IMG/VR virus record: IMGVR_UViG_3300029641_000003
Source of the DNA: a virus
Taxonomy: Duplodnaviria > Heunggongvirae > Uroviricota > Caudoviricetes
DNA length: 64,000 nucleotides
Reading direction: 5' to 3' (one strand)
Shown here: positions 1-64,000 of the stretch, piece by piece
How positions within the stretch are numbered: position 1 is the stretch's first letter
Layout of the letters: each line of letters opens with the position of its first letter
The notes under the pieces: model-generated
Databases searched by the model: none
What the model saw: the letters and a program-made list of their open reading frames with translations, nothing else
What the model was told of the DNA's origin: nothing
Position numbers and translations under genes: made by a program

Positions 1-2
1 CA

Positions 3-482
3 GAGCAACTGGCGGAGCGTAACGCTGAGTATGTAACGGAAATTTCCCGACTTGAGAAAGAGCGCGCGGCGCTGGCGGCGGAGAATGCACTTGCTCGTAA
101 AGCTGTTCAGGCATTCTGTGAGGTTGTTGGCGACAACACTGAGATTATCTCCGAGTTGGTTGGGCAAGATGACGTTCTGGTTATTTTGAAGGCCATGAAG
201 GCAACAGGAAATATGTCAGCCACCGATGCTTTCCTGGCTGAAATACGTGCGGAGGCACGCAACGAGGGGATTAACTACACCGCAAGCCGTCTTGCTGCTG
301 CGTTCAATCACGGATTTATCAATAAGTCTTTGCGTGAAGTTTTCGACGTTACACGCATGATTTTGTCAGCGAAAGAAGAGTTGGCTAATGAACCGCATCC
401 GATTGATGGCCTGTCTGGTGAATATGCGGAGAAATCCCTTGAAGAATGGGCGGAACAGCTTCGTAAAGGAGTCATCCAGTGA
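3..482 (+). CDS. hypothetical protein, 5'-truncated at window edge
   Basis: Frame 3 is open from base 3 into ORF 156..482; stop overlaps GTG start of next gene (GTGA). Confidence 0.5.
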   Translation, partial: EQLAERNAEYVTEISRLEKERAALAAENALARKAVQAFCEVVGDNTEIISELVGQDDVLVILKAMKATGNMSATDAFLAEIRAEARNEGINYTASRLAAAFNHGFINKSLREVFDVTRMILSAKEELANEPHPIDGLSGEYAEKSLEEWAEQLRKGVIQ

Positions 483-1309
483 GCAAGATTGACTATCAGG
501 CACTGCGTGAGGCGGCAGAGCGTGCAATTCCGGCAATGGAACGCCTGTTAATGTTGCCAGTTGATGATGATCTGATAAGCGAGCAGGAACTTAAAGATAG
601 CGGTGTTGATATTGATGCGCTCAACGCCTTCAAAATTCTGGCCGGACCAGAAACCGTGATGGCGCTACTGGATGAACGGGAAAGAAACCAGCAATACATC
701 AAATCTCGCGACCAGGAGAACGAGGATATTGCGCTAACGGTAGGGAAGCTGTTAATCGAAAACGGTCAGCTTGTTGCCGATACGCTACGCCACTTAGCTG
801 ATAACGAAATCGACTCTGATTATTTTGCTATCACCTCAACTAATGAGAACGGTACTGAAATTGATCATGAGATGTCTATTACCGATTACGCACTGCAAGC
901 TGCCGGAACTGTAGACGAATTGGTTGCGGCGCTGGAAGCCGCAAAATCAAAACTCAACGAGCAGCGTGAGTATTACGAGGGCGTTATCTCGGATGGAAGT
1001 AAGCGCATTGCAGAACTGGAAGCACGGGAAATAAAACCAGCCAAAGGTGAAGTTCTGGTCGTTGTATCTGGTTTTACTGGTTGCGGAAAAAGCGCCATTG
1101 CCGGGGAAATAGAAATCGCGATGAAGGCTATTGGTGTACCGGTTCAGTGGACTAATGGCGATGCGGAAAAGCGCATGACAGGAGCTGACTGGCTGACAGC
1201 GATTGAGATGTACAAACCAACAGTGCGCATCGTGGAAGTTAATGTGCCACGCGCCCCTGGCATTCGCATCAAAGGAGACGCAGGAGAACAAAACGATGAA
1301 AAACCGTAA
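479..1309 (+). CDS. hypothetical protein with C-terminal P-loop-like motif (GFTGCGKS)
   Basis: 276-aa ORF, GTG start with AAGGAG RBS 8 nt upstream; Walker-A-like GxxGxGKS near C-terminus. Confidence 0.55.
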   Translation: MSKIDYQALREAAERAIPAMERLLMLPVDDDLISEQELKDSGVDIDALNAFKILAGPETVMALLDERERNQQYIKSRDQENEDIALTVGKLLIENGQLVADTLRHLADNEIDSDYFAITSTNENGTEIDHEMSITDYALQAAGTVDELVAALEAAKSKLNEQREYYEGVISDGSKRIAELEAREIKPAKGEVLVVVSGFTGCGKSAIAGEIEIAMKAIGVPVQWTNGDAEKRMTGADWLTAIEMYKPTVRIVEVNVPRAPGIRIKGDAGEQNDEKP

Positions 1310-1535
1310 AGCAAAATTACTTCTTTTATCGCGTTCGACGGGGTACGAGAAGCTACCAATCAGCAATCACAAACGGGCGGTGATCGGCATGTTTGGTAGG
1401 GTGGTATTCGCATTTAACTATAAACCCACCGCGTCGCGGAACAGACGAGAGAAGGGGTACGCAGTGCGATGAAAAACCGTAAGGCAAAGATGCTGATAGC
1501 AAAGCCCGGGCAGCGTATCCGTATCTCAAATCGGC

Positions 1536-2117
1536 TTGTTATTTACTATAGATATCTGGGTTTTAGGGGGTGTTCCTCTATTCGTTTTTACGGTGTCTGG
1601 CGGAGCAGAAGCGCGGCGCAAAACCGCTGGAAAAACCACTTGCGCACTAAAGGAGAGTGAGGTGCCTACACTATTCAGGAAAAACTATCCGCGAAAGAGT
1701 AGAGCAATAGAATTGCTGTTTATCATTCTGTTTTTCGTGTTGCTGATACCAATAGCCTCAATATTAGTGACTGTTCTAATGGGGAGAGTATTTGAACCGT
1801 TAGTTGAACTGTATATCGATATAGTGTGGACCCCATTCAGGAAGCTACACAATAAAATTAACCCACATAAGGAAACAGATATGGCAACTTTGACAAAAGA
1901 AGATCGTTTTACCAAAAAACAAATCGCCGAGGCAAAAATCCTCGATAACAACGGAACCTACTTCATCAACGGCTCCATTCTTCCAGTTTATATCAATGAA
2001 GATGGAGACACTTACCTTATTGAAGAGTACGAAAAAGGCGAGCCGAGCGAACACCTCATTAAAGATTTGTTCGCGGATGGCGTTATTGTTGCTGTTAATC
2101 CGATTGGCTACAACTAA
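1536..2117 (+). CDS. hypothetical protein; true start probably ATG at 1881
   Basis: Track ORF starts at TTG; in-frame ATG at 1881 has an AGGA RBS; N-terminal part is hydrophobic. Confidence 0.4.
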   Translation: MLFTIDIWVLGGVPLFVFTVSGGAEARRKTAGKTTCALKESEVPTLFRKNYPRKSRAIELLFIILFFVLLIPIASILVTVLMGRVFEPLVELYIDIVWTPFRKLHNKINPHKETDMATLTKEDRFTKKQIAEAKILDNNGTYFINGSILPVYINEDGDTYLIEEYEKGEPSEHLIKDLFADGVIVAVNPIGYN

Positions 2118-2127
2118 AGCATAAATT

Positions 2128-2640
2128 ATGACCAGTATTACCAGAGAACAGGCCAAGAAAATTATTGAAGCTGCCGATGAGGTTATTAGTGCGCTTGCCG
2201 GAACTAACGAGGATGTTCACCCTGGTAGCGATAACATGCTACGTCTGTGGGATGACCTGAATGACCGTTACGCGCCGCCGGAAGTTGTGCGTGAGCTGGC
2301 GCGTATCGTGCTGGCATCGCTGGAAGCGGAGCCTGTAGCGTGGCGATATCGCTACGTGAAAAAAGGCGTTACGGACTCTCAGGGGGAGCCGTGGGTTGGT
2401 GACTGGAAATATGTACCGACAAAAGAGGATTGCAACGACAGGCCGAGCTATGAGATTCAGGCCTTATTCACTGCCCCGCCAGTCCCGGTGACATCAGAAG
2501 GACTGGTTAAAGCCGTGCGTTTCTATGAACAAGTTAAGCGTGAAAATCCGCCAGTCGAAACCGGAGCATGGAAAGACGCGGTTGACTGGGTGCTCAAAGA
2601 GGCCTGCCAGGTTGTAAACACTGGCATCAAAGGAGACTGA
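2128..2640 (+). CDS. hypothetical protein
   Basis: 170-aa ORF; shares an ASLEAEPV ... TxPPxP segment with ORF 2848..3813. Confidence 0.55.
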   Translation: MTSITREQAKKIIEAADEVISALAGTNEDVHPGSDNMLRLWDDLNDRYAPPEVVRELARIVLASLEAEPVAWRYRYVKKGVTDSQGEPWVGDWKYVPTKEDCNDRPSYEIQALFTAPPVPVTSEGLVKAVRFYEQVKRENPPVETGAWKDAVDWVLKEACQVVNTGIKGD

Positions 2641-2641
2641 T

Positions 2642-2851
2642 ATGGCTATTGCCGCAAGTTACACCATGCATCTCTATTGTGATTGCCTCCAGTGTACAGA
2701 TGGCAAATATAAGTCGCCAGACTTCGGTGAGTATATCGGTACGTCATGGGCTGGCTGTGCAAAAGAGGCGCGCAAGGATGGCTGGCGAATAAGCAAAGAC
2801 AAAACGCGTGCTTTTGCGCCCGGGCATAAAGTTTTGAGGATTAACAAATGA
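2642..2851 (+). CDS. small Cys-rich protein, possible zinc-binding
   Basis: 69 aa with CDCLQC and a further Cys; tightly packed between neighbours with overlapping stop/start. Confidence 0.4.
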   Translation: MAIAASYTMHLYCDCLQCTDGKYKSPDFGEYIGTSWAGCAKEARKDGWRISKDKTRAFAPGHKVLRINK

Positions 2852-3813
2852 CCACTTTAACCGACAAAGAACTGATTAAAGAAATCAAAGAGCGCATAGG
2901 CAGTCTGGACGTGCGAGACAATATTGAGCGCCGTGCTTATGAAATTGCTCTGGCATCGCTGGAGGCAGAGCCTGTTCTGTATCAGTCCTGCACTCGCCCC
3001 ACCTGGAATAGCGGTGTTCCGTGGACGGAATGGAAAGAACGAAGTCGTGAGTGCTACGAAGACGATTTGCGCTTTACAGACACGCCTGACCATGCCGGTT
3101 GGATATACAAATGTCGAAAACTATATACCACTCCGCCAGCGCCGATAGCGTTAGAGGCCATTGAAAACGCAATTGAATACATCCGCAGTATCGCTTTTCA
3201 CATCAATGAAGACGATTACCACGGCAAGCATATTGCGTATTTCATGCGACAAGCATTGGCCTGGCTGGAAGGGCATTCATGCAGCGACGACAGACTGGGT
3301 AAAGCCGAGAATCAAACAGTACACGGCAACCAGGCTGCCGAATCCAATCGCGGTAATGAGTGGACCGGCAATCCTGATATTGATAACGCCATCATCATGC
3401 TCGATCGCATAGATACGCTGGAAAGTTGCGATGATGACCGTATTGAGGCGGTTAAGACTGTTTTGCGTAGACTGGCAGGCAACTCTCCGGTAATTCCGGA
3501 TGGTTTATCCACGGTATGCGCTGAGGCTTATCAGGTTGTAGGAGTTATGGCAGATGCGCTTGGTGTATTCGGTGATGCAGCAGTACAGAAAGTTCTGGAT
3601 AACCTGTCACAGCAAAAACTTGTTCACAGAGATGTGCTGCCGTTCTCGCTTCCGGTAACTCCGGATGGTTGGGTTATGGTTCCTAAACAGGTAACGCCGG
3701 AAATCAGCAACGCGATAAACGTTGTGGGTCAACGCTGTACATGCGGAAATTGCTCTCAGCGGTTGTGGGATTTATTACTCGACGCCACACAGCAAGGAGT
3801 TAACCGTGGCTAA
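2848..3813 (+). CDS. hypothetical protein
   Basis: 321-aa ORF, start overlaps upstream stop; N-terminal region paralogous to 2128..2640. Confidence 0.55.
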   Translation: MTTLTDKELIKEIKERIGSLDVRDNIERRAYEIALASLEAEPVLYQSCTRPTWNSGVPWTEWKERSRECYEDDLRFTDTPDHAGWIYKCRKLYTTPPAPIALEAIENAIEYIRSIAFHINEDDYHGKHIAYFMRQALAWLEGHSCSDDRLGKAENQTVHGNQAAESNRGNEWTGNPDIDNAIIMLDRIDTLESCDDDRIEAVKTVLRRLAGNSPVIPDGLSTVCAEAYQVVGVMADALGVFGDAAVQKVLDNLSQQKLVHRDVLPFSLPVTPDGWVMVPKQVTPEISNAINVVGQRCTCGNCSQRLWDLLLDATQQGVNRG

Positions 3814-3989
3814 CCTGCAACTTATCCTCAAAGGTGAAAAGATTTGAGGATTCGCATCATTAATAACACCGACAAACATCCGGATGATTATTTGGATTGC
3901 TCGTTAGCAGAGCGCGTGGAATTGATATAAGAGAATCTCCGCGCATCGGCAACACACAGCTAAATATGTTCGCAATAAAGGGTAAATCA

Positions 3990-4391
3990 ATGGCTAAATT
4001 TCGGAGAACTATTATTTTTCTGGCAATGTTATCTGCCTGCCATTTATCACATGCATCGGTTATTGTTGCAACCGCCGCAACAACGGCAGCAATTAGCGCC
4101 TCAGCCGCAAGCGAGCAGGAGCAACGCACTGCAATCAATGCATCCGCAAATACTACCACTGTAGCAGTCACGCAAGATAAGCCAAATATAGGCTTTGTTA
4201 CTTGCGGAAAACGGTATGGAGAGACGGTCGGTTCTCTTGGTTGCGCAGTGTGGCATGACGAACGAGCAGAAATTCCGTGGAAATCATGGCCTGGTTACAT
4301 TCTTGGCGAAAAGATACCCACCAGCTATGAAGTAAATGCTATTTCGTTCGATCAATATAACAGAGTCGCAACGGTCTACTTTTCTTATTAA
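3990..4391 (+). CDS. putative lipoprotein
   Basis: ATG at 3990; signal peptide with lipobox-like LSAC (MAKFRRTIIFLAMLSAC). Confidence 0.5.
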   Translation: MAKFRRTIIFLAMLSACHLSHASVIVATAATTAAISASAASEQEQRTAINASANTTTVAVTQDKPNIGFVTCGKRYGETVGSLGCAVWHDERAEIPWKSWPGYILGEKIPTSYEVNAISFDQYNRVATVYFSY

Positions 4392-4397
4392 CACGGA

Positions 4398-4697
4398 GTG
4401 ATTATGTGGCGCGGTAATAATCATGGCAGAAGCCATATGATACTTACCGAATATAAGCTAGACCACAAAACCAATAAATCGCGCTCAGTATATTTGCTCC
4501 GGCACAATAGCCGCGTAAGGAATACCGTGCTGGAGCAAAATCTGACCGTTGAAATGGATAATTTCGGGAATTTCAAGCCAACAATATCGCTTGATGATTT
4601 CCCTCGTGGTTTAAGCGAAAGAGAAGCAATGCTGAAGTTAGCAGAATGGCTACAAAGATTGAGCATTGTTATTGAAGATAACTGGAGTCAACCATAA
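4398..4697 (+). CDS. hypothetical protein
   Basis: 99-aa ORF; stop overlaps ATG of a downstream small ORF. Confidence 0.4.
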   Translation: MIMWRGNNHGRSHMILTEYKLDHKTNKSRSVYLLRHNSRVRNTVLEQNLTVEMDNFGNFKPTISLDDFPRGLSEREAMLKLAEWLQRLSIVIEDNWSQP

Positions 4698-4873
4698 TGA
4701 AAAACAGAAAGAAATTTTGGATTACTTTTTTGTTTGTATGCCTTTGCGGTTTATTTGTTTTATTAGCTGGTGGTGTTAAATGGGGTACGGTGGGGTGTGG
4801 TTTTTGGAGTGGGCTTACTCTTTTCGCAGCTTGGCTTATCGCCAACTTTGAGTCAGGCGGAGGGTATTGGTAA
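4697..4873 (+). CDS. small membrane protein (58 aa), absent from ORF track
   Basis: Read by eye: MKNRKKFWITFLFVCLCGLFVLLAGGVKWGTVGCGFWSGLTLFAAWLIANFESGGGYW; two hydrophobic helices; ATG overlaps upstream TAA. Confidence 0.35.
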   Translation: MKNRKKFWITFLFVCLCGLFVLLAGGVKWGTVGCGFWSGLTLFAAWLIANFESGGGYW

Positions 4874-4952
4874 GTGGTCTTATTCCCCACTTCATAACGG
4901 ATATCACGCTCGTGATAACGGATATTCCAATTTTGATAACGGATAAGGCCAA

Positions 4953-5162
4953 ATGAAGCATTTTTTAAGGTTGGCATTTGTTCTGGCGCTATTTGCTCCT
5001 CAGGCTGCAATGGCTGGAGAACAGCAACATTGCACAAAAGAGAATGAACACCCTTTCATCGTTATTCAATGTGATGACGGAACGGTGACAGTGGTTAATG
5101 TAAGAAATGACCGTGTAGCTGTATGCCGTAAAGGCGAACCATGCAAGGAAATAAAACTATGA
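4953..5162 (+). CDS. small secreted Cys-containing protein
   Basis: 69 aa; N-terminal signal peptide ending AMA; four Cys in mature part. Confidence 0.4.
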   Translation: MKHFLRLAFVLALFAPQAAMAGEQQHCTKENEHPFIVIQCDDGTVTVVNVRNDRVAVCRKGEPCKEIKL

Positions 5163-5956
5163 CTAAAATCACTAAATTCCGCATATCAGAGATTATTGCA
5201 CGCATCGAAATGTATGGACACGGCGCTGGATACACGGCAGATGAGGTATTGGAGCTTGCCCAAATAGCGTTAGCAACCTGCAAAGACGGTGAGAGTATAA
5301 AGCTGATTGACTTGTTGGTGCAGGAGCTGCCAAAGCGTGGAGGGTGGCCTGATGATATGCTCGATTGTCGCATGGTTAGAGAGGACTGCTGTGAACCATC
5401 ATATGGTTTCTTTGCTTTTGGCTCTGATCCAGCGAAAAGCCCGTGTGGGCGCAATTTTTGCCTTGAGGTCAGGCTTCCGATAAGTAACCTTTATCGCGAG
5501 GAATACACGGAAATAATTTCGCGCAAACAATACGAAGAGGCTCTTGAAGCATCCAATAAGTTAAATTTTGAGCAATGGCTGGGGCAACAACACGAAAAAA
5601 TCGACCTGGACTGCGGTTGTGTGTCTACTGAAACATTCATGCACTGGCTGCGGGTAGCCTATGAATCTGGCAACCGTCTGGATACTCATCCACAAGAGGT
5701 GCCGAAGCCAAGAGTAAGCACAACTCTGGAAAGGAGCTATCTTGAAACTGCATTAAAGATTAAGGCAGGCCATACGCTAGGCGTCATTGATGCCATGTTG
5801 GTTCATGAAATGGCGAAGGCTTTACTACCAGAAATTCCCGCGAATACGCCTACGCAAGTATTGGCGCTAATGAACAAACACAATCTGCCCAGGGAAGCAT
5901 TCTGGTGCTTTGATCATGAACAGTGGAGATACTCATGCTATGAATGCCGGTATTAA
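5141..5956 (+). CDS. hypothetical protein
   Basis: 271-aa ORF overlapping the upstream gene end. Confidence 0.55.
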   Translation: MQGNKTMTKITKFRISEIIARIEMYGHGAGYTADEVLELAQIALATCKDGESIKLIDLLVQELPKRGGWPDDMLDCRMVREDCCEPSYGFFAFGSDPAKSPCGRNFCLEVRLPISNLYREEYTEIISRKQYEEALEASNKLNFEQWLGQQHEKIDLDCGCVSTETFMHWLRVAYESGNRLDTHPQEVPKPRVSTTLERSYLETALKIKAGHTLGVIDAMLVHEMAKALLPEIPANTPTQVLALMNKHNLPREAFWCFDHEQWRYSCYECRY

Positions 5957-6012
5957 TGATGACTGGTGATCTTGTAGTTCTGGCTACCCGCAGTACCCCT
6001 GGTTACTACAAA

Positions 6013-6363
6013 TCATTGTAGTGGGTGGCATTTAACGAAATCGATCACCCTATTCTGAACTTCGGAAAGAAGGTCTTTTTCACGCGCCAGGACGTCAGGA
6101 TATTGACGTTCTGGCCTTACCAGATGCCGGAGCTTCCCATTAAGCAGAATGGCCTCAGAAAACACTTTTACGCTGTGCTTTATCCCCTCTGTTTCACTTT
6201 TCAGCGTCAAAATAAAGCGCAATTGCTTATTAGCCTGATTCAGATTCAATACACGAATTTGCAGTTCGTCTATGCTGTTTCGCAATGGGATTGATGCCAC
6301 CACACTGGTGCAGTCTCTGATTGTCTGAATTGAACGGCTAACATTGAGAACGTTATTGTGCAT
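6013..6363 (-). CDS. Lxr-like paralog
   Basis: 116 aa, same length as ORF 6672..7022 and sharing SRSIQTIR/TRSMQTIR and F-x-x-KS segments; inverted relative to it. Confidence 0.4.
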   Translation of the reverse strand: MHNNVLNVSRSIQTIRDCTSVVASIPLRNSIDELQIRVLNLNQANKQLRFILTLKSETEGIKHSVKVFSEAILLNGKLRHLVRPERQYPDVLAREKDLLSEVQNRVIDFVKCHPLQ

Positions 6364-6395
6364 GTGCCTGATCCACTAACTCCGGGAGGTTTCTT

Positions 6396-6647
6396 GTGTC
6401 AGATCGAAATATAGCAGCTAAAAGCCAGGAAGAGCGAGACAATGTGAACGTAGACCTTGCCGCCAGCGGCGTTGCTTACAAAGAACGGCTGAATATACCT
6501 GTGATTGCAGAGCAGGTGGCCCGTGAGCAACCGGAAAACCTGCGCGCCTATTTCATGGAACGGCTACGGCACTACCGGCAGTTAAGTCTCCAGTTGCCAA
6601 AAGGGAGCGATCCGGTGTATCAGAACGAGGATGCGCAAAAAAAATAA
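6396..6647 (+). CDS. hot: Hot, homolog of DNA polymerase III theta subunit
   Basis: 83 aa; [41 protein letters not shown] matches recalled HolE/theta pattern; GGGAGG RBS. Confidence 0.85.
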
Positions 6648-6671
6648 CGGCAAGATGGGGGAGACTTAAAC

Positions 6672-7022
6672 ATGCTTAACTATCACGACAACACGCGTTC
6701 TATGCAGACAATCCGCACCAATACAGCGGTGGTCGATAGCTTTCCTGTACATACTCAAGGCCGTGAAGATACCGTGGAAGTGCGACGCATGTTGTGTCGC
6801 CGGTCACCAGGCCACCAGCACTTCATCGTAACGTTTAAAAGCGATGTAGAGCGCGCCGAGAAAATCTCTAACTCCACATCTCTGGTTAAGCCATTGGCGG
6901 AGGTTATTGTGCGCAACAATAAGGCGCGCTTTGTCCTTGAGGAGCATCATTCTGATTTTAATGAAAAAATCGAGTCAAGCATTTTGCAATATATGAATGG
7001 CAAGTTCACGCCACCAATGTGA
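6672..7022 (+). CDS. lxr: Lxr-like protein
   Basis: 116-aa ORF in the hot-lxr-humD position of P1. Confidence 0.6.
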   Translation: MLNYHDNTRSMQTIRTNTAVVDSFPVHTQGREDTVEVRRMLCRRSPGHQHFIVTFKSDVERAEKISNSTSLVKPLAEVIVRNNKARFVLEEHHSDFNEKIESSILQYMNGKFTPPM

Positions 7023-7083
7023 TTAGCCCCCAGCGTGGCGCGCGTACAAACCCCGCTTTCACAAACTATGCCTTTTCAATGTA

Positions 7084-7103
7084 TACTGTATAAATAAACA
7101 GCA
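7084..7103. promoter_or_regulatory. LexA (SOS) box upstream of humD
   Basis: TACTGTATAAATAAACAGCA fits CTGT-N8-ACAG, about 20 nt upstream of humD ATG. Confidence 0.75.
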
Positions 7104-7121
7104 TCATTGAGGTAAAACGCT

Positions 7122-7511
7122 ATGGGCTTCCCTTCTCCTGCGGCGGATTATGCAGAGAGCCGTATTTCTCTTGATCAGCAACTAATCAGACATCCTTCTG
7201 CGACCTACTTCATGCGAGCGGCAGACAGTCATCACCGTGAGGGAATATTGCAAGGTGCTTTGCTGGTGGTTGATTCCTCACTTACTCCGGTTGATGGTTC
7301 ACTGCTTATATGCGCTATGGAGGGTGAATATCGCATAAAGAGATACAGGAAGTATCCGCGCCAGCACCTGGAGGATTTAAGCACCGGGAAGAAAGAGGCG
7401 CTACCAGTGGATGACGATGGATACACGGGCAGTAATGCTGTTTTTGGTGTGATCACTCATGTCATCAATGATGCCCGAAGTGGGGAGTTTGATGATTGTC
7501 CGGTCATTTAA
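7122..7511 (+). CDS. humD: HumD, UmuD-like SOS mutagenesis protein
   Basis: 129 aa; LexA/UmuD-like fold pattern; SOS box upstream; P1 synteny. Confidence 0.85.
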   Translation: MGFPSPAADYAESRISLDQQLIRHPSATYFMRAADSHHREGILQGALLVVDSSLTPVDGSLLICAMEGEYRIKRYRKYPRQHLEDLSTGKKEALPVDDDGYTGSNAVFGVITHVINDARSGEFDDCPVI

Positions 7512-7583
7512 GCTGCAAAGTGCTGGTGCTTTATGCCTGTGAAGTTTATAATTGTGTACACATAACGAGTACACGAGGTGTTT

Positions 7584-7805
7584 ATGCAATCCATTAACTT
7601 CCGTACCGCGCGTGGCAACCTTTCTGAAGTGCTCAACAATGTTGAAGCCGGGGAAGAGGTTGAAATCACCCGCAGAGGCCGTGAGCCAGCAGTAATTGTC
7701 AGCAAGGCTACTTTCGAAGCCTACAAAAAAGCGGCGCTGGATGCTGAATTTGCATCCCTGTTTGACACCCTGGACTCCACCAACAAGGAACTGGTTAACC
7801 GATAA
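7584..7805 (+). CDS. phd: Phd antitoxin
   Basis: [49 protein letters not shown] matches P1 Phd as recalled; ATG at 7584. Confidence 0.95.
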
Positions 7806-8185
7806 TGAGGCATATATCACCGGAAGAACTTATTGCGCTTCATGATGCGAATATAAACCGCTACGGCGGCCTGCCGGGAATGTCTGATCCGGGCAGGGCA
7901 GAGGCCATTATCGGGAGAGTCCAGGCCAGAGTTGTGTACGAAGAGATCACCGACCTTTTCGAAGTCTCCGCCACCTACCTGGTGGCAACGGCGAGAGGGC
8001 ATATATTCAATGATGCCAATAAGCGTACCGCGCTAAACAGTGCGCTGCTATTTCTACGCCGTAACGGTATACAGGTATATGATTCTCCCGTGCTGGTGGA
8101 ACTTGCGGTGGGGGCTGCAACTGGTGAAATCCCCGTATCTTCAGTAGCGGAAAAACTACGTGAACTATATGGTTCCAATATTTGA
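7805..8185 (+). CDS. doc: Doc toxin (Fic-fold)
   Basis: 126 aa, [22 protein letters not shown]; start overlaps phd stop. Confidence 0.95.
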
Positions 8186-8220
8186 AAAGAAGCCCGCTCA
8201 ACCAGGCGGGCTTCCTACTA

Positions 8221-9327
8221 TCACTCAATGATTTTTTCTGCTGTCAGCCAGCTAATTTCTTGCCTGTCTTTCGGCGGTTTTAGCATGTGGGCGTATTCAG
8301 CGACATTCTCCCACGGAATTGTTTTTGCCCACTCAACGATAGCATTGTGATCTGCAGTGAAGAGTGGAATGGTGTGCGATTTCAACCACTCTAATGTTGT
8401 AACGCCATGTTTTTTGGCGTGGTGCTGTGCATGATGCCGGGCTATCACTAGTAATGGCATTGTCCATTCACTACCATCATGCATCGTAAAGCGCATTGTT
8501 TTCGGCATATCTGATTCAAGAACAGCCTCCCGAATACCCGGGAACTCACCAAGAACCATGCGACGGTAATCATCGCCGCTTTTACCACCATACATTTCTG
8601 CGATCCCATCAAGATAATCTTGAGTAAGCAGAGGTGATTCTTCTGCGTTCAGCTTGATGGCAGTATAAATACCACATGGATTTTCTTCAGTTTTTGCACG
8701 ACCATGATGGGAATCGTAAAAGTGTCCATGTTCCTCCTCTGGAGGAGCAGACGTCAAAAGTATACGTGAGTCGCCACTAACTAAAGATGCTCTTAACATC
8801 CCGAATAGCCGATAGCTTACCAGAGCCGCGTCCATAACAATGATCAAAAGATGTTCAGCATAATATCCGGCTACATCTTCCTCATAATTTAGGCGATATG
8901 GTTTAATTTCGCAGCCCCAAGATTTTTGGTAACGATGATTGAGGCCATTTTGGTCGATTTGAAAATACTCTCCCAGTAATGGCGCTTTTGTATTAGCTTT
9001 CTCCCAATACATATTCATGAGTGAGAGAGTTACCATTCCATTACGCTCAAAGTCTGGAGCGACCATGACCGTTTTAGACTCAGGCATCAGGATCGTATAA
9101 AGGATACAAATGATAGCCATAGCAGACTTATGCCCTATCCCAGTCGGTGTGGTAACGCTGACTGCTGAACCTTTTTGTTGAATCGCCTCAACAATTAATT
9201 TTTGCTGGTGGGTTAACTTAACCCCCATCAACTCTTCTGCTGCTAATGCCCAGTCATGGCTATATTTGCTTACCAGCTCTCTCCACTCTGGTAATTCGGT
9301 GATGTTTTTAGGCGTCAGCATCAGCAT
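8221..9327 (-). CDS. PacB-paralogous terminase-like ATPase
   Basis: 368 aa; long stretch alignable by eye to PacB at 14676..16184 (YAEHLLIIVMD / HAEHLLLILDE; HGHFYDSHHGRAKTEENP / SGYFYESHHSRAKAEGNP; MVLGEFP / KVLGQFP). Confidence 0.7.
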   Translation of the reverse strand: MLMLTPKNITELPEWRELVSKYSHDWALAAEELMGVKLTHQQKLIVEAIQQKGSAVSVTTPTGIGHKSAMAIICILYTILMPESKTVMVAPDFERNGMVTLSLMNMYWEKANTKAPLLGEYFQIDQNGLNHRYQKSWGCEIKPYRLNYEEDVAGYYAEHLLIIVMDAALVSYRLFGMLRASLVSGDSRILLTSAPPEEEHGHFYDSHHGRAKTEENPCGIYTAIKLNAEESPLLTQDYLDGIAEMYGGKSGDDYRRMVLGEFPGIREAVLESDMPKTMRFTMHDGSEWTMPLLVIARHHAQHHAKKHGVTTLEWLKSHTIPLFTADHNAIVEWAKTIPWENVAEYAHMLKPPKDRQEISWLTAEKIIE

Positions 9328-18428: not shown

Positions 18429-19000
18429 AAAACCTCCCAGTCAGTAGCGATAATATCAACACCAGTTGCAAACCAGTCTGTCTGTGCCTGTAAATCCCCA
18501 TTCATCATTACCAGGCGAGGCATAACCATCACATCACAACCTTCAACAATATCGAATGCCTCTTCCGGCAGGAATTCGACGAGCTTTTCTTTGCTGCCAA
18601 CACTGCCACGGAGCATCGATATATAGCTCCCTTTAGGCCATGATGTTCGCCGGGCATCAAGCCCCTTCATCATCCAGTAAAAGGCCGATGAGAACGGGAT
18701 GTTCTTTTTGGCGATGAGCACGTTATTCGCTTCTGTGTACTTCAGGAACTTAATTAACCTTACCATTGACTCGGATAACGCAATGTACGGCTCATGATTG
18801 ATTGCTGACACGCTTACGCCGTGCAGTCCAACACTTACCACAGTCATATCACCGTTCTGTGCGGTTTCGATGTTGACGCCTTTACGAACTAACGCTGCAT
18901 AAAGCTCCTCGCGCTTTTGCGTCCAGCATTCTCGTCGCCCTATAAAGTCACTCAAAACGAGATCATCTTCTGAATACGCGTTATCGTTCGCCGTTAACAT
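18425..19000 (-). CDS. two-domain protein with C-terminal DUF2829/Tad2-like domain
   Basis: 191 aa; C-terminal ARRTSWPKGSYI ... TDWFATGVDIIATDWEVF resembles the 10121..10783 C-terminus. Confidence 0.55.
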   Translation of the reverse strand: MLTANDNAYSEDDLVLSDFIGRRECWTQKREELYAALVRKGVNIETAQNGDMTVVSVGLHGVSVSAINHEPYIALSESMVRLIKFLKYTEANNVLIAKKNIPFSSAFYWMMKGLDARRTSWPKGSYISMLRGSVGSKEKLVEFLPEEAFDIVEGCDVMVMPRLVMMNGDLQAQTDWFATGVDIIATDWEVF

Positions 19001-19454
19001 AACGTCTCCTTTTTTACACGCGCGACTATCCCCCGGCTGAACCGGTAGTGACGTCGTAACTTCGTATTAATTAAGGGTTACAGCCTGAGCGGCTATATGA
19101 TGAATTGAAAGGAGTTGTGGCGGTGGTGCCTCCACCTGCCAGGTTAGCCACGCCCGGCGACGACACTTATCAGAACGTAGTGAATGAAAATGGCTTCGTC
19201 ACGAGCGCATAGCCGCAATTACCACAACGGAGAAGGCGCTCGTATTAATTAAACACCTTTTCCTGTTGTACGCCGTGCTATTCCGGCTGTCACACCGAAT
19301 CGCCAGGATGGTGAGTCCCTGAGTCCGCTATCCCTCCAACGGTGACTTGCACATTCCGGCTACCTGGTGTGCCCATGCAGTGTTAGTAAGGCACCTAACA
19401 GCTACACCAGACCGCTAACGACGCATGTGCCATACGCCGTGTTACAACCAAATG

Positions 19455-19530
19455 TGGTGGCCCCTACCGGACTTGAACCGGTGACCGTGCGATTATGAGT
19501 CGCCCGCTCTAACCACTGAGCTAAAGGGCC
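19455..19530 (-). tRNA. tRNA with CAU anticodon (Ile2-like, or Met)
   Basis: Reverse complement GGCCCTTTAGCTCAGTGGTTAGAGCGGGCGACTCATAATCGCACGGTCACCGGTTCAAGTCCGGTAGGGGCCACCA folds as cloverleaf; resembles recalled E. coli ileX. Confidence 0.8.
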
Positions 19531-19539
19531 AGATTACTG

Positions 19540-19668
19540 TTAATTACGCTTACGCTTTTTGCCAGAACCGCGTAAGGCTTTTGCCGCTTGCTCTACCCCG
19601 TATGCAACCACCAGCAGAAACAATAATGTCCACTCCGGGTTTTTATCGGCAAACGCCCAAAAATTCAT
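19540..19668 (-). CDS. small protein (42 aa) with hydrophobic core and basic tail
   Basis: Read by eye: MNFWAFADKNPEWTLLFLLVVAYGVEQAAKALRGSGKKRKRN; ATG overlaps stop of the 77-aa gene upstream. Confidence 0.3.
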   Translation of the reverse strand: MNFWAFADKNPEWTLLFLLVVAYGVEQAAKALRGSGKKRKRN

Positions 19669-19901
19669 CACTTACAGCCACCTTGCATTTCCTCGGATAA
19701 TTCATTGACTTTAGTGCTCAATAAGTAATCAAAGTAAAGATAAAACACAAAAGTAACGATAGTGCTTAAAGTGTCTGAAATTGCGTATTTCAGCTCAGGA
19801 AGCATGACAAAGCAGACAAATAGCGGAAGAAATAACTGCACTATGCACAGACTCTCCTTCCACAACCATCTATATCTGAAGTCTGACAACAAAAACTCCA
19901 T
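19668..19901 (-). CDS. small membrane protein
   Basis: 77 aa with two hydrophobic helices. Confidence 0.4.
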   Translation of the reverse strand: MEFLLSDFRYRWLWKESLCIVQLFLPLFVCFVMLPELKYAISDTLSTIVTFVFYLYFDYLLSTKVNELSEEMQGGCK

Positions 19902-20026
19902 TGCTTGAAACTTTATTAGATTGCGGTGCCTGGTGCCTCCAGGTGACGTTAACCAGTTAACAATTAACGCCGGGATGTTTGACTTAACTATTAAGGAAAA
20001 TTGTTTTAACTGTTCCGCGTGCGCTT

Positions 20027-20059
20027 AGCCGCATTCACCGCAATGGTAAGAGCATTTGG
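20027..20059. repeat. tRNA-cluster repeat, copy B
   Basis: AGCCGCATTCACCGCAATGGTAAGAGCATTTGG; related copies near 19211, 20383 and inverted near 20465. Confidence 0.5.
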
Positions 20060-20149
20060 CTGGCTGGGCGGCGATGACGCCTGTACGCATTTGGTGATCC
20101 GGTTCTGCTTCCGGCATTCGCTTAATTAGCCAAATACTCTTAACGTTGC

Positions 20150-20236
20150 GCTGGCGGAGAGTAATGGAATCGAACCATCATCGCTTGCGCAATGGGACGG
20201 TTTTCAAGACCGCTTGAGCACCATGCTCCCTACTCT
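20150..20236 (-). tRNA. tRNA-Ser (UGA anticodon), long variable arm
   Basis: Acceptor stem GGAGAGT/ACTCTCC plus G-CCA; anticodon arm CGGTCTTGAAAACCG as in recalled E. coli tRNA-Ser; D-arm atypical. Confidence 0.6.
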
Positions 20237-20382
20237 CCAGTGATTGTGGTGGTCGGTACTGATCTCCGACTGCGCCTCTTTTTTTCATAGCCCATAAGGC
20301 CGGTCAGTGCGCTTGATGACTGAGGCATCGATATTTACTACGCCGCCTCGTTGCCATAGGGCGGACTTGCGCGCCAGCAACG

Positions 20383-20486
20383 CGCATTCACCACAACGGA
20401 AAGAGCATTTATGGCTCGCATCGCGGGAAGCGGGAAAAAACCCACGGTAGAGAGTCGAACTCTACAAATGCTCTTACCTGTTGTGT
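20383..20486. repeat. inverted pair of the tRNA-cluster repeat (copies C and D)
   Basis: CACCACAACGGAAAGAGCATTT ... AAATGCTCTTACCTGTTGTG flank a GTAGAGAGTCGAACTCTAC hairpin 3' of tRNA-Thr. Confidence 0.45.
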
Positions 20487-20562
20487 TGGTGCCGGTTAAC
20501 GGACTCGAACCGCTGACATCCTGCTTACAAGGCAGGCGCTCTACCAACTGAGCTAAACCGGC
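20487..20562 (-). tRNA. tRNA-Thr (UGU)
   Basis: Reverse complement GCCGGTTTAGCTCAGTTGGTAGAGCGCCTGCCTTGTAAGCAGGATGTCAGCGGTTCGAGTCCGTTAACCGGCACCA. Confidence 0.85.
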
Positions 20563-20564
20563 AT

Positions 20565-20639
20565 TGGCGATGGTGGATGGATTCGAACCACCGACCAGTT
20601 GGTTAACAGCCAACTGCTCTACCACTGAGCTACACCATC
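20565..20639 (-). tRNA. tRNA-Asn (GUU)
   Basis: Reverse complement ...GTTGGCTGTTAACCAAC...GGTTCGAATCC...CACCATCGCCA; abuts tRNA-Thr. Confidence 0.8.
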
Positions 20640-21950
20640 ACTTGCCGGGTACGTCTCCGGCGAGGGCTTCCACCTCCGTATGCTTTTCGGCGCACCGCGC
20701 CCTGGCTGCAATTCGGTAACAGGGGATGCACAACCCTGGCTTCCAGCGTGATTAGCGCCTTCAGCATGACGGGATATACCCGTTACAAGACATTATTCCA
20801 GAAAGCCATTAACCAATGGCTGTTACGCGGAAAGGACGTAACAGGTAAGGGCGCTGACCAGAAAGACCTGACCCTTCTCATTCATCTGGTTAATCACACC
20901 AGCGCCCTTGCCTGTTATGCCTCCCCGTTCCCTAATACACAGACGGGGACACTCTGCGGTCGATTTTTTGACGGGGGACGACTCATACCCCGTGGTGTCA
21001 GGCTTCTTAGGCCGCTACCATCATCAGATCATCGTTTGCATTTACTTTAATGGTCGGGTTCTAAACCGCCGCAAAGTCGCTAACCATGACGAAAACACTG
21101 AAAAAACACCCACCCGAAGGTGGGCAAATATCCCACTCGCGGTATTGCCACTTAGGCGTATGGTCAACCTGGCAACTCGGTGTCCTCAACGGGGAAGGAA
21201 TAACCCCGCCATACTTACCGCCGCGCCTGTCGCGGTTATCGCTACGTATCAACATAAAAGCCGACTGCCTGAGCAAGATTCACTTTCAAAGGCCCGCAGA
21301 AAGGAATCCATAGTCGGCTTTTATCTTGAAGCGGCTCTCTCTCCGCCCGTCACCGCTCTGTCTCGGTTGTCACGTTTGCCACGCCAGCCGTAACGAGGTT
21401 TAAAGTCTTTGCACGTTTCCATCACTCGACTGCCGTCTGTGGCTGTTCGTTGCAGCGGGGGTGCCTCCCCCTGGGGATATCCCCGGCCTTACCCCATTCT
21501 TTCAAGACACAATGCAAGGCCACATCCGCATAGGTGCATTACCGCAACGTTAAGGAGACTCAGAGTCAGCAAAATAAGAGGAAAACCCAACTCTGCGCCT
21601 CCTTAACGTTGAGGATGTGCACTGATGATGACCCGATGCAGCCTGGCCCACTTAACATACTCACTGCCAGATCATCATCAATGAACACCATAAAAAGACC
21701 TTCCGTGGCTCAAGTCACTGTCGTTTACTCCGTAAAATGCTCTCGCTGAAACCACTTTACGCACTAAACCTGCCGGGCATGTATTTGCACGGTGCCGGAG
21801 CTTTCCCTTACCTTAAAATTTACTTTCTAACACTTAAATTTGTTTGATGCTGGTGGGGAAAGACAATGAAGTGACTATCAAACCCGCAAGCGACATGGGA
21901 AGCTCCCCACCAGCACGAAAAATTCTATGTTAAGTTAACCCCATAATCAA
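20640..21950 (-). ncRNA. ORF-poor, structure-rich region; candidate non-coding RNA(s)
   Basis: 1.3 kb without a convincing ORF; several long perfect stems (21256..21322, 21457..21471, 21544..21610). Confidence 0.3.
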
Positions 21951-21951
21951 T

Positions 21952-21983
21952 ATGTTAGAAAAACAATTTTAATTTTCTAACAT
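21952..21983. promoter_or_regulatory. palindromic operator pair
   Basis: ATGTTAGAAAAACAATTTTAATTTTCTAACAT downstream of the 402-aa gene. Confidence 0.6.
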
Positions 21984-21984
21984 A

Positions 21985-23193
21985 TTATTTCCCGTAAAGA
22001 TTTTCAACTCCACCGTTCTTCTTATCCCACTCGTTCGCCCATACCCGGCAAGCATCAATTATTTCCTGACGGCGATCGCCCTGCATGAACGGAATGCTTT
22101 CATGAAAGCTGCTTGGAATGCAGGCCACACTGAACACTGTATCAAACTCAGTCTGCTTGATTGCCTCCAACGTCTCTGGACGCATTTTCAATTCGTCGAT
22201 CGGTGCATCCTTAGAGTCCATAATCCGGCGATGCAAGCGTGGAAAATCCGTTTCAAGGTACGCCATAATTTTATCTGCCAGGCATTCGTCTATGTCGGTA
22301 TTCCAGTCAGTTTCGAAGCCAGGAATTCGGTAGTAAAGCGGCGTTCCCCATACTGACGGGATCACATCCATCGTCAGCAGGCGGCTGGTTCTGATTTGCT
22401 GATGGTAATTTGCCGTCAGCAACGCTTCGCCACGTTGCCCAGTCTCCGCGACCAGACCATGCGGAAACTCATGGATATAGGCAATAGCTTCTCTTCCGTC
22501 ATACATTAGCGGGAATGTCTCTGGCCTTTGCCCCATGCCACAGGCGCGATTCAGATCATGACCAAGCTCTGAGCACTCTCGTTTCAATGTTTCAATAATG
22601 CTCTGCGCCGCTGCTAACTTTTTACGCAGTGTGACGAGTTCGCCTTGATACTCAACGCATTGCTGATTTAGCTTGGTTAAACGCTCTTTTAGTTCCCGAC
22701 GCTCTCTTTTCAGCGTGCGGTTATCTTTCTCCGCAACATCCAGTCGTTTTGTCAGGCTTGGCGGATAGTCTTTTTTGTAACGACTCAAATCGACTTCAGC
22801 AGATTTGCGCAGTGTATTTGCCTGCTCAAGACGCGCCTCCAGATTGCCGATCTCATTACGCATATTCGCGGCAAATTGATTAACTGCATCCCCCAGGCTT
22901 TCAACTGTCGCTGATACACCAGTGACTTGAGAAAAACGGATCAAGCCATCATTAACGGCTTGCTGATATTCCTCAAACTGATCCACCAGCTTATTGTAAT
23001 CAACTGCCCCATCATCAAGGAGCTGGTTGATTTCCGCCACCAGGTTATCTGTAGTGGCAATGACGCTCTCATGCAGTCGCTTTGACAGGTCATCGCCCGG
23101 ATTTCGTTTCTGTATAAGCGCGATTTGTGTCCGCAGCGTTTCAATTGCGGTTGAGATGATCTCCAGGCTTGATGATTCTACTTGCTGACTCAT
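21985..23193 (-). CDS. coiled-coil protein, flanked by operator-like sites
   Basis: 402 aa; N-terminal half heptad-rich; operator-like motifs at 23214..23228 and 21952..21983. Confidence 0.65.
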   Translation of the reverse strand: MSQQVESSSLEIISTAIETLRTQIALIQKRNPGDDLSKRLHESVIATTDNLVAEINQLLDDGAVDYNKLVDQFEEYQQAVNDGLIRFSQVTGVSATVESLGDAVNQFAANMRNEIGNLEARLEQANTLRKSAEVDLSRYKKDYPPSLTKRLDVAEKDNRTLKRERRELKERLTKLNQQCVEYQGELVTLRKKLAAAQSIIETLKRECSELGHDLNRACGMGQRPETFPLMYDGREAIAYIHEFPHGLVAETGQRGEALLTANYHQQIRTSRLLTMDVIPSVWGTPLYYRIPGFETDWNTDIDECLADKIMAYLETDFPRLHRRIMDSKDAPIDELKMRPETLEAIKQTEFDTVFSVACIPSSFHESIPFMQGDRRQEIIDACRVWANEWDKKNGGVENLYGK

Positions 23194-23213
23194 GTTTGTT
23201 CCCTTTCTTGAAA

Positions 23214-23228
23214 TTAGTTTTCTAACAT
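23214..23228. promoter_or_regulatory. operator-like motif
   Basis: TTAGTTTTCTAACAT, 20 bp upstream of the 402-aa gene start. Confidence 0.55.
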
Positions 23229-23302
23229 ATTTTATTAGTATGCAATTTCAATAAAAAGACTCAGGCAACAAAAAACCCGCCAACTGGCGGGTTTATGACC
23301 GT

Positions 23303-23629
23303 TTAGACGTGTTGGAGTAGCATGTATGCCATATAAATCAAAGCTATCAGTACGACAACTACCTCTGAAATTCTAAACGCGCGCTTTACTATCTGCCGCT
23401 CACCGTGGGGTATACCATCCGAGTATTCCTGATCCGTCATTTTCCCCAGCCAGCTTACCGATAACAGAGCTGCATTCTCACTCATATCAAGTTCACTTAC
23501 GGCCTCTCGTATAAGTGGAGCGGTTACTTTCCTGGAAGCAACTTTCATGGTTATGCTTCTGGTTCTTCCGGCGTCATCAGCAAACGTCAGATTTACGTGG
23601 TGTTTTCTGCTCAATGAACAAACTCCCAA
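23303..23629 (-). CDS. small C-terminally membrane-anchored protein
   Basis: Likely starts at internal ATG 23548 (MKVASRK..., 81 aa); C-terminal helix VVVVLIALIYMAYMLL. Confidence 0.45.
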   Translation of the reverse strand: MGVCSLSRKHHVNLTFADDAGRTRSITMKVASRKVTAPLIREAVSELDMSENAALLSVSWLGKMTDQEYSDGIPHGERQIVKRAFRISEVVVVLIALIYMAYMLLQHV

Positions 23630-23811
23630 TCATTGGCTTTCGCGCTTTCCGGGGTAATGCATACCTTGTCGCCGGTAACTATGTTTCGGGCTTCTAATGC
23701 CCCATCATCCATCTTTTTAAGCTCTATACAGAAAGAATGAGGCCATGAGCAGCGACGAGCAACAACGTTAGCACCGGCAGGGATAAGTTCAGCCACGTTA
23801 AGTAAACGCAA
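23611..23811 (-). CDS. small DUF2829/Tad2-like protein
   Basis: 66 aa; VARRCSW near N-terminus and C-terminal ESAKANDWEFV echo the two larger paralogs. Confidence 0.45.
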   Translation of the reverse strand: MRLLNVAELIPAGANVVARRCSWPHSFCIELKKMDDGALEARNIVTGDKVCITPESAKANDWEFVH

Positions 23812-23825
23812 AACGATTTCTCCGT

Positions 23826-24272
23826 TTAATCAAGATTTACATATTCCGTGATAGCTTTTATGGCTTCATCGGCACTGCGCGCCTCAAAGCAGTAATAGCC
23901 TGCTTCCGTGAGGCGAGTCATCCAGACGAGCTGTTCGGGAGTCAGACGGTTTCTCCCGTGCTTCATCTCAATGCGCATTCCGTGATACCCACCACGAGCA
24001 AGGTCAATAGAAAGGTCCGGATAGCCCTTCTTCTGACCTTCTGCCACCATCTTAATGGCTGTCCTTTTGCCTCTCAGGCCGCCGTTCGGTGTTGAGTGTG
24101 TGTGCTCATACACGTATCGCATGTTGCGATACAGCCAATCCAGAACGCGAACCTGTTCGTAATGTTCGTAATTCCGTTTTAATAAGTCAGGTTTTCTTTC
24201 TAACTCTCTCAGTGCAGCAGCGTGCGGGGATATTTCAGAATACGCACTATGATGCCTGCGTCTTCGCATCAA
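23826..24272 (-). CDS. VRR-NUC domain nuclease
   Basis: 148 aa; GYPDLSIDLARGGYHGMRIEMKHG fits PD-(D/E)xK / VRR-NUC pattern; operator-like motif at 24271..24283. Confidence 0.7.
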   Translation of the reverse strand: MMRRRRHHSAYSEISPHAAALRELERKPDLLKRNYEHYEQVRVLDWLYRNMRYVYEHTHSTPNGGLRGKRTAIKMVAEGQKKGYPDLSIDLARGGYHGMRIEMKHGRNRLTPEQLVWMTRLTEAGYYCFEARSADEAIKAITEYVNLD

Positions 24273-24283
24273 ATTTCTAACAC
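24271..24283. promoter_or_regulatory. operator-like motif
   Basis: AAATTTCTAACAC immediately upstream of the VRR-NUC gene. Confidence 0.5.
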
Positions 24284-24458
24284 AAACCTCCTTAATTCAT
24301 AATCACGATAATAACAAGAGCGTTAGTTTTATCAAAACCGGGGGGAATACTACTAAAGAGATAGGTGGATGCAACAGGTCGGATTTGTTTTTAGAGCAAA
24401 TGGTGATAAGGGTCAACAAGCCGGGTAAATTGTATGTCATTTACCCAACTTGTTATTT

Positions 24459-24719
24459 TTAATGGTTTATTTTATCCGGTTCGTTAATTTCCGTAACCGC
24501 CTTGTCGATAGCGATCATCCATCCTTCATAGGATAAATCATCAACAAGCCCCACCAGCTTATCGTCAGTGTGCGGAAAATAAATCCATCCCCATTTCGAA
24601 GGGTTTTCTATATGCCGCAGGGTAAATACCCGCTTATAACGGTGGTATTCAAGGGCGTATCCCTTCCCTTGTGAGTACGCTTTTAAGTCGTCGATCGTAA
24701 ACCTACGATTCTTTCGCAT
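24459..24719 (-). CDS. hypothetical protein
   Basis: 86-aa ORF downstream of darB, same strand. Confidence 0.5.
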   Translation of the reverse strand: MRKNRRFTIDDLKAYSQGKGYALEYHRYKRVFTLRHIENPSKWGWIYFPHTDDKLVGLVDDLSYEGWMIAIDKAVTEINEPDKINH

Positions 24720-24721
24720 GG

Positions 24722-25156
24722 CTACCCCACGATTCGATATTTCTCTATAGACTCGTCGTAACTTGTGTATACGTATGGCTCTGTATCATCAGCATAAGGC
24801 GCGACTTCCAGAGCATGAACGGGATTGTATACCGCGTCATTTTCCAGGCGATCGCTCGAATACAGATGCCCGGCTAAAACCGTAAGCGCCGGGCGACTCA
24901 TTTTGTAGATCTCTGCCACATCACTATCTACAACTTGTCCAAATGATATGTCGCCGCGCTCCAGCAATAACGTTTTAAGCGCAGGCCACCACGGCCCATA
25001 AAGGTGATAAAGCTGTGGATCTCTTTTCAGCCTTTCCACCATGCCATCCAGATATGCATCCAGAAACGCCTCTTCACTCCTGCCATTGAGCGCCTGCGGC
25101 AAAATGTCCTCAAGGTAGGATTCCGTCGGTTTTACAGTGTCAATTAATGTCGTCAT
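24722..25156 (-). CDS. hypothetical protein
   Basis: 144-aa ORF immediately after darB. Confidence 0.5.
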   Translation of the reverse strand: MTTLIDTVKPTESYLEDILPQALNGRSEEAFLDAYLDGMVERLKRDPQLYHLYGPWWPALKTLLLERGDISFGQVVDSDVAEIYKMSRPALTVLAGHLYSSDRLENDAVYNPVHALEVAPYADDTEPYVYTSYDESIEKYRIVG

Positions 25157-25192
25157 TCAAATTCGGCCCCGGATGGGGCCGCTCCTTATCTG

Positions 25193-28100
25193 TTAGGCCG
25201 CATCGGCGATTATTTTACGCAGTTCATCTACCGAGTAACGCGTAGATACCATCCATGCCGGACGGTCAAAGTTCACATCAGCAACCGGGTTTGCTTCAAA
25301 ATTCCAGAAACGCCCGCCAATCTTCTTAATCGCGTCTTTGGCGTTTCGTATTGTCGAGGAACCAGGTTGGTCGGCAATGAGATAAACCGCGCCAACGTCC
25401 TCGCTGACGCTCCACCAGCGCCCGCGAACACGCGCCTTAGCGCGAATCGGCTTATCATTAACCACAATGATATAGTCATCATTCGCCGCTTCATCAGCTC
25501 TGGCTTCAGCCACTGCCGCCTGCTCTTCTCTTTTGCTTTCAGCCTGTTCAAGCCTTTCCGCGATCTCTGATTCGGTGGCCCCGCCGTTTTTCAGCGATAC
25601 ATAGTCTTGCCACGTAGCTGATTTGAGCGCATCCGGCAACTCATTCACATAGTCACCGTCTTTCAACTCACGGGCGCGGCGGGTAGCCATTTCTACCAGG
25701 CGATTAACAGAAACAGCATCAGCAAAATCGTCCTTACTAATTTTTTCATCAAATGCATTGATGACAGCCCCCACCTTAATCCACTGTGCTGCCGGTGATT
25801 CCAGGGGGTTATCAGCCTGGACTATGGCGAGTTTCGCTCCATCTACCCCATTATTCGCCAGCTGTTCCAGTGCCGCCCATCCATCTGCATCACTGAGTGA
25901 TTTATATTGCTCAAACAATGCATCGCGCCAGGCCACCAGCGCAGAACGTGTTTTTTCGATCTTCGTCTTAATTTTCGCGATCTTGACCTGATTAAACATC
26001 CGTTCAATATCATCGATATTGCTAAAGGCTTTCATCCTGCCCTGGAATAAACGGTATGCCAGCACGGTCCTCCAGAATGATTCCAGACCTTCTCCGGACG
26101 GTTTGCGGAACAAGCTAAGAATATCTTCAGAAGTGACTTTATTAAGCGAACGACCTGACAGACCACGCCCAGCCATCCAGTTTTCGAACTCCTGGGCAAC
26201 ATCATCCATCGTTGCCTGTGCGCCCCATGCCTGCATTCCCTGGATGTAATCATACCCATACAATGCCTGGAGGAATCCCTCACCGTCCACGATATTCAGC
26301 GGGTTATCACTGGCTTGTATTTTTGCCACTTCACGCTTCAGCGCCTCATCGTTGCCATCTGGATATATCCATCGTTCAGGTGCTATATCCGATGCTCGCC
26401 CGATTTTTTGGCCTATCACGCCATCATAGGCCGATGACAGCGCGATCTGACCATCATCTGTGCGATATGCCCAGTATTTAATAGCTGACCCACCGCCCCA
26501 TGCATTACCAGGTTTACCAGCAATAACATTCATTACCCCATTGCGAATAGCATCATAGAACTGATCGCGAGTAAGTATTGTTGATAGCTGGTGGCACTGA
26601 ACACCACGCGCAGCCGTTGCGCGCGATTCAGCTACCCCCTCTTCAAAAGTTACCGCTTCAATCACAGAGTCAAACGGCAATGTAACGATTGACCCCGGTG
26701 ATCGAGCGTAACGACTTGCTCTATCCAGCCAGGCGATACGGCAGAGGTATTGTGCTTTTTCACCGTCAATTTTTTCCACCCGGACAATCGCTGTTGTTTC
26801 GCGATCATCAATGACTGCACGGTAATAACTACCTTTATGCAACAGGATATTCTTGTCAGTGCGCATATATTCCTGTGGGTTCTGAATAACATCGATACTG
26901 ATATCCAGCACACCAGACTTAATAGCGCGCTCCACATCACCACGAGAGCGTTTCATTATGGTATCCGCGTCTTTTGCCCTGGTGATCGCAAACCGCAGCA
27001 CCCGCGCACGTTTTCTGTAGCTACTCAACTGCTCAAGCGCGAATTTTTGCCCATTCCTGTTCGTACCCGCTTTTATCAGGTCGTCAAGATTTCGCTGGTA
27101 ATACTCTATCTGTTCCATCGCGCTTTTCAGTTCTGTCTCCATCATGCCGATATCTTTTCCAGCGGCGTTTGCCGCTTTCAGGTAGATATCGAGAGCATTG
27201 TTGGCCTCGCGCTGTGCTTTCAGTTTCAGACGTTCTTCACGCTCTTGCGCCTGGCGAGCCATGATTGCGCGGCGTTCTTCCGGGTTTGCCGCCAGCATAA
27301 TGGCGCGTTCATCAGCATCATCCGCATCACCATTGGCGATCTCTGACATGTCGGAGGTCATCACCATCTTGATCCAGTCTTTCTTACGTTTCAGCGTATC
27401 CAGACGGAAGTCGTCGAATGTGCCTTTGCCACAATAGTAGTGAACATTGACCTTCTCTTGCGGTGAACCTACGCGCGCACCGCGCCCATTTCGTTGGTCG
27501 ATACTGGCTGGTGTCCAGGGTAGTGTCAGGTGGTGGATATCGGTTGTCCCGATATGCAGGTTAATACCTACTTCAGCCTTCTTGTTACAGATAATGATGC
27601 GCGTGCGCCCTTCGTTATAGTCGGCGGCAATGCCTTCCATACCCTCAAGGCCAGCATCATTTTTAGCTGAGAGATAATCCTCATATTGGGCAAGTTTGCT
27701 GTAGTAGGTTTCCCATGCCCCTTCTTTGTATTCACCGTTTTTATTCGGAGTAGGTTCAGTCGGCTTATTCACCTTCTTCAGCTTGATGCCGCCAGCCTGG
27801 CTAACGGTCGTCGCATTGATAATGCCTATCTCCTGCTCCGGCATTTGCAGTGCACTGGCGATAATACGGCGCAGCTTCTGGTGCTGGGCTTTTTCATCAA
27901 TGAAGACAATTTGTTTACCGTTCTTCAGACCTTCACGAAGGTTTTCGATCAGCGCGGCATACTTCGGCGGGATGGGGTGTGATACCTGCTGCAGATCAAT
28001 CCCGGCGGCAGCAATGGCCTTCAGTATTTCAGCTTCCAGTTCAATGCTGGCGCGTATTTCAACATGCACCGGATGTTCACTAAAGGTGGTCTTCACTACC

Positions 28101-31100
28101 TTGCTGGTACGTGTATTGACCAGTCCACCAGCGCCGTCTTCTTCGACCTCGTCTGCATCATCTGCCACTTTACCGCCAGCTACTTTTGGCAGGGCATCAG
28201 CAATAGCTTTTACCTTGTCTGCAAGCTCAACGGGGAACTGGAATGTAATCGCACTGGCATACAGATCCGGATCTATAGCAACCTTATCCATGTCGCGGAT
28301 GATGGAGAAGATGAAATCATCCGGTTTTTCGTTTGTGATATGCCCGTTTTCATCAACCGTCAGCGCATCTTTACTACTTAACTCCTGTGCACGCTTACGA
28401 AGTTCTTCATAAGCAGCCTCCTGCTCCCCTGTCATCGGGATCTGCAAGGTATTCTCGACAATATCAGGGATTTTAACCGTCGCCCCGACGTCCGCAGCAG
28501 TCTTCAGAGTAGTCCAGCGATGGAAAATACCACGCAGGCCATCAAGGTTCTGGAAGCCAACCAGCCCCTGCTTCTCTTCCACTTCCCCGGAAATTTTCTG
28601 GACCTGAACTGTGGCTGTTTTACCAAACACACGAACGAAATCATCAGGCGTAATGATGCCCATGCGCATCCACTCTTCCTGCGGAATGACAGTAGACAGC
28701 ATGTTGAAGGCATCAATCGGACTGTTCACCAGCGGTGTTGCCGTCAGCATGACTACACCACGCCCGTTGTTGCGTTTCATCATGTACGCAGCTTTTACAG
28801 CCATGTCGCGGGCCATCTTGGATACTGCCGGGTTAGGCAAATATGCCAGTTGTCCCGCTTCACGCCCGGCATTAAAGGAGTTGCGGTAGTTATGCCCCTC
28901 GTCGGCAATCACGCTATCGAAGTTCATATCCTCAAAGTACGGGATATTCTGCTTCTTCGTTGTACCGGTATTCGCGGCCTGATCCTTAATCTTGTTCTTC
29001 TTCTGCGCATCACGGTGTTTACCAGACGCCAGGTCAAGACGCCCCATTTCCACAGCATTAAAGACAGCTTGCTGTGAGTTCTCCTCGATGGTTTTTTCTC
29101 GTAGCGGGATAGACGCGAATTGTTCTTTTGTCATGATGACCGTTCGCCAATTTGACGACGGGATCATGTTCATGCGCTGAACGATAACGGCGCTGGCGGA
29201 CTCTTTCACAACATTTCTGGTAAGAGGCTGCCCGTTACTGTCGAGGCGGGGTTCGCCATTTTCATCAAGCACCGGCGCGGTCAGAATATTGCCGTCTTCA
29301 TCACGAACCTCATCCAGACCGATAAACATCATATTGGCGAAGGCATCAGCACTGTAGAAGCTCTGTGCCTCGTGATACCAGTTCTGATAAACCGCCTTCG
29401 GAACAACAATACACGTGCGTTTAGTGCGACCTGTTTCGAAGTTATACGCCTCAAGCGCAAGCGCAGTCGTGGTTTTACCCAGCCCGGTACCAAATCCCAT
29501 GATGCCGCGCCCATCTTCTGACAAGCGACGAACTTCTTCATTCTGATAAGTCAGAGGAATGCGCTTTCCACTAATCCCTTCCAGGCCAAGCGGTGCGTTA
29601 GAGTGCGTAAACGGAATGAAGCCATTGAATGCGTCGTTATAGTCACGGGCTATCTGATCCGCCTGCGGGTGGGTGCGTAACCAGTCGTTAAAACTAACTT
29701 CCAGTTGAGCAATTTTATCCAGGTACTCGTTAGCGTTCTGCCCACGCGGTTTAACACCGTTCAGGTAGTTTTCTAACTGGTTCAGGAAGCCGTCTTTATT
29801 GTTGGCCTTCTTGAACTCATTCCCGTTTTTGCCGTTTACGGTTCGTAGTTGATAGCCGGTAAATACCCCGTCCTTACCTTCGTAATCGTCCGGAGATACC
29901 AGAATGCCATCGACGACCTTCAGATCAGGTTCAGTGTACTTAAACTCGTCATAGCCCTGCTCTGCCAGGAACTCTTTTATCAAGCGGCGATCCAGCCAGC
30001 GGGCGTTCAGATTAACGGTGACTTTATTTAGTGGCGTGAAAATGCGTTTCTCTTCGATTTTCGCCAACTGACGCTCAAAGTTCGCTTTCTGCTCACCTGT
30101 TGACGCATCACGCCAACCCACCAGCAATGTTGTTTTGGTTGCAATATCGCCGCTGGTGGCGCGGTCCATCGGCAGCAGGCAGCCATACCCATCAATAGCG
30201 ATATCATCAAATTTCGCCAGGTATTCAAGGGCCGCGTCGTCGTCCTCTGGCAGTTCACCAGCAAACGCCTCACGAAAGTCGCCCAGCGTTATAGGATTAA
30301 GGGCTACATCACTGAAAAGATGTGCTATCACTTGTTCAGGACGTGTAAAGTCAATACCGGCAGCACCATCCGTTACATCAAGTCGCCCTGCCAGAAGGTC
30401 AGAAGTGGAACCATCCTGTTTCACATTGCCAGTGAACGTCATCCAGTTTTTAGCGCCAGCTTCTGCAAGCCCATTCAGCTTAATCGCGTGCGGTGGTCCA
30501 TACTTCGCAACTTCTGCTGCCGCCAGGCGGGATGCATCTGCCAGTTTGTCATCAACGTTCACCCCCAGGTTACGCAAATCAAGTGCCTTGTTGATCAACT
30601 GCCCTATCAACGCACCGCGCATAACGCGCTCCCTGTCTTTTTCTCGCTGTTTGCCAGCAAAGCGAATCATTGCTGCCACTTCATCACTGACAACCGATGG
30701 ATAGTCGGACGCGATCGCCGATATCTGGTCCCATGACAAAGCCAGAATCCCGTTTGTTGACTGGAACGCGATCTGCAGATCGCCAAACGTCGAAACACCA
30801 TATCGACTTACATCAAGCGCGGAGGATTTGGTTGTCGTGTCCTTAACCCATTTCAGACCATCAAACTCATGCCAGATACCGCCTACAAGGCGTTTATCGC
30901 CCACTTTCGCGCCCTGCCATGCCTGAGTAGTTACGCCGAGCAAATCCCAATTGATGCGACTATCAAAGCGACGAGATAGCGCGGTTTTCATCGACTCATT
31001 GGATACACGACCGTCTTTTTTCACCACCAGGGTATTGCGGAAGCTGGTGCGTTCCATGTCGCCGTAAACAAATCGCTTCCCTTCGGTTGTAAACCATTTC

Positions 31101-32041
31101 CCTTTGAGGAAGGTATCCCAAAGGACGTTTGCCGATTTGAGCGTTGCATCATCCGTGTCGGGGATCATCTCCAGGAAGGTTTCCGGGTGTTTACGCAATA
31201 CCCATACGTCCACCACCGTATCTGTACCGGATTCGCTGAACGTACCAGAAGGCATACGATGCGCGCCCAAAAATTCCGCTTTACGGCTGACTTTATCGCG
31301 CAATTTTTTGTATTTCGTACCATCGGTCATGCCATTCGGCACCACCAATACAATTAGTCCACCAGGCTTAACCTTGTCGATTGTGCGCAGCACAAAGTAA
31401 TTGCCAACGTTCTTCTCGTTTGCATATGCCGGATCAAGCCCGGCGACACCGGAACGCCCTTCACCAAACGGTACGTTACCAACAGCGTGATCATACATTG
31501 CGTCTTTCGCCGCCAGCGCCTCAAACGCCCCGATATTCACATCGTCTTCCGGGTGCAAAAGCTGGTTTATTCGACCGGAAATCGGAGACAGTTCGGCGCT
31601 GGTCATTATCATGCCCTGCCGTTTTGTCTCCTGGAAAATACCTGTGCCCGCTGATGGTTCCAGTACGTGCCCGCCATCAATACCGTAGTCAGCAAACAGA
31701 TCCCATATACCTTCAGCCATAAACTGTGGCGTGTAGTATTCGTATTGGCTGCCCTCACCATCTGTCAGGCCGCCTTCACCGGTATACCCGGCAAGAATCT
31801 GACGTTGTTCGTCAGTTAATTTCGCCCCATCGAAGCCGGGCGGAAGGGAATTAAGAAGATTTACTGCGGCGTTGTTTGCTGCCCGGCGTGTTTTCTGAAT
31901 ACTGACGCCATCGACTTTCTTAACGCCAAAGGTCACTACAGCTCGCGGTTTATGCAACCGACTAACAATTTCAATCAGCGCCCCAATGCTGGTGGCCTGG
32001 CTAATTGAATCAATTATTTTGTCCAAAGGAAGCCCCCTCAA
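25193..32041 (-). CDS. darB: DarB-like antirestriction protein (N6-adenine methyltransferase + helicase)
   Basis: 2282 aa; MTase motifs VLEPSAGTGIF and NVPFG; helicase Walker A GFGTGLGKTTTAL and DEGH box VIADEGHNYRN; size matches P1 DarB. Confidence 0.9.
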   Translation of the reverse strand: MRGLPLDKIIDSISQATSIGALIEIVSRLHKPRAVVTFGVKKVDGVSIQKTRRAANNAAVNLLNSLPPGFDGAKLTDEQRQILAGYTGEGGLTDGEGSQYEYYTPQFMAEGIWDLFADYGIDGGHVLEPSAGTGIFQETKRQGMIMTSAELSPISGRINQLLHPEDDVNIGAFEALAAKDAMYDHAVGNVPFGEGRSGVAGLDPAYANEKNVGNYFVLRTIDKVKPGGLIVLVVPNGMTDGTKYKKLRDKVSRKAEFLGAHRMPSGTFSESGTDTVVDVWVLRKHPETFLEMIPDTDDATLKSANVLWDTFLKGKWFTTEGKRFVYGDMERTSFRNTLVVKKDGRVSNESMKTALSRRFDSRINWDLLGVTTQAWQGAKVGDKRLVGGIWHEFDGLKWVKDTTTKSSALDVSRYGVSTFGDLQIAFQSTNGILALSWDQISAIASDYPSVVSDEVAAMIRFAGKQREKDRERVMRGALIGQLINKALDLRNLGVNVDDKLADASRLAAAEVAKYGPPHAIKLNGLAEAGAKNWMTFTGNVKQDGSTSDLLAGRLDVTDGAAGIDFTRPEQVIAHLFSDVALNPITLGDFREAFAGELPEDDDAALEYLAKFDDIAIDGYGCLLPMDRATSGDIATKTTLLVGWRDASTGEQKANFERQLAKIEEKRIFTPLNKVTVNLNARWLDRRLIKEFLAEQGYDEFKYTEPDLKVVDGILVSPDDYEGKDGVFTGYQLRTVNGKNGNEFKKANNKDGFLNQLENYLNGVKPRGQNANEYLDKIAQLEVSFNDWLRTHPQADQIARDYNDAFNGFIPFTHSNAPLGLEGISGKRIPLTYQNEEVRRLSEDGRGIMGFGTGLGKTTTALALEAYNFETGRTKRTCIVVPKAVYQNWYHEAQSFYSADAFANMMFIGLDEVRDEDGNILTAPVLDENGEPRLDSNGQPLTRNVVKESASAVIVQRMNMIPSSNWRTVIMTKEQFASIPLREKTIEENSQQAVFNAVEMGRLDLASGKHRDAQKKNKIKDQAANTGTTKKQNIPYFEDMNFDSVIADEGHNYRNSFNAGREAGQLAYLPNPAVSKMARDMAVKAAYMMKRNNGRGVVMLTATPLVNSPIDAFNMLSTVIPQEEWMRMGIITPDDFVRVFGKTATVQVQKISGEVEEKQGLVGFQNLDGLRGIFHRWTTLKTAADVGATVKIPDIVENTLQIPMTGEQEAAYEELRKRAQELSSKDALTVDENGHITNEKPDDFIFSIIRDMDKVAIDPDLYASAITFQFPVELADKVKAIADALPKVAGGKVADDADEVEEDGAGGLVNTRTSKVVKTTFSEHPVHVEIRASIELEAEILKAIAAAGIDLQQVSHPIPPKYAALIENLREGLKNGKQIVFIDEKAQHQKLRRIIASALQMPEQEIGIINATTVSQAGGIKLKKVNKPTEPTPNKNGEYKEGAWETYYSKLAQYEDYLSAKNDAGLEGMEGIAADYNEGRTRIIICNKKAEVGINLHIGTTDIHHLTLPWTPASIDQRNGRGARVGSPQEKVNVHYYCGKGTFDDFRLDTLKRKKDWIKMVMTSDMSEIANGDADDADERAIMLAANPEERRAIMARQAQEREERLKLKAQREANNALDIYLKAANAAGKDIGMMETELKSAMEQIEYYQRNLDDLIKAGTNRNGQKFALEQLSSYRKRARVLRFAITRAKDADTIMKRSRGDVERAIKSGVLDISIDVIQNPQEYMRTDKNILLHKGSYYRAVIDDRETTAIVRVEKIDGEKAQYLCRIAWLDRASRYARSPGSIVTLPFDSVIEAVTFEEGVAESRATAARGVQCHQLSTILTRDQFYDAIRNGVMNVIAGKPGNAWGGGSAIKYWAYRTDDGQIALSSAYDGVIGQKIGRASDIAPERWIYPDGNDEALKREVAKIQASDNPLNIVDGEGFLQALYGYDYIQGMQAWGAQATMDDVAQEFENWMAGRGLSGRSLNKVTSEDILSLFRKPSGEGLESFWRTVLAYRLFQGRMKAFSNIDDIERMFNQVKIAKIKTKIEKTRSALVAWRDALFEQYKSLSDADGWAALEQLANNGVDGAKLAIVQADNPLESPAAQWIKVGAVINAFDEKISKDDFADAVSVNRLVEMATRRARELKDGDYVNELPDALKSATWQDYVSLKNGGATESEIAERLEQAESKREEQAAVAEARADEAANDDYIIVVNDKPIRAKARVRGRWWSVSEDVGAVYLIADQPGSSTIRNAKDAIKKIGGRFWNFEANPVADVNFDRPAWMVSTRYSVDELRKIIADAA

Positions 32042-32178
32042 AACCGTTAAATCCGCCTTAAGCGGTTCGGTTTGAGAGGGTATGGAGAATGTTATTTTCA
32101 GGGATGAACGACACTACCGTCAAAATCACATACTCACCATAGTTTGCCTACTTATTAACCCATGAGCGGGAGAAATAT

Positions 32179-32664
32179 ATGGCAAACATTGAACCTCGCT
32201 GGCTTATTGAGGCCCGTAAAAATATTGGAGTCACCGAAATAAAAGGAGCGAAACACAATCCAGAGATCGTTCAGTTCTGGCGGGATATTAAGCGCAGCGG
32301 AATTAAAGACGACGAAACGCCGTGGTGCGCTGCATTTGTTGGTGCAATGCTGGAACGTGTAGGTATCCGCTCAACAAGATTTGAGTCGGCAAAATCCTAT
32401 CTGGATTGGGGCGAGAAATTAGATACACCGGCATACGGATGTATCGTTGTATTTACCCGCGTAGGCGGTGGGCACGTAGGCTTCGTTGTCGGACACCGCG
32501 CCAATGGCGATCTGCTTGTCTTGGGTGGGAACCAGGGGGATGCTGTTAATATTCGCGCATTCCCAACATCAAGAGTGTCTGGCTATCGCTGGCCTGCTGG
32601 CGAACCACGCAATACAGCTCTGTTACCAGTCGGAGACGCAGCAACCTCAACTAATGAGGCATAA
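32179..32664 (+). CDS. NlpC/P60- or CHAP-like putative cell-wall hydrolase
   Basis: 161 aa; ETPWCAAFV (Cys) and GGHVGFVVG (His) spacing typical of this peptidase class. Confidence 0.5.
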   Translation: MANIEPRWLIEARKNIGVTEIKGAKHNPEIVQFWRDIKRSGIKDDETPWCAAFVGAMLERVGIRSTRFESAKSYLDWGEKLDTPAYGCIVVFTRVGGGHVGFVVGHRANGDLLVLGGNQGDAVNIRAFPTSRVSGYRWPAGEPRNTALLPVGDAATSTNEA

Positions 32665-32695
32665 AAAAGCCCCGGCCAAGCCGGGGCATCACACT

Positions 32696-32908
32696 TCAAG
32701 TTACGATCCAATCATTACCGACTGCATCCGCCGTCGATAAATCGACTTCCCGGATCTGGTATCCATTAATACAAAACCATCCAGTAGTAGAGCTATTATC
32801 AGGCCAGACCCATACACCAACACTCCATGCTTTACGGCGGCACACTTCAGCCTGTCCTTCCCTGATTTTTTTTACCGCCTGCATGATGTCCATCACTCGC
32901 CTCCCCAA
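32696..32908 (-). CDS. hypothetical small protein
   Basis: 70-aa ORF overlapping the end of the Rha-like gene. Confidence 0.35.
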   Translation of the reverse strand: MGRRVMDIMQAVKKIREGQAEVCRRKAWSVGVWVWPDNSSTTGWFCINGYQIREVDLSTADAVGNDWIVT

Positions 32909-33600
32909 CCGATTACCTGGAATTGCCCCATCCTTGGGTGATACCAGCGTTTTCCTCGGTGTTCAGCCTCCGACATCATCAGGGTAAAGGCATTCATGAA
33001 GGGAGATAAGGCCACAATAGTACGACGCGACAATACCCCCTCTGGCGTCAAAAACTCATGCGTATCTGTGGGGATCCGGTAAGCGTTGACCAGGTTACGG
33101 CATTTGGCTTCAGTCAGGCCGCATTTCGCCGCCAGTTGGCGGTAGCCAATGTAGCCTTCTGGTATGTTGCCTTTCTTGATCTGCTCGACGGTTTCAGCGA
33201 CCTGGCTAACCTTTGACTCAACAGCATGAAGCCGCTTTTGCTGCTGAACTGCATTCGCAGCCATTGCAGCGATCATCTCTATTTCGGTCAACGGCTGGCG
33301 TACTTGTTCTTCCAGTTCGCGCCAGCGGTCCACCAGCCGGGCGGTGAATTCGGGAGAGAGCTGCGCAACGACAATAATGCTGTCTCGTTTGCCTTGCTCG
33401 CCTTCGAAGACGTAAGCCTCAACGCCACGACGCAATCCTAAGTTATTGATTTTTTCGAAAACAGCCATTGGCGGTTTTCGGATAATGCTTCGAGCAACCA
33501 TACGCTCAATACTACGTTTAACGTCAGAGTGTTGACTTCCCACCAGCTCCGCAATCTCAATGCTGGTCATTGATAGTTTTTCGAGAATGCAGATATCCAT
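32893..33600 (-). CDS. Rha-family regulatory protein / antirepressor-like
   Basis: 235 aa; N-terminal MTSIEIAELVG... typical of Rha proteins. Confidence 0.65.
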   Translation of the reverse strand: MDICILEKLSMTSIEIAELVGSQHSDVKRSIERMVARSIIRKPPMAVFEKINNLGLRRGVEAYVFEGEQGKRDSIIVVAQLSPEFTARLVDRWRELEEQVRQPLTEIEMIAAMAANAVQQQKRLHAVESKVSQVAETVEQIKKGNIPEGYIGYRQLAAKCGLTEAKCRNLVNAYRIPTDTHEFLTPEGVLSRRTIVALSPFMNAFTLMMSEAEHRGKRWYHPRMGQFQVIGWGGE

Positions 33601-33824
33601 CAGTGAGCCTCCGCAATGCCGGGATTGGTAATATTGCGATACCAGGGATTAGTGTTTGGTTGTGGGGAAGTAGAGAAACGACCAGTGAGAACGCCATACT
33701 GATCAGGGATCAGAGAACGGGCTTCTTTTTCAGTTGCGGCAATTGCGAAGTGATCACAATGTTTTTGCAGGGAGTGGAAACGCCAGATGAATTCTGGGCG
33801 TGAGCAATGATTGGCATTAACCAT
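33600..33824 (-). CDS. small protein upstream of Rha-like gene (Icd-like position)
   Basis: 74-aa ORF translationally coupled to the Rha-like gene; follows a 330-nt leader behind an operator pair. Confidence 0.35.
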   Translation of the reverse strand: MVNANHCSRPEFIWRFHSLQKHCDHFAIAATEKEARSLIPDQYGVLTGRFSTSPQPNTNPWYRNITNPGIAEAH

Positions 33825-34152
33825 AGTTACGGCCTCGTAAGTTGATAAACAACCTGCGACCCGCTGTCAAACAGGTGGCAGGACGTGACAGGGTTGACAG
33901 ACTGGCACTTACGAAACCAGCAGGCCGAAGCCTCCCCATCACGCCCCACCATAATTCGGGCGTAACGTGGTTTTACGGACACAAAAATACCGCAATATCG
34001 GAAATGTGCGGTTGTCCGCGTAAGTATTCAGGCTGTCAAACCTGGTCGCAGAATTTGCTACGACGGCATGAATATAAGCCTGAACATTAGAAAGATCAAC
34101 AGAATTTTTATCAAATGCTGTTTTTTAGTGACAATGTAAATCATACATTCTT

Positions 34153-34183
34153 GATTAGAAACATCAATTTAATTTTCTAACAT
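34153..34183. promoter_or_regulatory. palindromic operator pair
   Basis: GATTAGAAACATCAATTTAATTTTCTAACAT. Confidence 0.6.
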
Positions 34184-34239
34184 AGATTTTCGAGCGATGA
34201 AATTCCCGCCGCACGGTTATTGTACAGTCAATCGCAACA

Positions 34240-35199
34240 TCATCCCCGAAAGCCCTCCGGAATTGACCAGTCTTCCCGGTCAAATTCAGACCGATAGCCA
34301 CGCTGTATCATCAGGTCAAATGCTTCATTGATGGTTGCACATCCCTGGGAACCAGAATAATCCATAGAGAAATCCAGGGCGCTGGATCGTTTGGGCTTAT
34401 TCACTGTGGTAGCACTACGTAACCATGCAAATTTTTTTGCCAGTTTTTCAGCGGTACGATACAGAGCCTGCCGTTTTGCGTACCCCTCGTCTGAACGACG
34501 CTTTGCAGCTCTCGCTTTTGCTGCCGCCAGGCAGTGGTTGGTATGTTCTTCCCTGATTACTGTTTTTTTATCCAGCAAGCCATTATCCGCTTGAGAACTA
34601 TCTGCTGGTGAAGCCTTTGGCTGAACCGCGCATGATCTTTCTCTTCTTTTGGCTATAGAGTGACTCTTATTTTCTATTGGCTGTTCATTTTGAACATGGG
34701 GGGGCTTGTTCAATTTGAACAGGGGGTTCCCAGTTTCAAAAAAATAACGAACCTTTGAAATCAACTGCTTAACCAGTTTTGTGGCGTTGGCAAATTTGAT
34801 GCCCTGCTTACTCCCTATCTCCATTGCTACATGAATGAAGTGGAGAAATTGTGTTGTAAACCGGTACACGTTACACACCTGAGCATTGTTATTCGCTACC
34901 TGATGCTGCTTAACAAGCATTCCGCACTTCGTCGCTTCGGCAAATGCCCGGCGCACAGTAGAAATACTGCGTCCTGTAATCTCGGACATATCCGCATATG
35001 AGCGACGGATCATGTATTCATCGGTAGCTCCTGCCAGGTTGGCGAACTCGGCAATAATGGCGCTATGTGAAGGGGAAAGAAAACCGCTATGACGAGCAAA
35101 AAAACTCAACTGATGACCTTTGATTTTTTTGTGGTATTCAGTGTTGTTTTTATACTCAGAAGTGTTGAAAGTAACTGAAACTGAATTTAAAATACTCAC
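34240..35199 (-). CDS. HTH protein, possibly RepL-like lytic replication initiator
   Basis: 319 aa; helix-turn-helix EMSEITGRSISTVRRAFAEATKCGMLV; operator-like motif upstream at 35371..35385. Confidence 0.4.
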   Translation of the reverse strand: MSILNSVSVTFNTSEYKNNTEYHKKIKGHQLSFFARHSGFLSPSHSAIIAEFANLAGATDEYMIRRSYADMSEITGRSISTVRRAFAEATKCGMLVKQHQVANNNAQVCNVYRFTTQFLHFIHVAMEIGSKQGIKFANATKLVKQLISKVRYFFETGNPLFKLNKPPHVQNEQPIENKSHSIAKRRERSCAVQPKASPADSSQADNGLLDKKTVIREEHTNHCLAAAKARAAKRRSDEGYAKRQALYRTAEKLAKKFAWLRSATTVNKPKRSSALDFSMDYSGSQGCATINEAFDLMIQRGYRSEFDREDWSIPEGFRG

Positions 35200-35370
35200 C
35201 AGATAGTTCCGTGAAAAATCTATCTACCGTATAAATCTATGCCAGTGGATTTATACACCCAAAAGCCGCTACTCAGCGGCTTTTGCTTTTTTTGGCAGTC
35301 GCTACCGGAGCAGTGACCGCGATCCTACTCGATCACGTGCCGTCGGATCAACAGTGTATAAAAACACACT

Positions 35371-35385
35371 GTGTTAGAAAATTAA
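35371..35385. promoter_or_regulatory. operator-like motif
   Basis: GTGTTAGAAAATTAA. Confidence 0.5.
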
Positions 35386-35398
35386 GCTATCTTTTAGC

Positions 35399-36397
35399 TC
35401 ACATCCTCTTAGACACAAAGATCAGCGGAGTCACCGTCTTGTTCTCTTTCACCGGTATTTCTTGTTGTTTATTGGCTGATATTGGCAGACCATAAGTGGC
35501 ATTAGCCCCCAGGGATTCAAGCATCGCTGCAACAATGCGTGCATCATCCTCTGACTGCATACGGCAGAGCGCCCGGCGCTGTTCTGTGCTGATAAAAACA
35601 GGCATTTCCTGGATAGCATCACGCAAAATACGGCGGCATTTCTTCGCGTTCTCCCCCTGGCTTTCCATCATCGCGGCCTGGTCGCGTAGTTTGTCGCGAA
35701 GCTGCATATTTTCCACTTCAAGATGTATCAGTTCCGACTCCAGAACTTCACGTTGTGCTGATTCGAGTATGGCTTGCTGACTCTTCATTGCTGAAAAGTG
35801 GTGAACCAGATCCGTAGCAGCATTATCGGTAAAACCTTGTTCGATAAGTGCCGCATGAATCGCCGCGTCGCGTTCTTCTGCTGATTCAAGCATCAGGCTT
35901 TTCTTGTCGAGGCTGATATAGTTAGGCACAGTTACGTAATCAAAACCGTGAAAAGACTTTACCAGGGATACAGAGTAATCTGGACCAGATGTAGCCCATG
36001 ACCAACCACCTGCGCCAGAATTAATCATACCCTGAACAATACGTCCGGTGTCCGTATCCAGTATTTCCTGTGTATGGGTAACAATGCCGTTGTCGTCAAT
36101 TGAAATGTCGATAGTCCTGTTTGACGGCACGTTCTCCAATACAACAGGCTTCCCATCTACCATCACAACAGAGACTTCCGGCAAGTCCAGGCTTTTCGTT
36201 TTGTTATAGTGCATCGCCCGGCGACCATGACCGTAATAACCATACATCTCACCCAGTGCGATACGCTCTTTTGTTTCTGGCGAGTTGAATGTGTCTCGTA
36301 CCGACTGGATAACGTAATTGCGATTGTTCTGAGGTGTGTGTTTGCGGATTTTCTCTACCAGGGAGAAGCGATCCGTAACGGTATTCAGTGATTGCAT
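35399..36397 (-). CDS. putative head processing protein (Pro position)
   Basis: 332 aa immediately downstream of the portal-size gene; coiled-coil C-terminal half. Confidence 0.4.
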   Translation of the reverse strand: MQSLNTVTDRFSLVEKIRKHTPQNNRNYVIQSVRDTFNSPETKERIALGEMYGYYGHGRRAMHYNKTKSLDLPEVSVVMVDGKPVVLENVPSNRTIDISIDDNGIVTHTQEILDTDTGRIVQGMINSGAGGWSWATSGPDYSVSLVKSFHGFDYVTVPNYISLDKKSLMLESAEERDAAIHAALIEQGFTDNAATDLVHHFSAMKSQQAILESAQREVLESELIHLEVENMQLRDKLRDQAAMMESQGENAKKCRRILRDAIQEMPVFISTEQRRALCRMQSEDDARIVAAMLESLGANATYGLPISANKQQEIPVKENKTVTPLIFVSKRM

Positions 36398-36410
36398 TAT
36401 TTCCCTCCGG

Positions 36411-38096
36411 TTAATTATTGCTCATCACAAATTTTGCAAAGTTGATTAATTGTTCTTGCGTCCAGTTTTCCGGATCGTCACCGGACGACAACGGCGCGGA
36501 TTCGTACATACCATGCTCGTTGTTTTGCTCTGATTCATTCGCCTTAAACTCTTTGATCATTACGTTGAGAGTGTCATCGTCGATACGAAGCTGTTCGGTG
36601 AACAGATAACGCATAAACGCGTCGCTACCCGCCAGTTTCGGGTTGTTCTGGATCTGGTCCATTATTTGCGAGATGACAGCTACGAAGTTGGCGCGCGCAT
36701 CCAGCTCTCGGTTTTCCTCTTCCTGGATAGCTGTATTCATTGAGTTGAATTGCACGTCATAAGGACGGTTTTTTTCGGTGTAAACCTTCCCGTATTTATA
36801 AGCGAGGTGAATGTCATGAAGCCGATAAATAGTCCGCTGGGCGGCCTGTCTGATCCAGTTCGCGCGTAATGCGGCCTGGATAGCTGTTTGCTGCCAACCG
36901 CCTTCTCCAAGTCCACCACTCATCTGATCAGCCCAGCCAAGCATTGTTGCGTCAATACCGAGGCTTGCCGCGAGCTGTCGGAGATGAAACATAACGTCTT
37001 CGATACCACTGATATCTGCGGGTATAGATTGCGTATCAATGGTGATCCCGTTCTTCCCATCCCCCATGACGGGTATCAGATGGTTAAGTACAGATGGGAG
37101 AGCATTAGAATTAATCGACCGTTGCGCTACGAGGTCGCTATGACGCTTCAGTGCCTGGCTGACCCCGCGCGTATAATTCGCCGCGTTTACCGGATCTATC
37201 GTGTTCGTTGTGAGTGCAATCAGGCGATCAATTTTTGCAGCGTTGTTTCGCGTTGCTTTCAGCGCAGCAAGCGCGGCACATAAATTCAGGTAGGGTTCAT
37301 AACTGTATTCAAGAAACGACGTACCGTAGTTCTGCGTCTCCATTAACGGCTTGTCCTGCTGTTCACTAAGCAAGGAATAGCCTTTAGTGCCGTAAGTTAC
37401 TGGCATTACTTTATGCTGAGGCGTCCAGTACGGGTTTTTCATGGAAACCAGATTCCACGGTTCGGTTATAACTCTGCGCAAAGTATGCGTATCCAGAATG
37501 TAATCACCGCTGAATCCGACAAGTTGGCTACCGCGATAAAACTCCTGAACGAAATGAGGGAGCGTGTAATAGCTCGACTCAATTCCAGTTATCCCCTTCC
37601 CTTGCTCTGCATATGGACGGATATACGACACACCGAAAATAGCCATGATCATGGCCCACGATGGAAGGCCATCATTAATCATTGAGCTTAAATCAGCGGT
37701 CAATTCCTCACATCGACTTACAGCCTCCTTATCCGCCCCATTTTTCGGCGCGAGAATAAATGCGAGGCCTGTTTTTTTTGATGGAGCCAGAGAATGCGCA
37801 ATGTGAATGTTTAATGCTGTGGAGATAGTCGGACTTTTCGCCATCGTCTCCAGTATGTTGTATTTTTGCAGGCGGTCACTCGGTAATTCTGCCGATATAG
37901 ATACTGTATCCGCCGCGCTTGTCATGCCATCGCTATTGCTCCCCAGGATGCCAGGACGCAAGGCGGACAGGCCAGAACGAGCAACGACGCTATGCCCGCT
38001 CGCAAATACGACCGGATCGGCAGGCGTAACATCACCACCGCTGAAGGCTTTCTTCAATGCCGACAGAAAGCCCTTGTTTTTGTCTTTCGTTGCCAT
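36411..38096 (-). CDS. putative portal protein (Prt position)
   Basis: 561 aa; size and position relative to the Pro-like gene match P1 prt-pro. Confidence 0.5.
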   Translation of the reverse strand: MATKDKNKGFLSALKKAFSGGDVTPADPVVFASGHSVVARSGLSALRPGILGSNSDGMTSAADTVSISAELPSDRLQKYNILETMAKSPTISTALNIHIAHSLAPSKKTGLAFILAPKNGADKEAVSRCEELTADLSSMINDGLPSWAMIMAIFGVSYIRPYAEQGKGITGIESSYYTLPHFVQEFYRGSQLVGFSGDYILDTHTLRRVITEPWNLVSMKNPYWTPQHKVMPVTYGTKGYSLLSEQQDKPLMETQNYGTSFLEYSYEPYLNLCAALAALKATRNNAAKIDRLIALTTNTIDPVNAANYTRGVSQALKRHSDLVAQRSINSNALPSVLNHLIPVMGDGKNGITIDTQSIPADISGIEDVMFHLRQLAASLGIDATMLGWADQMSGGLGEGGWQQTAIQAALRANWIRQAAQRTIYRLHDIHLAYKYGKVYTEKNRPYDVQFNSMNTAIQEEENRELDARANFVAVISQIMDQIQNNPKLAGSDAFMRYLFTEQLRIDDDTLNVMIKEFKANESEQNNEHGMYESAPLSSGDDPENWTQEQLINFAKFVMSNN

Positions 38097-38328
38097 GATT
38101 CACCGCAAAAGGTTTCCGATTTCGTGGCAGCTTATCCAGTGTGTGATTTCATCAGTAATTTTTCGTTGTTTTCACTATTTGCTGATGTTTTTTCATATGC
38201 GGAAATGCTTTTCCAAAAACGCAACCACTAAACAAAGAAGTTATGTTTATAAACATTTTTGTTGTGTTTTATATCTTTTGTGTTATTATCCTTGTCGCCC
38301 ATGATGGATAAATTGCATAAGGAAACTT

Positions 38329-38511
38329 GTGAAGTATTCAGAGTTCAAACGCTGGTTAATCCAGCAAGGGGCAGAGTTCAGGAAAGCGCCAGGTGGCGGC
38401 AGTCATCAGAAAGTGAACCTGAACGGAAAGCGGTCGGTTTTCCCGGACCACGGTTCAAAGGAAATGCCTGAACCGCTACGCAAGAAAATAATGAAGGACC
38501 TGGGGCTTTAA
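38329..38511 (+). CDS. hicA: HicA toxin (mRNA interferase)
   Basis: 60 aa, GTG start with AAGGAA RBS; GGGSHQKV ... KIMKDLGL typical of HicA. Confidence 0.85.
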   Translation: MKYSEFKRWLIQQGAEFRKAPGGGSHQKVNLNGKRSVFPDHGSKEMPEPLRKKIMKDLGL

Positions 38512-38541
38512 GCCCCAGCCTTTTTCACTAGGAGCTTCTCT

Positions 38542-38973
38542 ATGTTTAACTATCCGGTAAAACTGGAGCGCGACGACAAAACCGGCGCGTATGTCGTATC
38601 ATGCCGCGACCTACCATTGTTTAATTCCGTGGGTGACTCAGTTGAAGAAGCGTTGCTTGAGGCTGGTTATGGATTGGTCGCAGCGGTTGCGATTGAGATT
38701 GAAGAACGCCGACCTGTTCCCACTGGTAGCGAGCCAAAAGAAGGTGAGTACGTTGTCTCTTTGCCAGTGCTACCAGCAATGAAGGCTGCACTCCACAACG
38801 CGATGATAGAAACCGGCACACGCAAAGCAGAGTTGGCGCGCAAACTCGGCAAAAATGGAACACAGATTGATCGGCTTCTCGACGTCGAACATTCATCGAA
38901 AGTTGAAACTGTCGAGCTGGCACTGCATCAACTGAATAAAAATATCGCCGTATCTGTCACACCAATGCGGTGA
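38542..38973 (+). CDS. hicB: HicB antitoxin
   Basis: 143 aa directly downstream of hicA; C-terminal HTH region. Confidence 0.8.
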   Translation: MFNYPVKLERDDKTGAYVVSCRDLPLFNSVGDSVEEALLEAGYGLVAAVAIEIEERRPVPTGSEPKEGEYVVSLPVLPAMKAALHNAMIETGTRKAELARKLGKNGTQIDRLLDVEHSSKVETVELALHQLNKNIAVSVTPMR

Positions 38974-39085
38974 CTGCTCCCCGCCCTGGCTGGGCGAGGA
39001 TTTACGGGGTATTTGTTAAAAACGCTCTATTCAAAGAAGAAATACCGAATCCCCCGGAGGTTATCCGGGGTGTCCGGTCGCCAGG

Positions 39086-40471
39086 TCAGGTTTCCAGCCC
39101 AAAATCGCTTTGTTCTGTTTTGGCTTCGAACATCGTGAAGTTAAGCCCTTTCCCCTCTCCATGTTCCAGTTCAATCTCATTAGAAACAGCGGTCAAAATA
39201 CTACGTAGATCAACATCTCCACCGCCGAACATATCGCCCAACGCCTGCTGTTTATGAATCAGTTCGTCGTTGATTTTTTGTGCCATTTTTTTGAATGCAG
39301 CCCCCATGCGCTTCGCGCTTCGATTATTTGCCACGATGAATAGCGCCAACGCCTCAGCTTCCGGCGTGCTATCACCGAAGAGTCCGCGCTGGGCTATCAC
39401 CTCTTCCACTGCCTGACCGTTGTCTTTGGCTTCACGAACAAGGTTAATCGCGTCCTGGAGTGCTGCTATAGCCTGTTTATCCAGACCGTTCACCTGCTCT
39501 ATACCATCAACCAGACCAGTTACAGCATCATGATGTGCATCGCCAGAAATCGACTGCATTTGCGCAAAGTCACTGGCTGCTGTATTAAGCGCGGTCAGGA
39601 TATTGCGCATTTCCGGATCCGGTTCTTCCGCCACAAGCCGAACAAGTCGCTCATCCTTATAGGCTTTGGCAAAAATCGCATTCTGAATGCGATCGATAAG
39701 CTGTTTCGTTGGACGTCCATCGGCTGTAAGCAAACCTGCCGTCGCGGTATCGCCTATTTCGTGCAAAAACGCACGAATAAACGCATCATTGGACCGCGCC
39801 AGTAGATTTCCATCATCTGAAGGATTAAATAGCGCCATGACGCTCTCAGTGAGAAATTGCGCATCCGCATACGCTTTCTCACTTGCAGCCATCTCTTGCA
39901 GATCGCTGATGTTTGAGTCGCGTGCAAATTGAGCACGATCAACGTCAGTGAGGCGCTCGCGAACCAGTACAGGCATCACCATTGCCCTGACGTCTTCGGG
40001 ATTAAGGCCAAACTCTTTAGCGTGATCGATAAGATATTGTCGGTAATCTTCAGCCTGCCCTTGTTCATAAGCACGCCAGATTCCCATGCTTCGACCATTA
40101 CCAGACTCAACGACATTATCCGGACCAACAATCGGGGAACCATGACTACTCATACCCGAATCAGTGAGTTGTGCCGGGCGTAAATTGGCGGCGATACGGT
40201 TAACCTGGAGCTTGCTTGACAGTCGGGTGCGATCGCGAGGCTGGAGTTCCTCCGGAAATGACGGATTTATACTTCCGTCCAGGTTGTTAGAAATGATGAG
40301 CTTTTTGGCATCAATAACCTTGAACGCTGTTTTAACTTCGTCGCCTTTGCTGGTGACGACATAGCTGCTACGCCCCAACTTCGTCTCTTGCTTTTCAAGA
40401 GATGACACCACAGCGATAACCCCCTCAATGTTCGCTGCGGCCAAAAGTGCTGATGTTACGTTTTGAGTCAC
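39086..40471 (-). CDS. hypothetical protein in DarA/Ddr head-protein operon
   Basis: 461-aa ORF downstream of darA-like gene, same strand. Confidence 0.5.
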   Translation of the reverse strand: MTQNVTSALLAAANIEGVIAVVSSLEKQETKLGRSSYVVTSKGDEVKTAFKVIDAKKLIISNNLDGSINPSFPEELQPRDRTRLSSKLQVNRIAANLRPAQLTDSGMSSHGSPIVGPDNVVESGNGRSMGIWRAYEQGQAEDYRQYLIDHAKEFGLNPEDVRAMVMPVLVRERLTDVDRAQFARDSNISDLQEMAASEKAYADAQFLTESVMALFNPSDDGNLLARSNDAFIRAFLHEIGDTATAGLLTADGRPTKQLIDRIQNAIFAKAYKDERLVRLVAEEPDPEMRNILTALNTAASDFAQMQSISGDAHHDAVTGLVDGIEQVNGLDKQAIAALQDAINLVREAKDNGQAVEEVIAQRGLFGDSTPEAEALALFIVANNRSAKRMGAAFKKMAQKINDELIHKQQALGDMFGGGDVDLRSILTAVSNEIELEHGEGKGLNFTMFEAKTEQSDFGLET

Positions 40472-40562
40472 AATTAACCACCTTTCTGTAAAAAAGGCAG
40501 TGTAAAAAGTGTGTTATTTCGGTGACTATTTTAAGAAGAAAGGGGCATTCTGCCCCTTTCTT

Positions 40563-40934
40563 TCACGCTGCATACCCGTTAGCTGAAACCCAGTTTACGG
40601 TCTGTTCTTTGGCCTGGTCGAGTGTCAAAAATTCACCAATATATTGAGATATGCCTCTCAAAGCATCGATGAACTCCATTTGTGATGATTTAGTAAATGC
40701 ACCACTAAGGAAGTCAGCAACAATTTTAGGCGTTTCTTGTGCCGCCGGTTGCACTTCCTCTTCTTGCTGTTGTGCTGGATTATTCGATGAACCAAGCCCC
40801 AGCTTCATCATCACTTCAACTATCCGCACGCCAATAGTGACACGTTGTACCGCAGTCGCGCTTTTTTGCGCTGACATCAGCTCAGACAGTTCTTTGCCTA
40901 AGCTAAGGCGCTCCGTTACTGATATTTTCACCAC
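40563..40934 (-). CDS. hypothetical protein (DdrA position)
   Basis: 123-aa ORF whose start overlaps the darA-like stop. Confidence 0.45.
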   Translation of the reverse strand: MVKISVTERLSLGKELSELMSAQKSATAVQRVTIGVRIVEVMMKLGLGSSNNPAQQQEEEVQPAAQETPKIVADFLSGAFTKSSQMEFIDALRGISQYIGEFLTLDQAKEQTVNWVSANGYAA

Positions 40935-42880
40935 ACGCCCCCTTGTTGTATCTCTGCCAGAATGTTGATCAGGTGATCGGCTGCCGCACCAACAAGTGAC
41001 TCGTTCTCATCATATCGACCTGCGTTGATAAGAACATTAGCTGCCTCCTGAATGCGATCAAACTCCGCTCTAATCACCGTCAAATCACGGGACGTAAACT
41101 GCAACGGCACGGATTTCAGATATTCCAGCGCATTGTCCGCCTCCTGATCAGCCTCACTAACTACTGGCCCATCTGAACCTGTATCAGACTCTTTGGGGGA
41201 TTCAGGTTCAGACTCAGGTTCTGGTTCTGGTACTGCTTCCGGTGCCTGATCTAATGTCTGTTCAGCTTCGACTACTTCTGATTGATTCTGAAGCGCGTCA
41301 TAGATATCCATTATAAAAAGGTTCTCCCCATCTCCAAGTGGATAAGCGACGTTAGGAAATGCTTTGCGGAAGAGGATTTTTATCTGCGCCTTAAAGGTTT
41401 TCAAGTCGCTTCCAAACAGATCAACATAGCCATCAATATGGTTCGACATACTGGACGCAACCAATTCGCCTGCAATCTCTTTCAATTCATCGTCACCAGG
41501 GAGATATAGCAACTCGTACTGACTGACTTCTTCGTCTGTCAGTTTGCGGTCATACGTAATGATTCCGTGACGAGCATATTCGTAATACGGATCAGCCTGA
41601 TCAGGACGGTCAAGTACAGCTTTATTTCCTTCAGGAACCGCACCAACACCCGCCGGGCGAGATTGGAGCGCATAGCGATATTTACCAACCTCCAGGGGAT
41701 CAGGACGTGATGCTGGTTGTGGCTCCTGTTCAGGCTGCGGCTGATCAGTTGGCTCAGGCTGGCCCGGCAACACATCCACTTTGTATTGATCAGCATTATG
41801 TTCACGATAGGCTTTAAGTAATTTGGTTGCAGCGTCCGCTGAACTCCCACCTTTAACAGCACTGACATCAATACTGAAATTGCCTTCTGGTGCCTCAATC
41901 GTGACAAAGCTATCACTGCCTGACGTGACATACTTAACTACAGCACCATTATCCAGCGTTGTTTGGCCTTCTGTAGCAAGATTATGTTTTATGTGTCGCA
42001 GTTGATCATTGAAGGCACGCTCTTTAGTTCCTTGGCTCTTAGCTGACAATAAATTATCGCGTTTAGCCTGCAATTCCGCGTTAAGGGCTTTTTGTGCGTC
42101 TAATTTATTCTGCATATCATTGAGTGTTGAACGTTTCTCTGCCAGCCCCCGCTGTGCGTCTTCAACCTGCTCAATCAGCACAGAACGTTCTTCTGCCAGC
42201 TTGTCGGCTTCATTGAGATACCCCTCAATATCAGCCTTCATTTTGTCCTGGCGCTCCTTTGATTTTTTGAATTTTGCACTGTTACGCTCAATGAGGTTAG
42301 AAAGCGCCTGACACACCTGGCTCAGAGATACATCACGCCCACCGATTGGCGCAACAACATGCGTAACGTTTCTTTTGTTAAGAAGAAACTGAAACGCAAC
42401 CAGCTCGTCATCCCCTTTAATTCTTGTGCCGTCTGCGGTTGGAGAATGGAAAATTATGCTTGTCGTTTGTCCATCGGTTAGAGGTATTTGTGCTGTCACA
42501 ACAGGGATATTAGCAACCCGGCGCACGCGCCCAATGATTGCCCCACCGATACTATTACGTCCGTCCTCATATTCACCTGCCTCATCCGTACCCGCAGCAA
42601 TGTCAGTGCCATTCAGGCCGCGATTAAGCGCCCGGACAAATGCTCGCATTGTTTGCGCTAACCGCAATTTTGTTGTGGTTATAGCTTCGAACATTGCCTC
42701 ATTGGTAGTTACCAAAATTTCGTTGCCCATATAGGCCAGCTCGATATCTTCCAGCGTCGCAGGCTCGATAAGTAAATCATCCTCGGTGATATCTTCCGCC
42801 ACCCAACGATTAGGCGTATATCCAGTGAGCGTATCTGCAAAAGTGGACTGGATATTTATTCGAATAGGTTTCTTTATCAT
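40928..42880 (-). CDS. darA: DarA-like internal head protein
   Basis: 650 aa, coiled-coil middle, Pro/Glu-rich linkers; lydA/lydB-like genes upstream as in P1 darA operon. Confidence 0.6.
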   Translation of the reverse strand: MIKKPIRINIQSTFADTLTGYTPNRWVAEDITEDDLLIEPATLEDIELAYMGNEILVTTNEAMFEAITTTKLRLAQTMRAFVRALNRGLNGTDIAAGTDEAGEYEDGRNSIGGAIIGRVRRVANIPVVTAQIPLTDGQTTSIIFHSPTADGTRIKGDDELVAFQFLLNKRNVTHVVAPIGGRDVSLSQVCQALSNLIERNSAKFKKSKERQDKMKADIEGYLNEADKLAEERSVLIEQVEDAQRGLAEKRSTLNDMQNKLDAQKALNAELQAKRDNLLSAKSQGTKERAFNDQLRHIKHNLATEGQTTLDNGAVVKYVTSGSDSFVTIEAPEGNFSIDVSAVKGGSSADAATKLLKAYREHNADQYKVDVLPGQPEPTDQPQPEQEPQPASRPDPLEVGKYRYALQSRPAGVGAVPEGNKAVLDRPDQADPYYEYARHGIITYDRKLTDEEVSQYELLYLPGDDELKEIAGELVASSMSNHIDGYVDLFGSDLKTFKAQIKILFRKAFPNVAYPLGDGENLFIMDIYDALQNQSEVVEAEQTLDQAPEAVPEPEPESEPESPKESDTGSDGPVVSEADQEADNALEYLKSVPLQFTSRDLTVIRAEFDRIQEAANVLINAGRYDENESLVGAAADHLINILAEIQQGGVW

Positions 42881-43518
42881 GCATCTTCCTCCAGGCGCGC
42901 TATTTCTTCTTTCAATACGCGAGTTTTCGCCAGTTCCTGCGCCATCTCGGTTCTAATGATTTCAGTTTCTCTTGTTGCGCGGTCTGAATTACCTTGCACC
43001 TGATTTAATTTTTCTTTGGCCCTTTCAATATCCTCGCGGATCGCATCGCGAGATTCCTTTGCCTCTGCTAGTTTCTGCGCATTGGACTTAACGCCTTTTA
43101 TTTTCTTATTCCCATCATCAATATCTTTCGCCGCACGAGCTAACTTACGCGCCAATGATTTCTGAAATGATGATGCGCCTTTATTAAATAAAGCAGCCAG
43201 TGATTGCCCTAAAGCCGTCAGCGTTTTAACAGGCTTGAAAGGAACAATTTTTCCGTTCAGTTTTACACCAGAAATATCACCAGTATCATTAACCTGAACG
43301 TCCATCGTCTGCTCATCGATTCCGATAAGGGTAAACGTGCGCGTCATGATCCCGTCTTTCTTCCTGCCATTACTGGCGGGGATCACCCTCGCTATCTTGT
43401 AGCCTCCTTTACCGATTTCTTTGACGAGTTTTGCCAGCCCCTTTTCGTTTAACTCATCATAATTAAGAAGAACATAATTAGACTTATTTGACATTCCAGT
43501 CTCCTTCACACTTTTCAA
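42877..43518 (-). CDS. hypothetical protein (Hdf position)
   Basis: 213-aa ORF overlapping darA start. Confidence 0.4.
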   Translation of the reverse strand: MKSVKETGMSNKSNYVLLNYDELNEKGLAKLVKEIGKGGYKIARVIPASNGRKKDGIMTRTFTLIGIDEQTMDVQVNDTGDISGVKLNGKIVPFKPVKTLTALGQSLAALFNKGASSFQKSLARKLARAAKDIDDGNKKIKGVKSNAQKLAEAKESRDAIREDIERAKEKLNQVQGNSDRATRETEIIRTEMAQELAKTRVLKEEIARLEEDA

Positions 43519-43930
43519 TCATAAACTGGCGTTCTATGCAGTCATTGATAGGGAAAATGCGATAAAGCGGATTCAGGCGGCAATTACCGTTAGTTAATGT
43601 GACCTTTAGATCCCACTTCGCTGGCTCAAGATATTTCGTGTCGATGAGCAAATATTCTTCTCTCTCACCGCGTTTTGATGCGTCAACTGGTCTTGTTTTC
43701 CCCGAAATAACCACAGATGGATTTTTCAAATCCTGCAACCAATATTCGATTTGTGCATTGCTTACCCAGCTTCGCTTAACGCGAAGCGACACAGGAAACG
43801 CTATAGCAGACTCTTTCACTACAGCTTCGCCAATGCTCAAAATATCAACACTCTTGCGACGAAATAAGAAACGGTCAATAACGGCAACAAATGCCATGAT
43901 AAAAATGAAATAATTTCCAAAGTCACCCAT
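43484..43930 (-). CDS. LydB-like protein (putative antiholin)
   Basis: 148 aa with N-terminal hydrophobic segment; follows holin-like gene. Confidence 0.4.
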   Translation of the reverse strand: MGDFGNYFIFIMAFVAVIDRFLFRRKSVDILSIGEAVVKESAIAFPVSLRVKRSWVSNAQIEYWLQDLKNPSVVISGKTRPVDASKRGEREEYLLIDTKYLEPAKWDLKVTLTNGNCRLNPLYRIFPINDCIERQFMIEKCEGDWNVK

Positions 43931-44256
43931 TACTTCTCTCCACCTTTTCCCCCACTCGCTATTACGCTTAAGAGATTCAAGACGTTACTAGCTCTGGACT
44001 TCAAGCCCTGTAAAATTTCACTTCCGTTGTTACTGGCAATCAGAACAACGCAGTAAATGATGCCTTCCGGCCATTCATAGCTATCAGCCACCCAAAACCC
44101 CGCAAGCCCGGCAGTTACCGCAGTAAACAATTCACTCGCGAGGTTGAGCAGTGACGCAGATATGCGCCCGTCTCTAACTCCGAGAAGGAATACGCCGGTT
44201 CCACTTAGCAGGGATGTTATGACTGCTACAGCCAGATTTTCATAATCTGCAAACAT
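43930..44256 (-). CDS. holin-like membrane protein (LydA position)
   Basis: 108 aa with three predicted transmembrane helices. Confidence 0.5.
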   Translation of the reverse strand: MFADYENLAVAVITSLLSGTGVFLLGVRDGRISASLLNLASELFTAVTAGLAGFWVADSYEWPEGIIYCVVLIASNNGSEILQGLKSRASNVLNLLSVIASGGKGGEK

Positions 44257-44268
44257 ACCCCTCCAGAA

Positions 44269-44556
44269 ATGACGTTTAACGCCGCTTCAACTTATCCAGT
44301 TTGTTATTTCCCGACTAAATGCCGTTCACACAAAATGGATGTATATGATGGCCCGGTGCTTCGTAAGCCTCGTCACTCAGAGCGTGGAGAATGCCAAATT
44401 CGCGTATCAACAAATGGTCCAAACACGGCTTTAAAGAGAAATACGCTTGAATGCGCAAGATGTGAGCTGATTCTTGAAGACAAAATGATGACATGTGAGT
44501 CTTCACAAGCGTCATTCAGTGAATATAATGCCACCCTCTCAGATACCACTAACTGA
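44269..44556 (+). CDS. possible small Cys-containing protein
   Basis: ORF (likely ATG-start MDVYDG...) ending 12 nt before a strong plus-strand terminator. Confidence 0.25.
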   Translation: MTFNAASTYPVCYFPTKCRSHKMDVYDGPVLRKPRHSERGECQIRVSTNGPNTALKRNTLECARCELILEDKMMTCESSQASFSEYNATLSDTTN

Positions 44557-44567
44557 GTATTCATTTT

Positions 44568-44601
44568 GCCCGCCGTCATTGACTGGACGGCGGCTTTTTT
44601 G
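44568..44601 (+). terminator. rho-independent terminator
   Basis: GCCCGCCGTC-ATTGACTG-GACGGCGGC followed by TTTTTT. Confidence 0.7.
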
Positions 44602-44646
44602 TACCAAAGGATTGTATTACTAAAAAAGGTCACAAAAGCACTCACT

Positions 44647-44670
44647 AATAAATCCCTCAACAAAAGAGGG
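44647..44670 (-). terminator. rho-independent terminator after tail-fibre genes
   Basis: Minus-strand transcript reads CCCTC-TTTTGTT-GAGGG-ATTTATT, 46 nt after the U-like stop. Confidence 0.5.
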
Positions 44671-44715
44671 CTTGAAATATCAAAAAAGCAGTGCTGATTG
44701 GATTGTTATGATTGT

Positions 44716-45138
44716 TTATGCAGGCATCTCAGGCCATGAGATATCTGCATCAACAGAAGTGTCAACTCTATTAAGAAGAACTCTATACCTCTTTAACTTT
44801 GTCAACATTTCTATTTCCTCATCAGTGGCAATATCCATATCAACAGCATCCTGAAGCGTTGATATTTTTATGCTCACATCATTGATAAGACTACTTTTGG
44901 TGTTTTCAGCAATGCTGACTCTATCCTCTAAGCTCATAGGTTGTGGGTCAGATAACATTGGATAACCATCGCCATTTGCAATTATTATTTTCCCATTGCC
45001 ATACCCTGATAACAATTCATCATATAAGTCATCAGGTATATGTACAGTATCGGACGGCCATGAACCGTTTTTATCGTAATCTTCTTTTAGTCTGTCGTCG
45101 TAGAAACCACCAGTCTCTTTGCTGTAATACTTTGCCAT
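44716..45138 (-). CDS. tail fibre assembly protein (U-like)
   Basis: 140 aa; MAKYYSKETGGFYDD N-terminus typical of Tfa; immediately downstream of tail fibre gene. Confidence 0.75.
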   Translation of the reverse strand: MAKYYSKETGGFYDDRLKEDYDKNGSWPSDTVHIPDDLYDELLSGYGNGKIIIANGDGYPMLSDPQPMSLEDRVSIAENTKSSLINDVSIKISTLQDAVDMDIATDEEIEMLTKLKRYRVLLNRVDTSVDADISWPEMPA

Positions 45139-45169
45139 TTAAGCACCTTCATTCTAATTAACTATATTT

Positions 45170-48100
45170 TTAATAACCATAAGCAACATACTGTGCATAT
45201 ATTTTATCAGTGGAGCTACTTTTCACTGTAAAACCAGTGACTGAGTGGTTATATGTATAAAGAATTGAATTGACAGCATTCCCGCTGTGAGGCGAAATCA
45301 CAACTACCGCACACGCCTCAGGAAAAGTAGTCGGAAAGTTAACCACGCTTCCTGGTGTTAAATTTGTTATAAACCCCCACTGCATCATCACCTTAGTTGA
45401 TGTATCCTTATGCCATCCATGAATGTTGGCATATGCAGTGTTTTTAGCCTGATATTTCGTGTTGAAATTACTATAGTTACCAGGGGTAATCTGACCAGCG
45501 GCAGATAAATTCCCCATAACCCTTACATGACCATCAGCACGTCCTAATTCTACGCGACCATCACCGCCATCTATCTTTAATGGAGTGTAAACGACATCAC
45601 CATTAACATTTTGCCCAGTGGTTGATATCTGGAAACTATATCCAGTATTAGTTATTAGGAATCCATAGTTATTATTATAAGTTAGCCGTATAGCATTTTG
45701 GCTGCTGGATATAATTTCACCGGTAACAGTACCACCTGTTGTTGGTAACGCACCAACATGACTTGCCGTTAATGTGATATCTGCGGAACCATCAAAAGCC
45801 ACGCCACTTATTTTCCTGGCTGTTTTTAACTTTGTCGCTGTAGCTGCATTACCAGTTGTATTTTGATTCCCGGCAATATTGACGCCCGGAAGATTGATGT
45901 TGGCGGTGCCATCAAACGAAACCCCGCCTATTGTGCGTGCTGTTTGCAGTTTTGTTGCAGTTGCGGCATTGCCAGTAGTGCTCTGATTACCTGTTTTATT
46001 CACGCCCGGCAGGTCGATATTTGCGGTGCCATTAAATGAAACACCACCAATAGTTCTTGCCGTTTGTAATTTCGTTGCAGACGCCGCGTTTCCGGTTGTG
46101 TTCTGGTTGCCTGTTGTATTTACACCAGGGATGGAATCCTTCGATGTGTAGACCTGCGCCCAATCAGACCATGCTGCATCTGTTGAATCTCTGCGAGAGC
46201 GAATAAAAGCCGGAGCATGAGCGCCACTTGTACCGCTCCAGCCTATGAACAACTCGCCTTCACCAACTGCCGTTGCGCCCTTAAGATGAAGCACATTCCC
46301 GTAAGCAGAAGGATAGCCGTTGTTGTACGCCTCATACATCTGCAATCCAGCAGCAGCACCTTGCGTTGTACCGGTGAGCGCAGTAACACGCCCTCTGGAC
46401 GTAATTGTTGGTATCGAAATGTTCGCAGAACCATCAAAATTAACACCGTTGATTTTGCGGGCTGTTTGCAGTTTTGTAGCGGTTGCAGCATTACCTGTTG
46501 TGTTCTGGTTACCGGCAATGTTCACACCCGGCAGGTTGATATTGGCGCTGCCATCAAATGACACTCCGCCGATTGTGCGTGCCGTCTGAAGTTTCGTTGC
46601 GGTTGCAGCATTGCCGGTAGTGCTCTGATTACCTGTTTTATTCACGCCTGGCAGGTCGATATTGGCGCTGCCATCAAATGACACCCCGCCGATTGTGCGT
46701 GCCGTCTTGAGCTTTGTCGCAGTATCTGCGTTTCCCGTCAAATTACCTGTAATGCCACCACTAACTGTTACCCCATTACCGATCGACACCAACCCAGTTC
46801 TTAAATTTATAGCAAAAGGTCTTAATGGGCCGATGTCACCATTTTCTCCCTCACCTTCATTTGTCGGGACAAGATGCAGAGATTCCTCGGATCTCCTGAA
46901 GATAAGGCCAAAGGACTGATTAAATATTCGAAGGGCATTTAATGTGCCAATTTTTAGTTCACCCCCCATTGTATCGCCAGAACGCTGAACTGCGTTACCA
47001 GCTTGAGAAGCAATATCCGTTAAGCCAAGATCTTCTGGGGTTAGAGTAATATCGGCAGACCCATCAAATGCCACACCGTTAATCTTTCTGGCTGTTTTTA
47101 ATTTCGTCGCAGTATCGGCGTTCCCGGTCAGCGTACCAGTGATCCCCGCGCTGAAAGTCTGGCGCGCACTCCAGGTATTAGCCGTGCTCAACAGGGGGAT
47201 CTTTTCTCCGCTGGTTCCGAGTTCTCTTAAACCAAGGTATTGGATAACAGCCAGTGTGCTTGTTTTAGCAAGAATATCGCGACCGACTGACGTTAAATCA
47301 GTCTGGGCTACAGTGTCTGTTCCGGTAAAGTACGGTAATTTATTTGCTCCCGTCGCCAGGCCTGCGAGCGCGGTTAAGGTTGCGTCGAGAGGCTGCTTAC
47401 CTGCCAGTGCATTTGTCATTGTAGTCGCAAAGTTCGGGTCATTGCCCAGTGCTGCAGCAAGCTCATTCAGGGTATCAAGAGCTTCTGGTGATGAGCCGAC
47501 CAATGCAGAAATAGCGGCACGAACATAAGCGGTTGTTGCAATCTGAGTGTTGTTCGTACCTTGTGACGCCGTAGGAGCTGTTGGAACCCCCGTAAATGCC
47601 GGGCTTAATAACGGCGCTTTAAGAGCTAAAGCATCATTAATCGTCTGGCTAAACTGGGGATCATTGTTTATTGCATCTGCAATTTTTTTCAGCGTATCCA
47701 ACGCTGAAGGAGAACCATCAATAAGGGCGGTTATAGCGGCCTGAACAAAGGCAGCGTTTGCGATTTGTGTACTGTTTGTACCTTGTTCCGGAGTTGGAGA
47801 TGTAGGGATACCTATAAATTCCGGGCTATCAACCGGAGCTTTAAGTTTATTTAACGTGCTGATAGCAAGGGGGGTTGCAGCTTTATATTCTTCGTCACTA
47901 TCCAAAGCACTGGAGAACTCAACACCTACAGCACGATTAGCGCGATATTTAGTGCTAATCATATCTGCGGTAACGGCTTGAGCATTGTCAGGCACGATCA
48001 CTCGGCATATCTCAATCTGGTTAGATGCTATGCCCTCATCAACGAGAGCTATAATTCTCGCTGCGCTAATATCCGATGAACTATCTACCTGGCTGGTTTT

Positions 48101-48439
48101 CACTCCATGTTCGTAATTAGCTTCAAGAACGATGATTGTCGTTACACCTGCTTCTACAGGAACAACAACATCACTGACTTGCTGCACGGATATCTGACAT
48201 TTACCCACGTCAACTGAAGCCGCCCCTCTTCCCTCTGTTTTCTCGGATGTAATCCGCACAAACAGGCCATCCCCTGGCACAGGTTCAAACCCACAGTACA
48301 CACCGGGCAGAACGATATTTTTCATCTTCCTGTTTAGAGCTTCGGTGCTATACAGCTCAAAGTATTGCATGTCTGCAATTAGTGGCGCGGAAATGTCCGA
48401 AGATAAGGTGACAATGTTCTTTACTTTATCTGCGCACAT
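45170..48439 (-). CDS. tail fibre protein (S-like) with internal tandem repeats
   Basis: 1089 aa; repeated ~37-aa units TGNQxTTGNAATATKLQTARTIGGVSFDGSANIxLPGVN; C-terminus ...YAQYVAYGY. Confidence 0.85.
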   Translation of the reverse strand: MCADKVKNIVTLSSDISAPLIADMQYFELYSTEALNRKMKNIVLPGVYCGFEPVPGDGLFVRITSEKTEGRGAASVDVGKCQISVQQVSDVVVPVEAGVTTIIVLEANYEHGVKTSQVDSSSDISAARIIALVDEGIASNQIEICRVIVPDNAQAVTADMISTKYRANRAVGVEFSSALDSDEEYKAATPLAISTLNKLKAPVDSPEFIGIPTSPTPEQGTNSTQIANAAFVQAAITALIDGSPSALDTLKKIADAINNDPQFSQTINDALALKAPLLSPAFTGVPTAPTASQGTNNTQIATTAYVRAAISALVGSSPEALDTLNELAAALGNDPNFATTMTNALAGKQPLDATLTALAGLATGANKLPYFTGTDTVAQTDLTSVGRDILAKTSTLAVIQYLGLRELGTSGEKIPLLSTANTWSARQTFSAGITGTLTGNADTATKLKTARKINGVAFDGSADITLTPEDLGLTDIASQAGNAVQRSGDTMGGELKIGTLNALRIFNQSFGLIFRRSEESLHLVPTNEGEGENGDIGPLRPFAINLRTGLVSIGNGVTVSGGITGNLTGNADTATKLKTARTIGGVSFDGSANIDLPGVNKTGNQSTTGNAATATKLQTARTIGGVSFDGSANINLPGVNIAGNQNTTGNAATATKLQTARKINGVNFDGSANISIPTITSRGRVTALTGTTQGAAAGLQMYEAYNNGYPSAYGNVLHLKGATAVGEGELFIGWSGTSGAHAPAFIRSRRDSTDAAWSDWAQVYTSKDSIPGVNTTGNQNTTGNAASATKLQTARTIGGVSFNGTANIDLPGVNKTGNQSTTGNAATATKLQTARTIGGVSFDGTANINLPGVNIAGNQNTTGNAATATKLKTARKISGVAFDGSADITLTASHVGALPTTGGTVTGEIISSSQNAIRLTYNNNYGFLITNTGYSFQISTTGQNVNGDVVYTPLKIDGGDGRVELGRADGHVRVMGNLSAAGQITPGNYSNFNTKYQAKNTAYANIHGWHKDTSTKVMMQWGFITNLTPGSVVNFPTTFPEACAVVVISPHSGNAVNSILYTYNHSVTGFTVKSSSTDKIYAQYVAYGY

Positions 48440-48441
48440 AA

Positions 48442-48888
48442 TTATCCCTCGACCTGTTCAATGGTCATGAGCAAGCTGTATCGCTTACCTTTGAATAAGG
48501 TGTCCTGTTGAGTACAAACAACCCCAAAAGCCTGATCCTCTGCATCTACGAGAACCAGCGTATTGAAATCGTAAGGTGTATCGTCCGGCATCGTTTCTTG
48601 TGGAAAAGCGGCATTAATCGTAATGACACCATCGAGGCTGGAAAGAATGAGATTGGATTCAGCAAAATGCTGTGCATCACTTAACTTGAAGTCGAGCGGA
48701 ATATCAGAAATAGTCCAGCCACCAGCACTATTTACCGTCACAAGATCGGACTTGCACCAATAAGCCTTTGTCATAACAAAACGCTCACCTCTGCCGATTG
48801 CAGACTCTGCACGGCGAGAGTAGTAGTAAGAAAGGAGTTGCGCCTTGTAAATACTGGAATCGCTTTGGGATTTTAAAGTTTCAGCCAT
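48442..48888 (-). CDS. putative tail fibre-associated protein (R position)
   Basis: 148-aa ORF directly upstream of S-like gene. Confidence 0.4.
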   Translation of the reverse strand: MAETLKSQSDSSIYKAQLLSYYYSRRAESAIGRGERFVMTKAYWCKSDLVTVNSAGGWTISDIPLDFKLSDAQHFAESNLILSSLDGVITINAAFPQETMPDDTPYDFNTLVLVDAEDQAFGVVCTQQDTLFKGKRYSLLMTIEQVEG

Positions 48889-49004
48889 ACGAACATAGCC
48901 CCTTTAACAAGCAATAAATCGAAGGGCAGTATGTTCAGTTTGTGATTTCCAGTGGTCTTTTGTTTTGAGAAATGGCCCCACCCAGGTTGGCGGGGCCTGG
49001 TTTG

Positions 49005-49847
49005 CTAAGGTGCAAAATTATAATCCAGCGCCCAGGCGTCGAGCGGGAGTTCATCGAGATGAAGCACTCTTTCCGTCGTCCGGTCTGGCCTTCCTGCGAA
49101 CTGGATGCCGCCTATTTGAATGATCGTATCGCTAATAGATAGCTCATCGACCATCTCTTGCGTCGTGTACACCCCCTCAATAAAGGACACTTCCGCAGAT
49201 AAGCAATTCAGGATCTCCGCCATTTCCGGCAATGTTGCGCTCAACTGGAAAGAAACACCATCAAACACGATATGCAATGGCAATAGCGGCGCTATAACCG
49301 TATCAAAATCAGCAAGTAGCTTCTGTACAGCAACGTCTCTGTCATCGCTATCATAAGCTCGATACAGCTTATTTTGGTTGACGACAACCAGCCCCCTGGA
49401 TGTCAGGAAAAACTCACCATATTGTGCCTGAGCGGTCGGTATTTCATTTGCGGTCGCGAAGAATGAACCATAGGGATGTTTTTCTGTATCGACTGGCGCA
49501 TACAAGGGTTCCCATGAGACGGGAATTGTGCCAAATTCACGCCAGAACGTTTGCTCTATCGGCCTTACAGTTCCTTTGAAGTGCACCTCATCCAGTCGTT
49601 GAGCTAATAGCATTGGCCTGCGTGTTTTGTCCGTTTCTGTGATAACAAAGAAACGACCATATTCAGCAATGCGAGTGTCCATATCCTCGCTTGCCATTGT
49701 GAAAAACGATTTACGGTTGCTTATTCGCGTGAGAATAGGTTCAACCGATTCATTCCACACGTCCTGAATCGTATCAACAAAGGCAGCCCACAATTTAGAG
49801 TCCTGTTTAAATTGCGTCAGACGCTCTTTTAGCCAGTTATTCTGCAT
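49005..49847 (-). CDS. putative baseplate protein (gene 16 position)
   Basis: 280-aa ORF in conserved structural block; by synteny only. Confidence 0.4.
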   Translation of the reverse strand: MQNNWLKERLTQFKQDSKLWAAFVDTIQDVWNESVEPILTRISNRKSFFTMASEDMDTRIAEYGRFFVITETDKTRRPMLLAQRLDEVHFKGTVRPIEQTFWREFGTIPVSWEPLYAPVDTEKHPYGSFFATANEIPTAQAQYGEFFLTSRGLVVVNQNKLYRAYDSDDRDVAVQKLLADFDTVIAPLLPLHIVFDGVSFQLSATLPEMAEILNCLSAEVSFIEGVYTTQEMVDELSISDTIIQIGGIQFAGRPDRTTERVLHLDELPLDAWALDYNFAP

Positions 49848-49856
49848 TGTGACCTC

Positions 49857-51287
49857 TTACGGATAGGTTATGCTGAACGTTGATGATTCCACGTCCAGAT
49901 AAACAAAATCATTAAAGTACACGGCTTCTTTCATGTTCTGCGTAGCCACGTCATAAGACAGGAACATATCCAGCGATTCGATTACTCGCCAGATATCTTT
50001 CACTTTGACCTGTGCATAACATTGCTGTGAGTCGTCATCACTCTGCAATAGCTGGCTAAATGACATGGAGTCTTTACCGAAGTTCTCCTCCAGTGCCGCT
50101 TTAATTGCAGTTAGCGCGTCATCCACCAGCACACTCTTTTTTACGATACCGGTAAATTTGATGTTGAACGGCTGTTCATTGGTGGCAACGTATTCGAACT
50201 TCTTATTCAGCTCATTAGGGATACTCTCAAGGGCTGATAATATCTCTGTTTTCAGAGCTTCCTGTGTTACGCCGGGCTTGTGCCCACAAAAGAAAATTTT
50301 GTTGATATTACGCACATCAAAGCCCGTGATTTTCTCCTGTAGCGCCTCCCCCCACACGTTAAGCCATGACGTGCCACTGACCACGTTCTGAATGAACTGT
50401 CGGTAATCACCGCCCCAAACAACCTGCTCATCGTAGGCCACATAATACTGCGCCCTGTTTCGGGTTTCCTCGGTAGTTTCCATGCCACCACCGCCAGAAA
50501 TGATCGAATCGGTTTTTACTTCCAGTGATTCGACATACCCGGAGATGTTCCCTGCTGGTTCAAGTTTCTGGCCTTCAGCCAGCGTGTAATCACCGAGGCT
50601 TGCCATAATATCAATGCGTACCTGACTCCCTGCCGCTGGCATCATCCCCATTGATCCATCACCGAAGCGCACGCCGATCTGTTCTGTCGGCTTATAAACC
50701 AACACATAATGTTTACTGTTATCCCTGGACATGCGGAACAGGGGGTTATGTGTCCATTTTTCCTCGACACCATTAGTTATCACGACAACTTCCAGGCTGG
50801 CGACTTCTGCTGTTAACTCACGGGAAAGTAACAGCGTCAAGAATGGTGTTTCTTGCACCACGTCGAACGTTACGCTGACAGCTTCATGCTGTTTTACTTC
50901 TATGCCGGGTACTGTTTCACCAGCAGGGATAACAACACTACTGCTGGTTGCAATTGGTGTCTGGTCACTTGTCAGTAATTCAGCCCCTCCGGGTAGCGTA
51001 ATATCCCTGTCGGTTTTGTTGGTGATGGAAACAGTGCCGTATGACGCATCGACCAAACGACCGACATAGCCACGGTCTTCCGCTGCCGCGAGAATACTTG
51101 CTCTACGCGTCGCGGTGGAAATGAATCCTTCTGTAAGTGCACGGCTTGCAAATGTACGCGCAATATAAACAATCTGCGCGCCAAAAACGGACTGCATTTG
51201 AATAAACTGGCTGTTTACAAAACGCGCCCACCAGGGGTTTTCGTTCAGCTTGGCATTAAACTTGTCCAGTAATTCGGTAATACTCAC
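49857..51287 (-). CDS. putative baseplate protein (BplA position)
   Basis: 476-aa ORF; overlapping start/stop with neighbours. Confidence 0.45.
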   Translation of the reverse strand: MSITELLDKFNAKLNENPWWARFVNSQFIQMQSVFGAQIVYIARTFASRALTEGFISTATRRASILAAAEDRGYVGRLVDASYGTVSITNKTDRDITLPGGAELLTSDQTPIATSSSVVIPAGETVPGIEVKQHEAVSVTFDVVQETPFLTLLLSRELTAEVASLEVVVITNGVEEKWTHNPLFRMSRDNSKHYVLVYKPTEQIGVRFGDGSMGMMPAAGSQVRIDIMASLGDYTLAEGQKLEPAGNISGYVESLEVKTDSIISGGGGMETTEETRNRAQYYVAYDEQVVWGGDYRQFIQNVVSGTSWLNVWGEALQEKITGFDVRNINKIFFCGHKPGVTQEALKTEILSALESIPNELNKKFEYVATNEQPFNIKFTGIVKKSVLVDDALTAIKAALEENFGKDSMSFSQLLQSDDDSQQCYAQVKVKDIWRVIESLDMFLSYDVATQNMKEAVYFNDFVYLDVESSTFSITYP

Positions 51288-51658
51288 GCTGTATCTCCGC
51301 TATCTTTCTGCATAACAACATTCACGGTGCCTCCTTTTGCCTGGAAGCTAATTAGTAACTGGTCTTCAGAGACAGTCGCGCAGCGGATCGCCTGGAGTCC
51401 AAGCCCTGGTAAGTCCTGCTGTAGCTTCGTCATCATTCGCGCTTCAATCGCCACTTCAACAATGTGTGACGTATCAGAACCGAAGGGTTCGTGTTTGAAC
51501 TCCTCCATCGGATTCCCCCATGACGGCAATCCGTAAACGCTGCCATTTGGTGTCCGTAGCCATTCATCGAGTCGGGCTATCCAGGCGTTTGTGTCGCCTT
51601 CAGCGATCACCACCCCGCTCTCGTTTGTCTGAAGGCGGGCATCAATCTCATAAAGCAT
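51284..51658 (-). CDS. putative small baseplate protein (PmgA position)
   Basis: 124-aa ORF between Sit-like and baseplate genes. Confidence 0.4.
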   Translation of the reverse strand: MLYEIDARLQTNESGVVIAEGDTNAWIARLDEWLRTPNGSVYGLPSWGNPMEEFKHEPFGSDTSHIVEVAIEARMMTKLQQDLPGLGLQAIRCATVSEDQLLISFQAKGGTVNVVMQKDSGDTA

Positions 51659-51663
51659 CGGTC

Positions 51664-54600
51664 TTAATCCTCCAGTAATTTGTCAAGAGATGGGTCATTG
51701 ATAGTCGTGCTGGCACGCTGACGAGGTTGTGGTTGTGATGTGTTCACAACTTTGTCCTGATCGCCTTTGCGGTTGTCTTTGCTTACGCCAAGAATCTCTT
51801 TGAGAACGGAATAAACGTTCTCCAGTGCTTTCAACATAGCCGGATCGTTATTTGCGGTATCTGTTGTTAGCATCTGCCTTATTCCGCTTCGTGCGAGGTC
51901 CGTGACGGTTGGTAGCTGAGGAGGCATTGCAAGGAACGGTTCTTTAGCAGCCACGCCCGAAGCAAACAGGCTTTGATTGATTGCGCCAGTTGTGTCCCTG
52001 ATCGTATCCGCCGTTTTCTGTATGCCACCATTCAGCCAACCGCCAACACTCCTTGTTAACGGACTAATAGCGCGAGCAACATCGGTATTCTGTCCAGAGG
52101 ACTGCAATACAAAGTCATTTAACATTCCGGTGCTATCAATACCGCCCACAAGTCGCGAGAGGTTATCTCCAACGGCGGGGAGGACGGCGGAGGCTACCTG
52201 GTTAAGCCCTGACACAGTTGAATCAAATAGCGAGCCAAAGAAGCCCCTGTCCTCACCTTCAACCACCTTGTAGCCGTTGTCGTAAATCTGCACACCCGCC
52301 GGTGTCGATCTGGCACGCTTCTCGCTGATGGTTGCCGGACTCTCCGGAAGCAGGTCAATGGTTTCTGTATCGCGGTTAACTTTGCGCTTTTGCTGTATAG
52401 CCGTAGTGATATCGGCGATCTGTTCCGCCTTCTGGAAACTAAAGTTTTTGCCCGTTGCTCTGGATATTTTTTCAACAAGGAACTTATCCAATTGCTTGGC
52501 TTTTGCTGCTAACGAGGACATCTCTTCCGGAGAACTGACAGGGCCGAGATTTAGCCCCATATTCGGATCTCCCCCAACTATCCCGGCGATGACGCCCCCA
52601 ACACCGTCTGCACTCATTAACCGCTCCGTCAATCCGGCTGCGGCGGAAGAATTGCCACTAGCTTTCGCGTGGCTGATCGCTTGGGCATTTTCCTGTTGAG
52701 CTGCCTTCGGTTTTTTAGCTGCCTGTGCGTGTTGAACCACGTCAGTAGGGGCAGGCATTACAGCCTGGGCTACGCTTGACGCAGGAATCGCAGAAGATGA
52801 GCCGTTGGCGTATTTGACTTTGCTACCGACACTATATTGGGAGTTGCGAGCGATTAGAGGACCGCCCTTTTCCTTCTGGATTTTATTAATGTGTTCCAGC
52901 GTTTCATCATTGAATTGCCCTTCCCAACGCCCAGTTTTAGCGTTGAATGAACCAAGAGCTGTTTTGATGAAATTGTTGTTAACCGCCGGGTTCCCCCCCT
53001 CCTTCGTCGCAATAGCGCGAACAAGGTGCGTCATAACTTCAGGGTTGCTAACGTCTATTTTATCGTTGGGGGATACCCCTAGATATTTGCTGACGTTTTC
53101 AATGTACTGATTGGTGTTGTTCTCTGTTGGTGGTGCCCATTTTGAAATGATGCTGGATACTGTTTGCAGCTTCTGATACCCGGCGGCAGCACTTGTACCG
53201 TTGTAATAACTCGATACCTGGTTTGCCAATGCCCGAATCCCTTCTTCGGGCGTATTAAACCGCGCAAAACGCTGTTCGCCTTTCGCGTTCGGCGCTTCCA
53301 GTACCGCCCCCTCCTGATTTGCAAAAACCAGGTTCCCCAGGTTGTTATTCCGGTAATTCCTGTTCTTGGCGTTGCTTCCGCCTATATTCAGATCAGCCGT
53401 TATTGTATTTTTTTCAGGCGCTTTAAATTCGTCTGGCGATTTGTAGCCGTGTTCACCCACGCCATCCTCACCACTGCGCCCGCCCTGTAGCTGTCGGGCC
53501 AGATCATTAATTGCGGCTACCGTTTGCTTGGTGCCATCTTCAACGGCTTTCTTAACCTGCGCAGTGCCTTCGCTGCTTGATGAGAACGATTCTTTTAGGC
53601 TGCTGAATACGTTTTTTGTCGTGTCTATAGAACTATTTATGCCACGAGCAATATCTCCAGTATCAAAATTCTGAAGTTTTTCACCAGCCCCCTCAAAGCC
53701 TAACGCAGAAATCCCTTTACCTATCAGGTTGGTTGCGCCAGAAACTAAGCCGCCCATATCAAGCACATTAGCTGTTGCGTAAGCCGATTTTTGCTGTCTG
53801 GACACAGCATCATCATCACTTAAGCCAAAAGCTGCCTTTTGCGCCTCTGTATCAGAGTAACCGTCTATAGCATCGTATCCAGCCATAGCGATATTACCGA
53901 TAATTGGGATTCCTCTGACACCAGCCCTTACGGCTAAGCCTCCGGCAGCTTTGAGAGCTACTTTTCCAGCTTCTTTTTTCGCGATGTTTTCACCAGCGGC
54001 AACGGCAACCTTACCCGCCTCTTTCCTGGTAAGGCTTTCCCCAGCGGAAGTTGCCGCTTTACCAGCGTCTTTCCCTGCCGCTCCACCAGCCGCCGTTTTG
54101 GCTACGCTTTCTTCAGTGACCTTACCTGCTCTGGTTTTAACTGAAGATTTATCACCTGATGATTTTGGTGAGGTACTACCCTCGTTCCCACCAGCATTTT
54201 TTGTCCGATTTTTTTCCTCGCCCGCACTGTTGTTTTTGCCTGGCTGATTTTTTTTCCCCTCTTTGCCTTCCTGACTCCTGCCCGTCTCAGTAGGTTTGCT
54301 GGTGTTTTTTCCCTTCTTGCCCTTGTTTTCTTTACTGTCTCCAGTGCGGCCCGTGTTGCCACCACGTGCACTGCTACGACCGCGTGTAGGGGATATTTTG
54401 GTACGTAATCTGCCACCGCCGAGGAGGTCGCTCAGTTTTAGCCCTCTCTCCTGTGACTTTCGTAGTTTCCGGATCTCTTCGGATACAGTTTCCAGCTCAT
54501 CAATTATCTGGCTGTCGTTGCGTTGAAGCACTTTCGTTTGTTCTTCGATCGCACGCACAGATTTTTCTTTAACGGCTTCAGTAAATGCCTTTGCTGAACC

Positions 54601-55527
54601 GGGCGCGTTATCTGGAGTCTTCCTTTCATTGTCAGGTGCCGGGTAAGTAATGGCGGGGGCTTTTGCGACCACCGGTGCGCCAGCCGCCTTGTCGTTGCCA
54701 TTATCTATCCATTCTTTCAATGATTTAGCCTTACCAGTAATCTCGCGGCTGATATCAAATACGCCCCGTGCTGCCATCCATAGTGGACCACCAGCCCCTA
54801 CCCCGGCAGCATCGGTTACAGCTCCATCGTCGGCTTTCCCTGAACCATCAACCCCCATAATGGAACCGAGTTTTCGCAGGAACCCAACCTGTAGTTTTGC
54901 CTGTGCGCGTAGCTCATTCTGGCGTGCGAGATCCTCGTTTTTTTTCTGAGAGGCAAATCGTCCGTTGCTATCCCGTAACGGTGCACCAGAGGTGCTCTGG
55001 CTTTCTCTAACTGGTTGTTCTTGCCTTGCAGGCTGAATGTCAGGAGTGAGCAACTGAATGCGCTCAGGCGATGACTTCGTGGCTTTGCCTTCAGCCAGCG
55101 GTGCTGTTTTTGATTCCGAATGAGCGGTGCGGTGATTTGCTGCTGCTTTTTGCGGATTATCTATCTCGCTAGTGTTGTTTATACGTAATCTCTGTTTCCT
55201 GGTAGGGAGCCGGTCTTTATACGGCCCCTGTGTGAAACTGTTGCGTTGCGCCCCTGCTTTCCCTGTTCGGGCCAGGCGACGACTTACGCGTCCTTGTGGT
55301 GCGTCGCTGGTATCAGGATTGCGTCCGTAAGACTCAAGTGCTTTTTTTATTTCTGAAAGCGCAGCTAGCTCTTTCGCGTTTGCCGTTTGTATTGCGTCGA
55401 TTATCGCTATTCGGTCTTTTTTATCGTTCAAAATAACCTCACTTACATCGGCGGTGATCACCCTGTTTTTTTGGCGTGGGCTTTGTATTTCTCTTCCAGT
55501 GCTTTTTCCATATGGAGTGCCCGCCAC
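51664..55527 (-). CDS. sit: Sit-like tape-measure / injection protein
   Basis: 1287 aa; long Gly/Lys/Ala-rich low-complexity middle; position before baseplate genes. Confidence 0.6.
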   Translation of the reverse strand: MAGTPYGKSTGREIQSPRQKNRVITADVSEVILNDKKDRIAIIDAIQTANAKELAALSEIKKALESYGRNPDTSDAPQGRVSRRLARTGKAGAQRNSFTQGPYKDRLPTRKQRLRINNTSEIDNPQKAAANHRTAHSESKTAPLAEGKATKSSPERIQLLTPDIQPARQEQPVRESQSTSGAPLRDSNGRFASQKKNEDLARQNELRAQAKLQVGFLRKLGSIMGVDGSGKADDGAVTDAAGVGAGGPLWMAARGVFDISREITGKAKSLKEWIDNGNDKAAGAPVVAKAPAITYPAPDNERKTPDNAPGSAKAFTEAVKEKSVRAIEEQTKVLQRNDSQIIDELETVSEEIRKLRKSQERGLKLSDLLGGGRLRTKISPTRGRSSARGGNTGRTGDSKENKGKKGKNTSKPTETGRSQEGKEGKKNQPGKNNSAGEEKNRTKNAGGNEGSTSPKSSGDKSSVKTRAGKVTEESVAKTAAGGAAGKDAGKAATSAGESLTRKEAGKVAVAAGENIAKKEAGKVALKAAGGLAVRAGVRGIPIIGNIAMAGYDAIDGYSDTEAQKAAFGLSDDDAVSRQQKSAYATANVLDMGGLVSGATNLIGKGISALGFEGAGEKLQNFDTGDIARGINSSIDTTKNVFSSLKESFSSSSEGTAQVKKAVEDGTKQTVAAINDLARQLQGGRSGEDGVGEHGYKSPDEFKAPEKNTITADLNIGGSNAKNRNYRNNNLGNLVFANQEGAVLEAPNAKGEQRFARFNTPEEGIRALANQVSSYYNGTSAAAGYQKLQTVSSIISKWAPPTENNTNQYIENVSKYLGVSPNDKIDVSNPEVMTHLVRAIATKEGGNPAVNNNFIKTALGSFNAKTGRWEGQFNDETLEHINKIQKEKGGPLIARNSQYSVGSKVKYANGSSSAIPASSVAQAVMPAPTDVVQHAQAAKKPKAAQQENAQAISHAKASGNSSAAAGLTERLMSADGVGGVIAGIVGGDPNMGLNLGPVSSPEEMSSLAAKAKQLDKFLVEKISRATGKNFSFQKAEQIADITTAIQQKRKVNRDTETIDLLPESPATISEKRARSTPAGVQIYDNGYKVVEGEDRGFFGSLFDSTVSGLNQVASAVLPAVGDNLSRLVGGIDSTGMLNDFVLQSSGQNTDVARAISPLTRSVGGWLNGGIQKTADTIRDTTGAINQSLFASGVAAKEPFLAMPPQLPTVTDLARSGIRQMLTTDTANNDPAMLKALENVYSVLKEILGVSKDNRKGDQDKVVNTSQPQPRQRASTTINDPSLDKLLED

Positions 55528-55578
55528 TGCGGTAATTGTTCAACGTCACTAACTGGCTGGTAGCCGTATAACGTCAGG

Positions 55579-56403
55579 TTATTGATAATGGTTAGCCATC
55601 CATTCAGATCTAATTGATGGGATAAACTCTCTATTGAGAAATGGGGCGTACAGCGTGGTAGTCACGTCTGCACCCTCCTTAGCGTTTTTGCAACGTTGTG
55701 GCGGTAGGATCAGGCGGCTTGTGCCTCGTTCAATAGCCATTTTTAAGCCGTGGCGAAGGTCTTTCTGCATGAGCTGAATGCGAGCTACCAGAGGGGTAAA
55801 CTCGGTTTCCAGAGCCATGTTTTCAATGATATCGAATCGTCTGTTTGCAGCTTGTGTGAAGTCTTCTGGATCGTCGTTCAGAGATGTACACAAGGCCAAC
55901 TCAGCTATGCGGAGACGAGCAACCTCAGCACTGTACTCTGGAGTTTTCATATCAGGCAAAGTGGCGCGCATACGTTCAAGCAATTCAGCGCCTTTCCCTG
56001 TTAGTGGTTTAAGCGTCCACTCGGTTGGTACTCCGTTTATAGGGACCATAGTTTTAATAAACGGCGGGACAGTCAGGATTTCTACCGTTTCGGCAAGGTC
56101 TGAAAGGTTAATATCTGCGTGATGAACGTTTCCACAGTGACCACACTCATATGAGTAAGTCATGACGGCATCAGGCCTGGAATTAACAAAGATCCACCAA
56201 AGCGCGGTTCTGCGATCCTGAACTGTCCAGTTTGAGCTGTCGTTAATTTCGCCGTCTTGCATAGCGTTGAGGTATTCTGTTGTGGTTGCCTCGTCTTCTG
56301 CCGGATTGATGTCTGAATATTTCAGGGCATCTTTCACAGTAGGTGCATGAAACTGAATTTCTATTTCAGGCTGTGAAGGCAATGGGAATTTGGGAATGTT
56401 CAA
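55579..56403 (-). CDS. hypothetical protein with CxxC zinc-ribbon-like motif
   Basis: 274 aa; YECGHCGNVHH. Confidence 0.5.
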   Translation of the reverse strand: MNIPKFPLPSQPEIEIQFHAPTVKDALKYSDINPAEDEATTTEYLNAMQDGEINDSSNWTVQDRRTALWWIFVNSRPDAVMTYSYECGHCGNVHHADINLSDLAETVEILTVPPFIKTMVPINGVPTEWTLKPLTGKGAELLERMRATLPDMKTPEYSAEVARLRIAELALCTSLNDDPEDFTQAANRRFDIIENMALETEFTPLVARIQLMQKDLRHGLKMAIERGTSRLILPPQRCKNAKEGADVTTTLYAPFLNREFIPSIRSEWMANHYQ

Positions 56404-56647
56404 GGATTCCTCCGAAAGCTAGGTTCAGTTAGTTTTTCAGAGGATAGGGAGTGTGTGATTTGTGGGAGTATTGAATAAGGATCTTTGTCGATCGAACAGC
56501 AACTATTGAGGGTGATTTTTACACCTTAAGTGACGCAATTCACATATCCACAGAGTATTTTTATAAACCTTTTTCTCTTTTTAATCCTTTTTAGATCCTT
56601 TTTAGGCATCGCGGAGGCCAGGGGTGGCGGGGCTTGTAGAGGACCAA

Positions 56648-56765
56648 GGTGTAAGATTTGCCCTCAATTAAGCTATTGAGGTGTAAGATTTGCCCTCAGC
56701 CGGTGTAAGATTTGCCCTCAAAAGGTGTAGTAATTGCCCTCAAAGTGATGTAAAAATTGCCCTCA
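56648..56765. repeat. five direct 19-bp iterons upstream of rep
   Basis: GGTGTAAGATTTGCCCTCA x3, GGTGTAGTAATTGCCCTCA, GATGTAAAAATTGCCCTCA, spaced about 22 bp. Confidence 0.9.
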
Positions 56766-56789
56766 CCATTTGAAGGATCACACAGGGTT

Positions 56790-57545
56790 ATGAACAGAGC
56801 GGAATTAACGGCAAAAGCCGTCAGTCTGATTGAATCAGCGACACCAATTAGCCGTAGCTTGGCGCAGGCCAATGAGATCACAGAGGCGGCTTATCACCTG
56901 ACACGCGACCAAAAGCGACTGTTGTTTATTGTGGTGGGAAGACTTCGCTATGCTTCTAAGGATGGCGTTCTTGGTTCAGGTGCCTGTGAGTTGACGGTCA
57001 ACGAATATGCAGAGATGTATAATTTGCCCTCTGCTGAAGCCAGCAAGGATATTCGTAAAGCTATCTCCGGACTTAGTGAGAAGAAAGTCACGATATATAA
57101 CCCTGATGAATCAACCGAATCAGAAGACAGTTATGAGTCTTATCCCTGGATGATTAAGGAGGCTTACTCACCACGCCGGGGGACTTACATTATTCATCTG
57201 AATCCATATCTCATGCCGTTTTTTACTCTGCTTGATAAGAGGTTCACGAGGCTGAATTTTACTGAAGTGTCTCGCCTGACAAACCCTTATTCTATGCGGC
57301 TTTATGAGTCCTTATGCCAGTATAGAAAGGATGATGGGAGCGGCTTCGCTATACTTGGCGTTGAATGGATGCGGGAGCGTTATGGTCTTCCCAAAAGCTA
57401 TCAACGGTACGCCGAATTTAAGAGAAGCTTTCTGGCAAAAGCTGTAGCTGAAATCGAAAAAAACACAAAAATGAAAATAGTTTTCTCAGAGGTTACAGAA
57501 GGTGGCAGAGTTACAAAAATAAAATTCACCTATCAGCAGTCTTAA
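56790..57545 (+). CDS. repA: Rep_3-family replication initiator (RepE/RepFIB-like)
   Basis: 251 aa from ATG 56790; alignable to recalled F RepE (AAYHLTRDQKRLLFIVVG, SYPWMIKEAYSP, NPYSMRLYESLCQYRKDDGSG). Confidence 0.9.
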   Translation: MNRAELTAKAVSLIESATPISRSLAQANEITEAAYHLTRDQKRLLFIVVGRLRYASKDGVLGSGACELTVNEYAEMYNLPSAEASKDIRKAISGLSEKKVTIYNPDESTESEDSYESYPWMIKEAYSPRRGTYIIHLNPYLMPFFTLLDKRFTRLNFTEVSRLTNPYSMRLYESLCQYRKDDGSGFAILGVEWMRERYGLPKSYQRYAEFKRSFLAKAVAEIEKNTKMKIVFSEVTEGGRVTKIKFTYQQS

Positions 57546-57824
57546 GGGCAATTTCTACACCTCTCTGTAGGTGTAGGATTTGCCCTTAAAGATGGGAGAT
57601 TGAGGGCAATTCTTACATCATTAGTTAGTTGGTTGGATCTTTAACGGCTAACATTATTTGTAATTTATTGATTAATAAGGAATGTGTAAAAATCACCCTC
57701 AGATGGCATCGTATGCTATAGCTATTTTTATCGCACTACTGTTGAATGTTTTATGGTTGTAACGCGTTGATTTTGTTGTGATGTGTAAAAAATGCCATCA
57801 TTGACGTAAACAGCAGGTGTAGAT
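57545..57824. repeat. iteron cluster downstream of rep, mixed orientation
   Basis: AGGGCAATTTCTACACC, GTGTAGGATTTGCCCTT, GAGGGCAATTCTTACATC, TGTGTAAAAATCACCCTCA, GGTGTAGATATTGCCCTCA. Confidence 0.8.
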
Positions 57825-57876
57825 ATTGCCCTCAAGTTTGCCCCTTCCCCACCTTCTCGCACTTTAATACTGCATT

Positions 57877-58614
57877 TCAAAACTTGATCACGTTGCTGGC
57901 GGCGCTTTTAAGTGCGCTTGTTGCTAAACCAGCAGCTCCATTGACTAATGCGGACAGGCCGGAACCGGCAGATGTGTATCGCTGGAACGTGATCGGATAG
58001 GACAAGAATTCGGACACCTGATCACGTGAGCGGCTGATCTCTCCTATCTGAGTCGGAAATACACGCATTTCCTCTTCCAGCTCTTTCCCGCCTTCCTGTG
58101 TAACGCGGTATAGCCTGATATTCATGAGATAATCTGGCGGCAGGTTTAGCGTACCATCGCTATTGGTTACACGAGCGCGGCGCTCTTTGAACCAATTCAT
58201 TATTTTGCCGTCTTCTGTGTCTCTGACCGTCATTGTTACCGGCCCGGCGGTTACGTGCGTTGGCTTATTGAACTCGACGCTACCAATGATTTTGCTTTCT
58301 GTTTCAATATTCCCGCTACTGTAAGTGATGTCCTTAACGAACATATCAAAGCCGCTTAATCCGTCTACGTCTACCGTCCACTGCCAGCCCTGGGCATAGC
58401 GGATACGCATAGCCGTAGCAACTACGTTCTTTCCGTAAGCGATGTCATTGCCGTAGCTCCCACTAACGCCACTGCCAGACACCGCTCTATCCAGAATGTC
58501 GCTGATAAGGTTGCTGGTGAACGATTTCGCGCTAAACGATACCGCACTGGATAGCGTTTGCGTTGCAGCACTAAAAATACTCACGTAGCCCTCCGTGTTA
58601 AAAAATGGTGGCAC
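57877..58614 (-). CDS. putative tail structural protein
   Basis: 245-aa ORF heading the structural block after the replicon. Confidence 0.4.
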   Translation of the reverse strand: MPPFFNTEGYVSIFSAATQTLSSAVSFSAKSFTSNLISDILDRAVSGSGVSGSYGNDIAYGKNVVATAMRIRYAQGWQWTVDVDGLSGFDMFVKDITYSSGNIETESKIIGSVEFNKPTHVTAGPVTMTVRDTEDGKIMNWFKERRARVTNSDGTLNLPPDYLMNIRLYRVTQEGGKELEEEMRVFPTQIGEISRSRDQVSEFLSYPITFQRYTSAGSGLSALVNGAAGLATSALKSAASNVIKF

Positions 58615-59149
58615 CAGGGATAATGGCCCGGTTGGCTGCCATTTTTTCTTCTATCTCCTGAACACGCGCGTAGAGCGTCGCCTCATCAGGAAGATCGGAG
58701 TAATCAAACTTGCCATCAATTGACGCCCTTCGCTGGCGGGCAACGTTGCGGACATTGATTAGTGCTTCAAGATATTCCTCAAGCATTCCGATAATCGCAG
58801 GTGGAACTTGCCACTCATCCAGGTTGCGATCGCGGAGATTTACAAGGTATTGCATCTTGAAAGGCCAGCGTTCAGAACCGGTAAGCTCAAGTTCGACAAA
58901 ACCGGCAATCTCGTCGGCGTAAACCAGAAGTCCGTTGTGGTCAGTGACGTGGACCAGAGACAGATAATCATCCGGAACAGGGATCGCCGTACCGTCTGCT
59001 TTCTCCAGCTTTAATGCCTTCACTACTCCCGCTCTGTCCTGGTAAGTAGTCAATGCTTTGATCAGGAATGCTTTCAGTGTCTCCTCTTCCCGTACAAGAA
59101 GAGGATTGAATCGCGCTTTAACGCTTTCTAATAGTTCAGAAGGTGTCAT
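58598..59149 (-). CDS. putative tail protein
   Basis: 183-aa ORF overlapping neighbour. Confidence 0.4.
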   Translation of the reverse strand: MTPSELLESVKARFNPLLVREEETLKAFLIKALTTYQDRAGVVKALKLEKADGTAIPVPDDYLSLVHVTDHNGLLVYADEIAGFVELELTGSERWPFKMQYLVNLRDRNLDEWQVPPAIIGMLEEYLEALINVRNVARQRRASIDGKFDYSDLPDEATLYARVQEIEEKMAANRAIIPGATIF

Positions 59150-59200
59150 AAATACTCCGGACGGAGGGGGATAATCCCGCTCTTTTGAGCGGGATCGGTA

Positions 59201-59692
59201 TTACTCAACCCAGTTGTACACAATACGCAGGGTCGGTCTGACAACCGCCGTTACATCTTCTGATGAGAAATCAACGGCATCGGAATACACTTTGCAGTGT
59301 GAGTAAGTACGTGACAGACCTTTGCTGTCACCGCTGTTAGATTCAGCGGCAGCCTGGAAAGAGATATCCAGATATTTCTTCTGATAAACCATCTCTTTGA
59401 CGGCAGCGAGTACAACACCTTCAATCGTCTCCGCACAGGTAACCTGAAATTCACCTGAGTTACGCAGCGGGCCGTGTTGGTTGAACTTCATACCGCCTGG
59501 AGCGTAATCTTCTACGTCTTCACGCGTCATTTCCGGTAACTGCGCGGTGCGGATCAGCACTGACAGATTTTCGTATCCCTTAATGGTCATCCAATATTCA
59601 GTGCCAATTAATTTTTCGCCTGCTGCCAGGTTCTTGTTGAATCTGGCTTTCAGGAAGGCGAGATCGGCTTTTGTGTTTGAAAAACCGGCCAT
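59201..59692 (-). CDS. putative tail tube protein
   Basis: 163 aa; tube-like size downstream of the sheath-like gene. Confidence 0.4.
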   Translation of the reverse strand: MAGFSNTKADLAFLKARFNKNLAAGEKLIGTEYWMTIKGYENLSVLIRTAQLPEMTREDVEDYAPGGMKFNQHGPLRNSGEFQVTCAETIEGVVLAAVKEMVYQKKYLDISFQAAAESNSGDSKGLSRTYSHCKVYSDAVDFSSEDVTAVVRPTLRIVYNWVE

Positions 59693-59700
59693 AATTACTC

Positions 59701-60318
59701 CTAAACAAAAACAGATGAGATATTGCTGCGGTTAATAGATGTGTTACCACTGCATTGCAGAGTGACCGTGTTGTGGGTGAAATAGCCTTCCGATGTGCGC
59801 GGGGCGTCAAGCTGATAGCTGACGCTTTTGATCACAACGTTCGTTAACATCACGTTCCTGCCGATATTTATCGTTACGGCCTCCGGGACTCGACCAAAAG
59901 GCGTAATGTCGTTTAGTTCTGGCGATGCCATTTTCAGCAACGTCGTGATGGCGTCATTCACTTCCGTTTTGGCGTTGGACATCGCTAAAAAATCCAGTAC
60001 AAGGGTAAATTCCGGCGGTTGTTGCCCTTCCCACACGAGGGTGGAGTTGAACCGGCTTTTACTCGTGTACCCTGATGATGTCTGCACGATGCCTGCAAGA
60101 GATGATGCCGCCTCGCTAATAGCGCCTAACATGCTGCCCATCGCTTTATCTTCAAATGGCGACTGCCACAGAGACGTTAATTCGGCAGAGGAACCTTCGC
60201 CGATATATCCGATGACCATATCCTCGCTTGATATGATGTATGCTTTCATTAGCGGACTGATTCCGTCCGCAACGTTAGCGCCGCAAATCACTGCTATTTC
60301 TCCCAAACAGGCCACCAT
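59701..60318 (-). CDS. hypothetical structural protein
   Basis: 205-aa ORF. Confidence 0.4.
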   Translation of the reverse strand: MVACLGEIAVICGANVADGISPLMKAYIISSEDMVIGYIGEGSSAELTSLWQSPFEDKAMGSMLGAISEAASSLAGIVQTSSGYTSKSRFNSTLVWEGQQPPEFTLVLDFLAMSNAKTEVNDAITTLLKMASPELNDITPFGRVPEAVTINIGRNVMLTNVVIKSVSYQLDAPRTSEGYFTHNTVTLQCSGNTSINRSNISSVFV

Positions 60319-60336
60319 TACAGGTGGCTTACATCA

Positions 60337-61083
60337 TTACAGACCGCGTTTTTTGCGAATGCGGATAGACTTGCGGCGGCGAGTGTTAGCTATCGACGTA
60401 TGCGCCTTAAGGCGAGCTTTTTTCAGCGCCTGCTTTTGTAAGGACGTCATGCGACGCGGGCGCGGGCGTTTGCGGATGATAGTAACCTTGCCATCACGAA
60501 CGACTTTTTTGCTGACAGCCTCGAGCATTGCGGCATTGCCACCAGCAACGGTGTAAATCGCAATGGCTTCTTCCATCATTTCGCTATCGCTTTCTGACAG
60601 TGCGTCAAATACGCGTTCTGCTGCCGCGTCATCTTCGTCATCGATCATCTCGGTGACGTCGTCCTGATCAGCGCCCAGGGCCACAGCCGCGTTAGCCAAC
60701 GCCGCGAGTGCGTCGTTATATGCGTCAACCTGTTCGTCGGTCAGTTCTGTGTCTTCGTCAATGTCGGCCAGGCCAGCCATTGTGATTGCCAGCGCATCAA
60801 ATGAATCCGCTTCAGGGTCGCCATCTTCTACCCAGCTCGCCAGCATTGAAGCTGCCAGACTGCGGATGTCACTTTGTGCACGGGATTCCACCGCTTCCAT
60901 CATTGCGGCTTCGATATCCGCGCCATCGGTTCCATTCTTGGCACTTTCCAGGATGGCGTTATCGCCACTTTCAAAACAACCAGAATCTTTGGCGCTTTCC
61001 AGTATGGCTGTATCTGCGTTATCGGCTGTTTTGCCTGCAAATAGCGCGCGCATGAATGGATCAACAACAGAATAGTTTTTCAT
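60337..61083 (-). CDS. hypothetical protein, acidic N-terminal region and basic C-terminal tail
   Basis: 248 aa; C-terminus RKRPRPRRMTSLQKQALKKARLKAHTSIANTRRRKSIRIRKKRGL. Confidence 0.4.
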   Translation of the reverse strand: MKNYSVVDPFMRALFAGKTADNADTAILESAKDSGCFESGDNAILESAKNGTDGADIEAAMMEAVESRAQSDIRSLAASMLASWVEDGDPEADSFDALAITMAGLADIDEDTELTDEQVDAYNDALAALANAAVALGADQDDVTEMIDDEDDAAAERVFDALSESDSEMMEEAIAIYTVAGGNAAMLEAVSKKVVRDGKVTIIRKRPRPRRMTSLQKQALKKARLKAHTSIANTRRRKSIRIRKKRGL

Positions 61084-61126
61084 TAGGAAACCTCATTCAT
61101 CCCCGCGTTTCAGCGGGGAAGATAAA

Positions 61127-62782
61127 TCAACGCATCAGGATTGGTTTGCCGAGGATTCGACGGGCAGTGCCTGTTGGGCACACGGACCATTCCACTTCCC
61201 ACAAGTCGATGTCTTTTTGAGTTACCTTGACCACATAAGGGTCAGAACCTTGAGATTCATCGCGTGGTGTAACCAGCGCACCAGCCGCATAAAAACGGTC
61301 CAGAAGATCTGTCAGTGCGTTAGTCAGACTTTCCTGCGTAACGCCATCAGGTTCATGCTTGATTGCCTGAGCAACTTCATAGAAATTGCGGGCAATTGCA
61401 TTCATCAGTGATGAAACGTGCTGGAATCGCAGATAGTTATTTTTGCTGTATGTCGTCAGGGAGTCGTCGATGTAGACAGAACCATCCGCTGCAACGCTTA
61501 CAGGGTTAATACGAGCGGTCACATACGCTTCACGATCGATTGTGCCAATTCCGGAGAGTCTGGTGATGTTCTGGCGATCAATGATTGCGCGAGACAGACC
61601 AGCCGGGGCGTAATGCCAGCCGCCTACATCAGACACAAGCGCAACGCCTTTCGCTTTTGCCACGAACGCATCACAACTGATTCCGTAAACCACATTCATA
61701 CCGCTGAAAGTGTCACGGCATGAGTACGGGAAGTGATAACGTGCAGCCTGGTGGGATTTGCCGAAACCATGTGATTTAGCTTCCGCGATAGCGTTATCAC
61801 CAGTCTGAGCACATTTCAGGTCGTAGAACATATCCACGCGAACGTCTTCTGCCAGCGAATTAATTTTTGCCAGCACGGATGCGTCGTAGCAGCCCATAGA
61901 AAGCAGTGCGGTATAATTAACTTCTGACGCTTCGAGAACCTCTAACGCTTTCAGATAATCATCAGCGTCAATTGAGGACAGATCGCCATCTGTACCGCCT
62001 TCAAACGCTACATCTTCGAAAGTCAGCAAGTGAGCGGAGTCTTCGGCACCATCAGCCAGTACAGCTCCAAGCCTGGAGGACTGACTTTCTAACAACGCAG
62101 GAATCCATGCTGGCTGGCCCATATCGTTCGTTGCATCCGGATCGAAAGAAACCTGGTAGCTTTCCAGAGTTTCTACAGAACCATCGGTCTGTGTCTCTTT
62201 CAGTTCCAGAGTGAACAGGTCATTTTCTTCATCCTCACGGATCAGTGATAACGTGCGGTTGGTCGAAGCATCACCGTCCTTAATGTAGAAAATAGCCAGT
62301 TCACTGCCGGAAATTTCAGGTGTTTCGCTTGCAGCGAAAGTTACCGGAGAAGTGGCTCCGGAAATGGCGCGAATGGTCAGTGTATCGCCGATATTTACCG
62401 TTGCTTCGGTCGGAGCAATTTGCAGAGTTTTTGCAGACTTGGTGCTTTTAGACCTGGCCTGAACAGAAACGGCAATGCCCGGTACTTTCATGTCTTTTGC
62501 GCATACGCGAACTACATAACCGGTGCCGCCTTTTACTGCGCGTTCAACGTGGCGATATGGTTCAAATGCGGCCCCGGTGCGCGGGTGAAGAGGTGAACCT
62601 AACACGCTCTGATAGTTGGCTGCTGTAACCTGCAAAACCTTACCTGGCGCCCCTCTGCGGGAAATGACCAGCCCGGCAAAGACGGAAGCACCGCCAGATG
62701 TATTAGTCAGAGTAGCATCGGCATTAACGTCCGCTACCGCAACGCCCGCAGCCTGACCAACAGAAAAACCAATTTTATTCAT
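61127..62782 (-). CDS. putative contractile tail sheath protein
   Basis: 551 aa; size and position (before tube-like gene) typical of myovirus sheath. Confidence 0.5.
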   Translation of the reverse strand: MNKIGFSVGQAAGVAVADVNADATLTNTSGGASVFAGLVISRRGAPGKVLQVTAANYQSVLGSPLHPRTGAAFEPYRHVERAVKGGTGYVVRVCAKDMKVPGIAVSVQARSKSTKSAKTLQIAPTEATVNIGDTLTIRAISGATSPVTFAASETPEISGSELAIFYIKDGDASTNRTLSLIREDEENDLFTLELKETQTDGSVETLESYQVSFDPDATNDMGQPAWIPALLESQSSRLGAVLADGAEDSAHLLTFEDVAFEGGTDGDLSSIDADDYLKALEVLEASEVNYTALLSMGCYDASVLAKINSLAEDVRVDMFYDLKCAQTGDNAIAEAKSHGFGKSHQAARYHFPYSCRDTFSGMNVVYGISCDAFVAKAKGVALVSDVGGWHYAPAGLSRAIIDRQNITRLSGIGTIDREAYVTARINPVSVAADGSVYIDDSLTTYSKNNYLRFQHVSSLMNAIARNFYEVAQAIKHEPDGVTQESLTNALTDLLDRFYAAGALVTPRDESQGSDPYVVKVTQKDIDLWEVEWSVCPTGTARRILGKPILMR

Positions 62783-62847
62783 GCTGCTCTTTTCCTCTTT
62801 ATCGAGCGGATGAGAGAAGCCTCCCCATTTGCATGGGGAGGCTTTTA

Positions 62848-63138
62848 TCAGGCTTCGCCGACCGTGAAGCTGTCACCTACCGTCACTTCTTTGGTTGACG
62901 GATCAACGCTGACAGAGTTGACACTTACTGCGGCTTCATTAACCGTTACAGTGCATGTTGCGGTTTTATTTCCATCTGTAGTTTTGATGGTTAGTACCGC
63001 AGTACCAGCAGATACTGCGGTGCATGTGGTTCCATCAACACTCACAATTTCCGGATGATCGGATTCGACAGTGAAAGTTTTATCTGTCGCATTTGATGGG
63101 GTAATAGTTACTTGGATATCAGCCATTTTTTCCTCCAT
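62848..63138 (-). CDS. Ig-like (Big_2-type) domain protein
   Basis: 96 aa; alternating Thr/Val beta-strand pattern TATCTVTVNEAAVSVNSVSV. Confidence 0.5.
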   Translation of the reverse strand: MEEKMADIQVTITPSNATDKTFTVESDHPEIVSVDGTTCTAVSAGTAVLTIKTTDGNKTATCTVTVNEAAVSVNSVSVDPSTKEVTVGDSFTVGEA

Positions 63139-63267
63139 ATAGCCCCTTATTCAGGGGCTGGTCTTACTTCTTTTTGGGTGTTTTTCGTGTCTTTGAAGTG
63201 CTCGCGGCGATAGTTTCACCTTCGTTTACTTCAATTGCCGTTGGTGAAACTGACACGTTCGCCACTG

Positions 63268-64000
63268 CTACTTTTTTTCGTTGATTTGCCCGCTCAACAT
63301 GTCAATCGCACCTTCTTTCGAACGTGTCAGGCGAAGGCGAGTGAAATAGTTCTCACCGTTGCGCGGATGCACATCGTTGATTGCTTTGCCCCAGAAAGTG
63401 GTGCGGTTCACCAGGGCTGGATTTGTTTCGTGGACATACGGAATAGCAGGCACAGCATCACCTGCGACCAGGCCTGCTTTACCAATGCCTTCGCCACGAC
63501 CATAGAAATAGATGTCGTCCAGGCCGAAGTCGTAGCCATATTTCTGGAATTGTTTGCAGATAGGCTTCGGCACTTCGTAGATACGAATGGAACCAAACAG
63601 GGTGCCGATGTATTGAATGTACGGCGACTGTACATAGCCCGGTGCCAACTGGAAGTGCTGCGGCGGTAAGGAACGCAGGAAGTTAGCAGCATCGCCACCA
63701 GCAAAGCCACCACGGATACCGGTAGTCAGGGTGCGGTCAGCCATCTCCTGTGACAGCGCGTTCACAACATGGCGAATTAAACCAACCCACGACTCGTAGT
63801 TCTGCGCTTCTGGCAGTGCCACATCAAATTCACGACCGTAAACGGTGTGGAATACCAGAGTGCGCAGGCGCATCATATCGATTTCGTGGGAAATCCAGTT
63901 GCGCATTGCAGAGAATTGCAATGCTGCCAGTTCGAGTCCGTGTTCACGGCTCAGGTCAGATGCAGCCATAACCGTATGTTCGGATGCGATCACGTACTCC
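63268..64000 (-). CDS. putative major head protein, 5' end outside window
   Basis: Reading frame open to the window edge; position upstream of Ig-like and sheath genes. Confidence 0.4.
   Translation of the reverse strand, partial: EYVIASEHTVMAASDLSREHGLELAALQFSAMRNWISHEIDMMRLRTLVFHTVYGREFDVALPEAQNYESWVGLIRHVVNALSQEMADRTLTTGIRGGFAGGDAANFLRSLPPQHFQLAPGYVQSPYIQYIGTLFGSIRIYEVPKPICKQFQKYGYDFGLDDIYFYGRGEGIGKAGLVAGDAVPAIPYVHETNPALVNRTTFWGKAINDVHPRNGENYFTRLRLTRSKEGAIDMLSGQINEKK

Follow-up and report, generated by a model that had tools for sequence, protein, structure and literature searches.

Predicted envelope-protein genes in the accessory operon of a P1-like phage-plasmid assort as independent cassettes

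Introduction

Do genes for envelope-targeted proteins that lie side by side on a phage genome form one dedicated system, or do they merely share a neighbourhood? The question is raised by positions 3990–5162 of a 64,000-nucleotide stretch of viral DNA (IMG/VR record IMGVR_UViG_3300029641_000003; hereafter the window), where the original prediction placed a lipobox lipoprotein, a 58-residue membrane protein and a secreted Cys-rich protein next to one another and read them as a superinfection-exclusion or receptor-masking cluster of a temperate phage.

Results

Four constrained genes in the accessory operon of a P1-like phage-plasmid

The region is occupied by four plus-strand genes, here called A, B, C and D, which make up a 1.2-kb piece of a long plus-strand accessory operon. 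The features that can be placed on it are as follows.

3990–4391, + strand: gene A, a predicted 133-residue exported protein (phrog_8805), from the open reading frame, the sequence and a homologue alignment
3990–4055, + strand: putative signal peptide of A (residues 1–22), in agreement with the pattern rules
4038–4040, + strand: codon of Cys17 in the A lipobox LSAC (residues 14–17)
4185–4388, + strand: C-terminal domain of A (residues 66–133, 68 residues), from invariant columns in the homologue alignment
4404–4697, + strand: gene B, a 97-residue protein (phrog_1258) with no signal, membrane or hydrophobic segment
4697–4873, + strand: gene C, a predicted 58-residue small membrane protein, from sequence and hydrophobicity
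4953–5162, + strand: gene D, a 69-residue precursor (phrog_20764), from an alignment and an AlphaFold model
4953–5015, + strand: putative signal peptide of D (residues 1–21), with cleavage between AMA and GEQQHC

Positions 3800–5300 of the window are 99.9% identical to the 91.7-kb E. coli plasmid NZ_CP104667.1, and the remainder aligns with it collinearly but as a mosaic of about 94–99% identity. Annotation of this plasmid includes DarA/DarB-type genes, PacA, the lytic replication protein RepL, Ref, a Cre-like recombinase, two Icd/Rha loci, Phd/Doc, HumD, the theta-subunit gene hot, tail and baseplate genes, tRNAs, RepB and ParM. Because this gene set is annotated in so close a relative, the element is a P1-like phage-plasmid. 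The operon itself carries lambdoid-type accessory genes (Ea22-like, ClpX zinc finger, DUF4752, metallophosphoesterase, DUF968, ASCH and DUF551) and then runs on into hot, humD and phd/doc; gene A is placed between the DUF551/ASCH-type genes and hot/humD, and the tail-fibre, baseplate and tail genes lie tens of kilobases away from it.

All four genes are annotated by RefSeq in NZ_CP104667.1 as hypothetical proteins, C under the accession WP_157924453.1. Pairwise comparison with diverged copies gave dN/dS values of 0.06–0.3 across the four open reading frames (A, 0.11–0.14; B, 0.06–0.21; C, about 0.26; D, 0.09–0.18), with the single exception of one D comparison at 0.49 that is inflated by a swapped signal peptide. 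Judged by these ratios, A, B, C and D are real genes under purifying selection. The cytoplasmic gene B, which lies within the cluster, had gone unmentioned in the original prediction.

No consensus sigma-70 promoter was found on the plus strand between positions 2500 and 6500, and A overlaps the upstream ASCH gene in three related loci (L011, L013 and L014), so that the genes are apparently transcribed together with the rest of the long operon. The operon head of the related plasmid has a promoter-like site (TTGATT-17-GATACT) that is covered by a perfect palindrome, its arms 13 bp long, at 38636–38665 of L005. Such an operator-like arrangement suggests control of the operon by a repressor, in which case the genes may be silent in the prophage state, and this would argue against exclusion of the lysogen type. 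A search of the element for P1 C1 operators, from which repression in the lysogen might have been inferred, found none.

A and D are predicted to be exported proteins

Signal-peptide calls were made by a rule-based procedure together with hydrophobicity analysis. The protein encoded by gene A, which starts MAKFRRTIIFLAMLSAC... and falls into PHROG family 8805 (E 1.9e-45), has the N-terminal arrangement MAKFRR-TIIFLAM-LSAC, with K/R in the n-region, an h-region of 8 residues and Cys17 within a lipobox that matches both the pattern [LVI][ASTVI][GAS]C and a PROSITE PS51257-like rule. After residue 22, between SHA and S, there is an alternative signal-peptidase-I site. The lipoprotein of the original prediction can therefore be recognised at this locus; however, the lipobox Cys17 occurs in 29 of 76 A cluster representatives and is limited to the window clade and a sister clade of 85% identity. 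Sister P1-like variants have LSAS instead of LSAC, and the Mu-like, lambdoid, virulent-phage and more distant relatives carry signals of the SPase-I type (..TQQAQA before S, ..ANA before V). The signal itself is thus conserved across A orthologues and the lipobox Cys is not, and with the lipobox confined to the two closest clades it is, as far as sequence conservation can tell, Sec export rather than lipidation that defines the A family. Lipidation, if it occurs, would be a recent feature of this lineage. We have accordingly downgraded the lipoprotein call to a putative, lineage-specific one, while envelope targeting as predicted from the sequences was confirmed for A as well as for C and D.

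Alignment of 27 homologues places a variable Ala/Thr/Ser-rich linker in the middle part of A, followed by the C-terminal domain, in which a Cys72/Cys85 pair is invariant and a VYFxY motif is conserved at the C-terminus. The A family as a whole is probably a soluble or tethered periplasmic protein with one disulphide. An exhaustive search with the domain against 1.84 billion representatives returned only about 8 true clusters, all of them proteins of 109–134 residues with signal peptides, and no fusion of the domain to other domains; two long matches were rejected as repeat-protein noise. The AlphaFold model of A, at a pLDDT of 47.6, was too poor for a fold search. Homologues of A are found in the early region of Mu-like prophages beside GemA/Mor, in lambdoid-type ea regions, at another position in P1-like operons and in early gene blocks of the virulent phages Av-05, KW1E_UTAR and Klebsiella KLB16. 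Since relatives occur in virulent phages, the A family is not a lysogenic-conversion function as such and is not specific to temperate phages.

The secreted Cys-rich protein that had been predicted corresponds to gene D, which belongs to PHROG 20764/11462 (E 1.7e-40) and which, after removal of its putative signal peptide, would leave a mature part of 48 residues with four Cys, invariant in 13 homologues. Two unrelated types of signal peptide are found on the same mature domain among these homologues, both ending before GEQQHC, and the retention of one cleavage point behind two unrelated signals indicates selection for D export. There is no lipobox in D or in C. The AlphaFold model of D shows a five-strand beta meander with a pLDDT of about 84 in the mature part, for which two disulphides are predicted. 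Foldseek returned no fold match for the model in the PDB (best E 0.06, TM about 0.35), and in the BFVD only uncharacterised phage proteins, headed by one from Erwinia phage Ea35-70. Gene D is present in about 35 P1-like records and also, at about 78% nucleotide identity and without A, in about 75 conjugative plasmids of the IncI2 mcr-1 type, where it lies just upstream of two small genes of unknown function, VirB6, VirB5 and an EexN lipoprotein gene.

B and C overlap, and B persists where C is missing

Gene B, preceded by GGAG 5 nt upstream of its ATG, is a member of PHROG family 1258 (E 1.2e-48) and the only one of the four genes common to P1, RCS47 and SJ46-type elements. About 329 E. coli records, the majority of them P1-like plasmids, contain it, and in some 300 P1-like plasmids it stands alone. 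P1 variants, RCS47 and SJ46 have B but lack A, C and D, and in them the gene after B encodes a different membrane protein, which in RCS47 and SJ46 is a 124-residue product (phrog_2638) encoded 6 nt after B. Two RCS47 genes of 177 and 210 bp, equal in size to C and D, were rejected as their counterparts, as they encode unrelated proteins.

The 58-residue membrane protein of the original prediction held up as a genuine gene product that the open-reading-frame track had missed, although RefSeq has its gene annotated in the near-identical plasmid. The protein begins with MKNRKK, which is followed by one firm membrane helix at residues 7–25 (nt 4715–4771; Kyte-Doolittle 19-residue mean 2.6), and a second hydrophobic stretch at about residues 33–50 is marginal (maximum about 1.5). 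No PHROG matched C, and in Pfam there was only a sub-threshold hit to DUF5989 (16.6 bits against a cut-off of 27). Among 5,426 complete E. coli genomes, C was found in only 21 records.

The ATG of C overlaps the TAA of B by 1 nt (TAATG), which suggests that the two genes are translationally coupled, and C directly follows B wherever this was checked, namely in 5 of 5 C-bearing loci and in 9 of 10 window-type IMG/VR loci. Along with the membrane protein that takes the place after B in RCS47 and SJ46, this would be consistent with B and C forming a two-gene module, for example a membrane-active toxin, an abortive-infection effector or a lysis-timing effector together with its regulator, with A and D as separate cargo. 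We consider such a module unlikely, however, because B persists without C (in plasmid L012 A, B and D are present and C is absent), the C-terminal half of C is variable and loosely constrained, with frameshifted variants, and no PADLOC or toxin-antitoxin family was matched.

The four genes assort independently

Profile models of the four genes were run against 61 IMG/VR loci with an A homologue. Within 4 kb of A, a D-like gene lies in only 5 of the 48 non-window-type loci, and among the ten window-type loci it is present in six and missing from four (one of these, L036, is cut off by the contig end shortly after C). Nine Mu-like prophage loci have an A homologue of 53% identity next to an 83-residue protein with an N-terminal anchor. 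Comparison of this protein with D by hhalign gave a probability of 84% (E 8e-6) with all four Cys aligned, and both proteins match phrog_11462, which identifies the 83-residue protein, by sequence, as remotely homologous to D. The genes are arranged as A-x-D in E. coli and as D-A in Citrobacter. Pairing of A with D is therefore recurrent but far from obligate.

The nine Mu-like loci would favour a view in which A and the four-Cys protein D are a periplasmic pair that travels together, with B and C as unrelated passengers. The low frequency of D-like genes at other A loci and their absence from four window-type loci speak against such a pair, as do the IncI2 plasmids that carry D and lack A and the observation that elsewhere A most often has a cytoplasmic 'MKFSKF...' protein on its right-hand side; a travelling pair is thus rather improbable.

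Co-location of the three envelope-targeted products was then set against chance expectation. A crude hydrophobicity classifier flagged 17 of the 107 coding sequences of the related plasmid as envelope-targeted, and when the genes were shuffled, at least three flagged genes among four neighbours appeared somewhere in 61% of shuffles (P about 0.6). The presence of three envelope genes among four neighbours is therefore within chance, and co-location alone is no evidence of a system.

These results bear on the reading that was first proposed, in which A, C and D together constitute one superinfection-exclusion or receptor-masking system of a temperate phage. In its favour, three envelope-targeted products are encoded on one strand within 1.2 kb, the A-B-C-D block is intact in several IMG/VR contigs and in some complete E. 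coli genomes (at most 21 of 5,426, the bound being set by C, the rarest of the genes), and the P1 sim operon provides a precedent for a cluster of exported proteins. On the other hand, the components assort independently and their clustering is no more than chance would give; the cytoplasmic gene B, apparently coupled to C, is interleaved with them; receptor-binding genes are not adjacent; and profile searches detected no homology of A–D to Cor, Llp, Sim, Imm, Sp, SieA/B or gp15. A single system composed of A, C and D is hence unsupported by synteny, statistics or homology, and we regard it as decidedly improbable. What stands of the proposed cluster is the predicted envelope targeting of its three members, and the distribution of the genes shows that A, B, C and D are independent mosaic cassettes, not one dedicated system.

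Comparison with known systems

Searches of A–D against Pfam, NCBIfam and PADLOC gave no family above threshold (sub-threshold noise only, at E up to 0.1), and the flanking genes had no match among the PADLOC-DB models at E up to 0.1. The PHROGs matched by these genes at E up to 0.01 are families of unknown function, with no function-annotated PHROG among them, and membership in them gives no clue to mechanism. Sequence searches of the PDB with A, B and D found no relative of solved structure, and no paper on these genes emerged from a literature search.

In kind, the superimmunity operon of P1 comes nearest. Like simA-simB-simC, the genes studied here form a cluster of small genes in a P1-type phage and encode predicted exported products; in sim, all three products (SimA, SimB and SimC) have Sec-type signals. 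Sim is processed and periplasmic, and it blocks P1 infection after adsorption. The likeness does not extend to sequence, as P1 SimA/B/C showed no similarity to A–D (best blastp E 0.8) and no sim homologue was detected by tblastn in the window or the related plasmid (E up to 0.01). It does not extend to context or composition either: sim lies beside immI in P1, whereas A–D are part of an accessory operon upstream of hot, and Sim lacks a membrane-protein member such as C.

With Llp of T5 and Cor of phi80, N15 and T1, the A protein has in common that it is small, phage-encoded and equipped with a lipobox signal (LSAC). Unlike them, A has no profile match to a named family and the lipobox of its family is lineage-specific. 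The llp and cor genes adjoin receptor-binding or tail genes, and gene A does not. Loci of T5-like and T1-like A homologues were considered as llp/cor-type loci and rejected, their neighbours being early hypothetical genes, a methylase or a terminase. Homology, lipobox conservation and gene position all speak against a receptor mask of the Cor/Llp type.

The C protein shares with HK97 gp15 (YebO-like) and T4 Imm its very small size, a predicted inner-membrane location, a positively charged N-terminus and an origin in a phage accessory region. It differs from the YebO and Imm Pfam families in having no similarity to them, and from the small exclusion proteins gp15 and Imm in being restricted to about 21 E. 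coli plasmids and apparently coupled to a cytoplasmic gene. C resembles proteins of the Imm, gp15 and SieA type only in being a small membrane protein. D, for its part, is a small, predicted exported protein of a mobile element, as are the conjugative entry-exclusion proteins EexN and TrbK, and its IncI2 homologues are encoded three genes upstream of an annotated EexN lipoprotein, next to VirB6/VirB5. In contrast to EexN, D has no lipobox and no sequence similarity to it.

A further reading is that A, D or both are periplasmic inhibitors or modulators of cell-wall hydrolases or of other periplasmic enzymes in the manner of Ivy or Sp, which would protect the wall of the infected cell or block the tail lysozyme of a superinfecting phage. 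Both are small and, by prediction, periplasmic and disulphide-containing, and relatives of A lie in the early regions of virulent and Mu-like phages. A Cronobacter element, moreover, has an A homologue at a distance of 1.7 kb from a gene of the Ivy family and from one for another secreted protein. That proximity is a single, loosely linked case, however, and neither sequence nor fold similarity to Ivy, MliC, PliC or Sp was detected, so that we hold this role to be very unlikely.

A role of A as a spanin or in lysis was rejected on position and protein features. Annotation of the 8 kb or so that flank the locus to left and right includes no gene for a holin, an endolysin or a spanin, and A, with 133 residues and a globular Cys-bridged domain, is unlike a short Pro-rich o-spanin. 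Elsewhere in the related plasmid there is a candidate endolysin, a TIGR02594 family protein at record position 77005, and a pair of unannotated membrane proteins near 88.3–89.1 kb of the record, which is presumably the position of P1 lydA/lydB. The element also has a 3.8-kb gene for a tail protein with a transglycosylase.

Least probable of all is that the genes are lysogenic-conversion cargo of benefit to the host, for instance in serum resistance or adhesion as with lambda Bor and Lom, and unrelated to competition between phages: the frequency of these elements in clinical E. coli and the A lipobox in this lineage would suit such cargo, but A has relatives in strictly virulent phages, no match to a Bor, Lom or TraT family was obtained, and the genes are internal to the operon among early-type phage genes with no promoter of their own found.

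Discussion

In order to rationalise these observations, we separate the anatomy of the locus, for which the case is strong, from its function. Very probably the region consists of separate small genes, of which A and D encode exported proteins and C an inner-membrane protein, as their sequences predict. The account that we favour overall, with somewhat better than even confidence, is that of independent cassettes whose exported products take part in competition between mobile elements; the region is in any case ordinary phage accessory cargo.

On this favoured account of independent cassettes, the envelope products would be accessory factors in competition between mobile elements. A, predicted to be Sec-exported, has a lipobox in this lineage and may hence be lipidated and directed to the outer membrane (His at +2). 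Like P1 Sim or T4 Sp, A and D could intervene in the periplasm once adsorption has taken place, and C, like HK97 gp15 or T4 Imm, at the inner membrane, with the effect that entry of DNA from other phages or, in the case of D, from plasmids would be hindered. Superinfection exclusion by these genes is plausible by analogy, because the P1 sim operon encodes three proteins with Sec signals. An exclusion-type function of the envelope products, resting on that analogy, nevertheless remains tentative and falls well short of an even chance in our estimate, and the occurrence of A relatives in virulent phages and of D in conjugative plasmids fits other envelope roles equally well. Within the exclusion-type functions, masking of an outer-membrane receptor as by Cor or Llp is less likely than blocking of entry in the style of Sim, Sp or Imm.

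The D family, common to phages and IncI2 conjugative plasmids, is one mildly interesting thread. A bolder and very improbable extension is that D and its remote relatives in phrog_8391 and phrog_11462 make up a new family of periplasmic entry-blocking factors, common to P1-like and Mu-like phages, a jumbo Erwinia phage and IncI2 plasmids, and paired in some lineages with the exported protein A. If this were true, there would be a common exclusion currency across the phage and plasmid worlds. More generally, should any of the proteins block the entry of phage or plasmid DNA, it would represent a new and widely spread exclusion family on the P1-like phage-plasmids of clinical E. coli and, for D, on the mcr-1-spreading IncI2 plasmids as well, with a bearing on phage-therapy host range and on plasmid competition.

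Of more modest practical value is that the lipoprotein call for A has been corrected, that four open reading frames can be taken as real and constrained and that the seeming cluster turns out to be a mosaic of cassettes that move independently. In addition, three uncharacterised PHROG families can now be recommended for screening as exported proteins. Among clinical E. coli isolates, from urine as well as blood, elements of the type described here are common.

Relatives of D and A in other mobile elements

The family of D, the predicted exported protein with four cysteines, extends to conjugative plasmids. About 75 IncI2 plasmids of the mcr-1 type carry a D-family gene whose product shows 72% amino acid identity, and this gene lies directly upstream of two small unknown genes and the genes for VirB6, VirB5 and the entry-exclusion lipoprotein EexN. 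Mu-like prophages encode a protein of 83 aa (phrog_8391) that bears four cysteines and is anchored at its N-terminus; it is a remote homologue of D. A homologue of A, the other predicted exported protein, adjoins the phrog_8391 gene in these prophages, the order of the two differing between E. coli and Citrobacter.

D-family and phrog_8391 genes in the comparison loci
L019 4769-5020: D-family gene of NZ_CP018106.1, IncI2 plasmid pMR0716_mcr1
L016 6511-6762: 83-aa phrog_8391 gene, Mu-like prophage
L026 4643-4894: 83-aa phrog_8391 gene, Mu-like prophage
L021 about 3750-3990: 83-aa phrog_8391 gene, Mu-like prophage

Separately, a Cronobacter contig (L020 4001-6968) bears an Ivy-family (lysozyme inhibitor) gene 1.7 kb from an A homologue, and the same stretch encodes a second secreted protein of 102 aa.

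A possible recombination junction around C

Small basic ORFs starting MKNRKAK (phrog_1380) were repeatedly observed at module junctions beside A homologues; they occur in Mu-like, Av-05 and RCS47 genomes. The MKNRK start is shared by the N-terminus of C, the small membrane protein, and the protein P0092 is a phrog_1380-type ORF fused to the C-terminal part of D. Such a start and the P0092 fusion may mark a recombination junction.

Start of C, MKNRKAK-type ORFs and the alternative ORF
window 4697-4711: start of C
L016 5809-5988: MKNRKAK-type ORF
L002 5730-5939: MKNRKAK-type ORF
L007 1530-1891: MKNRKAK-type ORF
P0092: MKNRKAK-type ORF fused to the C-terminal part of D
window 4770-4946, + strand: alternative 58-aa ORF, overlapping the 3' end of C and filling the C-D gap

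Two database variants of C, P0095 and P0102, enter the frame of this alternative ORF by a frameshift.

Mosaic structure and relation to P1

Compared with its closest complete relative, the E. coli plasmid NZ_CP104667.1, the window is a mosaic. Its first 3.1 kb (1-3137) are unlike the plasmid and resemble RCS47 in carrying genes of the DUF551 type and 'MAIAASYTMHLYCDC' genes. At 7501-7547 it is missing a 640-bp segment that lies between humD and phd in the plasmid and codes there for a 140-aa membrane protein. Elsewhere the window holds a four-tRNA gene cluster:

window 19455-20639, - strand: tRNA genes (Met, Ser, Thr, Asn)

Neither P1 C1 operator sites nor a simABC homologue were found across the whole window and the related plasmid. 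The element uses RepB and ParM; P1 itself has the RepA/ParAB system. The element is a diverged relative of P1, not a P1 variant.

A perfect palindrome, TGTTAGAAAATCAA-AA-TTGATTTTCTAACA, is present in the related plasmid at L005 38636-38665, outside the window, in the gap that separates ref from the gene opening the accessory operon. The palindrome, found only once among 19 loci (L001-L019), overlaps a promoter-like site (TTGATT-17-GATACT) and is likely an operator.

Follow-up and report, generated by a model that had tools for sequence, protein, structure and literature searches.

The stretch of viral DNA analysed here, 64,000 nucleotides long and hereafter the window, is a P1/D6-type phage-plasmid with a real PacB and a dead second copy of the motor domain. 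The genuine PacB, a terminase large subunit of 502 aa that serves as our reference, is encoded on the minus strand at 14676-16184, keeps both Walker motifs intact (A, SGHGTGKS; B, LILDEAS), and is paired with pacA, the two genes lying at 14676-17548. Just one other PacB-like open reading frame is present in the window, and it is not beside pacA. This frame, the paralogue, occupies positions 8221-9327 of the minus strand, is uninterrupted, and encodes 368 aa when counted from an upstream ATG at 9327. Because a GGAGG sequence (9333-9329) stands 6 nt 5' of a second ATG at 9321, and because homologues begin with MLTPKN, the true start is probably the ATG at 9321, giving a coding sequence at 8221-9321 (minus strand, stop codon 8221-8223) of 366 aa. 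In a PHROG profile search the protein is a full-length match to phrog_5902, a family of unknown function (E=2.2e-127; aa 7-367 against profile positions 3-358 of 359).

Directly upstream of the paralogue on the same strand is an isaA-like gene (9308-10114), the product of which is 46% identical to P1 IsaA and 71% identical to D6 orf113. Its stop codon (9308-9310) falls 11 nt within the paralogue reading frame; the overlap recurs in P1-type and D6-type elements, and the paralogue is probably translationally coupled to IsaA, a connection that lies beyond what the preliminary description of the locus had noticed. IsaA itself has no Pfam, NCBIfam or PDB sequence match. The idea that it is a PacA paralogue, and thus with the PacB paralogue a "shadow pacase", was rejected on finding no BLASTP similarity to PacA. 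On the minus strand 10 nt past the paralogue stop is a terminator-like hairpin, recognised by consensus match only (GCCCGC-N8-GCGGGC followed by TTCTTTTC; 8190-8211).

The paralogue is the last member of a six-gene block, and between this block and a cre-like gene is an exact copy of TGTTAGAAAATTAAT (12176-12190, plus strand), a putative repressor operator. At up to three mismatches the motif occurs 14 times in the window against 2.4 expected, a number reached by none of 100 shuffles; further copies precede c1 or lie in intergenic regions elsewhere. Searches of the window with the P1 C1 operator consensus gave no hits, and those with the P1 late-promoter pattern gave hits at chance level only. 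In P1-type elements the paralogue follows ssb-isaA, and the ssb promoter has an annotated C1 operator, Ossb. The presence of Ossb upstream in those elements, together with the operator-like motif here, points to a paralogue expressed during the lytic cycle and not in the lysogen. The operon in the window also holds a Cre-like recombinase and a dUTPase, and the paralogue does stand among accessory genes, as the proposal of a cargo operon had it. Those neighbours that could be identified are counter-defence-like or metabolic (Tad2-like, dUTPase); none is a defence gene.

The N-terminal part of the paralogue (8533-9321, minus strand; aa 3-265 of the 368-aa frame) is a homologue of the PacB ATPase domain by both BLASTP and Foldseek. 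An alignment made by eye had put the similarity at more than 100 residues; the homology is real, and its extent was understated. BLASTP aligns 258 residues of the paralogue and the PacB of the window at 34% identity (E=1e-48; aa 7-263 against 8-264, two gaps), and the similarity spans the entire ATPase domain, with identities of 34-37% to the PacB proteins of P1 and D6. The closest relatives of this part are the P1-group PacB proteins. The difference in length, given earlier as about 130 aa, is 134 aa. A first AF2 model of the whole protein, which we take for fold class only (pLDDT 61, poor at aa 195-276), has as its best Foldseek matches the ATPase domains of large terminases: HK97, P74-26, Sf6 and T4 gp17. 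The refuting outcome named in the preliminary description, a likeness confined to a generic P-loop, did not occur: within the alignment, conservation is lowest in the P-loop itself.

The deviant P-loop, TTPTGIGHKS, is indeed found at aa 59-68 (9124-9153, minus strand), where PacB has SGHGTGKS. Family alignments show that TTPxGIG is kept across the family while the position of the lysine reads HK, QK, RP, RA or ET according to allele (GIGQKT, GIGRPQ, GIGRAP and GIGETS in alleles other than this one). The Walker B motif, which had escaped earlier attention, is degenerate too: HLLIIVMDAA at 8824-8853 (minus strand) corresponds to HLLLILDEAS in PacB. Here the Mg-binding Asp is replaced by M, T, A, V or I, and the catalytic Glu position is D, E or N by allele (IIVMDA in the window; IVTEA, IVAEA, IIVDS, IVVNA and IVINS elsewhere; LILDEA in PacB). 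Neither the Walker A lysine nor the Walker B Asp/Glu is conserved in any of the approximately six allele classes, whereas GTGK[ST] and DEASG are retained by genuine PacB-type terminases. By contrast with these losses, the coupling motif ILLTSAPP and the motif GHFYDSHH (8704-8763, minus strand) are retained. Their columns are invariant among paralogues and PacB, are found likewise in the genuine PacB-type terminases P0273, P0274, P0288 and P0298, and open the stretch best conserved between paralogue and PacB, aa 186-263, which takes in both the coupling motif and the lid. Full-length alleles carry a net charge of -10 to -0.3 on the ATPase-like domain, compared to +6 to +8 for PacB, and the loss of positive charge would fit a loss of DNA gripping; the P1-type allele is almost neutral. 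Since the family conserves neither the lysine of Walker A nor the Asp/Glu of Walker B, the paralogues are, on sequence grounds, pseudo-ATPases. So read, the paralogue is not a terminase, and to package or cut DNA would be beyond its capacity.

The absence of the nuclease half is borne out: the C-terminal 103 or so residues show neither BLASTP nor hhalign similarity to the PacB nuclease (hhalign probability 0.2% against PacB aa 265-502). In place of the nuclease is an uncharacterised phage domain of about 100 aa (8224-8532, minus strand; aa 266-368), delimited by profile relatives and an AF2 model and here called domain X; that it is a separate and widespread domain goes beyond the preliminary description. 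The domain X model has a pLDDT of 90.6, and no solved structure in the PDB was matched by Foldseek (best E 1.3). With this and the hhalign result we reject the idea that domain X is what remains of the nuclease. Neither the family profile nor that of domain X found anything significant among PDB sequences, and the domain has no Pfam or NCBIfam model. Its relatives amount to 171 representative clusters at E<1e-3, most of them free-standing proteins of about 100 aa in metagenomic phage contigs. The window copy fits the domain X profile over the whole domain (E=2e-31), and single sequences, among them stand-alone forms and the C-terminus of phrog_17928 (Xanthomonas phage CP2 ORF36, DUF1351-like), match the paralogue C-terminus with E down to 5e-13. 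The conserved positions G, W, P, A, A, T, P, F, W, A, W and W are all present in the window copy, which differs from these relatives in being joined to a terminase-like part and in being near-neutral (pI 6.5), whereas free-standing members are usually acidic (median pI 4.7).

The genomic company of domain X provides some information. In a survey of 72 non-redundant viral loci, based on a narrow alignment of the family, most neighbours of the stand-alone form are small unannotated early genes. The annotated ones are mostly recombination, DNA-end or replication genes (Mu Gam, 5; RecT, 3; DnaB, 3; RdgC, 5; SbcC-like, 2; also ERF and YqaJ), with at most five occurrences in about 70 for any one family. 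The domain is also fused to DUF1351-type proteins, which, like Gam, adjoin annealing-protein/SSB modules. Phage JK004, which is P1-like, encodes it two genes downstream of a DnaB-like helicase, and a Mu-like phage directly upstream of the terminase genes. A further fusion of a terminase ATPase domain and domain X, P0018, has the order of the two reversed; on this comparison the terminase ATPase domain appears to have been recruited alongside domain X twice.

Among 743 PacB-bearing plasmids the paralogue is present, as an intact full-length reading frame, in 164 (approximately 22%); laboratory P1, D6 and the remaining 78% or so have no counterpart. The full-length frame is likewise kept in sequence clusters of 100-851 members. 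In laboratory P1 the slot downstream of isaA is occupied by IS1 and isaB. Homology between a wild P1-type genome and laboratory P1 ends at the end of isaA and returns at hxr, which shows that the slot in laboratory P1 was replaced, not interrupted. P1 IsaB was considered as a broken remainder of the paralogue and dismissed, no similarity being found. The absence of the gene from the laboratory P1 reference may explain why we found no description of it in the literature on isaA and pacB, on terminase paralogue decoys or on phage D6.

The alleles are under purifying selection: the ATPase-like part has a dN/dS of 0.2-0.4 (at saturating dS), and some 75 columns are invariant among alleles 47-95% identical. 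Shortened forms exist (P0006, P0007, P0271 and P0272), and the P0007 allele combines the lack of domain X with a basic ATPase-like domain. The most telling comparison is that of a near-isogenic plasmid pair, in which PacA, PacB, C1, the Cre-like protein, IsaA and Doc/Phd are 98-100% identical and domain X is 98% identical, while the ATPase-like modules share just 46% identity. Such exchange of one module between otherwise isogenic plasmids had not been noticed in the preliminary description. The block's only further divergent gene lies two genes upstream and is Tad2-like (anti-Thoeris-like). With modules so different beside PacA and PacB that are about 99% identical, the ATPase-like module varies independently of its own terminase, and co-variation with the resident PacA/PacB was rejected. 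The module behaves as do conflict or specificity determinants.

How does the paralogue compare to known systems? With PacB of the P1/D6 type it shares one genome, the homology of the ATPase domain, the Q motif, the S-x-P coupling motif and the clade motifs GxFYDSHH, NPxG and YGG...LGEFP; it differs in lacking the conserved Walker A lysine, the Walker B Asp-Glu and the nuclease domain, in being encoded away from pacA, in being acidic to near-neutral rather than basic, and in being accessory. T4 vs.8 and Ksap1/Ksap2 are the nearest analogues in print. By their description these are, like the paralogue, lineage-restricted phage proteins that resemble only the ATPase domain of large terminases and exist in addition to a real terminase. 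Both vs.8 and Ksap1/2 activate Avs2, and an anti-defence role is suspected by the authors, who also report that what Avs2 and Avs3 recognise is the ATP bound to the terminase and residues of its active site (PMC13601566). However, vs.8 retains Walker A and B (PMC13601566), which the paralogue family does not, and the family is set apart by its C-terminal domain X and its probable translational link to isaA. PLE Gpi may illustrate a mode of action, that of a small non-enzymatic protein which binds a terminase subunit and alters what is packaged; Gpi is a satellite protein directed against a helper phage, whereas the paralogue is phage-plasmid-borne and terminase-derived, and no homology is claimed.

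The reading we prefer, at a probability of about 40%, is that the paralogue is a non-catalytic terminase look-alike that acts by binding in phage-host or phage-phage conflict. The N-terminal 263 aa are an old duplicate of the PacB packaging-ATPase domain in which the fold, the lid region and the adenine/Q and coupling motifs persist and the residues for productive Mg-ATP binding and hydrolysis are lost; the compact domain X stands in place of the nuclease half. An early operon under repressor control would probably supply the protein during the lytic cycle. Its candidate partners are a host immune protein that senses terminases, or a packaging component of a competitor; specificity would reside in the swappable ATPase-like module, and domain X, the constant part, would provide function or anchoring. 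Published precedent comes from vs.8 and Ksap1/2, which engage Avs2 (PMC13601566). What the sequences show is the architecture, the loss of catalytic motifs, the purifying selection, the tie to isaA, the replacement of alleles and the distribution; the timing of expression, the way of binding, the partner and the biological role are inferred. A bolder version, which we regard as unlikely, is a terminase mimic: the dead, swappable module would bait host sensors of the terminase ATPase fold (Avs1-3 or Upx-like) or the packaging proteins of a rival, and domain X would be a new, widespread early-protein fold that neutralises a host DNA-end/recombination nuclease or the captured sensor. Were this true, then loss of the Walker motifs would be adaptive, erasing the ATP-bound signature read by Avs2 and Avs3, and not decay. 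Several observations weigh against a role in conflict. Avs2 and Avs3 may overlook the paralogue entirely, because the residues they read are missing; the allele replacement could be ordinary mosaic recombination at the hot spot RD-2 (PMC6906374); the P0007 allele and the near-neutral P1-type allele depart from the pattern; the neighbourhoods of domain X indicate DNA metabolism and not obviously immunity; and no PADLOC model matched.

Two other functions can be envisaged. The dead ATPase could regulate its own pacase, co-assembling with PacB through the lid/coupling region or titrating PacA, so that an early-made protein delays or tunes pac cleavage and packaging until concatemers exist. The concentration of conservation in aa 186-263, the early-operon context, the affinity of the ATPase-like part to P1-group PacB proteins and the precedent of satellites that block terminases through binding (PLE Gpi) agree with such a regulator; we nonetheless doubt it, for the modules of the near-isogenic pair diverge without any co-variation in PacA/PacB, the many relatives without the gene, laboratory P1 and D6 included, presumably package normally, and isaA is non-essential in P1 (PMC10695390). 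Alternatively, the paralogue might be an accessory factor in recombination or at DNA ends: domain X would target a recombination or nuclease component, of host or phage origin, with the dead ATPase as a scaffold or localisation module only. The recombination and DNA-end genes that dominate its annotated surroundings, the DUF1351-type fusions, the JK004 and Mu-like arrangements, the operon shared with a Cre-like recombinase and dUTPase here and with ssb in P1-type elements, and the acidity of the stand-alone form, which resembles that of known nuclease inhibitors, are what such an accessory would predict. The association is nevertheless weak in absolute numbers for each family, and neither the twofold recruitment of a terminase ATPase domain nor the hypervariability of the module is explained; we give this possibility low odds. 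Were domain X to target a defensive host nuclease, this possibility and the conflict reading would overlap.

Of the three roles suggested in the preliminary description (packaging decoy, abortive-infection sensor, anti-defence factor), the sensor is the one least favoured, given the operator context that points to lytic expression and the lack of a PADLOC match. A prophage component for defence or abortive infection, acting as a sensor or poison of the packaging machinery of superinfecting phages, would account for a hypervariable module within isogenic backbones, and plasmid prophages often bear defence cargo at hot spots (PMC6906374). Yet in both lineages the early operon is behind C1-type operators and is thus probably silent in the lysogen, no effector-like domain is evident, the identified neighbours are of the counter-defence or metabolic kind, and PADLOC-DB 2.0 gave no match at E<=0.01 to the paralogue, to domain X by itself or to its neighbours in the operon; we consider such a component quite improbable. 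That the gene is a decaying, functionless pacB duplicate is scarcely credible. The lost catalytic motifs, the truncated forms and the many relatives without the gene are compatible with decay, but a frame intact in every one of 164 plasmids, the size of the clusters, the dN/dS values, the invariant columns, the fusion to a conserved domain that folds well and the start overlapping isaA are not, and the conservation data have largely refuted it already.

Large terminase subunits rank with the main viral patterns that bacterial immunity senses (Avs1-3, Upx), and ATPase look-alikes such as vs.8 and Ksap1/2 have only just been noticed (PMC13601566). Public records label the paralogue "hypothetical protein" or, wrongly, "terminase large subunit"; the latter can lead astray any phage classification that relies on terminases, as well as predictions of packaging strategy. 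Domain X, with its many relatives and no existing model, merits a family definition of its own. The paralogue family is a clear case of a terminase look-alike in the P1 lineage, which is among the best genetic systems, and it differs from those described earlier in that it has lost the catalytic site, it bears a second domain that is widespread and has no structural match, and its ATPase-like module is exchanged between otherwise identical plasmids.

The paralogue at 8221..9327(-) and PacB, the genuine terminase large subunit of this element (14676..16184(-), 502 aa), are 34% identical over 258 residues with two gaps (BLASTP, E=1e-48). Because the alignment pairs aa 7-263 of the paralogue with aa 8-264 of PacB, it takes in the whole ATPase domain and not the P-loop alone; the observation, made in a preliminary description, that a real ORF here encodes a paralogue of the PacB ATPase domain is thereby confirmed. 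The paralogue is the shorter protein by 134 aa and carries TTPTGIGHKS at aa 59-68 (numbering of the 368-aa frame). Outside its own family, the nearest relatives among phage genomes (tblastn) are PacB of P1, P7, D6, SJ46 and RCS47, at 36-37%, followed by Xanthomonas and Clostridium phage terminases at about 25%. An AlphaFold model of the whole paralogue is moderate (pLDDT 61), and its best Foldseek matches in the PDB are the large-terminase ATPase domains of HK97, P74-26, Sf6, T4 gp17 and D6E (E about 1e-6).

The paralogue was aligned with PacB and with its own family, which has five to six allele classes at 47-95% identity. In Walker A, TTPxGIG precedes HK, QK, RP, RA or ET; on this alignment the phosphate-binding lysine is not conserved in the family. 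Walker B, LILDEAS in PacB, is IVMDA, IVTEA, IVAEA, IIVDS, IVVNA or IVINS in the paralogue alleles: a hydrophobic or small residue replaces the Mg-binding Asp in every allele, and the position of the catalytic Glu is D, E or N. Genuine PacB-type terminases from the same search retain DEASG and, if their N-terminus is included (homologue P0274), GTGK[ST] as well. Paralogues and PacB share the HQQ adenine/Q motif, a coupling motif R-x-L-x-x-S-x-P and, between aa 186 and 263, many closely spaced invariant residues (GxFYDSHH, NPxG, YGG...LGEFP). Judged by its motifs the paralogue is a pseudo-ATPase, and loss of catalytic residues with retention of structural and interface residues is what would be expected of a pseudoenzyme that still binds something. 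Net charge of the ATPase-like domain is -10 to -0.3 in full-length alleles, against +6 to +8 for that of PacB (the exception, +4.4, is the truncated allele P0007); the shift fits a lost DNA-gripping role. The gene is not decaying: its frame is intact in 164 plasmids, its database clusters contain 100 to 851 member sequences each, and the ATPase-like part has a dN/dS of 0.2-0.4, with dS high.

The C-terminal ~100 aa, here termed domain X, form a separate domain. Residues 266-368 showed no relation to the nuclease half of PacB by BLASTP or hhalign (probability 0.2%). When aa 262-368 were run exhaustively with phmmer against 1.84 billion representative proteins, 171 relatives were obtained at E<1e-3, most of them free-standing proteins of about 100 aa. 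These share the motif MPDGSxWxVPV..IA..RA.HYA...SL.EDTLPLF..D..EI.DWA.NNM.W.DV...DYQEGWVNG, and the free-standing members are acidic (median pI 4.7). Pfam and NCBIfam hold no model for the domain; PHROGs contains it only as the C-terminus of phrog_5902, the paralogue's family, and of phrog_17928 (Xanthomonas phage CP2 ORF36 type), whose N-terminus is DUF1351-like. One stand-alone copy immediately precedes the small and large terminase genes on a Mu-like phage contig; others adjoin RecE-like or RecT/RNase T/SbcC-like genes or sit in arrays of small early genes, and in the P1-like Cronobacter phage JK004 the domain stands two genes after a DnaB-like helicase. Across 80 IMG/VR loci (72 non-redundant), most immediate same-strand neighbours had no Pfam match. 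Those that did were, upstream, Mu Gam (5), PAPS reductase-like (4), DnaB (3), RecT (3) and YqaJ, and, downstream, RdgC (5), integrase (5), Ead/Ea22 (3), SbcC-like (2), ERF, Dam, Lar and one GpA-type terminase. DUF1351 is itself reported to sit where Mu Gam does, next to annealing-protein/SSB modules (PMC8093625). On the basis of these neighbourhoods, small as the counts are, and of the DUF1351 position, domain X is an early-region accessory module tied to DNA-end, recombination and replication genes. The reverse domain order occurs in a protein at 8001-8741 of ABHTOV040000060.1 (GCA_024867085.4; locus L018), where domain X precedes a lysine-less PacB-like module. This protein breaks off some 130 residues into its ATPase-like part, no gene is called in the next ~1.7 kb, and AbiH and RecA-dependent nuclease genes are nearby.

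Three D6-type elements were compared gene by gene. Two of them, L019 and L020, are nearly isogenic (PacA 99%, PacB 98.8%, C1 100%, Cre-like 99.4%, IsaA 98.8%, dUTPase 97.6%, and Doc/Phd/HumD 98% or more), yet identity between their paralogues is 65% over the full length, falling to 46% across the first 200 residues and rising to 74% for residues 200-265 and to 98% for domain X. The only other divergent block gene is the Tad2-like gene (68%, with different lengths). Nucleotide comparison of the window with L006, on the same contig as L019, places a junction inside the paralogue near nt 8721; downstream of this point, identity is 93% across domain X, doc, phd and humD, and 97% for domain X alone (dS 0.06-0.10). 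It follows from this divergence pattern and the junction that the ATPase-like module is swapped as a cassette, the pool of old alleles being small, and that the swaps are independent of the terminase the element carries. The preliminary description, which had a terminase paralogue with a deviant P-loop and without its nuclease half, was structurally right but incomplete, missing the degenerate Walker B, the separate C-terminal domain, the coupling to isaA and the allele swap. Specificity or conflict genes behave in a way that resembles such exchange, but the same picture could arise from ordinary mosaicism at a hot spot. Between the window and L019, PacA (16184-17548) is only 74% identical and PacB (14676-16184) 92%, which suggests that the pac-recognition subunit diverges faster; the PacA called in L020 has 326 aa as against 454 aa.

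The region around the paralogue has ~84% DNA identity to Escherichia phage D6, a P1-family plasmid prophage, and the window contains phd/doc, humD, a Cre-like recombinase, pacA/pacB and a P7-type C1 repressor. The paralogue, a real, uninterrupted ORF, is the final gene of a densely packed minus-strand block convergent with doc. In listed order the block comprises the cre-like gene (12191..13219), two small ORFs, a dUTPase (10798..11292), a Tad2-like/DUF2829 protein (10121..10783) and, immediately upstream of the paralogue, an isaA-like gene (9308..10114). Judging from a GGAGG 6 nt before ATG 9321 and the MLTPKN with which homologues begin, the product is probably of 366 aa; this ATG is 11 nt upstream of the isaA stop codon, and beyond the paralogue's stop codon comes a GC-rich hairpin whose tail is T-rich. 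The Tad2-like gene stands two genes upstream of the paralogue, and a second Tad2-like (Thoeris anti-defence 2, DUF2829) C-terminal domain is present in the gene at 18425-19000(-). Just past the cre-like gene, a strong hairpin, GTACCCTC-N10-GAGGGTAC (12110-12146(-)), overlaps the listed TTG start (12118) of the next ORF, which probably begins 12 codons further downstream, its homologues having 102 aa rather than the 114 listed.

The P1 record annotates a sigma-70 promoter and C1 operator (Ossb) ahead of ssb-isaA, two genes only 30 bp apart. The P1 operator consensus has no match in the window. A 15-nt motif, TGTTAGAAAATTAAT, occurs there 14 times at <=3 mismatches, against 2.4 expected, a number reached in 0/100 shuffles. 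Its copies (among others 12176-12190, 13573-13587, 18015-18044, 21818-21832, 21953-21982, 23213-23227, 24268-24282, 34168-34182 and 35372-35386) are mostly intergenic, twice form inverted pairs and include one just upstream of c1; the copy between the cre-like gene and the block of six genes that the paralogue closes (12176-12190) is exact. By analogy with the dispersed C1 operators of P1, TGTTAGAAAATTAAT is probably the operator of the element's C1-type repressor, in which case the block would be an early, repressor-controlled operon. A window search found no convincing sigma-70 promoter beside TGTTAGAAAATTAAT, so operator and operon alike stay inferred; a strong consensus promoter stands at 13390..13363, upstream of the cre-like gene. 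The c1 ORF (13538-14638(+)), listed at 366 aa from a TTG start, extends 21 codons beyond its homologues (345 aa) and has an operator-like motif within the extension; its true start probably lies close to 13601.

Homologues of full length (48% identity) are present in the wild P1-type genomes MH422554, MH445380 and vB_EcoM-813R1, between ssb-isaA and hxr, and their start again overlaps the end of isaA. In the P1 reference this slot holds IS1 plus isaB, and nucleotide homology between wild genome and reference ends at the last base of isaA and restarts exactly at hxr; the reference therefore lacks the paralogue. P1 IsaB is unrelated to it. D6 also lacks the gene and has a pdcA-like ORF in its place. 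The isaA-IS1-isaB interval is the published variation hot spot RD-2 (PMC6906374), and isaA is non-essential in P1 (PMC10695390). IsaA is very acidic (net charge -21), has no PacA similarity, and received no family assignment except a PHROG of unknown function. Among PLSDB plasmids with a PacB-like match, 164 of 743 carry a full-length paralogue, in identity classes of about 97, 82, 64 and 49%.

Several repeats lie elsewhere in the window. Two opposed 116-aa ORFs (6013-6363(-) and 6672-7022(+); 35% identical over 84 residues, E=4e-9) flank a small ORF (6396-6647) in the position of D6's hot-like gene. A 20-nt unit, AGGTGTAAGATTTGCCCTCA, in eight direct copies plus inverted ones (56507-57834) on both sides of a 262-aa ORF (56757-57545), looks like the iterons of a plasmid replication origin and control locus. 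The 1089-aa ORF at 45170-48439(-) contains imperfect repeats (45753-47128; 104-300 nt, 62-80% identical) with start-to-start spacings of 120, 522 and 630 nt, and two 71-nt minus-strand segments (19455-19525 and 20487-20557; 70% mutual identity) have the look of candidate tRNA genes.

The paralogue cannot be a terminase. It is a selected, two-domain, non-catalytic protein, probably made with IsaA. Given these properties, and an ATPase-like module that varies independently of the resident pacase, we infer as the best explanation, at a probability of roughly 0.4, that the protein acts by binding, as a terminase-ATPase look-alike, in some conflict. The best published parallel is provided by T4 vs.8 and Ksap1/2. 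These proteins, similar to terminase ATPases, engage the immune sensor Avs2, and their authors suggest them as possible anti-defence proteins (PMC13601566). However, Avs2 and Avs3 read terminase-bound ATP and active-site residues (PMC13601566), and the paralogue lacks those residues; Upx is predicted to bind an unfolded ATPase core regardless of sequence. Of the functions put forward in the preliminary description (packaging decoy, abortive-infection sensor, anti-defence factor), the sensor is the least likely.

The conserved lid region would suit a regulator of the element's own pacase, but the ATPase-like module does not co-vary with PacA/PacB, which weakens the idea of its co-evolution with them, and the gene is dispensable; we consider this role unlikely. 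Equally doubtful is an accessory role at DNA ends or in recombination driven by domain X, to which the neighbourhoods of that domain point; if the target were a host nuclease, it would overlap with action by binding. A defence gene expressed in the lysogen is improbable in view of the operon context and the lack of PADLOC matches, and a decaying pacB duplicate, contradicted by conservation, hardly merits consideration.

Databases already include the family under the label of hypothetical proteins (phrog_5902), the annotation in all PLSDB records listed, and literature searches found no paper on it. Two public records, MH422554.1 (4971-6065, AXF39147.1) and homologue P0005, label the paralogue 'terminase large subunit'; genomes so mislabelled seem to hold two large terminases, and automated classification can be misled. 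Accessory terminase-ATPase look-alikes have been recognised recently; new in this one are the dead catalytic site, the fusion to a widespread domain not described before, and the swapping of alleles.

Follow-up and report, generated by a model that had tools for sequence, protein, structure and literature searches.

A conserved long RNA hairpin interleaved with tRNA genes and STnc100-like domains in the non-coding array of a P1/D6-like phage-plasmid

The tRNA genes of this phage-plasmid alternate with copies of one long, conserved hairpin. Five such hairpins, with stems of 19-26 bp and the common arms CAAC(A)GGNAAGRGC / GCYCTTNCCGTTG, all lie within 19219-21617 on the tRNA strand, and none was found elsewhere in the window, that is, the whole stretch of 64,000 nt analysed here. 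They belong to a family present in at least 120 viral contigs and in many Enterobacterales genomes and prophages, including phage lambda. On balance, and by a modest measure, we favour the view that RNase III processes RNA at these hairpins and that their stems double as joints for recombination between modules.

Judged by its sequence, the 64-kb window is a P1/D6-like phage-plasmid. The non-coding array spans about 2.8 kb of the minus strand, is almost wholly untranslated and contains the four tRNAs together with several structured RNA domains; its region is 93% identical to D6 and 88-91% to P1/P7. It is flanked by pmgS on one side and, directly downstream, by an ORF resembling the anti-defence gene Tad2. 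As to whether the tRNA set might counter anticodon-nuclease defences, as initially suggested, this ORF is the sole pertinent hint. The D6 record has no CDS annotated in the equivalent region, and in the P1 record the hairpins are unlisted and overlain by two ORFs of the other strand, plp and upl; we regard these two ORFs over the array as doubtful. For the small ORFs 19540-19671 and 19668-19901 of the window, Pfam and NCBIfam gave no match. Three features concern the transcription of the upstream part:

21922-21950, minus strand: sigma-70-like promoter candidate (TTGATT-17-TAGAAT) just after pmgS, a consensus match only
21107-21235, minus strand: candidate sRNA stretch, by homology of 21140-21235 with the sequence just 5' of K-12 Qin dicF
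21107-21126, minus strand: strong terminator-like hairpin with U-run from the terminator scan, after the dicF-upstream-like stretch

The promoter candidate is a possible start of the array, although the number of sigma-70-like consensus matches is not above chance. The second feature could be an sRNA in the position of DicF, and P1 is annotated with a 'dicF-like region' at the equivalent place. With a terminator-like site upstream of the tRNAs and no promoter found by the scan between the two, co-transcription of the array would need read-through.

ARAGORN and Rfam each detected exactly four tRNAs, all on the minus strand, in agreement with the initial annotation. All four genes encode CCA, and the Rfam tRNA models score them at 44.6-75.5 bits:

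20565-20639, minus strand: tRNA-Asn (GTT); ARAGORN, Rfam tRNA 75.5 bits; 68 positions identical with P1 tRNA-Asn
20487-20562, minus strand: tRNA-Thr (TGT); ARAGORN and Rfam; 75/76 identical to P1 tRNA-Thr
20152-20238, minus strand: tRNA-Ser (TGA), type II with a long variable arm; ARAGORN, best Rfam clan match 44.6 bits; 86/87 identical to D6 tRNA-Ser
19455-19530, minus strand: tRNA with CAT anticodon; ARAGORN and Rfam; 75/76 identical to P1 trnI

By this identity, the CAT tRNA is assigned as the orthologue of P1 trnI, annotated as tRNA-Ile2 in the P1 record, and not as an elongator Met. The CAT anticodon of tRNA-Ile2 is read as Ile once modified with lysidine. The tRNA set itself is of the already known P1/D6 type and ordinary for P1/D6-like plasmids. 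P1, P7 and D6 share with the window orthologous tRNAs in the same order and a hairpin directly after tRNA-Thr, and the window differs from P1 and D6 in holding both tRNA-Ser, as in D6, and trnI, as in P1. In P1, the ban operon, which is under C1 control, has this region as its leader, comprising the 'dicF-like region', tRNA-Asn, tRNA-Thr and trnI. The window also lacks tciA, has another loop and domain after tRNA-Thr, and has no match to the P1 C1 operator within 3 mismatches over its whole length.

The repeat that the initial annotation had seen between the tRNAs is the shared strand, b, of two conserved helices. As RNA, strand b reads ...AUGCUCUUNCCGUUGYGGUGAAUG; the upstream arm, strand a, reads CAAC(A)GGNAAGRGCAU..., and the downstream strand c, CACCRCAAY, can pair with the last 9 nt of b. 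Pairing of a with b gives the hairpin of 19-26 bp with a bulged A and one mismatch, and the part CATTCACC of the repeat (GGUGAAUG as RNA) also begins the helix closing the STnc100-like domains. Exact matches to the repeat consensus, of which 100 shuffles gave none, lie at 20032-20057 and 20385-20410, a few bases from the positions 20027 and 20383 first given for the direct copies, and the inverted copy was located at 20466-20483. The copy proposed at 19211 is the 3' arm of a true family member (19219-19274) and is 79% identical over 29 nt to the copy at 20018-20046, but it is degenerate, beyond 3 mismatches. Two inverted partners were absent from that first reading, namely 20128-20153 for the copy at 20036-20061 (26 nt, 85% complementary) and 19255-19272 for the copy at 19218-19236, as were the two hairpins at 20836-20920 and 21539-21617. 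Related genomes carry the repeats as well, with four family copies in P1 and five in D6. The five hairpins of the window, scored with R1, a covariance model built in this analysis for the hairpin, which has no Rfam family, are:

21539-21617, minus strand: HP0, CAACGUUAAGGAG...CUCCUUAACGUUG; R1 22.7 bits, E 4e-4, minus strand only; fold -40 kcal/mol
20836-20920, minus strand: HP1, AACAGGCAAGGGCGCUG...CAGCGCCCUUACCUGUU, upstream of tRNA-Asn; R1 35 bits; fold z -5.6; inverted repeat; homologue in P1 at L002:4551-4639
20388-20489, minus strand: HP2 (20383-20410 as 3' arm, 20465-20486 as 5' arm); R1 66.5 bits, against 36.2 on the plus strand
20035-20154, minus strand: HP3 (20030-20057 as 3' arm, 20128-20153 as 5' arm); R1 39.3 bits, against 27.2 on the plus strand; fold z -3.0
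20063-20127, minus strand: 65-nt element forming the loop of HP3; 98.5% identical to lambda ~44,866-44,930
19219-19274, minus strand: HP4 (~19211-19236 as 3' arm), with a short loop; R1 44.1 bits, minus strand only

A search of the 64 kb with R1 gave five matches with E<1e-3 (22.7-66.5 bits, E 4e-4 to 8e-16), partly by construction because the window copies sat in the seed alignment, and the next best match reached 11 bits. Four of the five copies score best or only on the strand of the tRNAs. The hairpins have 18-32 long-range pairs each and fold energies of -21 to -46 kcal/mol; the predicted folds place the bulged A after CAAC and the single mismatch opposite the N position. This mismatch is U-U in HP2 and in lambda, C-A in HP1 and A-C in HP4; it is absent from the fully paired HP0 and replaced in HP3 by a small internal loop. 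Around HP2, the stem described earlier as enclosing a T-arm-like hairpin folds at -42 kcal/mol with z -3.7. The T-run reported with it is present as the loop of an inner hairpin, and homologues do not conserve it. The loop of HP2 is predicted to be a structured 4-way junction whose first arm bears a T-loop-like UUCGACU, and it covaries among 10 homologues. Matches of Rfam microRNA families to the hairpins reached 19-20 bits, far under threshold, and reflect hairpin shape only.

The hairpins stand in close contact with the tRNAs and with the structured domains. The 3' end of tRNA-Thr lies a few nucleotides from the 5' arm of HP2, and the CCA end of tRNA-Ser runs directly into the 5' arm of HP3. 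Four domains involve strand b:

21449-21548, minus strand: domain D0; possible pairing of GUUGCGG (21542-21548) with CUGCAAC (21449-21455); hairpin GGGGG-AGGCA-CCCCC (21457-21471) inside
20243-20397, minus strand: domain D2, closed in the MFE fold by GUUGUGGUG (20389-20397) with CACCACAAU (20243-20251); ends 4 nt before the 5' end of tRNA-Ser
19868-20063, minus strand: domain D3, STnc100-like; Rfam RF02076 43.7 bits, E 3e-7, under the gathering score of 47; MFE closing helix of AUUGCGGUG (20036-20044) with CACCGCAAU (19920-19928); contains the hairpin CCUGG-AGGCA-CCAGG (19929-19943)
19114-19228, minus strand: domain D4, from the direct repeat and alignment; possible pairing of GUUGUGG (19222-19228) with CCACAAC (19114-19120); hairpin GGUGG-AGGCA-CCACC (19122-19136) inside

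D0, D2 and D4 have no Rfam match at E<5, and the small AGGCA hairpin is present in three covarying copies. STnc100 (RF02076) and the related PasD prophage sRNAs, from untranslated spacers of phage operons, share with the window the closing helix GYRUGGUG/CACCAYRC followed by GAAUSC and the NNNNN-AGGCA-NNNNN hairpin next to the 3' closing strand; the terminal terminator of the STnc100 model is unconvincing in the window copy. Across the family, a downstream partner of strand b was found for 68 of 98 hairpins, against 6 of 98 in the control, when only Watson-Crick pairs were counted. The test had to be redone in this form because, with G-U pairs allowed, 46 of 99 controls gave perfect matches, which made it uninformative. 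For units 2 and 3, the MFE fold combines the b-c helix with a shortened hairpin, whose helix would then be only ~13-16 bp, a point against the RNase III reading; in the D4 unit, the MFE favours the full HP4 stem over the closing pairing of the domain.

Beyond the window, a relative is found in the late leader of lambda, where the same hairpin (44,783-44,866, R1 69.3 bits) begins 3 nt after the late terminator tR'. It shares the arms (GCACAACAGGUAAGAGCAUUG / CAGUGCUCUUUCCGUUGUGC), the bulged A, the U-U mismatch, the sense-strand bias and the untranslated context. Lambda has one copy and no tRNA, whereas the window has five copies interleaved with tRNAs and enclosing unrelated loops, and the 65-nt element that comes after the hairpin in lambda is the loop of HP3 in the window. 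This element also follows tRNA-Ser in rV5-like phages. Across the family, a place between Q and holin genes is usual. In lambdoid contigs, the hairpin sits in the untranslated late leader, downstream of a Q gene from either of two unrelated families and before the holin gene, and in some of these contigs it ends on the first base of a tRNA-Arg. Among 129 hairpins from viral contigs, 26 begin 3 nt after tRNA-Thr. Loops are unrelated between members of the family; they measure 35-65 nt and fall into at least 45 unrelated classes, some with 4-way junctions and T-loop-like arms.

Several properties of the family point to selection on RNA. In 87 of 93 distinct hairpins the sense strand folds better, with a mean difference of -6.1 kcal/mol, and G-U pairs number 2.2 per hairpin on the sense strand against 0.65 on the antisense strand. 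In the stem alignment, 93.7% of cells are paired and seven pairs show double-sided changes, a number reached by none of 500 shuffles; covariation is visible only at free positions and in the divergent window copies because the database search pattern fixed most stem positions. The loop structures covary as well, which argues for selection on the loops at the RNA level. The mean stem of the 93 hairpins has 22.2 pairs, or about two helical turns, which is the size of classical RNase III substrates (double-stranded RNA of ~20 bp or more).

The Qin prophage of K-12 provides an indirect precedent for processing by RNase III. Its dicB operon (ydfABC-dicF-dicB) has a dicF-dicB spacer that is an STnc100-like domain very similar to D3, and its sequence 5' of dicF is homologous to 21140-21235 of the window. 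One family hairpin was found upstream of dicF (33.8 bits) with the covariance model; approximate arm matching had given only noise in DLP12 and Qin of K-12, and the covariance model found no family hairpin in DLP12 or in the Sakai Sp5 Q-stx2 region. The two systems differ in that the window has no DicF (no RF00039 match) and Qin no tRNAs, and in that the Qin spacer domain is closed by a helix of ~20-25 bp, whereas the long helix of strand b in the window uses the upstream arm instead. PMC5069750, summarising Faubladier et al. (1990), attributes the formation of DicF to RNase E and RNase III, the latter generating the 3' end of the 72-nt form. This end (53+19 nt) maps inside the ~20-25-bp helix closing the Qin domain, so that the documented cut falls in a closing helix of the b-c type and not in an a-b hairpin.

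Daniels et al. (1988, Virology 167:568), cited in PMC7547250, report by their title RNase III sites in the late transcript of lambda. These sites presumably lie in the hairpin at 44,783-44,866, as that leader has no other long helix; the lambda record J02459 has no RNase III site annotated there.

Of the functions initially suggested for the repeats, a role as processing signals is thus the one we favour, in view of their position in the arms of 19-26-bp RNA hairpins abutting tRNA ends, the homology with the hairpin at lambda tR' and the link to a module type reportedly cut by RNase III in the K-12 dicB operon. Known processing stems of this enzyme occur in the rRNA operons, in T7 early mRNA and in the T4 tRNA cluster, where long helices likewise flank functional RNAs in polycistronic, largely untranslated transcripts. 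Stems of about two helical turns are common to both sides of the comparison, and internal mismatches also occur in T7 R1.1. These stems have no sequence relationship to the window hairpins, and the sequence of rRNA stems is not conserved across unrelated genomes, whereas the arms of the family are near-invariant. We infer that the array is co-transcribed from one promoter and that RNase III would cut this polycistronic non-coding transcript at the long helices, at the ends of tRNAs and the borders of domains. Completion of the tRNAs would then fall to RNase P, RNase E and exonucleases, and domains and hairpin tops could be freed as small RNAs. At the DNA level, the arms, being near-identical in many temperate phages, may serve as homologous joints at which tRNA genes, domains and loops are exchanged. 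The breakpoint of homology is exactly at an arm, at 20466, for D6 and P1 alike, and in the hairpin after tRNA-Thr the stem is kept while the loops of P1/D6 and of the window are unrelated. The stems are nonetheless far more conserved in sequence than cleavage by RNase III is known to demand, a hint of a further partner that recognises sequence.

Other readings account for part of these observations. Left uncut, the hairpins could be stable punctuation that insulates tRNAs and domains from misfolding or blocks 3'-5' exonucleases or RNase E scanning, in the manner of REP-type stabiliser hairpins. Their very stable folds and their place directly at tRNA borders would suit this role, and the conserved bulged A and U-U mismatch could avert double-strand cleavage. 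We consider it unlikely, as an uncut stem right after CCA would hinder exonucleolytic 3' trimming of the tRNA, passive stems have no need of a near-invariant sequence, and RNase III processing is reported for the homologous module family. The mosaic breakpoints, the several copies per genome and the identical arms that enclose unrelated loops even in close relatives could also be expected of a palindromic linker or selfish repeat that spreads or promotes phage recombination with no role as RNA. The strong bias of G-U pairing and folding energy towards the transcribed strand, R1 scores 20-30 bits higher on that strand, the constant orientation of the hairpins relative to tRNAs and late genes and the covariation of the loops make such a DNA-only element quite improbable. 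An integron attC-like cassette site, which also combines an inverted repeat, an extrahelical base and a variable centre, was considered and rejected, given the lack of an integron integrase, the sense-strand G-U bias and the structured RNA loops.

Strand b itself could hold a different signal. Its conserved part UGCUCUUU matches the rrn boxA UGCUCUUUAACAA, and GCUCUUAC matches the lambda nutR boxA CGCUCUUAC, with identity over 8 nt. The 3' arm might then load NusB/NusE and make the polymerase Rho-resistant across the array, with the 5' arm and strand c hiding or exposing it, and strand b does have two mutually exclusive partners. GCYCUU[U/A] is kept in the 3' arms of all five window copies and of nearly all database copies, and at its free mismatch position this arm has mostly U or A. 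The sequence of the arm is GCUCUUUC or GCUCUUAC, agreeing with 7-8 of 8-9 boxA positions, with no statistical support beyond the conservation of the stem. NusB/E binds single-stranded boxA, yet the boxA-like bases are paired in every predicted fold and, with the 5' arm transcribed ahead of it, the 3' arm should be sequestered at once. Where boxA has A as its ninth base, the arms have C, chance alone would give such an 8-mer an estimated ~8 times per 64 kb, and lambda Q already supplies antitermination. Although long untranslated CRISPR arrays do use boxA against Rho (PMC7665894), we judge the prospect for these arms to be slim. Fainter still is the chance that the repeats are intrinsic terminators or decayed tRNA fragments left by duplication, two roles that the initial annotation had raised. 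The scan flags GUAGAGUUCGACUCUCUAC followed by CGUGGGUUUU at 20447-20465; the U-run, however, is separated from the stem by 6 nt, belongs in the consensus fold to the following hairpin as its loop, and gives way to other sequence in the homologues of CobraSix, Erwinia and Kluyvera, and terminator-like matches in the region are at chance level (4 found against 3.6 expected). For tRNA remnants speak the covarying T-loop-like UUCGACU of the hairpin at 20447-20465 and the GGTTCGAATCC-like arms in other loops of the family. This origin stays unproven: no tRNA model matches 20383-20486 at E<5, the repeat arms lack tRNA similarity, and in 79 of 129 cases they occur with no tRNA in the contig.

Beyond RNase III processing, a bolder extension can be formulated, to which we attach only a small probability. 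The near-invariant stem might be a dedicated, pri-miRNA-shaped scaffold by which temperate Enterobacterales phages express and exchange the loops as a large and hypervariable set of small structured RNAs. The a/b/c switch, with its boxA-like strand b, might couple their release to antitermination or tRNA maturation, and the P1-like tRNAs, the RNAs and the Tad2-like gene might form one anti-defence or host-takeover island.

The useful result thus lies in the surroundings of the tRNAs, where tRNAs, STnc100-like domains and one conserved hairpin prove to be regularly arrayed over ~2.8 kb of sequence left blank in annotation. The hairpin recurs in the late leader of lambda and at the dicF locus. 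Should RNase III cut at these hairpins, this would explain the release of phage tRNAs and prophage small RNAs from long untranslated transcripts, and the arms of the hairpins, as ready-made recombination joints, would explain the traffic of tRNA and sRNA modules among lambdoid, P1-like and rV5-like phages. A family model would also improve the annotation of Stx-type prophages and of more than 1000 phage-plasmids of E. coli, Klebsiella and Salmonella.

Four minus-strand tRNA genes, placed by the initial annotation at 19455-20639, are predicted concordantly by ARAGORN and Rfam. The CAT tRNA is identical at 75 of 76 positions to P1 trnI, annotated in P1 as tRNA-Ile2, tRNA-Thr is just as close to its P1 counterpart (75/76), and tRNA-Ser matches that of D6 at 86 of 87 positions. 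The set is correct and, for this phage group, already known. By megablast, 18900-21000 is closest to phage D6 (93% identity, 73% covered), followed by P7, RCS47, P1 and SJ46, and the same region is matched in 1049 E. coli, Klebsiella and Salmonella plasmids of ~90-94 kb, most of them non-mobilizable, relatives that mark the window as a P1/D6-like phage-plasmid. At the equivalent place P1 has the long leader of its ban operon, controlled by C1, in the order Pban, 'dicF-like region', tRNA-Asn, tRNA-Thr, tciABC, trnI, ban. Here the tRNA region is flanked by pmgS on its upstream side and by a Tad2-like ORF, lpa and pacA on its downstream side, each on the minus strand, and the array and its flank hold the following features.

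18425-19000, minus strand: Tad2-like ORF of 191 aa, the first past the tRNA/ncRNA array (Pfam Tad2-like, Thoeris anti-defence 2, E 5e-10)
19122-19136, 19929-19943, 21457-21471, minus strand: small AGGCA-loop hairpins with 5-bp stems GGUGG, CCUGG, GGGGG
19540-19901, minus strand: a pair of small hydrophobic ORFs of 77 and 43 aa with a 4-nt overlap, the only plausible coding sequences within the array
19868-20063, minus strand: STnc100-like RNA, domain D3 (Rfam 43.7 bits, slightly below threshold)
21107-21235, minus strand: dicF-like stretch, then a strong terminator-like hairpin and U-run (homology to Qin; DicF itself is not next)
21249-21329, minus strand: 18-bp hairpin, 94% complementary, UCAAGAUAAAAGCCGACU / AGUCGGCUUUUAUGUUGA, upstream of the dicF-like stretch, where Qin has a family hairpin

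Because of its Tad2-like domain, the ORF at 18425-19000 may set the array beside an anti-defence gene; a plasmid homologue bears the PGAP name 'MW1434 family type I TA system toxin'. The 77-aa and 43-aa ORFs sit where P1 has tciB/tciC and have no match in Pfam or NCBIfam.

Among the tRNAs, a ~30-bp repeat family had been described. Its exact consensus stands at 20032-20057 and 20385-20410, with an inverted copy at 20466-20483, and was matched exactly in none of 100 shuffles; the copy placed at 19211 is degenerate. A repeat finder recovered what had been missed, an inverted partner for every direct copy (20036-20061 pairs with 20128-20153), and an additional inverted pair at 20839-20856/20900-20917. 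Folding gives long hairpins on the minus strand, three with z-scores of -3.0 to -5.6, which have in common the arms CAAC(A)GGNAAGRGC and GCYCTTNCCGTTG, a bulged A and a single mismatch whose position is fixed. Run unfiltered across all 64 kb, a covariance model built on 49 diverse hairpin copies gave five matches with E<1e-3, all inside 19219-21617, the next match having 11 bits; four of the five score best, or solely, on the tRNA strand. The model finds four copies in P1 and five in D6. The hairpin at 21249-21329 gets no score from it and may be a sixth, diverged family member. In P1 (AF234172), the equivalent of window ~19900-20490 is 3612-4227, where the ORFs plp and upl are annotated opposite to the tRNA strand; they coincide exactly with three hairpin-model matches (3612-3698, 3873-3974, 4106-4200), plp additionally overlaps tRNA-Thr, and the two may not be real genes.

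The repeat is one strand with two alternative partners, since it pairs in the hairpin and also closes downstream domains. The originally described CATTCACC, GGUGAAUG in RNA, succeeds the 3' arm in nearly all family members, and GUUGYGGUG, the arm's last bases plus five more, can form Watson-Crick pairs with a strand 45-205 nt further downstream in 68 of 98 cases; an upstream control gave 6/98. Outside the part shared with the hairpin, compensating changes occur (GUG/CAC, CUG/CAG, AGG/CUU). Such helices between this strand and a downstream one close four domains in the window, and MFE folds show the full hairpin in two units and a shortened hairpin with a closed domain in the other two. The three AGGCA hairpins, each beside a domain's 3' closing strand, have identical loops and stems that are wholly different yet perfectly covarying; the consensus of Rfam STnc100 has this hairpin too, as does the dicF-dicB spacer of the Qin prophage. 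Its shape resembles a boxB-type protein-binding hairpin.

The evidence points to a hairpin acting as RNA on the sense strand. That strand folds better in 87 of 93 distinct hairpins (mean -6.1 kcal/mol), stems hold 2.2 G-U pairs in sense against 0.65 in antisense, and the orientation is always that of the tRNAs or late genes. In the seed alignment 93.7% of cells are paired, with double-sided changes at 7 of 19 pairs, a number reached by 0/500 shuffles and by none of the slid controls, all lower, although this covariation is understated or biased, the search pattern having fixed most stem positions; divergent window copies carry much of the signal. A role purely at the DNA level is at odds with the strand asymmetry and with loop covariation. 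The arms also behave as recombination joints, because homology breaks at an arm and loops are swapped within the same stem. The window stops resembling both D6 and P1 at 20466, where the 5' arm that follows tRNA-Thr meets its loop; relative to D6/P1, other sequence stands in place of that loop, the 3' arm and domain D2 (20269-20465), and P1 and D6 carry the same stem with a different, tRNA-like-looking loop.

When viral contigs were scanned for exact matches to the pattern, at least 120 carried the hairpin, with 79 distinct cores and 35-65-nt loops that belong to no fewer than 45 unrelated classes. Among bacteria, scanned with a single genome for each species, carriers include Serratia, Pectobacterium, Sodalis, Brenneria, Klebsiella, Citrobacter and further Enterobacterales. 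Lambdoid contigs have the hairpin in the untranslated late leader, with the Q antiterminator (of two unrelated Pfam families) on one side and the holin gene on the other, and in a few of them its end is the first base of tRNA-Arg or tRNA-Gly. It begins 3 nt past tRNA-Thr in 26 of 129 cases, all P1-likes, and no tRNA is present at the locus in 79 of the 129; the hairpin is therefore not tRNA-specific and abuts tRNAs wherever these occur. Exact 72-nt lambda-type matches were also seen in Pseudomonas, Oceanobacillus, Neobacillus, Shewanella, Bradyrhizobium and other distant taxa, on ~48.5-kb or tiny contigs, several stating low coverage; these look like lambda DNA contamination of assemblies.

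In lambda itself, GCACAACAGGTAAGAGCATTG-39 nt-CAGTGCTCTTTCCGTTGTGC, 3 nt past the tR' U-run, is the same hairpin as the window family (J02459, 44,783-44,866 by covariance model) and is covered by no Rfam family. Lambda ~44,866-44,930 is 98.5% identical to the loop (20063-20127) of the window hairpin that follows tRNA-Ser. This 65-nt element is ~88% identical in rV5-like phages, there too after tRNA-Ser, is framed in window, lambda and rV5-like phages by an inverted repeat of differing sequence, and is much more conserved than its flanks. In phage FV3 the gap that separates the annotated tRNA-Thr from the 65-nt element holds a match to the Rfam tRNA model (1385-1481, minus strand, 97 nt, 35.5 bits); as this match and a tRNA-Ser at ~1585-1669 are both missing from the record's annotation, the tRNA cluster of rV5-like phages seems under-annotated.

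Ten homologues of the hairpin after tRNA-Thr, from P1-like plasmids, Kluyvera, Erwinia dacicola and Enterobacter phage CobraSix, have a 4-way junction in common. Its T-loop-like arm (loop UUCGACU) keeps its pairing although 3 of its 6 pairs have changed, and covariation is seen in the second arm as well. The T-run, once proposed with the repeats as a termination signal, is the unconserved loop of that second arm and hence no terminator tail. An origin from tRNA fragments is unproven, the loop of this hairpin matching no Rfam tRNA model. The initial observation stands and is enlarged, and its interpretation is right in part: processing gains support, termination does not.

The E. coli K-12 prophage Qin has, by the covariance model, a family hairpin (33.8 bits) that lies 120 nt upstream of dicF, and window 21140-21235 is homologous to the sequence directly 5' of that gene. 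Qin's dicF-dicB spacer scores 34.4 bits as an STnc100-like domain, is in places nearly identical to window D3 and is closed by a ~20-25-bp helix (z -5.4). A 72-nt DicF is cited as the product of RNase III acting on the full-length transcript (Faubladier et al. 1990, via PMC5069750), and 53 + 19 nt places this DicF end within that helix; the title of Daniels et al. 1988 names RNase III sites in the late transcript of lambda. On these grounds RNase III is the best-supported candidate actor on the predicted processing hairpins. The stretch at 21107-21235 is a candidate small RNA at the DicF position, and its terminator-like hairpin would end part of transcription before the tRNAs.

Processing by RNase III has a less probable rival in passive stabiliser stems. 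Reading the 3' arm as a boxA-like element (UGCUCUUU, GCUCUUAC) is attractive and suits an untranslated array exposed to Rho, but the bases concerned are paired in every fold. It is less likely that the invariant stem is a scaffold dedicated to a variable repertoire of phage small RNAs; if true, this would be more interesting than plain processing.

Follow-up and report, generated by a model that had tools for sequence, protein, structure and literature searches.

A diverged TciC-type small gene and an orphan open frame between two tRNA genes of a D6/P1-type phage-plasmid

The question raised by this locus is whether two very small open reading frames, packed between tRNA genes in a viral DNA window of 64,000 nt, form a working gene pair. 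The initial annotation had described them as a translationally coupled pair of very small membrane proteins of a kind often found among toxins, holin-like proteins or exclusion factors. Both frames lie where they had been placed, and the strand is now specified as minus: ORF77 at 19668-19901 and ORF42/43 at 19540-19668 or 19540-19671, according to the start codon that is used. The reading which we favor, with a probability of roughly 0.6, is that ORF42/43 is a functional TciC-type gene and that ORF77 is a relic or an accidental frame occupying the slot of the tci genes.

The replicon was placed by comparison with plasmids and phages. Positions 19400-20000 of the window are 99.8% identical to the E. 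coli plasmid p98192-contig_4 (92.8 kb) and 96-97% identical to seven further plasmids (80-97 kb), and the phages D6, P7 and P1 gave partial matches to the same positions. Elsewhere the window contains a P1-type immI region with the C4 antisense RNA and its a1/b1 targets, the lpa gene (PF25716) and an ORF whose match in the near-identical plasmid p98192-contig_4 is annotated as pacA. Because of the plasmid and phage matches together with C4/immI, lpa and pacA, the window is, judged by its sequence, a D6/P1-type phage-plasmid. The order of features on the minus strand is tRNA-Asn, tRNA-Thr, tRNA-Ser, a 250-nt STnc100-like leader, ORF77, ORF42/43, tRNA-Ile2, a Tad2-like anti-defence gene, lpa and pacA. 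The location inside a tRNA cluster was thus correctly recognized from the start. The upstream edge of the inter-tRNA segment is tRNA-Ser(UGA) at 20152-20238 (minus strand), found by ARAGORN and annotated by RefSeq in the 99.8%-identical plasmid; a tRNA with the anticodon CAU, homologous to P1 trnI, follows at 19455-19530 (minus strand) and begins 9 nt after the stop codon of ORF42/43. This second tRNA was typed as Met by ARAGORN and as Ile2 by RefSeq and the P1 record, and it is annotated as tRNA-Ile in the relatives and in P1.

ORF42/43 occupies 19540-19671 on the minus strand and can be read from a GTG (19671-19669) as 43 residues or from an ATG (19668-19666) as 42 residues, ending at the TAA at 19542-19540; its protein sequence is MNFWAFADKNPEWTLLFLLVVAYGVEQAAKALRGSGKKRKRN. 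A Shine-Dalgarno-like AAGGTGG is located at 19678-19684 (minus strand) within the 3′ end of ORF77, 6 nt 5′ of the GTG and 9 nt 5′ of the ATG. Its pairing with the 16S tail was calculated at -7.0 kcal/mol, and 3.2% of random positions are as good. The site is kept as AAGGTGG in L005 and appears as AAGGTAG in L006, both being relatives with a shorter form of the locus, which is described below. Across 20 copies of ORF42/43 at least 10 synonymous and 7 non-synonymous changes were counted (omega about 0.21, neutrality rejected at p=0.0016), the variable sites are distributed 5:3:11 over the codon positions, and the codon score of 0.328, higher than that of 99.5% of open (stop-free) shuffles, corresponds to native-like usage.

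The family of ORF42/43 was searched with phrog_23152, the P1 TciC family, and the match is weak but runs the full length (19.3 bits, E=1.4e-3, with residues 2-34 aligned to positions 1-33 of 35). At the corresponding place in D6 lies an ORF without annotation that shares 70.6% identity with ORF43; taken alone, this D6 ORF reaches E=0.17 against phrog_23152. Fifteen family members share residues M1, F3, W4, D8 and K9 without exception, and ORF42/43 has the motif M-x-F-W-x-[FY]-x-D-K, a single hydrophobic helix and a length within the family range of 29-45 aa. As in P1, P7 and D6, the ORF is the last one before tRNA-Ile2(CAU), with its start overlapping the upstream stop. On the basis of purifying selection, Shine-Dalgarno site, codon usage, TciC-family match and synteny, we conclude that ORF42/43 is, as far as sequence can tell, a genuine conserved gene and a diverged member of the TciC family. 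PGAP calls it "hypothetical protein" in the fetched RefSeq relatives, and its counterpart is absent from the D6 reference annotation. The TciC-type family is tiny, with 5.8 billion proteins yielding 18 clusters at 90% identity, and its distant members P0020 and P0021 are found in other phages, where they have no TerB or DUF3927 partners.

The product of ORF42 was modeled by AF2 with an alignment of 15 sequences (pLDDT 83), which gave a short helix at residues 3-9 (FWAFADK), a proline kink, a second helix at residues 11-34 and a disordered basic tail. The earlier description of a 42-aa protein with a hydrophobic core and a Lys/Arg-rich tail therefore holds, with a KD peak of 1.8, a tail reading GSGKKRKRN and an AF2 model that agrees. 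The hydrophobic core comprises 13 strongly hydrophobic residues and then gives way to E, Q and K, so that membrane insertion of ORF42 is predicted to be borderline by hydropathy.

In P1 the corresponding protein TciC is gp076, and the P7 counterpart is Upf69.6, both within phrog_23152. TciC of P1 resembles ORF42/43 in its small size (35 against 42 aa), in the sequence M-x-F-W-x-F-A-D-K-x-P, in its one hydrophobic helix and basic end, and in its place as the last ORF before the CAU tRNA-Ile with a start overlapping the upstream stop. However, the identity between them is only 38-40%, the hydrophobic stretch of ORF42/43 is shorter and broken by E, Q and K, and its polybasic tail (GSGKKRKRN) is 8 residues longer. 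The name TciC derives from the TerB homology of a neighboring gene.

The whole locus was also compared with the tciA-tciB-tciC cassette of P1, P7 and D6. The slot and its flanks are the same, and both have a chain of overlapping stop and start codons; in P1 and P7 the order is tciA-tciB-tciC-trnI, with the start of tciC overlapping the stop of tciB. In D6, with the same flanks, the order is leader, tciA (TerB), tciB (DUF3927), tciC-like gene and tRNA-Ile, which is the phage in which the succession of STnc100-like leader, cassette and tRNA-Ile was demonstrated. The present locus is unlike this cassette in that TerB and DUF3927 are replaced by one dissimilar orphan ORF, and the slot is empty in most relatives; no TerB or DUF3927 ORF was detected between the two tRNAs of the window. 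The tciABC genes form one of eight hypervariable regions in P1-like phage-plasmids (PMC9603915), they are non-essential in P1 by CRISPRi, where knock-down of tciA, tciB or tciC had no effect on plaque formation (PMC10695390), and in D6-like plasmids tciA and tciB have been viewed as moron genes within the tRNA region (PMC6799933). What the window carries here is a variant of this hypervariable, previously known cassette, and ORF42/43 adds a new, diverged protein to a small-protein family already on record.

The orphan in the slot is ORF77, which extends over 19668-19901 on the minus strand, starts with ATG, encodes 77 aa and is T-rich with a GC content of 37.7%; its stop TGA at 19670-19668 is followed by a second in-frame TGA. 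The main competitor of our reading concerns this frame. It states that both ORFs are translated as a coupled membrane pair of a toxin, holin-like or exclusion type, that ORF77 is a fast-evolving positional replacement of TciB, and that ribosomes stopping at the UGA begin anew on the TciC-like gene, whose AUG or GUG overlaps this stop. We regard this account as unlikely, and much of the evidence on ORF77 bears upon it.

The length of ORF77 speaks for a real gene, since an open frame of 77 codons arises by chance in 0.37% of dinucleotide shuffles in the given frame and in 1.1% in any forward frame. It is also intact in all 18 copies examined, one of them 87% identical. This intactness carries little weight because, with 6.8% of the possible point changes creating a stop, 21 neutral events would leave the frame open with a probability of 0.23. 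A Shine-Dalgarno site, on the other hand, is missing (dG -0.4), which goes against translation of the pair, though A/U-rich leaders are able to support initiation without one. The codon usage of ORF77 is like that of spurious ORFs; 12% of stop-free shuffles reach its codon score, as do 17% of the natural spurious open stretches within the real genes of the window. ORF77 is left uncalled by PGAP in every fetched annotation record.

Selection was estimated from 18 copies of the 621 nt between the tRNAs, which align free of indels and hold about 21 substitution events in ORF77. At least 3 synonymous and 18 non-synonymous changes were counted (omega about 1.6), with variable sites at 7:6:8 over the codon positions; neutrality is compatible with these counts (p=0.31), an omega of 0.3 or less is rejected (p<=0.0015), and the contrast with ORF43 in synonymous and non-synonymous changes is significant (Fisher p=0.006). 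In L022, the most divergent copy, six changed codons of ORF77 fall in one cluster and create a perfect palindrome, which is probably the result of a single templated event; when this cluster is taken once, the counts are still about 3:13. The absence of a synonymous excess in any frame argues against the coupled pair, but an omega above 1 also speaks for it, as the value of about 1.6 is compatible with diversifying selection and would be equally expected from it. Neutral evolution of ORF77 is not proven, because about 21 events are available and the chance of seeing no stop among them is 0.23. Coding in another frame or on the opposite strand of ORF77 was considered and discarded, as each of these frames contains 2-7 stops and has no excess of synonymous changes. 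A 17-codon out-of-frame ORF behind a strong internal AAGGAG (GTG at 19848) was likewise set aside, its start codon being lost in L008.

The searches for relatives of ORF77 gave the picture of an orphan. No match at E<=10 was obtained in Pfam, PHROG, NCBIfam or PADLOC, and an exhaustive phmmer search of 1.84 billion representatives returned its own cluster only; a word-indexed search of 5.8e9 proteins found 3 near-identical clusters only. The clusters P0001-P0003, which represent the long form, contain 47 sequences. By tblastn it was located in 14 PLSDB plasmids of the same lineage and three near-identical IMG/VR contigs, with no match in phage records (E<=10) and none in GTDB species genomes, and the PDB holds no sequence relative below E=0.14. 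The possibility of a diverged TciB was rejected, since ORF77 gives no score against PF13064 (DUF3927), for which P1 TciB scores 106 bits, and the BLASTP comparison has E=51; the likeness consists of position and a two-segment hydropathy.

This hydropathy is nevertheless a point for the coupled pair, as the two hydrophobic segments of ORF77 lie in the slot of the two-helix DUF3927 protein TciB. The proposal of a two-helix membrane protein stands in its first half, where the segment at about residues 18-35 is a strong candidate for a transmembrane helix, and falters in its second, where residues 44-63 are marginal (mean KD about 1.3 by hand sum, not among the windows of 1.6 or more), both being judged by hydropathy. 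The AF2 model from the single sequence is one long helix and is uninformative as to a hairpin. The best hydrophobic window of ORF77 is in the top 3% of open shuffles, and its overall hydrophobicity is an effect of T-rich composition, with 61% of open shuffles at least as hydrophobic.

The distribution of ORF77 among relatives weighs against a functional pair. Its body, a segment of about 200 nt at 19688-19887 (minus strand), is missing from the commoner short form of the locus, where in our alignment columns 354-553 are empty for L005 and L006, leaving no more than a few codons at either end of ORF77. Among 5426 complete E. coli genomes, 8 contain the DNA of the body, and a sensitive blastn search gave no E. 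coli genome match beyond these 8 plasmids. The segment present in the short form is covered at 80% or more in 51 complete E. coli genomes, a count that should include the 8 with the long form; ORF77 is thus absent in about 43 of the 51 closest E. coli relatives, and the TciC-like gene is retained there. Insertion of the body as a mobile element was rejected, as neither terminal inverted repeats nor a target duplication were seen at its edges. We also rejected the idea that the TciC-like gene extends further upstream in frame in the short forms (MAFCLKRWLQV...), since a TAG breaks this reading in L006.

The junction of the two frames was examined at the level of codons. It reads AAG TGA TGA, with two stops in tandem, in the frame of ORF77; in that of the second ORF it reads GTG ATG AAT. 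The ATGA overlap noted at first therefore exists only for the second, redundant TGA, and with the real stop the overlap is either GTGA (4 nt) or TGATG (1 nt). The stop of ORF77 coincides with the start of the gene behind it, as is also the case for tciB, and in P1 the overlap is likewise of 1 nt; this stop/start overlap of the tciB-tciC kind known from P1 and D6 is a further argument for coupling. The geometry allows coupling, yet ORF42/43 carries its own Shine-Dalgarno site, for which reason coupling to ORF77 is not required; for ORF77 as a functional partner we obtained no evidence, and the description as a translationally coupled pair was not upheld.

The functional classes that had been suggested for the pair were searched for individually. 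No holin family match was found for either ORF in Pfam, PHROG or NCBIfam and no lysis gene lies nearby; the neighbors are tRNAs and the Tad2-like anti-Thoeris gene 3′ of tRNA-Ile (PF11195, E=5e-10), not an endolysin or spanin. The same three databases gave no toxin family match for the ORFs, and PADLOC returned zero families for both at E<=10. As regards a type I toxin-antitoxin pair, Rfam detected no antitoxin RNA, and on the plus strand of 18300-22200 no promoter-like site was observed apart from 22240, in a consensus scan that may miss a weak promoter.

A different line of evidence for the coupled pair comes from the leader. An STnc100-like RNA element at 19868-20063 (minus strand; Rfam RF02076, 43.7 bits, E=4e-8) accounts for the greater part of the 250-nt leader that separates tRNA-Ser from ORF77, and its 3′ end covers the first 11 codons of ORF77. 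The central helices and CACCUGGAGGCACCAGGCACC of the leader fit the STnc100 model, but the score of 43.7 bits is below the gathering score of 47, which makes it a significant relative and not a full member, and the terminator hairpin is missing, the 3′ hairpin of RF02076 being aligned to a non-pairing stretch without a U-run. Because of the sub-threshold match and the missing hairpin, the element is, by the model comparison, taken as a leader within a longer transcript and not as a free-standing sRNA gene. STnc100 itself is a prophage-associated sRNA related to PasD (bioRxiv 10.64898/2026.05.13.724894). The core of the leader is near-identical in D6, where it lies 5′ of tciA, and in lambdoid phages, where it lies directly 5′ of kil (Shigella phage 75/02 Stx) or of dicB (mEp460, just after the DicF terminator).

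The dicB-ydfD and kil units of lambdoid prophages are therefore like this locus in having a conserved RNA leader directly upstream; their first downstream gene is small (62-73 aa), and dicB of mEp460 has an ATGA overlap with the next small membrane-protein gene. That the leader precedes small host-toxic genes such as kil and dicB is a point for the coupled pair, but the frame is unlike TciB, DicB or any family, having no detectable similarity to DicB by BLASTP or to Kil (no Pfam match, with the 75/02 Kil compared by reading). DicB and Kil are soluble division inhibitors and are not hydrophobic. A diverged or rearranged DicB was rejected, since there is no BLASTP alignment and the nucleotide alignment scores are within those of shuffles. 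The idea had come from the first seven residues of ORF77, MEFLLSD against METLLPN, and from a QxGC ending in the same place behind the same leader; alignment statistics do not support the likeness of the first seven residues.

On balance we take ORF77 most likely to be nonfunctional in this lineage, either what is left of an acquired gene or a frame open by accident; since its length is improbable by chance, a relic or a gene of recent origin may be involved. The bolder form of the latter, a young and diversifying orphan membrane protein for host targeting or exclusion, which would have displaced TerB and DUF3927 behind the leader RNA that drives kil and dicB in lambdoid phages and be translated without a Shine-Dalgarno site in coupling with TciC, is in our estimate rather improbable.

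Another explanation is that the ORF77 stretch acts as RNA, either as a 3′ extension of the leader or as a spacer for processing or stability, with the open frame being incidental. It is consistent with the extension of the STnc100 match into the first 11 codons, with a per-site variation in the ORF77 stretch of 0.048 against 0.117 in the neighboring coding sequence, and with the retention of the ATG and the first bases of ORF77 even in short forms, where the frame is destroyed. Against it, the predicted folding of the complete segment between the tRNAs does not surpass that of shuffles (z -1.45), the sole hairpin called, at 19850-19836, is weak and is destroyed without compensation in L008 and L022, and the stretch is missing in most relatives. 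We consider a role as RNA to be improbable.

A region with no translated ORF at all, serving as spacer or leader for the tRNAs, as the shortness of both ORFs and the tightly flanking tRNA genes might suggest, is very improbable indeed, for the initial annotation's view of the region as more than a tRNA leader is supported by ORF42/43 with its purifying selection, third-position bias, Shine-Dalgarno site, native codons and TciC homology, including homologues in P1, P7, D6 and other phages.

For the favored reading, a functional TciC-type gene beside a relic or accidental ORF77, a course of expression can be proposed from the surrounding signals. No promoter-like site was found on the minus strand from 21922 to 18300; a candidate promoter at 21950-21922 overlaps with a perfect inverted repeat of 14 nt. 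The inter-tRNA segment contains no convincing terminator, and terminator-like matches are no commoner in it than in shuffles. According to the records of P1 and P7, the homologous genes there (tRNA, tci and ban) form a single operon under C1 control; the P1 C1 operator consensus was looked for upstream of the operon and gave no match with up to 3 mismatches. We infer that the segment would be co-transcribed with the tRNAs from an upstream promoter, and that tRNA processing may free a message of about 620 nt, with RNase P cutting 9 nt after the stop of ORF42/43. The TciC-like peptide would then be translated from its own Shine-Dalgarno site and most likely be a single-pass inner-membrane peptide with a hydrophobic helix of about 24 residues and the polybasic tail in the cytoplasm. 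ORF77 would have taken the place of tciA (TerB) and tciB (DUF3927), evolving neutrally and being already lost in most relatives. By its context, our best guess for the TciC-type peptide is a dispensable, membrane-acting accessory of the moron kind, which may be expressed with the early or derepressed operon.

The analysis makes it possible to link a 42-aa "hypothetical protein" of D6-type phage-plasmids to the TciC family of P1, and it advises against carrying ORF77 forward as a gene in annotations until expression data exist. If ORF77 were translated after all, it would exemplify how a small membrane protein confined to one lineage can arise in an accessory hotspot of phages. The locus also illustrates the turnover of the tci slot, in which TerB and DUF3927 are replaced or deleted and the TciC-type peptide and the leader RNA persist.

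Upstream of the tRNA genes, a promoter-like site (TTGATT-17-TAGAAT) was located on the minus strand of the window at 21950-21922 and is overlapped by a perfect 14-nt inverted repeat, AATATGTTAGAAAA / TTTTCTAACATATT (21949-21986). This repeat is a candidate repressor operator of the tRNA-bearing operon; the scan of the whole window found the P1 C1 operator consensus nowhere. The candidate promoter is separated from the first tRNA by some 1.3 kb (20640-21985, minus strand) in which no ORF is convincing and a strong terminator-like hairpin with an 8-bp stem and T6 is present (21126-21107, minus strand). This stretch may encode a small RNA, and P1 has a 'dicF-like region' annotated at the equivalent place. 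The immunity region of the window is of the P1 immI type and is formed by the C4 antisense RNA together with the a1/b1 elements that it targets, at 33871-33956 and 34025-34077 on the minus strand (Rfam RF01695, RF03163).

[quoted passage not shown] Because close relatives carry Arg-Tyr-Thr-Ser-Ile or Arg-Thr-Ser-Ile in place of this set, the tRNA complement is itself variable. Directly 3' of tRNA-Ile and in the same orientation is a gene whose 191-aa product carries a Tad2-like domain (18425-19000, minus strand; PF11195, E=5e-10); RefSeq names this protein either as 'Thoeris anti-defense Tad2 family' or as 'MW1434 family type I TA toxin'. In the reference annotation of phage D6 (NC_050154), the TciC-like ORF (MMDFWTYIDKNPGWSLLFLLVIVYGVEQVAKNLRRRK; 3138-3251, minus strand) is absent, the tRNA-Ile downstream of it is also missing, and tRNA-Ser, Thr and Asn are placed opposite to the strand that reads the tRNA-Ser sense sequence.

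In the most divergent copy of the 77-codon ORF77 (L022, IMGVR_UViG_2913177423_000001), nine substitutions fall within 24 nt (1545-1568, codons 16-23) and produce the perfect palindrome GAATAT-CCTGTCC-ATATTC; the cluster looks like a single quasi-palindrome-templated mutation and not nine separate events. Residues 1-7 of ORF77 (MEFLLSD; 19881-19901, minus strand) are similar to the start of DicB of mEp460 (METLLPN; 1450-1470, minus strand) at a corresponding distance behind the common leader, and both products end in Q-x-G-C; homology was not supported by alignment statistics.

The core of the STnc100-like leader (19909-20040, minus strand) is nearly base-for-base identical in lambdoid phages, matching positions 1501-1563 of the Shigella phage 75/02 Stx locus and 1501-1552 of that of mEp460. 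In the former, kil is directly downstream of the core; in mEp460 the DicF terminator, the core and dicB immediately adjoin in this order, and in D6 the core is followed by tciA. In phage types that are unrelated, one conserved RNA element thus stands ahead of different small accessory genes.

Follow-up and report, generated by a model that had tools for sequence, protein, structure and literature searches.

Within the window, as we call the whole 64,000-nt stretch of viral DNA that was analyzed, a gene-free stretch of about 1.3 kb lies directly upstream of a minus-strand tRNA-Asn gene (20639-20565), the first of four tRNA genes that follow it on the same strand in the order Asn, Thr, Ser, Met. 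The region matches phage D6 at 89.6% identity over 90% of its length and a 94-kb E. coli plasmid at 99.3% identity, and its tRNA-proximal 605 nt (20640-21244) are 87-88% identical to P1, P7, SJ46, and RCS47. These matches place the window among the D6-like phage-plasmids of the P1 group.

The P1 counterpart is arranged in the order promoter P1ban with its bivalent C1 operator Op72ab, “dicF-like region,” trnA(Asn), trnT, tciABC, trnI, and ban. The window likewise holds an operator with a predicted promoter, a non-coding leader, tRNA-Asn, and tRNA-Thr, and the agreement extends to the finer order of operator/promoter, dicF-like element, terminator hairpin, conserved block, and the two tRNAs. Positions 20640-21244 are directly homologous to the P1 ban leader, with 87% identity. 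Judged by this homology and gene order, the 1.3-kb stretch is the untranslated minus-strand leader of a tRNA operon and the counterpart of the P1 Pban/Op72 leader. The two leaders differ in that P1 is without the extra 650-700 nt of lineage-specific upstream structured RNA found in the window and D6, and in their upstream neighbor, which is dmt in P1 and pmgS-like in the window. For its leader, the P1 annotation offers just the remark “dicF-like region” and says nothing of the part that we describe below as tmRNA-like; in the literature searched, we found no report of a P1 leader transcript.

The coding potential of the stretch is limited to short overlapping ORFs, none of which is conserved across 20640-21990. 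The annotations of D6, of P1, and of the 99.3%-identical plasmid, the last made with PGAP, contain no CDS in this stretch. ORFs of at least 25 aa are broken in most of the 13 D6-like homologs, except within near-invariant sequence, and the largest ORF that appears intact (20748-21050, plus strand, 100 aa) is frameshifted in P1. Because of these interruptions, a hidden protein gene was rejected. The preliminary description had called positions 20640-21950 ORF-free and had named an intact protein in relatives as one of the findings that would speak against its reading; the three annotated relatives contain none. The stretch nevertheless continues to ~21990 and holds a 10-codon tmRNA-style tag frame that the preliminary description did not mention. 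Its alternative reading, a decayed gene, is not supported, since the stretch has neither a conserved frame nor a pattern of protein homology.

Expression of the leader would be under repressor control. The motif WNTGTTAGAAA, with at most one mismatch, occurs 23 times in the window compared to 8.6 expected occurrences, a number reached in 0 of 100 shuffles. An inverted pair of D6-type candidate repressor operators matching this motif (TATGTTAGAAA, two copies; 21949-21986, minus strand) occupies the position of Op72ab/Obanab in P1 and is conserved in the D6-likes. A promoter scan places a predicted sigma-70 promoter, TTGATT-17-TAGAAT, at 21922-21950 on the minus strand with a start site expected at ~21915, and both hexamers are kept in four D6-like sequences. 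The stretch belongs to a minus-strand transcription unit, as had been described before, with the operator-flanked predicted promoter on one side of it and the tRNA cluster on the other. A third candidate operator, an exact motif match, lies inside the leader (21822-21835, minus strand).

The minus strand of 21240-21917 has a predicted folding energy of -259 kcal/mol (z = -4.55, 0 of 20 shuffles as stable), as opposed to -208 kcal/mol for the plus strand. One alignment joined the window to P1, D6, and two other D6-like plasmids, and a second comprised 14 D6-like sequences; both show a mosaic. The variable 5′ part is 80-85% conserved and contains conserved hairpins. It begins with a 5′-terminal stem-loop (UGCUGGUGGGG/CCCCACCAGCA; 21848-21915, minus strand) whose stem is invariant save for one G-C to G-U change in 1 of the 14 homologs, while its interior loop varies. 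A long helix predicted by RNAalifold (UGAUGAUGAUC.../...GGUCAUCAUCA; 21622-21681, minus strand) shows G-U to A-U and G-U to G-C exchanges, which point to an RNA transcribed from the minus strand. The inverted repeat earlier described as 13 bp is real, with its arms at 21545-21557 and 21599-21611, one base away from where it had been placed; in the minus-strand RNA it forms part of a 15-bp hairpin (21545-21611) with two fully compensatory pairs among the 14 homologs (at 21607/21549 G-C becomes A-U, and at 21592/21564 A-U becomes G-C).

The block at 21575-21260 is 90-99% conserved and holds an almost invariant three-hairpin junction (21457-21527, minus strand; arms 21521-21485, 21484-21473, and 21471-21457). 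The junction columns are 99% conserved compared to 80-85% in the flanks, and the junction is confined to D6-like plasmids. Both long stems that had been noted by eye exist, namely GGGGGTGCCTCCCCC at 21457-21471, which coincides with the last junction arm, and AAAAGCCGACT/AGTCGGCTTTT at 21256-21266/21312-21322. The latter belongs to a hairpin (AAAAGCCGACU/AGUCGGCUUUU; 21256-21322, minus strand) that is weakly terminator-like owing to the U-rich sequence on its 3′ side, and which carries two compensatory pairs, 21323/21255 and 21321/21257. The covariation analysis proposed in the preliminary description returns compensatory pairs in two separate hairpins among 14 homologs, and these, together with the stable minus-strand fold, bear out its view of the region as rich in structure. 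The D6-specific 5′ 650 nt are present in 101 of 5426 complete E. coli genomes, and a search for homologs outside D6-like plasmids returned none. The hairpins in this part may stabilize the RNA or guide its processing.

Further downstream lies the “dicF-like” element, an 80-nt multi-helix RNA that is probably pseudoknotted (21144-21222, minus strand). Its homolog in prophage Qin is a sequence that ends 24 nt before DicF; the element is 92% identical to positions 2501-2598 of the Qin sequence L004, in which the DicF family RF00039 is found at 2622-2673. Four helices of the element change on both strands in an alignment read by eye, and two of them cross the others. P1 and a Shigella plasmid share the element with the window, but D6 lacks it. 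We rejected DicF itself as its identity, as no RF00039 match was obtained in 20100-22100 at E-values up to 10, compared to 76.7 bits for the Qin control. Long early leftward transcripts of the Qin type are cut into small RNAs, as in DicF processing. The dicF-like element and its Qin homolog both lie within long early leftward transcripts, whereas DicF is present at the Qin locus and absent from the window.

The terminator scan identified an intrinsic-terminator-like hairpin, GCCCACC-UUCG-GGUGGGU followed by U6, at about 21126-21101 on the minus strand. Its GC-rich stem-loop (21126-21107) and U run are the sequence features of an intrinsic terminator, and P1 and D6 have both in common apart from a C-G pair that is replaced by U-G. 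The 460-nt block up to tRNA-Asn is 95-100% conserved across the P1 and D6 lineages, although its flanks differ. The distal portion of this block is a 3′ extension specific to these lineages (20640-20921, minus strand), which consists of an 18-bp stem (20917-20899/20857-20839) that contains G-U pairing and of further hairpins. Conservation of the extension between P1 and the D6-likes is likewise 95-100%, except for a patch at 20781-20819, and its end coincides with the 5′ end of tRNA-Asn, an RNase P site.

The modules of the leader vary independently of one another: the dicF-like element is missing in D6, the 5′ 650 nt are restricted to the D6 lineage, and the 3′ 460 nt are common to the window and P1. 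The leader consists of a series of RNA modules, each conserved on its own, and is neither a single giant RNA nor a dead gene. The earlier proposal of a “large regulatory or decoy RNA” came near the apparent nature of the core module described below, but a single large RNA has to be rejected because the modules are gained and lost independently. The Rfam scan that had been suggested returned no family at threshold for the region, and the large RNAs GOLLD, ROOL, HEARO, and OLE gave no covariance-model match. GOLLD and ROOL are large, ornate, phage-associated RNAs near tRNA genes, and the T4 tRNA cluster co-transcribes stable RNAs. The leader resembles all of these as a non-coding RNA adjoining phage tRNA genes; it differs from GOLLD and ROOL in matching no Rfam family and in being modular, with one module of recognizable origin. 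Gain and loss of modules between close relatives and the restricted occurrence of the 5′ 650 nt would also suit a recombination scar, in which decaying fragments, including a piece of a tmRNA pseudogene, or hidden small proteins make up the stretch. We consider this very improbable, given blocks that remain 95-100% conserved between the P1 and D6 lineages between differing flanks, many covarying helices, and no conserved ORF.

The core module (21099-20922, minus strand) is, judged by its tag frame and its folds, derived from tmRNA and is without a tRNA-like domain. At a relaxed threshold, the resume consensus of ARAGORN marks a resume context (AAAGUAAAU) followed by a tag ORF (21007-21048, minus strand), and the Rfam model RF04321 (tmRNA_permuted) gives a match there of 24.1 bits against a threshold of 47 (RF00023, 7.6 bits). 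The window core thus does not reach the Rfam gathering threshold for tmRNA; a homolog on an SSU5-like Klebsiella plasmid scores 39 bits with RF04321, aligned over the tag region. The complete tmRNA layouts that ARAGORN drew for the window at the relaxed threshold were discarded as mutually inconsistent and dependent on arms borrowed from real tRNAs, and the resume/tag call alone was kept. The tag ORF (21039-21007) reads GCA AAC GAU GAU CUG AUG AUG GUA GCG GCC UAA, that is, ANDDLMMVAA-stop, and has the GCA resume codon, the U-5/A-4 context, and the hydrophobic-Ala-Ala end of a tmRNA tag frame.

In a family sample of 240 copies, the tag occurs in 31 nucleotide versions that encode 18 peptides of the form AN[DE][DEN]xxxx[AV]A. 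Exactly 10 sense codons are present in all 239 complete copies, a regularity that was not built in by the search, since the search patterns constrained just the first eight bases of the frame. The frame ends in UAA, UAG, or UGA, and the last Ala is encoded by all four GCN codons. Closely related copies compared in pairs show 69 differences, of which 43 are at codon position 3; by effect, 43 are synonymous and 26 non-synonymous. By these counts, the tag frame shows a coding-type pattern of substitution and is under selection. An in-frame UAG lies eight codons upstream of the tag, no in-frame AUG is present, and U-5/A-4, which determine the reading frame on E. coli tmRNA, are conserved; hence, the frame looks decodable only by tmRNA-style resumption. 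The phage tags depart from the host tag ANDENYALAA exactly at codons 3-6. In several tag types a Y or F takes the place of Tyr7 of the host tag, and the C-terminal Ala is found in all tags. The Tyr of the host ssrA tag is contacted by SspB, and retention of an aromatic residue together with the C-terminal Ala suggests that the phage tags modify degradation rather than abolish it.

Downstream of the tag, the core folds into helix 5, whose loop contains the stop codon, followed by two pseudoknots of the H type, PK2 (20993-20971 plus a downstream CGAC) and PK3 (20958-20922); these elements together span 20922-21027 on the minus strand and follow the tmRNA plan. Our covariance model of the family, R1, has one match in the window (20924-21098, 97.2 bits, E = 1.7e-24). 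In its alignment of 95 matches (72 distinct), 97.1% of the cells are paired and 19 of the 25 pairs are altered on both sides; none of 500 shuffles paired helix 5 and the pseudoknots as well, and slid controls reached at most 43%. Enumeration anchored on motifs also yielded many compensatory stem versions of helix 5 and the pseudoknots. Upstream of the tag no convincing PK1 was found, and that region is instead antisense to the PK1 of the host. R1 gives no match on E. coli ssrA or on the genuine permuted phage tmRNAs recovered in the same scans.

The features of a tRNA-like domain, an acceptor with G3-U70, a T-arm, and a 3′ CCA, are not present in cis. ARAGORN at default settings reports no tmRNA in the window or at the family loci, a full-window Rfam scan by E-value gave no match to a tRNA-like domain, and a scan for a T-arm plus acceptor returned just the real tRNAs and one T-arm-like hairpin that is not followed by CCA. 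In a T1-like phage, a TTGACA-17-TAGATT promoter, at the seed, ends 11 nt before the model start, so that no acceptor strand would be transcribed. A cis partner (CGAAAAC) for the invariant GUUUUCG motif was seen just in the P1-lineage 3′ extension (as CGAAAAG at +350) and is not general. The missing domain could in principle come from a second RNA: the STnc100-like, cloverleaf-like element (20489-20240 in the window) might supply the acceptor and T-arm of a split tmRNA. The core module and this element are directly adjacent in T1-like phages, partner motifs occur at most 1.3 kb downstream in about half to three-quarters of the family copies, in partner variants a canonical T-arm precedes 7 nt and an A, and the window copy of the element contains the helix GUUGUGGUG/CACCACAAU. 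We nevertheless judge such an arrangement improbable, as the element lacks both the G3-U70 alanine identity pair and a CCA 3′ end, no sequence complementary to the conserved 5′ domain turned up in the vicinity, and some family copies (L091 and L044) are followed directly by protein genes.

The core is not peculiar to this operon. Pattern scans of viral contigs and BLAST searches against deposited phages showed that enterobacterial phages from several families carry the tmRNA-like RNA without annotation, in at least 234 deposited genomes, and it occurs in 660 of 5426 complete E. coli genomes (12%); since the members are phylogenetically related, these copies do not count as independent events. 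The carriers include Punavirus (P1-like) phages, D6-likes, SSU5-likes, Gamaleyavirus, T1-like phages, Cronobacter phages, an Aeromonas phage, and Ackermannviridae (Kuttervirus, Erwinia phiEa2809, and Serratia and Klebsiella members). The family loci lie in non-coding DNA, adjoin tRNA genes in most cases examined, and never have the element annotated. Rfam does not contain the family, and the literature searched yielded no description of it, nor of a tmRNA without a tRNA-like domain or of an anti-tmRNA RNA. As far as its sequence identifies it, the conserved core is an undescribed and widespread tmRNA-derived phage RNA family. The region overall is a known but unstudied operon leader of the P1 type.

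This distribution also bears on a reading in which the leader acts in cis alone: its hairpins and terminators would attenuate or time the expression of the tRNAs and early genes that follow, with the tmRNA-like piece carried along as a relic. The two terminator-like hairpins between promoter and tRNAs and the third operator inside the leader are what such a device would contain. We give this reading little credence, because the core recurs in unrelated contexts, with a consensus promoter directly upstream in one phage, because other copies are followed by different tRNAs or by protein genes, and because the frame and pseudoknots are under selection.

The 5′ domain of the core, a conserved segment of 39 nt (21061-21099, minus strand), is antisense to about nt 67-107 of the host tmRNA. 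RNAduplex predicts 31 bp and -36.7 kcal/mol between the window domain and E. coli ssrA. Across the family, a domain of 33-43 nt is colinear with this part of ssrA: it can pair with the 3′ strand of PK1 (UAAAAAGCCGCAAA), with GUCGC at the resume codon, and with tag codons 3-6. The last of these is matched by a near-invariant motif, (U)AGUUUUCGU(C), the complement of GACGAAAACUA, which is the longest perfect ssrA complement in ~120 of ~135 unique family cores. All 14 representatives from diverse phage families are predicted to bind the same ssrA site with 28-33 bp and -32 to -40 kcal/mol, compared to -17 to -30 kcal/mol for pairing with their own tag region. With shuffles that preserve mononucleotide content only, compact forms of the domain are matched by 0 of 200 shuffles (z = -3.2 to -6.2), while long forms, including that of the window, have modest z values of -1.4 to -2.8. 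The ssrA target segment is near-invariant across Enterobacterales and so leaves the domain little with which to co-vary in other hosts, and the Aeromonas phage copy lacks the middle block of the domain. Pasteurellaceae ssrA, a divergent host tmRNA, has GACGAACAAUAC. The extent and conservation of this complementarity, and the consensus promoter that in a T1-like phage would start the RNA just ahead of the seed, are as expected of an antisense sRNA directed against tmRNA, and suggest that the phages tamper with ribosome rescue. Neither the tag template nor its anti-tmRNA domain had been recognized in the preliminary description.

A domain of this kind would also suit a pure antagonist or decoy, which inhibits host trans-translation by pairing with tmRNA or by titrating proteins that bind the pseudoknots and the mRNA-like part (S1, RNase R, SmpB), and whose tag is never translated. 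The tRNA-like-domain-only tmRNA of mycobacteriophage DS6A offers a precedent, a similar molecule strongly inhibits tmRNA, and the family has no tRNA-like domain in cis. An antagonist has no need of a preserved frame, however, and it leaves unexplained the 10 codons in 239 of 239 copies with variation enriched at third positions, the four codons for the last Ala, the three stops, and the Y or F at the Tyr7 position in several tag types; we regard it as rather unlikely.

The explanation we favor, to which we give about an even chance, is that the repressor-controlled leader is a polycistronic precursor whose core yields a tmRNA-derived RNA that hijacks the host tmRNA. The operator-flanked predicted promoter at ~21950-21922 would drive a structured RNA of ~1.3 kb into tRNA-Asn, -Thr, -Ser, and -Met, and this precursor would yield small stable RNAs as well as the tRNAs, through an RNase P cut at tRNA-Asn and presumptive endonuclease cuts behind the hairpins. 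The core product would comprise 21099-20922 together with the lineage-specific extension to 20640. Because two terminator-like hairpins separate it from the promoter, the core is perhaps poorly expressed from it or made otherwise. The 5′ domain of the phage RNA would anneal to host tmRNA and open PK1, so that the host resume codon and tag codons are covered by the duplex; the phage resume codon would then lie ~20 nt past the duplex end, near the place of the host's own, which is 24 nt away. The tRNA-like domain of the host, with SmpB, would deliver a phage tag (ANDDLMMVAA here) in place of ANDENYALAA, in the manner of a hijacked two-piece tmRNA. The full form of this proposal, a “tmRNA hijacker” of many enterobacterial phages (among them P1/D6, SSU5-like, Ackermannviridae, Gamaleyavirus, and T1-like phages) that invades the host tmRNA strand and forms a two-piece tmRNA assembled in trans from two genomes, in which rescue continues and the host degradation tag is swapped for one chosen by the phage, is offered tentatively, and its being correct in every part is doubtful. 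It demands a ribosome that reads its template from one RNA chain while the tRNA-like domain belongs to another, and an inverted duplication of part of a tmRNA could have left the complementarity behind as a relic. We know of no case in which a tag template supplied in trans is loaded by base pairing to the tag region.

The closest known system is the coding piece of two-piece permuted tmRNA (RF04321 and RF01849-51). It shares with the phage RNA the resume context ..AAAGUAAAU|GCA AAC GAU.., a short tag with a hydrophobic-Ala-Ala end, a stop in the helix-5 loop, and pseudoknots after the tag, and it works as an RNA molecule of its own, kept in place by base pairs, as the phage RNA would. The phage RNA differs in that it has neither the 5′ acceptor strand nor a nearby acceptor piece with T-arm and CCA, stays below the Rfam threshold while its own family model misses genuine tmRNAs, and carries a domain antisense to standard host tmRNA. 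The tmRNA literature consulted, database papers among it, describes phage tmRNAs and the one tRNA-like-domain-only form of DS6A; we did not find in it the opposite kind, a tag without a tRNA-like domain. The DS6A RNA is, like the present family, a phage-encoded partial tmRNA, and is thought to interfere with host trans-translation, but it keeps the tRNA-like domain and has no tag, whereas the present family keeps the tag template and has no tRNA-like domain.

Trans-translation affects phage growth. The leader of a textbook phage, P1, carries an unannotated RNA family with a translatable tag frame and no tRNA-like domain, which offers a concrete handle on how phages deal with trans-translation and on tag templates supplied in trans. 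Regions of this kind are left blank in annotation or are called hypothetical proteins, and where P1 or T1-like phages serve as tools or therapeutics, the protein quality control of the host may be altered. Genuine permuted tmRNAs borne by phages were also found in the viral contigs (L032, L082, and L124).

The leader module upstream of the tmRNA-like module, which we call the dicF-like element, occupies window positions 21222–21144 and has a counterpart in the prophage Qin locus (L004, 2501–2598). This element is a compact RNA with multiple helices and probably two pseudoknots. It is present in 4,416 of 5,426 complete E. coli genomes, at up to eight places per genome, and is annotated in none of these cases. 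In lambdoid prophages, DicF and dicB lie just downstream of the element.

The tmRNA-like module is not the only conserved non-coding module in the window: a second one, which is related to Rfam STnc100, lies on the minus strand at 20489–20240 and is flanked by tRNA-Thr and tRNA-Ser genes. A partial second copy at 20063–19868 scored 43.7 bits against the STnc100 model, slightly under threshold. The STnc100-like module has a folding z of −3.0. Its structure includes two helices, one long (GGUAAGAGCAUUU/AAAUGCUCUUUCC) and one acceptor-like (GUUGUGGUG/CACCACAAU), as well as a hairpin that resembles a T-arm (GUAGAGUUCGACUCUCUAC). In T1-like phages, the STnc100-like module follows immediately after the tmRNA-like module, and variants with canonical T-arms, followed by 7 nt and an A, are found there; CCA is absent from these variants.

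On the minus strand of the window, ARAGORN called a tRNA-Ser(UGA) at 20152–20238, where the sole clan-retained Rfam match was to the tRNA-Sec model (44.6 bits, below threshold); the annotators of D6 likewise marked this tRNA as atypical. The tRNA at 19455–19530, also on the minus strand, carries a CAT anticodon and was called as Met. Because it occupies the same position as P1 trnI, annotated as tRNA-Ile2(CAT), it may be a lysidine-dependent tRNA-Ile.

Elsewhere on the minus strand, at 33871–33956 and 34025–34077, the matches to C4 antisense RNA and to the a1/b1 sites that it targets exceed the Rfam thresholds. Together they constitute the immI immunity region of the P1 type. A sub-threshold isrK match overlaps this region.

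Among the other loci compared, the viral contig L128 and its relatives carry the P1-type tmRNA-like module in a degenerate form, which has a deletion of one pseudoknot and other sequence in place of the 5′ antisense domain. This form retains the tag frame ANDDLMMVAA, and the family covariance model matched only positions 38–173 (47 bits). Genuine circularly permuted, two-piece tmRNA genes were identified by ARAGORN in low-GC viral contigs at L032, L064, L082 and L124, with the tags ANDDAFYGEVRLAA, ANDEKFRIAA, ANDERFALAA and ANDDVYNLALAA; these genes and the tmRNA-like family have the resume context AAAGUAAAU|GCAAACGAUGA in common. A further locus, L052, contains the 5′ half of a permuted tmRNA gene and received no tmRNA call from ARAGORN. 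In Salmonella phage 38 (L139), a 77-nt tRNA-like sequence at 1006–1082, on which ARAGORN made no call, combines an acceptor-like stem (GGUGAGG/CCUCUCC), a T-arm and a shortened anticodon arm, and ends in ...CCUCUCCAACA. The tmRNA-like module of this phage lies ∼120 nt downstream.
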